Assembly: GCF_001194135.2 (NCBI RefSeq)
Contig: NC_068991.1
Location: forward strand, 78,971,094-79,008,554
Direction of reading: 5' to 3'
Source: Octopus bimaculoides
Taxonomy: Eukaryota
DNA: 37,461 bases
Shown here: piece by piece, positions 1 to 37,461 of the stretch
Layout of the letters: each line of letters opens with the position of its first letter
Position numbering within the stretch: position 1 is the first letter of the stretch
Translations under genes and position numbers: made by a program
Notes under the pieces: generated by a model
Told to the model about the DNA's origin: nothing
Seen by the model: the letters and a program-made list of their open reading frames with translations, nothing else
Databases searched by the model: none

Positions 1-36
<36 letters not shown>
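1..36. repeat. (TG)n microsatellite, representative of many (CA)n/(TA)n/(GA)n tracts in the window
   Basis: Read directly. Similar tracts occur at e.g. 15758-15806, 18100-18132, 18715-18768, 29452-29512, 30843-30886 and 36720-36766. Confidence 0.95.
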
Positions 37-40
<4 letters not shown>

Positions 41-867
41 CATACATACATATATATATATATATTATATTTCTATATATATATATGTATACACACATAC
101 ATACACATACACTCATAACAGAGAACAAAAACTACTCATGCATACATGTTACGTATTTTCTTTTAAGTTAATTATAAAGATACAAAAATGACTGGAAATA
201 ATGGAGATAATAATAATATAATTGAAAGTAAAAGAATAAATAAAATAAACAAGAAAGTAATAATTGATAAGAATGTTACTTTTCGTATTTTGCTAGAGAG
301 CTCTCCGGAGATAAGAACGAGTCTGGCTGTGAACATTTTTCTTCAATTTGCAAAATAATTGAATAAATATAAAACATAATACACAAGGAATATCTTTAGA
401 TGAAGGAATAACACCTATTATATCTACTTAAATTCATTCTATCCTTTATCTATTCGCGTCCAAATATATTTTGCATAAAATATATTCATAAGAAAATATG
501 TAGTGTTTTCTAATTTTCTCGTTTTTTGGACACTTCAAAAGATTTTTTTCTCATAATTTTCAAAATTTTATTTACTCTCCACTTACTATAATGTAGCAAG
601 ACATTGGCAAATGAATATCAAAACGTGGTTACTGTTACTGTCATCTTAGTCTGTGATAGCTAATTGTTTGGTTTCCTCTGAAGAATACTTCAAAAGACGA
701 ATCCTTATTGAATATAAACTCTCAATATAAACAACCGCTTTAATACGATGACTAAAAATATTATGGTATATTATTACAAAATACTATTGATATAGTGTAG
801 TCAAGTGATAGAACTGTTAGAGCATTGGAAAAAATACTCTGTGATATTTATTTAAAAAGGCTCATTA

Positions 868-940
868 CATTCTGAGTTCAAATTACGCCGATGTTATCAT
901 TTCATTTCATCTCTTCAGCATAATATAATGGAATCTACTT
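868..940 (+). mobile_element. Degenerate tRNA-derived SINE fragment (same family as 17174-17603)
   Basis: cattctgagttcaaattacgccgatgtt...tttcatctcttc aligns with the B-box/body gttctg(a/g)gttcaaattccgcggaggtcgactttgcctttcatcc of the copy at 17375. Confidence 0.6.
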
Positions 941-1671
941 TTCATTTCCGAAATGCAGTAGACTAGGTTTTTATATATTTTGGCTTGATATATCTTCAGA
1001 AATTCTGAATAAATTTATCTCTTTGAAAATTAAATGCAATGAAAATGTAGTTCATGCTATGTATATGATGTAGAAAAATACATGATATAATCACGTCCGC
1101 CTCAAGAATATTTGTAGAGGCTTGTTAATCAAGAGAGAAAATTACAGAGATATTTAGAAGCAATGAACCAGAATTACTATACTGATTGGTTTTTTTAAGT
1201 TCTTATTTTATTTAAAAATAAAACGAGATCTGTCTTGATAAGGCAACAATATATTTCTGCAAAAGACTCCTATTTCTGAAAGTCTATGCAGCGGTAAGCG
1301 ACTCCATAAGGAGATTGGATGTTAACTATATTTGTGTTTGTTGATAGATGTGTTGTAGCATAATTGGCGAGTGCTTACATTGTTAACAGAAGAAAAATAA
1401 AATAATATATAAAATGAAACAAAAAGGCAGAAACTTATTGAAAGGCGACAGACATCTTAAGTTCGGAATAACAATAAAAAGATTTTTTTTCTAGAAATGT
1501 TAATTTTCCGACATAGTGAGATGAAGCATTCGGTTATGTTTCTCAAACCATCTTGAATTAATTTATTCTTTTTGATCGACGACGAGCAAATAATATTCCA
1601 TGGTGTGATGATGTTTTGTTTTTGTCTTCTCGAGAGTGTACGAAATAATGTGGTGAGGCAGAAGTTATATA

Positions 1672-1869
1672 CTACATACCGTGGTTGGTTGCGGTAGTTA
1701 TCGTGGCACTACTGGTAGGAGCCCGCTTATAGGTGGCCGAGTTCATTATCAGCTTTCGTACGTTCTTCTCAGGATGGAAAAGAATAATGTACATTTTGGG
1801 GACGAAAAGGCAGAGAAGAGCCACTGAAGCACTCAAGCTTATTGAAATGCAGAGTGTGGTGATCTGAAT
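1672..1869 (-). CDS. mGluR: Exon of a metabotropic glutamate receptor (class C GPCR, group II / DmGluRA-like): TM7 plus proximal cytoplasmic tail
   Basis: Translation [54 protein letters not shown] closely matches the recalled Drosophila mGluRA TM7/C-tail ([49 protein letters not shown]). Minus-strand acceptor ...tatatttcag|ATT CAG (AG at 1871-1870, phase 0). The exon ends either at the donor CAC G|GTATGT (last exon base 1680) or at TAG 1674-1672. The ORF-track start at 1893 is intronic. Confidence 0.93.
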
Positions 1870-2840
1870 CTGAAATATATACAAAAGATGCAACAGTTAG
1901 TAGGATGTCATACATTATACAGCAATCGATATTATATTAGCAACTAAAGGGTTAGCCTTTACACGACGAGTAACTTTGGAAGTATACTTTTGCTATCATG
2001 AGTACTACTAAGAAACATGGCGTACATACAATAATTGTAATTTAACTTTTATCAAATTTTATCCAAATTTTCAAAAGAAACATACGTATTGCCTTAAATA
2101 AAAATTTCTTATTTGTGTAACTCCTTCCATTATTAATCTAGCATTTACTCCTTCTTTCAATGATTCTTCCTCTTTCTTTTTCACTCTGTGCGCCTGTAGT
2201 TTCTTTACTCATTACTACAAGTTTGGTATGTGCGCTCATCTTGTACCATTTATGCCCTTACTTTGTACTTTTACTTTACTTTTTCTCTCCGTCGCCCTAT
2301 ACAATGTAAAGTGTGACTAGAGAAATGAACCCGCCAACCAACCAACCAACCATTCAGTCTTTATATCGGGTATTATTACATAGATGTCTGAAACGCTGTG
2401 TGGGAGAAGAACCGATGCTTCTAAATCCTTTTGTATTCGACATAGCATTCTCTACTTCCGGAGTGGAAAAAGACATGATATGATGAGTCAGAAGTTATAT
2501 AATGTGTGACGTTGCTAATAAAATAATTTTTCGTATTATTAACTTCACTTATAGAAATTATATATTTTCTGTATATTTACACCAACTCTACATGTCGACC
2601 AGTTGATTACCGATCATCATCGTGCAATTTAGACAAATATTCCGCGGTCGAATCTAGCCCGGTACTGTTCATATACGGGAATAAGATACCTGAGGAAACA
2701 CAGACTAATCGAATGTTGTGGCGGACGTCCCCAGGTGAGAAGTGGGCTGGTAGACAGACTCAGTGTCAATCAGTAAGGTATGCTGTTCGGGCCACTCACA
2801 CAGACGACGAAATACGTCGTCATAATGCGGGACATATCAG

Positions 2841-2853
2841 TGGCGACGAGGAT
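2841..2853 (+). promoter_or_regulatory. Primer binding site complementary to the tRNA-Ser(GCU) 3' end
   Basis: TGGCGACGAGGAT is the reverse complement of ...ATCCTCGTCG-CCA, the recalled metazoan tRNA-Ser(GCU) acceptor end. It sits at the canonical position after the LTR-terminal CA. Confidence 0.8.
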
Positions 2854-3181
2854 TCTAACCTACGCAGTGAAAAATATCAATGGCAACGAGGATTTGGAGC
2901 TCACGCAGTAGAAGAATGTTAAAAATCCCAAAGTGGGATTTGAATTTCACAATGAAAAGTAATATACACAGTGAGAGTCCGTGCGAAGGATTTAAGTCAG
3001 GTCGCTAAGTGTTAGTAGCACTACCGGTAGACAATATAGACTGGTACTACCTGCACCAGTTTGAAGATATTTACTTTGAAAATATATATATAATTCTAAA
3101 TAAGAAGAAAAAAAAATTCTCGTTAGAAGAAAAAGAAATGTAAAACATATAATGTTGTGTTGAAAGTCGAAAAAATTTCTC

Positions 3182-3194
3182 AAAGGCGGGGAGG
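3182..3194 (+). promoter_or_regulatory. Polypurine tract of the TRIM
   Basis: AAAGGCGGGGAGG (12/13 purines) immediately precedes the TG of the 3' LTR. Confidence 0.8.
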
Positions 3195-4329
3195 TGTTGT
3201 AGCAGACGTCCTCATGTGAGAAGTGGTCTGGTCCACTACTAATAAATAGTGGACAGACTTAGTAAGTAGTGTCAGTCATTGAAGTACGCTGTTGGGGCCA
3301 GTCACGCAGACGACGAAATACGTCGTTATAATGCGGGACATATAATCGAAACACAGATTCTATATATCAAGCAAGCCTTCTTTTGTAGAATGAACACCCG
3401 AACAAAATCGATCTTCCCATCATCCCGTCTGTTTAGAAAATATGAACGGACAGAATATGAACCTGGCTGAAAACTTAAAACCTAGTCCGCTAAAACCCTA
3501 TACGACCGTAGCCTGATAACTAAAATAATAAAACCATACAATGCACCATTGATAATCTAACTCCAGTCATTATTACCACTGGGTCAATGAAACACATGAG
3601 TTGCCTACCAGGCTTTTTGCAGCTAATAAACAGATTCATTCTGCTTGACATGGCTATTGCATTCTCATTTGAACTATGCACTTCTCAGTTCCATGAGAAT
3701 ATTCTATATCTATCTGTACATATATAAACATTGACATACGCACACACACGCGCGCACTCACACCTTGTAGATATGTGCACACATAAAGTTACCTTTTTAT
3801 AGATTCGGCTCCACTTTCGTACAATAAAGTAATACCATAAAGTCTATTTGGAATTTCAAGAAGGTATAACAGTTATACGATATATTATTTATAGTATATA
3901 TCCTTTAGGCATTAGTTGCCTAATATCCAGCAGGTTTCAGAAAATTTCGAAACATGTTTTTGTCTTTACTAAGTTTTTCACTTATTTAATACATAAACTT
4001 TCTTTCCTCTCGAGAATGACTAAATTTATCCGCAGAAAAAGTTGAATTGTTAGCCCAAAGCTAACATATTGCAAACAGAATTTCAAAAGTTTCACGTTTA
4101 CACCAACACGTTGCTTAAGAAGTAAATTTGCAAAGTTTGTAAAGATTTGCTTTATTCCCAGTGGTTAACTTGTTTACTCACCAGAATTATTGGAAATGTT
4201 CTTATTTTATTTTCTCACACTTGCGTGGGAAAGAAGATCTCTATCATATATAAAGATTACTTGTTGACGGAGCGTTAGTACAACTGGGTTTTTAGTTCAA
4301 GAAAAGAAAACGTTTATATATATCACTGA

Positions 4330-4420
4330 ATCAGTCCAACTATATTTCTATTGTTAACTAATATACTCCAGGGTTGATTAAAAACTAAAGCCGACCTCGG
4401 GAGAGTTTGAACTTATGAAA
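4330..4420 (-). mobile_element. Degenerate SINE fragment, reverse orientation
   Basis: aaagccgacctcgggagagtttgaact is the reverse complement of the SINE core agttcaaattccgc.gaggtcgacttt seen at 17450-17477. Confidence 0.55.
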
Positions 4421-6720
4421 TAGAAAGAGGTGAAAAGCTAGGAAAATAGTTTTCTTATATCTTTTCGGTCCATTAGTGTTCTCCGTCGATTGAAATAATC
4501 GCTCGGGTTTGGACTAAGTAACCTGAATTACTTTGTCCTCTGTCTTGGTTAGAGAACCACTACAAGGTCCAGTCCTAGTTGTGGTGTAGTAGATTGTGTG
4601 TTTCAATGACCCTGAGAGATTTACCAGCGAAGTACAAGATCCTGTTAGAGCCTCCCATGTAGAGAAATTCAAAGGGCAAAATGACAGAAGCATGAATGAT
4701 AATTAAAAGCCAACAAGTATTTGAAGTGGAAGATCTTCTTTCAAGTAAATATATGACGCAATGCATCAAAACCTCAAAGGATGGGTGGAGGCGGAAAAAC
4801 GGGGCAGAGCAGAAAAAGGAGAGATCCAAATAGAGAGAAGCAGAATATGCAGTCCAGCGTCTAGAACAGTGAAGAAAACATGGTAATATTTTACGTCCCG
4901 TGGGGTATCAAAGTGCTGAAATTAGTATGTTGGTTCGATAAAGCATCAGTTAAGTACCGAAATGAAGTCACTGACTAATTAGCCTCATGGAACTTTTGGC
5001 TTTAATCCTGTATTAAAATCTATAATTGTTCTTATACAGGTAATAGATTTTGCAAGGTGATATTTATAGTCAAGTGTATTTTCTAGTATATCAAACTATT
5101 GGCTTGGACGTTGTCAATACGTGTTTCTCTTCGGTACTAAGATGGGCGATATTCTTTAATACTAAAGTGTGATAAATTGCTTGGCGGCAACTGACGGACA
5201 GCACACACTTCATACAATTTCCACAATCTATCCATAGAAACCTTCTCAAATGTTCTGGCATCTGTTTAAATGTCTAAGTCAATGTAAAATAAAAATGATC
5301 TTCCTAGAAGCACAATTCAATGAAAAGGTATCAAAAGTTTTTGAATGCACGCTGTATTATAGAATAATGCTCTATCTACATAGAAAGTTCGCAATTCTTC
5401 AACAATTAGAGATATACGTATGGTAATTGTACACTTTATATTCTTAATGCTATTTTGGCGACTAAATATATTCGCAAGTTATCTCTACAACCTCCATCAT
5501 AAATTATCGTTACAACTTCCACAGTTTATCGTCTACGACGTTTACACTGTACCATGTTTGGTTGTATGTAACGTCTCCACAATATAATTGCACTTAACTT
5601 TAAAAGAAAATTGGATTGTAATTGTGAGTGTGTTTGTTTAAAACCTTTTCAAAAAATAACAACCAAAGTCTCGTATTTGTTTTAATATCTTACCATCTTA
5701 AAAATGGAAAGGTATTAGATAATGTAACCAAAGATACAATAAATGCGGTACATTTACGGCTGTAAAGACATGAATAGTGCGTCCGTTTCCGTAGGAAACA
5801 ACTCAACTCTATATTGACTCATCATTGCTCTGAGTATCAGAGTAGATATGCGATCTAAACTATGGAAAAACTTCGGCAGTAAATACATATTCACAACTAT
5901 TCAACATCTAATACAACATTTATTTCCACTAAGCATCCGCGATTTAATTGAATCTATAAAAAACTTCTGCGTCCAAAATAAGATTGTTTGAACAATTTTA
6001 CGAGACAGAAAACAAGAGTAACATAGATTTTTAAAATTAAAACAAGAACAGTAACAATATATAATTGCATTTCAATATTTTTAGTGAGTTTTGTCATCGC
6101 AGAAATAATGAAAAAAAAAAGAAATTACAAAATTTATTCGAATGATATCTCAAAATAAATAAAAAGTAAAAAAAAAAAAACGAAAAAGCTCTTCAAGATT
6201 TTTTTTTAATGTTTATAAACATTAAGAACTAGAAGTTATAAAAAGTAACTAAAAAAGCAAAAAAAAAAAAACAAGAATGAACTTTAGAAAAAAAGCAGAA
6301 AGGACATCAAGAAGATAATGCAAATAAGGAAAAGAAAACTCGAAATGATAATTTTAAATGGCGGATGTATAAAGTAACATTTGTTTTCGTTAAACACTGT
6401 AGAATATTTAGTCGTATGAATTGTGTTCATAATATAATTGCATTTCGTAATTACAGCAGAGGATTGGATTGTAACCGTGTGTTTGCTTAAAAAAATTAAT
6501 TTAATTAAATCTAATTTATCCAACTCAGAATAATTTAAGGTTTAGAAAATCTAATCAAGAATACTACCGTACGAGGTGTAAGAGTTATATTGGTGAAGAG
6601 TCCATAAAACGCCAATTTTCAATTTTTACAATAACAAAAGAACAAATCTAAAAATTCGCCCACTTTTTTGCGGTAAATTCTTCATTTATGTTCACTAGCT
6701 TTTTAAGTCTGTACTCCTAT

Positions 6721-6773
6721 TTCTAGTACATAAATTTCATAATCCTTCTAGTACATAAATTTCATAATCCTTC
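6721..6773. repeat. Perfect 25-bp tandem duplication (TTCTAGTACATAAATTTCATAATCC)x2
   Basis: Read directly at 6721-6745 and 6746-6770, followed by a partial TTC. Confidence 0.9.
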
Positions 6774-8867
6774 GAGTGGAAAGTGTTGTGCTATCGAGAT
6801 TGGTTTATCTAACTCTCTCCATTCACATTAACCTAACACAGGATATTACTTCTCTCCTTTTTATTCTGCTTCTTTAGTCTCTGCACCCACCACTTTTCAT
6901 TCTTGCCACCTAAGAGTGTCAACCATTTTGTCATTATTTACATAATTTACATTATTTACATTTTACTGTAGTACCGTGGTTTAGTCTTCTATGGCATTTC
7001 TTTTTCTGAATTACTTGATGTGTAGAACGTTTGAGTGTTACGATTCACTGATGGCTTTTGACATCAAATATTACCACAAGTAATTCATGCTTTCATGTAG
7101 AAGAGTTAAAGACAAATTTAGAGGGACTCATTTATTCAAAGTTAATTTCTGAATTCAGTTATAGAAGTTGATCACTCAGAGATCCGCTTCATAATAATAA
7201 GTATTACGTACCGTGGTACTTTGTCATATCTGGGTGGACATAGGCAACTCGAGTTTGTCTTGACAATTAACTTATAGCTAATATGCTGAGTCATGACACC
7301 TTCTTCAAGTTGCAATGAGGTGAAATCACCGGCTGAGTCAGGTTTTGTTACCCAAGAGAAAGAGTACGTAAACTACTGAAATATCAGTTGCTCCTTAAAA
7401 GGTTTCTTACGAACCTACAGTAGCAGTAAATTCCAGGTTTCTTGGATCAGAATCATTTCTTTACTCAGTTTGATAAGAATAGAGATTGCAATCGGCAGGA
7501 ATAAATCCCGTTTCTCAGCATCTCACTACTCTTCAGGGCAACGCATTCACTATTTTGTTTGATGGGAGTCGGCAACATTTGCACTGCTCACTGTTAATAT
7601 TTCTTCATAAATTTGTATAAATTACCAAATAATTAGATAGACTAGTAAAAGTTAGATATTGGTTTAAAGAGGTATTGCAGAAACCGCTGTCGACAAGAAC
7701 GTAATACGAATGACTCACAAGCCCAGTGTCTGGTAAACAGACAATGATAATGGCACAGAGAAGTGGGGCCACATGAGACATGGCTCATTATCGGGTGAGC
7801 CGCATTATTAAAAAGTTTAAAGTACGTGTTCGTCTGTGTTCCATTCAAACAGCTCTGCGGGTCGCAGTTTGTACGTGATTGCTCTATGTGGCCTCTGCCA
7901 TTATAGAAATAACAATCAAATGTCCCTGTAATCACCAAAAGTTCCTGAAATGTGAGGTTCATGGTTGGAATTCAGTTGATCAAATACATACTTTTTATGG
8001 TTGATCTGCAGCTAAAAACATCGTTTATTTGAAAAAGTAGAAACGAATTGACTAAATATTTCGTACAAAATCATTTAATCAAGTGAGAGACTGTTATTAA
8101 ATCAGTATTTCAGAGGGAATATCAATATTGATAACATGCCACTGATTACGAGTATGTAAGATGAAACATTTCTAGCTACTGGCACTCAGTCTTAGGTCAA
8201 AATATCTCATAGATGTAACAAGACATTGTACCACCTTCAAACTTACTCATAAAGCTGTACGTTCACTTTATGCTTTACTTCCATGATATAACTCATATCT
8301 AATTTCTGTATTGATTTTTATATTGTCATGAATTTAATGAAGCGTTTATATTCATATAAATATTAATAAATAATGCCACAATAGCTGAAACTAATCTTAA
8401 TCTCAACGACATCTTGAAAGCCGCTTATTAAATTTATTCATTTGCTTTACTCTACGTACTCTCTTTAGTTTGACAAAAAGCGTCATAAAATATATGGAGG
8501 TCACTATACTCTTTCCTTATCTTTAACGAGTTACATAAACAAGCTCTGTACTTGCGAATATTCCCAGAGGTAATATGTTTGATTATCAATTCGCAATTTG
8601 ATCTAAGAGAAAATCTAATCAACTTACTATTCAGAGATCTAACACTCTGTTTATTTAACACGTTCTAAACAAGGCACTTTCAAGATTTGAATTTGGCTTA
8701 ATCGAACTTCAATTTGGAATTAGACGTAATTAAATTATCTTTGGTAGATTTAAATTAATTAACAATTAAAATTACATATACATACATGCATGCATACATA
8801 TATATATATATATATATATTTGTGTACACACATACATGGATAGATACATATATACATNNNNNNNNNN

Positions 8868-8905
<38 letters not shown>

Positions 8906-10258
8906 GTACATGCATACACACACGCTTGCTCTGAGAAAGCATGTTTTAAGCATCGATAGCCAATTATCATACTCTAGATTTGGGTACATAAAAACATGCA
9001 TTATTGAATATGCTTGTAAGAATCGATATATAATAATTTAATTTTGAATAGAGTTAAGTATATGAATTCTGCCTCGAGGATGTTGAATATCAATTTAATT
9101 GGTTATATATTAGCATGGAGTAGCGCCAGAAAATAAAAAAGAAATATGCAGGAATTATATATAGATATATCAAGAGTTATCGTAAATAATAATGACATAG
9201 AATTTATTGGAAATGTCCTTAATAATTGTCACAGAATGAGATGAGCTCAATAGAAAATGAAAAAGTGTAGCGGATTTCAGGATAATCTTGTTATTTCCCT
9301 GTTCAAAAGATTTTTAAGAATTGACGAATTGACAAACTTTTAAAACTTTCATACACAATGCTTTGCGTAGAATATTCACAAGATACTAGTAGTATCAGAG
9401 AGATCATTTTGGAATTCTATAAATGTTGAGGAGTGAGTAGGAGTGAGATTGAGAGAGAGAGTGAGAGAGAGAGACGGGGGGAGAGATAGTGAGAAAGGGA
9501 GAGAAAAAAACAGAGTGCGGGATATCGACAAGACTGAAAAAAGACGTGCAGAGGTAGACATATCAAGGAATTTGGATTGACAGTGATTCAAAGGATTATG
9601 TTCCAACATGTATTTCCTTTGCAAGGACTGATAAAAGCTCCTGAGAGTTTGCGAATTTTGCTACGAAAATACCAGTTACCACTCCTTTATATCTGTCTGT
9701 TTTTAAGTCTCTCTCACTCTCTCTCTCTCTCTCTCTCTCTCAGTAGCAAGGAGAGAAAATAAAGAATGTGTAGTGGCTAGCGATCTATCATGGTGAAAAA
9801 CGTTGGTAAAACATAGTTTCCATTAGATGCACTCACATTTCAGATGACTGTACACCATCAACTAGTATTCTTTAATAAAATATAAATGAACAATACTAAA
9901 GCAAACTACAAAATAATTTAACGTTGAGAATAGAAATAGAGATGGTGATTGGTTTAAATAATATAGCTAAAGTTATCTACATAATGAAATAGCAGCGGAA
10001 TTAATTTATTCATAACGTAATTTAATGCAATGTAGAGTCTCTTTTAAAATAGCAGACTCTTTCGTATTTTTCATTGTATTGATTTTTTTTTACTTTGTTT
10101 TATTATATTTGTAAGAATTTATTAAAATGTCTTGAAGTAAAGTAATAAATAAAAGGCAACATATTCACCAAGTGATGCTTGCATAAAATTTCTTAGCAAA
10201 AGTTCGCAACCCATCCTCTAATTTTGTTCAATCGTAATATATGGAATAAACCGCTGCC

Positions 10259-10309
<51 letters not shown>
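10259..10309. repeat. (TCTA)n microsatellite
   Basis: Read directly. Confidence 0.95.
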
Positions 10310-10462
10310 CTTTCTTTCCACACACGCGCACACACATGGAAAATGGACTTGAGACAGTAATTTGCAATCCCTTCAGTAATTAAAAATAAGCTCTAACTCG
10401 AAGCATCGATTCGTTGTCGATAAGTAAATTGCACAAGTGTAATTATTGGTGTAAAGATAATT

Positions 10463-10500
10463 TGCACGTGTAGCTGCACGTGTAGCTGCACGTGTAGCTG
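10463..10500. repeat. 12-bp tandem repeat (TGCACGTGTAGC)x3, each unit containing the E-box CACGTG
   Basis: Read directly: units at 10463, 10475 and 10487. Confidence 0.9.
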
Positions 10501-11047
10501 CTGGTGATGTGACCCCATCCGGTGGCCACTCGACAGTCTTCGAGCAAGTCTAGCCTGTAAAATAAACGATAGCCCATGAGATAAATGTGGTTCTAAAGAG
10601 ACCTGACTTCCTATTACAATGCCTATCAGAACAATCTAATTTCTAGTTAGCCAGTCCCATGAGCGAGTAATTTAATTTCTTTTCTTCTTTATTATGCGTC
10701 CCAAATGTACAAACACACACATACGCCAACTTGTTCATATACGCTCACTCACACACCCACACATGCATATTCGTATATGTATGTTTGTATTTGAAATAAG
10801 TTTAAAATTCCTCACTAAATGCTATTATGTTAATGGCCAGTTTAACCACGAAACATGCAGTGAATATAGTAGGAAAAGTAAAATGTAATGTGACAAATTT
10901 CCATTAAACTTTTTAAACTATTTGCACATCTACACTAGCATTCTATTACACACACTCAGACAACGTGAACGAAATCAAGCGCTCACAGACACAAGCATAC
11001 ATCTGTATCCATGCAAGTACACACTCCCTCATACACGCACATACATA

Positions 11048-11294
11048 TTGGGTTGGTGCATAATTATTGCGGCTTTTTTTCAACAAATTTTATTCAACAA
11101 AACAATAACAATATTTAACAAAAACATCTTTAAATGACAGTCTGACCGTCTGCCAAGCCAATCGGAAGCGGCAATTGAAGTAGATGGTGAATATGCTCTG
11201 GAATAAACATTTAAAGATGTTTTTGTTACATGTTATTGTTTTTGTTGGGTAATATTTGTTGAAAAAAAGCCGCAATAATTATGCATCAACCCAA
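11048..11294 (+). mobile_element. Mariner-derived MITE (247 bp) with about 88-bp imperfect terminal inverted repeats
   Basis: Left end TTGGGTTGGTGCATAATTATTGCGGCTTTTTTTCAACAAAT; right end ATTTGTTGAAAAAAAGCCGCAATAATTATGCATCAACCCAA. Flanked by TA (11046-47, 11295-96). The termini resemble Hsmar1/MADE1 (TTAGGTTGGTGCAAAAGTAATTGCGG). The spacer encodes AAIEVDGEYALE*, like the mariner transposase C-terminus. Confidence 0.9.
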
Positions 11295-11328
11295 TATATA
11301 TANNNNNNNNNNNNNNNNNNNNNNNNNN

Positions 11329-11360
<32 letters not shown>

Positions 11361-12466
11361 TACATACATACAAACACACACATATTTGTTGCCGTATGAG
11401 TAAGATAAGAAAATATGTAACCAACACGCAACAGACGTATTACATGAAAAGGAAAATTAATTGCCCACGACATTAGATGCTGCCTGCAGAGAATAAGTTA
11501 AGCACCCGTGAAACATTCGAAAGTTCAGAGGTCAAAGCTTTGTTGTTGTTCTCTTTTGTTTCTTCTTCTCTGAAAGTATAGCAACACTTCAATAAATATA
11601 ATTAATATCCTTTGCTAATAATGTTCGTAAGCAGCGAACAATGATAAATTTATTATTGCTATCGCATGCCACCATATCATAATGACCTTGAAATATCATA
11701 GCGTATTTTATGTTACTAACTATTTATTTACTATATTTTCATTATTTATTTAATATGACTCGATAAATAATGATATGAAGATGTACAAAATATTATTGGC
11801 AGATATCCCTACGTGAATTATTTTTGAGTTGTACAACCGCATTCAATAATAATATTCTTTTTATAATTGGTGAGAGGTCGATATAACCGACAGATTTGCA
11901 CAGAAATAGTTTTTTCATTGAAATAAATAAATAAACACAAAAGAAAACCACTCTACTTCTTAAATATCAAGATAATAATTCTCCCATCAAATTTGACGAT
12001 GATCTGGTAAGAGATAATAAATAGAAATATATAAATAAATAGATGAATAAATACATGAATGAATAAATGAACGAGTGGAAGAGCTATGAAACAGAATCTG
12101 TCTAAAATCATTACGTTTGTCTGTTGATGCTTACGACGACCACTTCAGCAATACGGCACTGAAAATGGGGACGGATGAGACCCGAGAATCACAGCTATTA
12201 AGGCCCCACCACCTATGCTACAACTTTAATGTACCTGAAGCAACGAAAGTGGTGGTATTTATTTGTCGGGGAGACTAATACAAAATGTATCCTAATGCAT
12301 GATCTACCATCTTGTAGCTTCGAAATGTCCAGTTACCAGGAATCAAAGACGATTATGGATGACTGCATAACTTGGACACCTGGCAAAGAGATCCAGTCAC
12401 TTGTAAGGCAGGTAGAAAACTGCATCGAATACTCCGAATTGCGGACGTTTAAACTACCGATGTGGG

Positions 12467-12534
12467 TGTTGATCGCTACATTGTTGTTGATCGCTACATT
12501 GTTGTTGATCGCTACATTGTTGTTGATCGCTACA
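12467..12534. repeat. 18-bp minisatellite (TGTTGATCGCTACATTGT)x3.8
   Basis: Perfect units at 12467, 12485 and 12503, partial at 12521. Explains the LIATLL repeat in ORF 12229-12612. Confidence 0.92.
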
Positions 12535-13539
12535 AAAATAAGTATTCGACCTCAAATTAGGGGTCTGTCAAGTATGTGCCACGTTGTGTTACTCACTAGA
12601 CACAAGTGTTAGACCCTTGCAAAGCCCCTCCCCCCCAAAAAAATGAATACTGCTCGCATATAATACTTAATCGTCTTTTTCCTAGCAAAATAAAGTCAAG
12701 AAAACTAAGTATGTATAAAAATGTGGAAGGTTACTAATATGGCTGAAGGGTTTTTTCTAGGTCTCGATTCATAACTAAATTCGTTGGTGTCAATGCTATA
12801 GCATTATGACGGTTTTATTCTAAATCATTGCTTCAATCACGAGGTAACGGTGTGTGGCTATCTGCACTAGTTGACTCGTTGACCTGTTGTCAAATTCGAA
12901 ATGTGGAGATGATTGCTACACATTTAGTTCATACATTATTTGTATGGAATAAAAACATATTATTAAACACACATACACACAATCACACACAAATATACAC
13001 GTTTAATGTGCATATGTACACATTGTTACACTATTAAATGGGAATCGAAACACCTGTATCCATCTACCCGTTAAAAGCTTTTGTTTCATACTGCAGCATC
13101 TCTAAAGTAACCCTCCTCATCATGCAGACTTGCAGCAGGTTATAAAGGGTGACAAGTTAACTCCTCCTCCGTCCCGAAAAGTACAAATTTTATTCAAGCA
13201 TATACATATGTGTGCGTGCGTGCTTATACACACAAAGGTGTTAATATATATATATAATTATAAACATAATTATAATTAGGAGTCAGCTAGTTGCTTCACC
13301 ACGCATCGAATTTAGAAATAAGAGCTAAAAATTATTTTCTACTACCGTAGAGATCTCTCACACAGTAACACAATCTTTTACGTCGGCAAAAAGAAAAAAT
13401 AACGAATAGCTGTATAATCTTACCTAAAAAGGTTATTTTAAAGTAGCGATCTACTTGGTAAAATTATTAATTACTTGATTAATTAATTTTACACTTTTAT
13501 TATTAATATATTCGCCATGATAGATCGCCAGCCACTACA

Positions 13540-13650
13540 CATTCTTTATTCTTTCTCCCTGTTTCTTACTGTGTTCCTTTGTGGAAGAGCGTAGGCTCGA
13601 AACGTTAAAGATTTTTTCACTTCCCGAGCGTTAAACAAATACATTTGTTT
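13540..13650 (+). mobile_element. Penelope-like terminal repeat fragment with a degenerate hammerhead
   Basis: gaagagcgtaggctcgaaacgttaaag...ttcccgagcgt shares GAAGAGC-N4-GCTCGAAACGTTAAA and the downstream (t)tcc..gagcgt with the copy at 34860-34920. Confidence 0.6.
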
Positions 13651-13922
13651 NNNNNNNNNNNNNNNNNNNNNNNNNNNNNNNNNNNNNNNNNNNNNNNNNN
13701 NNNNNNNNNNNNNNNNNNNNNNNNNNNNNNNNNNNNNNNNNNNNNNNNNNNNNNNNNNNNNNNNNNNNNNNNNNNNNNNNNNNNNNNNNNNNNNNNNNNN
13801 NNNNNNNNNNNNNNNNNNNNNNNNNNNNNNNNNNNNNNNNNNNNNNNNNNNNNNNNNNNNNNNNNNNNNNNNNNNNNNNNNNNNNNNNNNNNNNNNNNNN
13901 NNNNNNNNNNNNNNNNNNNNNN

Positions 13923-13971
<49 letters not shown>

Positions 13972-15754
13972 ATAAATATGTGCACACTTTTGTGAGTGTG
14001 TAGAAATGCAGAATACACTATCACCTATCAGTGTGATGTGTTAAACTGAGTGACGTATCTTTCTACTTAATCAATATTCATGTAATTATACAAATGAAGA
14101 AGCTTATTGTATATTTTGTGTCCATCAAATCAGATTTTTAATGTATTGTTGCAACACTGACAATGTCAGGTCACTAAGCCATAACTGACGAAAACATTTG
14201 TGATTACATTAGCACTCAATTTCTTACAAAAGAAATATAGATATACACTTATGTTTTGTCACCCTCTTCCTTCAGAGCTCTGCTCTCATTTTCTCCATCT
14301 CTATTTTTCTATCTCTTCTATTTTCAATATTTGAAAGAAAAGAATATAATTTCCTTAATGCTTTCAAAATTTCCATCGTACTAAAATGATCGTATGTAAG
14401 AAAATGGTAATGTCAACAGATTTCGTTATTTGTTGTAAATGTCACCTCTCTGTTGTAGGGAAGGTGGAGGTTATCAGTCAAGCATGACATGGTATTGTTA
14501 GTACAGAAATTTGTTGATCTTATGCTTTAATGTTCAGAATATGATGTCGTTAATTGTGAAAGTTAATTGGTAGAGCAGATTTGTCTCTTGGGGTTTATTC
14601 TTCTATTGGTAAATTTTAAATTTTGTGTATTAGGGGTGGGGTCTAATGTTGCGGACTATTCAATCAGTATAATTTTGGATAACATCTCACCATCACAACT
14701 TACCCTATGACTAAATTTTTATTCAACGGAACTCCACCTACCCGAGAAAATTTCAACTTAACAGAGACGACAGAAAGCAAAAATGAACTCAAATGTACTA
14801 CAGTCAGATAAGGGCTTAAATGCTCAAAATTTCGAAGTCATTGCAAAATTATAATTGTTAAAGAATAATATATTTGTACTCTACAAAAATATTGAGTAAT
14901 CCTTCATTTTGAAGCAGAATTGGTTTAATTATTACGTAACGTAAAATCAAGCATTAAGAAACGTGTGTGTATGTGTATGTATGTGTTTTTGTGTGTGTGT
15001 ATGTATATATATTTAGGCGCAGGAGCGGCTGTGGCTATATATATATATATATATATATNNNNNNNNNNNNNNNNNNNNNNNNNNNNNNNNNNNNNNNNNN
15101 NNNNNNNNNNNNNNNNNNNNNNNNNNNNNNNNNNNNNNNNNNNNNNNNNNNNNNNNNNNNNNNNNNNNNNNNNNNNNNNNNNNNNNNNNNNNNNNNNNNN
15201 NNNNNNNNNNNNNNNNNNNNNNNNNNNNNNNNNNNNNNNNNNNNNNNNNNNNNNNNNNNNNNNNNNNNNNNNNNNNNNNNNNNNNNNNNNNNNNNNNNNN
15301 NNNNNNNNNNNNNNNNNNNNNNNNNNNNNNNNNNNNNNNNNNNNNNNNNNNNNNNNNNNNNNNNNNNNNNNNNNNNNNNNNNNNNNNNNNNNNNNNNNNN
15401 NNNNNNNNNNNNNNNNNNNNNNNNNNNNNNNNNNNNNNNNNNNNNNNNNNNNNNNNNNNNNNNNNNNNNNNNNNNNNNNNNNNNNNNNNNNNNNNNNNNN
15501 NNNNNNNNNNNNNNNNNNNNNNNNNNNNNNNNNNNNNNNNNNNNNNNNNNNNNNNNNNNNNNNNNNNNNNNNNNNNNNNNNNNNNNNNNNNNNNNNNNNN
15601 NNNNNNNNNNNNNNNNNNNNNNNNNNNNNNNNNNNNNNNNNNNNNNNNNNNNNNNNNNNNNNNNNNNNNNNNNNNNNNNNNNNNNNNNNNNNNNNNNNNN
15701 NNNNNNNNNNNNNNNNNNNNNNNNNNNNNNNCATACATACAAACATACATCCAT

Positions 15755-15809
<55 letters not shown>

Positions 15810-16736
15810 AAAAGGTTGAGTTCTATTTCATCCTTTACTTTGGGGGATTCCAAGACGGCACTTCGATAAAACAGTCGTTCCCACAAAGCAAGGAAAAAAA
15901 TGGGATTTGTGGAGGGTTAAAGTGGTGACAAAAATAGAACAGTGAGAACAAAACAATAAAAACAAACGGTAAGGGCTGTTAAGCCATAACGAGGTCAAGT
16001 GGTGAACGCTGGAGAAACGAGCTTTGAGAAGAGACATGCAAAAGCACATCTTGTCTTTAGGAAGTGGAAGAAAGAAAGATAGATAGCCGTTGGTCACGTG
16101 TGAGCAGCAAGAGTCAAGGAGGAAGTGTGAGGGAGAGAGAGGGAACGGTGAAGGGGAGAGGAGAAGAATTAGAGAAAGGGTGGGAGAGAAAAATAGAAAG
16201 GAAGAAGAGAGGGAGATAGAATAGAGATAAATGTATGTATATATACACACACATATGCGTGTGTGTGTATGTGTGTGTGTGTGTGTGTGCGCGCGCGCGC
16301 CTACGAATATATGCTGTATGTAAATGTACACACACGCATACACACACTCACATATTCACACACATATACACGTCCACGCTACACAATAAAAAATATCGAT
16401 TCAGCGAAAAAGTACGTGATTGAGGAAAAGGAATATCAATGAAAAAAATCACATTCTTAATATTTACCATGACGCCAACAGATTTTTTTTTAAAAGTCTT
16501 AATTATTCATATAACGTCTGTTTCTGCATGTACGAGTTTGCTTTGCCACTGAAGCACTAACAAAGCGTAAAATGCACTGGCTTACATTTTACCATCTCTC
16601 AGGTGAAAGCAGTCATATACATGCATATATATANNNNNNNNNNNNNNNNNNNNNNNNNNNNNNNNNNNNNNNNNNNNNNNNNNNNNNNNNNNNNNNNNNN
16701 NNNNNNNNNNNNNNNNNNNNNNNNNNNNNNNNNATA

Positions 16737-16897
16737 TACGACGGGTTTATTTTAGCTTCTGTCTAACAAATCCACTCACAAGGCATTGGTCGGCTCGAGG
16801 TTATAGTAAAAGACACTTGCCCAAGGTGCCACGCAGTGGGATGGAATCCGGAACCACGTGCTTGAGAAGCAAGCCTCATACCACACAGCTACTCCTG
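16737..16897 (-). mobile_element. tRNA-derived SINE (Octopus-type, family A), minus strand
   Basis: The reverse complement reads caggagtagctgtgtggtatgaggcttgct...gtggttccggattccatcccactgcgtggcaccttgggcaagtgtcttttactataacctcgagccgacc..., with A-box-like and B-box-like (GGTTCCGGATTCC) motifs. The 3' end runs into a (TA)n gap. A stub of the same head (aggcgcaggagcggctgtg) lies at about 15015-15033. Confidence 0.85.
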
Positions 16898-17173
16898 ATG
16901 TATAATTATAAAAATATAAGGGGATTTTTCTAAACATCAAATGGCTTAGGGTGGTGTCCACGCGAATAAAATAGGAGCCAATGGTGTTCACATGAAAAAA
17001 TGTTTGAGAATCACAGGCTTAGGTGAGAGAATACGACAACGCTATATTTATTTGGTTACATTTAAGGAGAGGCAATGAAGAATAAAAACGAAAACCAAAC
17101 AAAAAATAAACAAACAACCGAAACCCCCAAACCAAAAAGGATGGGATAAGTTCACAATCAATGTTTGCATCTT

Positions 17174-17374
17174 GACGAACTGGCAGAATTGTTAGCGCAC
17201 CGTCGAAATGCTTAAAGGTATTTATCTGTCGTCATGTTCTGGGTTCCAATCTGCCGTGGCCGACTGAGCCTTTCATCCTTTCGGGGTTGATAAATTAAGT
17301 ACCAGTTACGTACTGGAGTTGGAAAAAAATCAGACCTTGTGCCTATAGCAGAGAGGATAATTAATGATTTTAGT
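17174..17374 (+). mobile_element. tRNA-derived SINE (family B), older and more diverged copy
   Basis: gacgaactggcagaattgttagc...gttctgggttccaatctgccgtggccgactgagcctttcatcctttcggggttgataaattaagtaccagtt aligns along its length with the adjacent copy. Confidence 0.85.
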
Positions 17375-17590
17375 AAGGCGGCGAGCTGGGAGAATCGTTA
17401 GCACGTCGGGCGAAATGCTAAGAGGTATTTCATCTGTCTTCATGTTCTGGGATCAAATTCCGCGGAGGTCGACTTTGCCTTTCATCCTTTCAAGGTCGAT
17501 AAATTAAGTACCAGTGAGACACTGGAGTCGATGTAATCGATTAGTACCCTCCCCCAAAATATCAGGCCCTGTGCCTTTAGTAGAAAGGAT
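17375..17590 (+). mobile_element. tRNA-derived SINE (family B), near full length, inserted at the tail of the previous copy
   Basis: aaggcggcgagctgggagaatcgttagcacg...gatcaaattccgcggaggtcgactttgcctttcatcc...agaaaggat. Flanked by the near-perfect 13-bp direct repeat TAATGA(T/C)TTTAGT (17362-17374 and 17591-17603). Confidence 0.88.
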
Positions 17591-18091
17591 TAATGACTTT
17601 AGTGTTTCTGACACAGCCCTACGTAGGGGAAAAGAAGTATAAGATCAAAAGAAATTGGAAATGGTAGGAAGAAGAAAAAGAGGAAGGTGTTAAGATCAAT
17701 ACCAATGTGAGATGTCATGTGTGAGTTGGCCAAAATGCTTGGCCGGAATCTGACGGTAAAGGATTAATGGAATAAGACAGGAGGGTAAATATTAGCAGGA
17801 GAAAAAAAAAGGATAAGGTGTTTGTAGGTGTATGGATGTCTTTATGTGCGAATAAGTGTTTCTGGGCGAGGAATATGGAGAAATAGTTTCCAAGTGCTGG
17901 GTTCTTTATGCGAAAGGCGGTATTGTGGGCGTAAAGGCATAAGTCAGTTATTGATGCATGGGAGTCTGTTTGCTTGTGTGTGCATACATATATATTTATG
18001 TACATATAAATTCATAGGTTATATGTGGAAATGAATACGCATGCTTGCACACACACACACACACTCATAAACACACAGACACATACGCACG

Positions 18092-18135
<44 letters not shown>

Positions 18136-18307
18136 TGAAAAAGTTTGATAAAAACAAGATGCAGTAAATGCCATTTACTCACCACGCACGTTTCGCCATT
18201 TTGGCAATCGCACATTTTAGTGTGCACCACACAGGAAAAACAATGCACACATACATAAACACGCATATATACAAACACACACACACACACACACATATAT
18301 ATTTAAG

Positions 18308-18357
<50 letters not shown>

Positions 18358-18711
18358 ATGGTTTATGTATAGAAAAGAATTGTCTGGAAGTGACTTTTCG
18401 TAAACAAGATGTGATGTTATGTTTGGAAGCGATTTACATTCTTAAAATACCTTAATACACATAATACTTTGCAGATACCCACCCAGGAGTAGACTTCAGT
18501 TAACAATGAATATGGAGCTAAAGGATAAGTCATTGTGCATAGAAATCTTTGGAAATAAAAGCCTTCCTTTACAAATCGCATACATACCGGTTACGTGCAA
18601 GTATGCGTGTATATACAATTGTGTGTATATGAATGCGTGTAGCTATATGGTTTACAAGAATGTACAGCAAGTAGACAGCGACAAAATGTATATGTACATC
18701 TATACAGATAC

Positions 18712-18773
<62 letters not shown>

Positions 18774-18862
18774 ACATACATATGTGTATTATATATAAAC
18801 ATATATGTATGTGCGTGTGTGCGTGTATAGATACACACTCACACACCATCTAGGTATGTGTG

Positions 18863-18896
<34 letters not shown>

Positions 18897-19690
18897 CACG
18901 TAAATAGTAAGGTGGATAGCAAGTGAAGGCAATGACGATGGTGATGATTGTGCTGATGGTGATGGTCTGTATTGGATTTGGTGGTAGCGATATCGGTGAT
19001 GGCGAAATAACTTGGAGTCAGCCGAATGTATAAACCAGGATATTGGTATATGAAGCAGTGAATGTAAACTTATATACTCACTTAAAAATTAACTGGAGCG
19101 TAATGTTTGCAAATACCCCCCCCCCNNNNNNNNNNNNNNNNNNNNNNNNNNNNNNNNNNNNNNNNNNNNNNNNNNNNNNNNNNNNNNNNNNNNNNNNNNN
19201 NNNNNNNNNNNNNNNNNNNNNNNNNNNNNNNNNNNNNNNNNNNNNNNNNNNNNNNNNNNNNNNNNNNNNNNNNNNNNNNNNNNNNNNNNNNNNNNNNNNN
19301 NNNNNNNNNNNNNNNNNNNNNNNNNNNNNNNNNNNNNNNNNNNNNNNNNNNNNNNNNNNNNNNNNNNNNNNNNNNNNNNNNNNNNNNNNNNNNNNNNNNN
19401 NNNNNNNNNNNNNNNNNNNNNNNNNNNNNNNNNNNNNNNNNNNNNNNNNNNNNNNNNNNNNNNNNNNNNNNNNNNNNNNNNNNNNNNNNNNNNNNNNNNN
19501 NNNNNNNNNNNNNNNNNNNATATATACATATATATATATATATAAAATTAACAGAATTGAATAACAAATCCAAGGTTGTGAAAGAATTTAGAACATTTAT
19601 AAAGAGAAGGTCTTACAAAATATCCCGGAACAGCTGTAAGAGCATCTCTTTAAACATTTTTCACATCCTTGGATTTTTTATCTCATTCTG

Positions 19691-19727
<37 letters not shown>

Positions 19728-19882
19728 CGAAAGTTAAGGGTTGTGAATCCAACCCACTAAGGGATAATATCTATGCAATACACTGCCGGAAGAATGCCCA
19801 ATTATTATTACACTAGTGTGTTTTCTTTGTATTACGAAGTGCAATAAATGGGTGCGGGTAAAAAGATATTTTACCATTAATT

Positions 19883-20150
19883 TATATAGCAATAAGAAAA
19901 TGGAGGGGAATAGATGCTAGTCATCAGCTTGCAGACATTTTATTGTTTACTAAAAGGACACTAATAACAATATACTAACACATGCGACATATTGTATTTT
20001 AATTACTGATATGACATAATATGTCACATGTGTTTGTATATTGTTATTATTGTCCTTTTAGTAAACAAATAAACAGGTAAATTGACATAATACAATGTCT
20101 GCAAGCTGATGACTACCATCTATTCCCCTCCATTTTCTTATTGCTATATA
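19883..20150. mobile_element. Fold-back MITE (about 268 bp), almost entirely palindromic, in a TA context
   Basis: Outer arms TATAGCAATAAGAAAATGGAGGGGAATAGATGCTAGTCATCAGCTTGCAGACATT and AATGTCTGCAAGCTGATGACTACCATCTATTCCCCTCCATTTTCTTATTGCTATA (1 mismatch in about 55 bp). Inner arms tttactaaaaggacactaataacaatatac...catgcgacatatt and aatatgtcacatg...gtatattgttattattgtccttttagtaaa, with a loop of about 25 nt. Confidence 0.88.
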
Positions 20151-21369
20151 TATATATATATATATATATAGGTAAATTGAAATTTAGAGGTAATACTTGA
20201 CAATTGTAAGCACCTGTGTATTCCAGCTCGTGGTTGCGGTGAAAGAATAAATTGTAAATCCAAAAAATAACAACAAAACTACAAAGGATTCCGCGGTACA
20301 CGTGTTTCAAGCTTTATATGTGTATAATATAATATGTGTATAATTTACAATGTAAAGCTATCCTCAGTCGCAAAATTATTTCTCTCCCAGGAAATTATAC
20401 CACCTCGGCGTTGAAGTAGGAAGAAAGGTGTGATGTAAGAGGTGAAGATNNNNNNNNNNNNNNNNNNNNNNNNNNNNNNNNNNNNNNNNNNNNNNNNNNN
20501 NNNNNNNNNNNNNNNNNNNNNNNNNNNNNNNNNNNNNNNNNNNNNNNNNNNNNNNNNNNNNNNNNNNNNNNNNNNNNNNNNNNNNNNNNNNNNNNNNNNN
20601 NNNNNNNNNNNNNNNNNNNNNNNNNNNNNNNNNNNNNNNNNNNNNNNNNNNNNNNNNNNNNNNNNNNNNNNNNNNNNNNNNNNNNNNNNNNNNNNNNNNN
20701 NNNNNNNNNNNNNNNNNNNNNNNNNNNNNNNNNNNNNNNNNNNNNNNNNNNNNNNNNNNNNNNNNNNNNNNNNNNNNNNNNNNNNNNNNNNNNNNNNNNN
20801 NNNNNNNNNNNNNNNNNNNNNNNNNNNNNNNNNNNNNNNNNNNNNNNNNNNNNNNNNNNNNNNNNNNNNNNNNNNNNNNNNNNNNNNNNNNNNNNNNNNN
20901 NNNNNNNNNNNNNNNNNNNNNNNNNNNNNNNNNNNNNNNNNNNNNNNNNNNNNNNNNNNNNNNNNNNNNNNNNNNNNNNNNNNNNNNNNNNNNNNNNNNN
21001 NNNNNNNNNNNNNNNNNNNNNNNNNNTTTTTTTTTTTTTTTTGTTTGCTACACTTGAATATATTTCATTGTTTTCGTTTTATATGGTTATTATCTGAGAT
21101 GCTTTTCTTTTATGCAAATATTGTATTTTGTGTTAAAATCAATTCTGAATTCTTTGACTGGAAACATTGAATGTATTCTTAGCAATCCTAAGATGCAATA
21201 CATACACGCAAGGCTTCGAAATTCACTATCTTATAATACAGAGTAAACTCTGTGTGCTTGTGTGCTTGTTTGAAGGAATGTGCCTATGTGTATTTGAGTG
21301 TATGTCTGTGTGTGTGCGCGCGTGTGGCTGCGTCTGTGTTTGTGTGTGCGTGTCTGCGTGTGTTAGTGC

Positions 21370-21540
21370 CTTGTCTTGTGGTTACGGTATTGCACTCATA
21401 ATTGCAAGATCGTGGTTTCAGTTCCTGGACTAGGCGGTGTGTTGCGTTCCTGAGTAAAACACTTCATCTCCCGTTGCTCTGCGAAATTTTGCGCACCCGA
21501 CGGGTGGCACACCATACACCAGTTCACTGTTCAGGTAATG
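21370..21540 (+). mobile_element. tRNA-derived SINE (family C), degenerate
   Basis: gtggttacggtattgcactcataattgcaagatcgtggtttcagttcctgg has tRNA A/B-box-like spacing, followed by gtgttgcgttcctgagtaaaacacttcatctc, which resembles the common gtgtccttgagcaagacactt SINE body. Confidence 0.55.
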
Positions 21541-21630
21541 GTACCACAGTTTCTCTTCTCTATCCCAAATCATTATATCAGGTCTGTGTGTTTTCATTTT
21601 AGTGCGGTCTTCATTGGGACATTCCACCAG
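21541..21630 (-). mobile_element. Fragment of the restriction-like endonuclease domain of an R2/R4/NeSL-type non-LTR retrotransposon
   Basis: Minus-strand translation LVECPNEDRTKMKTHRPDIMIWDREEKLWY matches the RPD(I/L)xxWD PD-(D/E)xK RLE motif. Confidence 0.6.
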
Positions 21631-22054
21631 TATGTATGTATGTATGTATGTATGTATGAATAAATGAATGTATGCATGTATATCTATATACATATATGTA
21701 TATATGTCTGTATGTGTGTGTGTGTGTGTGTGTGCATTTATACACAAACACACACACACACACACATACATGCACAACACATTCTTGCGGGTGATTGATT
21801 TGAAACCGAAACGGACAAAGTAAGCAACTAAGGCGGGAGCCCTGGTAGCTGACATTAGTTCAAGGTAAAGAGACCGTAAATTACATCTTCTCTAAGAAAA
21901 AGCTAACTCAGTCACTGCTGCCTGCATTCAGGCCAAGCATACAGACGAACGGACAACCGCTTATAACTTAGATGTTTAAGGTAGATGGAGAAAGATTCTA
22001 ACATTGCTTGTATTATCCTCTAGATACGTCTTGAGGCAAACCATGTCATCTTAC

Positions 22055-22087
<33 letters not shown>

Positions 22088-22477
22088 CGTATCTATTTAC
22101 ACACACACATACACACACACACACTTGTTTTTCTATCTATATTATATATGTATGTATATATACATACATACATATATAGATAAATACATAAATACATATA
22201 TATATGTATGTATGTATCTATGTATATATATATGCCGATTTAATGGCACATATTTCATGTAATTCGAAAATTATTTTAAAGAAAGAAACGAAATAAGCAT
22301 GACCAAGTGTTGATTGCGTGTAAGGTTTATAGGTTATATGACACGCTTCAAATTTGTGAACGTGTGAATTACAACACGCAATATTATACGAATCCTTGTG
22401 AAAATATTTTGACATTAAATTTATATTTCTTTCGTTTTGTTTTTTCAGCATCAGACTTAGCTTTTCCAATACACCCG

Positions 22478-22509
<32 letters not shown>

Positions 22510-23149
22510 AAAGAAAAACGTCAAAACAAAAAGAAAAGAAACAATATTTCCATCGTCGCTGCCGAATTCTTTATTTTAAAAGCAGAAAGTAAAAGTAAAA
22601 AGAAAGAAAACTACAGACACAACTGTGACTTTTTCTTTTCTGTAATATAAAATAATTCAGCACTAGCGAATTCAAAATAATTCATAGAACATCATGAAGA
22701 ATCACTGAAAAATTGGGATTCAAATGTCACAAAATCTTGTAGTATTGCATTATAGCAACAACGGTGATTTGCTATATTCACTCTGTTAAGTCATGAATAT
22801 ATTTTTTCTTTAAAGATATCTATTGTGTCTAATTTCATTTTTGTTATTCTGACAATGAATCGTAATTTCTGCTACCAAAAATATCAACTAATGATGTATG
22901 GTTATGCAGAACATCACTCTAAATTCCCACACAAAGCCTTCTCAATAGGCCTTGTGTATTACACCGAAGCATACCTTTTCTCCTGACGAAATCGAAAGAA
23001 TCTTAAAAGAAATTGTTGTTGACCTACATGACTAGTGCTGCCTTTAGAATGACTGAAATTTGTAGGTAACTGACTTTAAGATAAACCTAGATCCAAAACA
23101 TATTCTTCAATACCTAAACACTATATTATTGATTTCTAACATTATCACA

Positions 23150-23222
23150 AGACCGCAAAAGTAAGGTTGCGTGAGGTCGATTAAATCGAACGCAGTACAT
23201 GACTGCTACATATTTTATTAAA
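23150..23222 (-). mobile_element. SINE family B 3' fragment, reverse orientation
   Basis: gtcgattaaatcgaacgcagtacatgactgctacatattttatt is approximately the reverse complement of aataaattaagtaccagtgagacactggagtcgatgtaatcga (17499-17540). Confidence 0.5.
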
Positions 23223-23649
23223 ATAGGTTTGACTTAACCACAGAATTTACAGGAGATAAAGAAATTAAACAAAGTGTTTTGAAGTATTTAGTATAGTTAT
23301 ATAATATAGCTTTATGTGTATTTTAAATGTAGCTTCGTTAATAACCGAGTAAAGATCACAAACATCTCGATGCTTTCAACAGCGTCGCTACCTCCGGAAG
23401 AGTGAAACATTATTAGCGCTGGCGGGAAATAGTTTTATTTTTACTGACACTGATTGCAGTACGCTTTCTTTCTCTGCCATACATTAATCCAGAAAGTCAG
23501 GTAATGACGAGTGATAACACAACAACATAAATATATTAATTGGGAAAATTATTTCAGTATGCCGAAAGAAAAAAAGCTGTTACATTCAATAAAATGTATA
23601 CTACATAGCATTTAGAATCAAGCACGCGCATACACATAGACATGCTTAC

Positions 23650-23650
<1 letters not shown>

Positions 23651-23717
<67 letters not shown>

Positions 23718-23730
23718 GTCTCTCTCTCTG

Positions 23731-23765
<35 letters not shown>
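23651..23765. repeat. Compound microsatellite (TCTA)n-(TC)n-(TA)n
   Basis: Read directly. Confidence 0.95.
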
Positions 23766-23769
<4 letters not shown>

Positions 23770-37007: not shown

Positions 37008-37079
37008 CATCGACAGTAGCATCAGCATCGACAGTAGCATCAGCATCGACAGTAGCATCAGCATCGACAGTAGCAGCAG
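37008..37079. repeat. 18-bp minisatellite (CATCGACAGTAGCATCAG)x4 following a (CAT)n tract
   Basis: Units at 37008, 37026, 37044 and 37062 (the last ends CAGCAG). Confidence 0.92.
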
Positions 37080-37461
37080 CAAGACCACCCGTGCCACTAC
37101 CGCCTAATCACCACTGCCACCATTCCGACCACCGCAATCATCGTGTCTTATTTCTATGAATATCATGCCACCACAAGACTATGTCCTAAACCACAATCAC
37201 TACCACTATCATTATCGTCTTCATTACTGGAACCACTAATGACCACCTCTATGGCCACCACATTCAACATCATTACCGACCTTCATCATCAAAACGACCA
37301 ATTTTACCATCACCAACTCCCAAACCACCACCACAACTACCACCACCACTATCATCGTCATCATCACCACTAGTACTAGTACCAATTACCCACTAGTACC
37401 AACACCATCGCTTCATCGTCACCATCCGCAACATCATTCTCATTAACACAATCACTAACGC
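37080..37461. repeat. Low-complexity cryptic trinucleotide tract (CAC/CAT/TAC-rich)
   Basis: Strong C/A-rich 3-periodicity. The His/Thr-rich ORF 37143-37373 is a by-product. Confidence 0.75.

What the first reader, a model, noticed from the sequence alone, without database searches (positions are those of the whole stretch)
2709..3350. Structurally complete 632-bp TRIM-like LTR retrotransposon with no coding capacity
All cis hallmarks are readable: 5-bp TSD TCGAA, TG...CA 5' LTR (126 bp), tRNA-Ser(GCU) PBS, 355-bp non-coding core, PPT, and a 151-bp 3' LTR at about 86% identity over aligned bases. TRIMs are well known in plants and reported in a few animal groups. I do not recall a described cephalopod family, so this may be new. 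It lies antisense to the host gene, about 850 bp from the TM7 exon acceptor.
Basis: partly seen in the sequence, partly recalled or inferred. Interest (0 to 1): 0.75.

Follow-up and report, generated by a model that had tools for sequence, protein, structure and literature searches.

The report
Decayed miniature LTR retrotransposon in intron
A 632-base, protein-less "miniature" LTR retrotransposon, now decayed, sits backwards in an intron of a glutamate-receptor-like gene; it is a real but ordinary mobile-element relic, and I could not test whether it belongs to a new family.

Summary
Window 2714-3345 carries two direct repeats, 126 nt and 151 nt. They are 87% identical over 126 aligned bases, with three indels. 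The 5' repeat ends TG...CA and the 3' repeat ends TG...AA. A perfect 5-bp duplication, TCGAA, flanks the pair. A primer-binding site lies 1 nt after the 5' repeat and matches the 3' end of tRNA-Ser(GCU). A purine tract abuts the 3' repeat. The 355-nt core has no Pfam match. By structure this is a small non-autonomous (TRIM-type) LTR retrotransposon, inserted antisense about 840 bp upstream of the TM7 exon.

It is an old, inactive copy. LTR divergence is K2P 0.14, the 5' LTR lacks a hairpin that the 3' LTR keeps, and the 3' terminal CA is mutated.

It is not a Helenus, Cassandra or Ajax element: the LTRs contain no tRNA- or 5S-like sequence.

I found no other copy, partner element or empty site. 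However, none of the searchable collections appears to hold this host genome, so family status and novelty remain untested. TRIMs are already known in animals, including bivalve molluscs. At best this is a new member of a known kind. Interest is low.

The parts
2709..2713 (+). Left target-site duplication, TCGAA
   Evidence: Identical 5-mer immediately outside both LTR ends
2714..2839 (+). 5' LTR, 126 nt, TGTTG...ATATCA. Relative to the 3' LTR it lacks 15+3 nt (one arm and the loop of a hairpin) and a further 7 nt
2803..2821 (+). 7-bp hairpin GACGACG-AAATA-CGTCGTC near the LTR 3' end. It is also present in the 3' LTR at 3309-3327, where a C-to-T change leaves a G-U pair
   Evidence: -10.9 kcal/mol, z -4.3; identical 20-mer in both LTRs
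2841..2853 (+). Primer-binding site TGGCGACGAGGAT, complementary to the 3' end of tRNA-Ser(GCU). Weaker tRNA-complementary sequence continues to about 2870 after a 5-nt gap
   Evidence: 11 contiguous nt from the CCA end of tRNA-Ser-GCT-1-1 as printed in PMC10359600, against at most 5 for 12 other tRNAs. The same 11-mer is assigned to tRNA-Ser-GCT in Kojima 2024, Fig. S2C
2874..2916 (+). Tandem second copy of the 'LTR end (ATATCA) + PBS' module, carrying the degenerate PBS TGGCAACGAGGAT at 2881-2893
   Evidence: 34/40 identical to 2834-2873, with three 1-nt gaps. It also aligns to the reverse complement of tRNA-Ser-GCT
2840..3194 (+). Internal region, 355 nt, 36% G+C, non-coding
2923..2941 (+). 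8-bp palindromic hairpin AAATCCCA-AAG-TGGGATTT in the internal region; function unknown
   Evidence: z only -1.4
3182..3194 (+). Polypurine tract AAAGGCGGGGAGG, abutting the 3' LTR
3195..3345 (+). 3' LTR, 151 nt, TGTTG...ATATAA (terminal CA mutated to AA)
3225..3259 (+). 13-bp hairpin with AATAAA (3241-3246) in its loop; present only in the 3' LTR. It could be a poly(A) signal or a TATA-like box. A TCAGT initiator-like motif lies about 31 nt downstream, at 3272
   Evidence: -16.9 kcal/mol, z -4.9, 0 of 200 shuffles as stable; motif positions
3346..3350 (+). Right target-site duplication, TCGAA
1680..1869 (-). Host exon encoding TM7 of a class C (metabotropic-glutamate-like) GPCR. It is context only, not part of the element
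   Evidence: AG acceptor, GT donor. Homologous ORFs elsewhere lie just downstream of exons with PF00003 7tm_3 + PF07562 NCD3G

Best explanation
This is a decayed insertion of a small non-autonomous LTR retrotransposon, TRIM-type by structure.

Inferred mechanism (standard LTR-retroelement biology). An RNA running from the 5' LTR into the 3' LTR was packaged by the Gag/Pol of an unidentified autonomous LTR element. Minus-strand DNA synthesis was primed by host tRNA-Ser(GCU) annealed to TGGCGACGAGGAT just downstream of the 5' LTR. Plus-strand synthesis was primed from the purine tract just upstream of the 3' LTR. The partner's integrase then joined the TG...CA ends into a staggered 5-bp cut at TCGAA.

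The copy landed antisense in a large intron of a class C GPCR gene. It has since drifted neutrally: the two LTRs, identical at insertion, now differ by about 13% plus indels. It is no longer mobile.

Shown here: the anatomy and the lack of coding capacity. Inferred: trans-mobilisation, the age, and the roles of the hairpins.
For: - LTR pair: E = 4.6e-23, 87.3% identity, K2P 0.141.
- Homology starts at TG and ends at CA/AA, and an exact 5-bp TSD lies directly outside.
- PBS: 11 nt contiguous from the CCA end of tRNA-Ser-GCT, against at most 5 nt for 12 other tRNAs. Local score 18 against 6.9 +/- 1.4 for shuffles. The same PBS is assigned to tRNA-Ser-GCT in two pearl-oyster TRIMs.
- PPT abuts the 3' LTR.
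- No Pfam family in any ORF, and many stops in all six frames.
- Total size (632 bp), LTR size (126-151 bp) and core size (355 bp) all lie in the TRIM range described in PMC10886601 and PMC6934838.
Against: - Only one copy is visible, and none elsewhere in the 37-kb window.
- No related sequence turned up in any collection I could search. Those collections do not seem to include the host genome, so this absence carries little weight.
- No partner element and no empty orthologous site were seen.
- U3/R/U5 boundaries, promoter and poly(A) site cannot be assigned from sequence alone.
Confidence: 0.78

Rival explanations
1. A full-length autonomous LTR retrotransposon inserted here and lost its gag-pol region afterwards by an internal deletion at this locus. 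On this reading the element is a one-off remnant, not a copy of a propagating miniature family.
For: A single copy is seen, with no family evidence. What remains of the core is exactly the two ends that such a deletion would leave, the PBS side and the PPT side. The locus has suffered other indels, 25 nt between the LTRs.
Against: LTRs of 126-151 bp match the sizes of described TRIM LTRs. From my own knowledge, not checked here, they are short for autonomous Gypsy elements, the superfamily that accounted for all LTRharvest-classified copies in O. bimaculoides in PMC6238403. No remnant of Gag, protease, RT or integrase survives in any frame.
Confidence: 0.15
2. A Helenus/Cassandra/Ajax-type 'TRIMp3': a TRIM whose LTRs carry a tRNA- or 5S-derived RNA polymerase III promoter.
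For: The PBS is shared with Helenus-3_PiIm and Helenus-6_PiIm. By eye, a stretch of the LTR (GCTGTTCGGGCCAC) recalls a tRNA-Lys acceptor end. There is no TTTT run on the + strand of the element.
Against: - ARAGORN finds no tRNA.
- Rfam finds no tRNA, 5S or other small-RNA match, even at E <= 10 on the 751-nt region.
- An nhmmer profile built from 26 molluscan Helenus LTRs gives no hit on either LTR at E <= 100.
- blastn against those LTRs gives only chance-level matches.
- The TSD is 5 bp, whereas animal Helenus make 4 bp.
- The absence of T4 runs is what composition predicts: 35% of dinucleotide shuffles also lack one.
Confidence: 0.03
3. A local duplication or chance arrangement, with no retrotransposition involved.
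For: None beyond the fact that only one copy is seen.
Against: TG/CA ends, an exact TSD, a PBS matching a tRNA 3' end 1 nt from the LTR, and a PPT abutting the other LTR all occur together. The 13% divergence and the indels between the repeats rule out an assembly artefact.
Confidence: 0.02

Closest known systems
TRIMs in general (terminal-repeat retrotransposons in miniature; first described in plants, later in ants, tapeworms, fish and bivalves: PMC3532108, PMC4558846, PMC6934838, PMC10886601)
   Same: Overall size under 1 kb, LTRs of about 100-250 bp, TG..CA ends, PBS, PPT, short TSD, no coding capacity, and presumed mobilisation in trans.
   Different: Only one degraded copy is known here, with no family, no partner and no activity shown. 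The LTR-end + PBS module is tandemly duplicated.
Helenus-3_PiIm and Helenus-6_PiIm (pearl oyster Pinctada imbricata; Kojima 2024, PMC10886601)
   Same: Molluscan TRIMs with the same tRNA-Ser(GCU) PBS core TGGCGACGAGG, LTRs of about 136-156 nt, and a G-rich PPT.
   Different: Their LTRs carry a clear tRNA-derived box A/box B segment, and this element's LTRs do not. There is no sequence similarity outside the PBS. Animal Helenus make 4-bp TSDs; this element made 5 bp. The shared TGTTGTGG LTR start is a common LTR terminus (9 LTR-start matches to TGTTGTGG/TGTTGTAG in the file, including fungal families).
biv-TRIM (bivalves; Satovic et al. 2019, PMC6934838)
   Same: A molluscan TRIM with a G-rich PPT (GGGGAGA) and hairpin or palindrome structures in the inner domain. 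The conserved inner motif TGATCCCAAAGGAC shares 9 nt (ATCCCAAAG) with the palindrome at 2923-2941.
   Different: biv-TRIM has 202-218-bp repeats, a core of only 77-80 bp, and no canonical PBS. The 9-nt match has roughly a 2% chance expectation. It could not be extended, because no sequences are held for that paper.
Ty1 of yeast: extended primer complementarity (boxes next to the PBS pairing with the T and D arms of tRNA-iMet). This comparison comes from my own knowledge and was not checked here.
   Same: Beyond the 13-nt PBS, the next ~16 nt (TCTAACCTACGCAGTG) are complementary to the T-loop and T-stem region of tRNA-Ser(GCU).
   Different: The support is weak: tail-only score 9 against 5.9 +/- 1.1, P about 0.02, measured against a human tRNA. 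It may instead be a relic of reverse transcription reading further into the primer.

Membership tests
TRIM (non-autonomous miniature LTR retrotransposon) | Two terminal direct repeats of roughly 100-250 bp | tested here: met
   126 and 151 nt, 87.3% identical, E = 4.6e-23
TRIM (non-autonomous miniature LTR retrotransposon) | LTR termini TG...CA | tested here: met
   5' LTR runs TG...CA. 3' LTR runs TG...AA, a single substitution in an old copy
TRIM (non-autonomous miniature LTR retrotransposon) | PBS complementary to a tRNA, next to the 5' LTR | tested here: met
   TGGCGACGAGG(AT) lies 1 nt after the LTR. It gives 11 contiguous nt with tRNA-Ser-GCT and at most 5 with 12 other tRNAs. Literature assignment. 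The host's own tRNA was not available.
TRIM (non-autonomous miniature LTR retrotransposon) | Polypurine tract next to the 3' LTR | tested here: met
   AAAGGCGGGGAGG at 3182-3194, 12 of 13 purines, abutting TG
TRIM (non-autonomous miniature LTR retrotransposon) | Target-site duplication of 4-6 bp | tested here: met
   TCGAA on both sides, exact
TRIM (non-autonomous miniature LTR retrotransposon) | Small size and no gag/pol coding capacity | tested here: met
   632 bp in all. There are no Pfam hits at threshold, and every frame is interrupted
TRIM (non-autonomous miniature LTR retrotransposon) | Dispersed multi-copy family with independent insertions | not testable with these tools
   No second copy in the window and none in the collections searched. 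The host genome is not in them.
TRIM (non-autonomous miniature LTR retrotransposon) | Autonomous partner sharing the PBS and LTR ends | not testable with these tools
   No host-genome or Repbase/Dfam search is available. Kojima's Fig. S2C lists no autonomous element for the tRNA-Ser-GCT group.
Helenus (TRIMp3 with tRNA-derived LTR) | tRNA-like sequence with box A and box B in the LTR | tested here: not met
   ARAGORN 0 genes. No Rfam tRNA hit at E <= 10. An nhmmer profile of 26 molluscan Helenus LTRs gives no hit on the LTRs.
Helenus (TRIMp3 with tRNA-derived LTR) | 4-bp TSD in animal members | tested here: not met
   The TSD is 5 bp; criterion from PMC10886601
Cassandra / Ajax (TRIMp3 with 5S-derived LTR) | 5S rRNA-derived promoter segment in the LTR | tested here: not met
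   No 5S_rRNA match in Rfam scans at gathering threshold or at E <= 10
Retrozyme (LTR element with hammerhead ribozymes) | Hammerhead ribozyme motif in the repeats | tested here: not met
   No hammerhead family hit in Rfam at E <= 10
biv-TRIM | 202-218-bp repeats, 77-80-bp inner domain, conserved TGATCCCAAAGGAC | tested here: not met
   The sizes differ, and only 9 of the 14 motif bases are present

The most novel reading that the evidence does not exclude
The copy is a relic of a so far undescribed octopod TRIM family. The family would be primed by tRNA-Ser(GCU), make 5-bp TSDs, and have a tandemly duplicated, tRNA-derived PBS module and a poly(A)/TATA hairpin in its LTR. That would extend TRIMs from bivalves to cephalopods and point to an unrecognised autonomous partner lineage.
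Probability: 0.4. Interest if true: 0.3.

Novelty: new member of a known kind. Interest (0 to 1): 0.2.

Why it matters
The importance is modest. TRIMs are easily missed by repeat pipelines. The recent O. vulgaris repeat annotation lists only 15 LTR families and does not mention TRIMs as a repeat class. A curated cephalopod TRIM would improve repeat masking of octopus genomes. It would give a dated insertion marker in a neuronal receptor gene, and a handle (PBS and LTR ends) for finding its autonomous partner. It does not change how these elements are thought to work, and this particular copy is dead.

Tried and rejected
1. tRNA-derived LTR (Helenus). By eye the LTR seemed to align with tRNA-Lys and with Helenus LTRs. 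ARAGORN, Rfam and an nhmmer profile of 26 Helenus LTRs all failed to support this. Rejected.

2. Shared LTR start TGTTGTGG with Helenus-6_PiIm as a sign of a common partner. The motif is common, also in fungal families. Rejected.

3. Searching for other copies through translated ORFs.
- The 69-aa ORF spanning the 5' LTR found nothing in the 5.8-billion-protein index.
- In the 1.84-billion-representative HMMER scan it found only P0008. P0008 is an ORF through an unrelated 53-bp minisatellite. Rejected.

4. Exact-match DNA scans.
- The LTR 20-mer gave nothing in metagenome or viral contigs, and two Thermoguttaceae MAG hits whose flanks are unrelated.
- The LTR-end + PBS 20-mer gave one bacterial-looking hit (L007) and one AT-rich contig (L006) with a 22-nt match.
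- In L006 the upstream 300 nt show no similarity to the LTR (P = 0.97 and 0.67), and only low-complexity similarity lies downstream. Treated as chance.

5. Orthologous empty site. The TM7-exon ORF is not on record. The best homologues are 70-77% identical, from other taxa with different intron structure, and show no element similarity.

6. Absence of TTTT on the element's + strand as a Pol III hint. Composition explains it.

7. Duplicated PBS module as evidence of pre-insertion history. With gaps the two copies are 85% identical, about the same as the LTRs, so the timing cannot be told.

8. Literature. No paper was found that couples TRIMs with cephalopods. An exact-text search for the window's SINE motifs found nothing.

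Full report
**Observation**

Reading 2400-3700 and running the repeat finder show two direct repeats, at 2714-2839 and 3195-3345.
- In a blastn of the element against the whole window, the pair scores E = 4.6e-23 and nothing else in the 37 kb matches (self-comparison).
- A global alignment gives 110/126 identical positions (87.3%), 10 transitions and 6 transversions, and K2P 0.141.
- There are three indels (15, 3 and 7 nt), and all are extra bases in the 3' copy.
- Homology begins exactly at TGTTG in both copies. It ends at ATATCA in the 5' copy and ATATAA in the 3' copy.
- Directly outside both ends is TCGAA (2709-2713 and 3346-3350).

**Internal cis signals**

Primer-binding site:
- One base after the 5' LTR comes TGGCGACGAGGAT (2841-2853).
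- I compared it with the reverse complements of 13 tRNAs printed in PMC10359600.
- It matches 11 contiguous bases from the CCA end of tRNA-Ser-GCT, and at most 5 for any other tRNA.
- With a 5-nt gap the alignment runs on into the T-arm. The local score is 18, against 6.9 +/- 1.4 for shuffles.
- The part beyond the PBS is only weakly significant on its own (P about 0.02).
- Kojima's Fig. S2C assigns the same TGGCGACGAGG to tRNA-Ser-GCT in two pearl-oyster TRIMs.
- The Aplysia tRNA end printed there suggests the molluscan match may be 13 nt. The text extraction of that line is imperfect and the host's own tRNA was not available, so I leave that open.

Other features:
- The 40 nt made of 'LTR end ATATCA + PBS + tail' are tandemly duplicated (2834-2873 and 2874-2916). 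The two copies are 34/40 identical, with three 1-nt gaps.
- AAAGGCGGGGAGG (3182-3194) abuts the 3' LTR.
- The 355-nt core is 36% G+C, every frame is interrupted, and none of seven ORFs has a Pfam family at threshold.

**LTR content**

- The 3' LTR folds into a 13-bp hairpin (3225-3259) with AAUAAA in its loop (-16.9 kcal/mol, z = -4.9). The 5' LTR lacks one arm and the loop because of the 15+3-nt indel.
- A 7-bp hairpin, GACGACG-AAAUA-CGUCGUC, is present in both LTRs. In the 3' copy the only change keeps a G-U pair.
- The AATAAA could be a poly(A) signal. Alternatively it could be a TATA-like box, because a TCAGT initiator-like motif lies about 31 nt downstream at 3272. Sequence alone cannot decide between these.

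**What it is**

These features together are the anatomy of a small non-autonomous LTR retrotransposon, a TRIM by structural definition: TG/CA-bounded repeats, an exact 5-bp TSD, a tRNA-complementary PBS 1 nt from the LTR, a PPT abutting the other LTR, and no coding capacity in 632 bp.

The mechanism is inferred from established LTR-element biology.
- An LTR-to-LTR transcript is packaged by a partner element's proteins.
- tRNA-Ser(GCU) primes minus-strand synthesis.
- The PPT primes plus-strand synthesis.
- The partner's integrase joins the ends with a 5-bp stagger.

The copy is old and inactive. The LTRs were identical at insertion and now differ by K = 0.14. The JC-to-time scale in the O. vulgaris repeat paper (0.12 for 33 My, 0.065 for 18 My) implies a rate that places the insertion at roughly 20 My. 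This is an inference.

**Context**

- The minus strand carries an exon (1869-1680, AG acceptor at 1871-1870, GT donor) encoding ...[18 protein letters not shown]....
- Its homologues in other taxa (70-77% identity) lie just downstream of exons with 7tm_3 and NCD3G domains. It is therefore TM7 of a class C, metabotropic-glutamate-like receptor. The short exon alone gets no Pfam hit.
- The preceding 7TM exon is not within the window. The element therefore sits, antisense, about 839 bp upstream of the acceptor in a very large intron.
- The window is 65% A+T and full of microsatellites and N gaps. It carries repeats that I recognise from memory as the abundant octopod SINEs. An octopod origin is therefore likely, but I could not verify it with the tools.

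**Comparison with known families**

- Helenus (tRNA-derived LTR), Cassandra and Ajax (5S-derived LTR) and retrozymes (hammerhead) were tested and excluded. There is no ARAGORN tRNA and no Rfam hit at gathering threshold or at E <= 10. An nhmmer profile built from 26 molluscan Helenus LTRs taken from Kojima's Data S1 gives no hit on the LTRs.
- Animal Helenus make 4-bp TSDs; this element made 5 bp.
- biv-TRIM differs in dimensions and lacks a canonical PBS. A 9-nt overlap with its conserved inner motif is at chance level and could not be followed.
- The element is best filed as an ordinary TRIM with a pol II-type or unknown promoter.

**Limits**

I could not find another copy, a partner or an empty site.
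- Translated-ORF searches found nothing related.
- Exact DNA scans of metagenome, viral and prokaryotic collections found nothing related.
- Exact look-ups of the window's own ORFs found nothing on record.
- The host's own exon has no near-identical hit, which shows the host genome is not in these collections. The negative results therefore say little.
- The main rival, a full-length element that lost its interior at this locus, cannot be excluded without other copies. I give it about 0.15. The LTRs are TRIM-sized, and no protein remnant survives.

**Verdict**

This is a real, correctly described, decayed TRIM-type insertion. TRIMs are already known in animals, including molluscs (bivalves). 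I found no paper describing one in cephalopods, but Repbase and Dfam could not be checked. It is a new member of a known kind at most, and of low interest.

Noticed in passing
window 17176-17319 and 17382-17528 (+): Two ~145-nt direct copies, 81% identical. Each has a tRNA-like head (…GCTGG.AGAATCGTTAGCAC…) and the tail TTTCATCCTTTC..GGTCGATAAATTAAGTACCAG. From memory they look like the abundant octopod tRNA-derived SINE, here as two adjacent insertions.
   Followed up: partly
window 16760-16890 (-): Another SINE-like piece, next to an N gap. It gave the only (weak, E = 0.28) hit of the Helenus tRNA-like profile, at 16838-16882.
   Followed up: partly
window 11041-11301, 19520-19722, 19880-20153: Long self-complementary stretches (74-77% over 210-300 nt). 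They may be foldback or MITE-like elements, or AT-rich palindromic microsatellites.
   Followed up: no
window 12467-12534 and 37002-37081: Near-perfect 18-nt tandem arrays (TGTTGATCGCTACATTGT x3.8; CATCAGCATCGACAGTAG x4.4). The second lies next to a His-rich ORF at 37143-37373.
   Followed up: no
window 2678-2713 and 3351-3385 (flanks of the element): ACACAGA occurs 9 nt before the insertion point and again immediately after the TSD (…AACACAGACTAATCGAA | ACACAGATT…). The target therefore already contained a short direct repeat; this is probably chance.
   Followed up: no
window 2923-2941: The palindrome AAATCCCAAAGTGGGATTT in the element's core shares ATCCCAAAG with the conserved TGATCCCAAAGGAC of the bivalve biv-TRIM inner domain. 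Chance expectation is about 2%.
   Followed up: partly
L006 (JGI metagenome contig Ga0209679_1130549), positions 482-503 (-): An AT-rich, eukaryote-like 1.6-kb contig with an exact 22-nt match to 'LTR end + PBS' (ACATATCAGTGGCGACGAGGAT). The flanks are unrelated. It may be chance, or another element primed by tRNA-Ser(GCU).
   Followed up: partly
whole window: 3154 N in many short gaps, mostly beside (TA)n and (CA)n microsatellites, so this is a draft short-read assembly. Only one exon of the host gene lies within the 37 kb.
   Followed up: no
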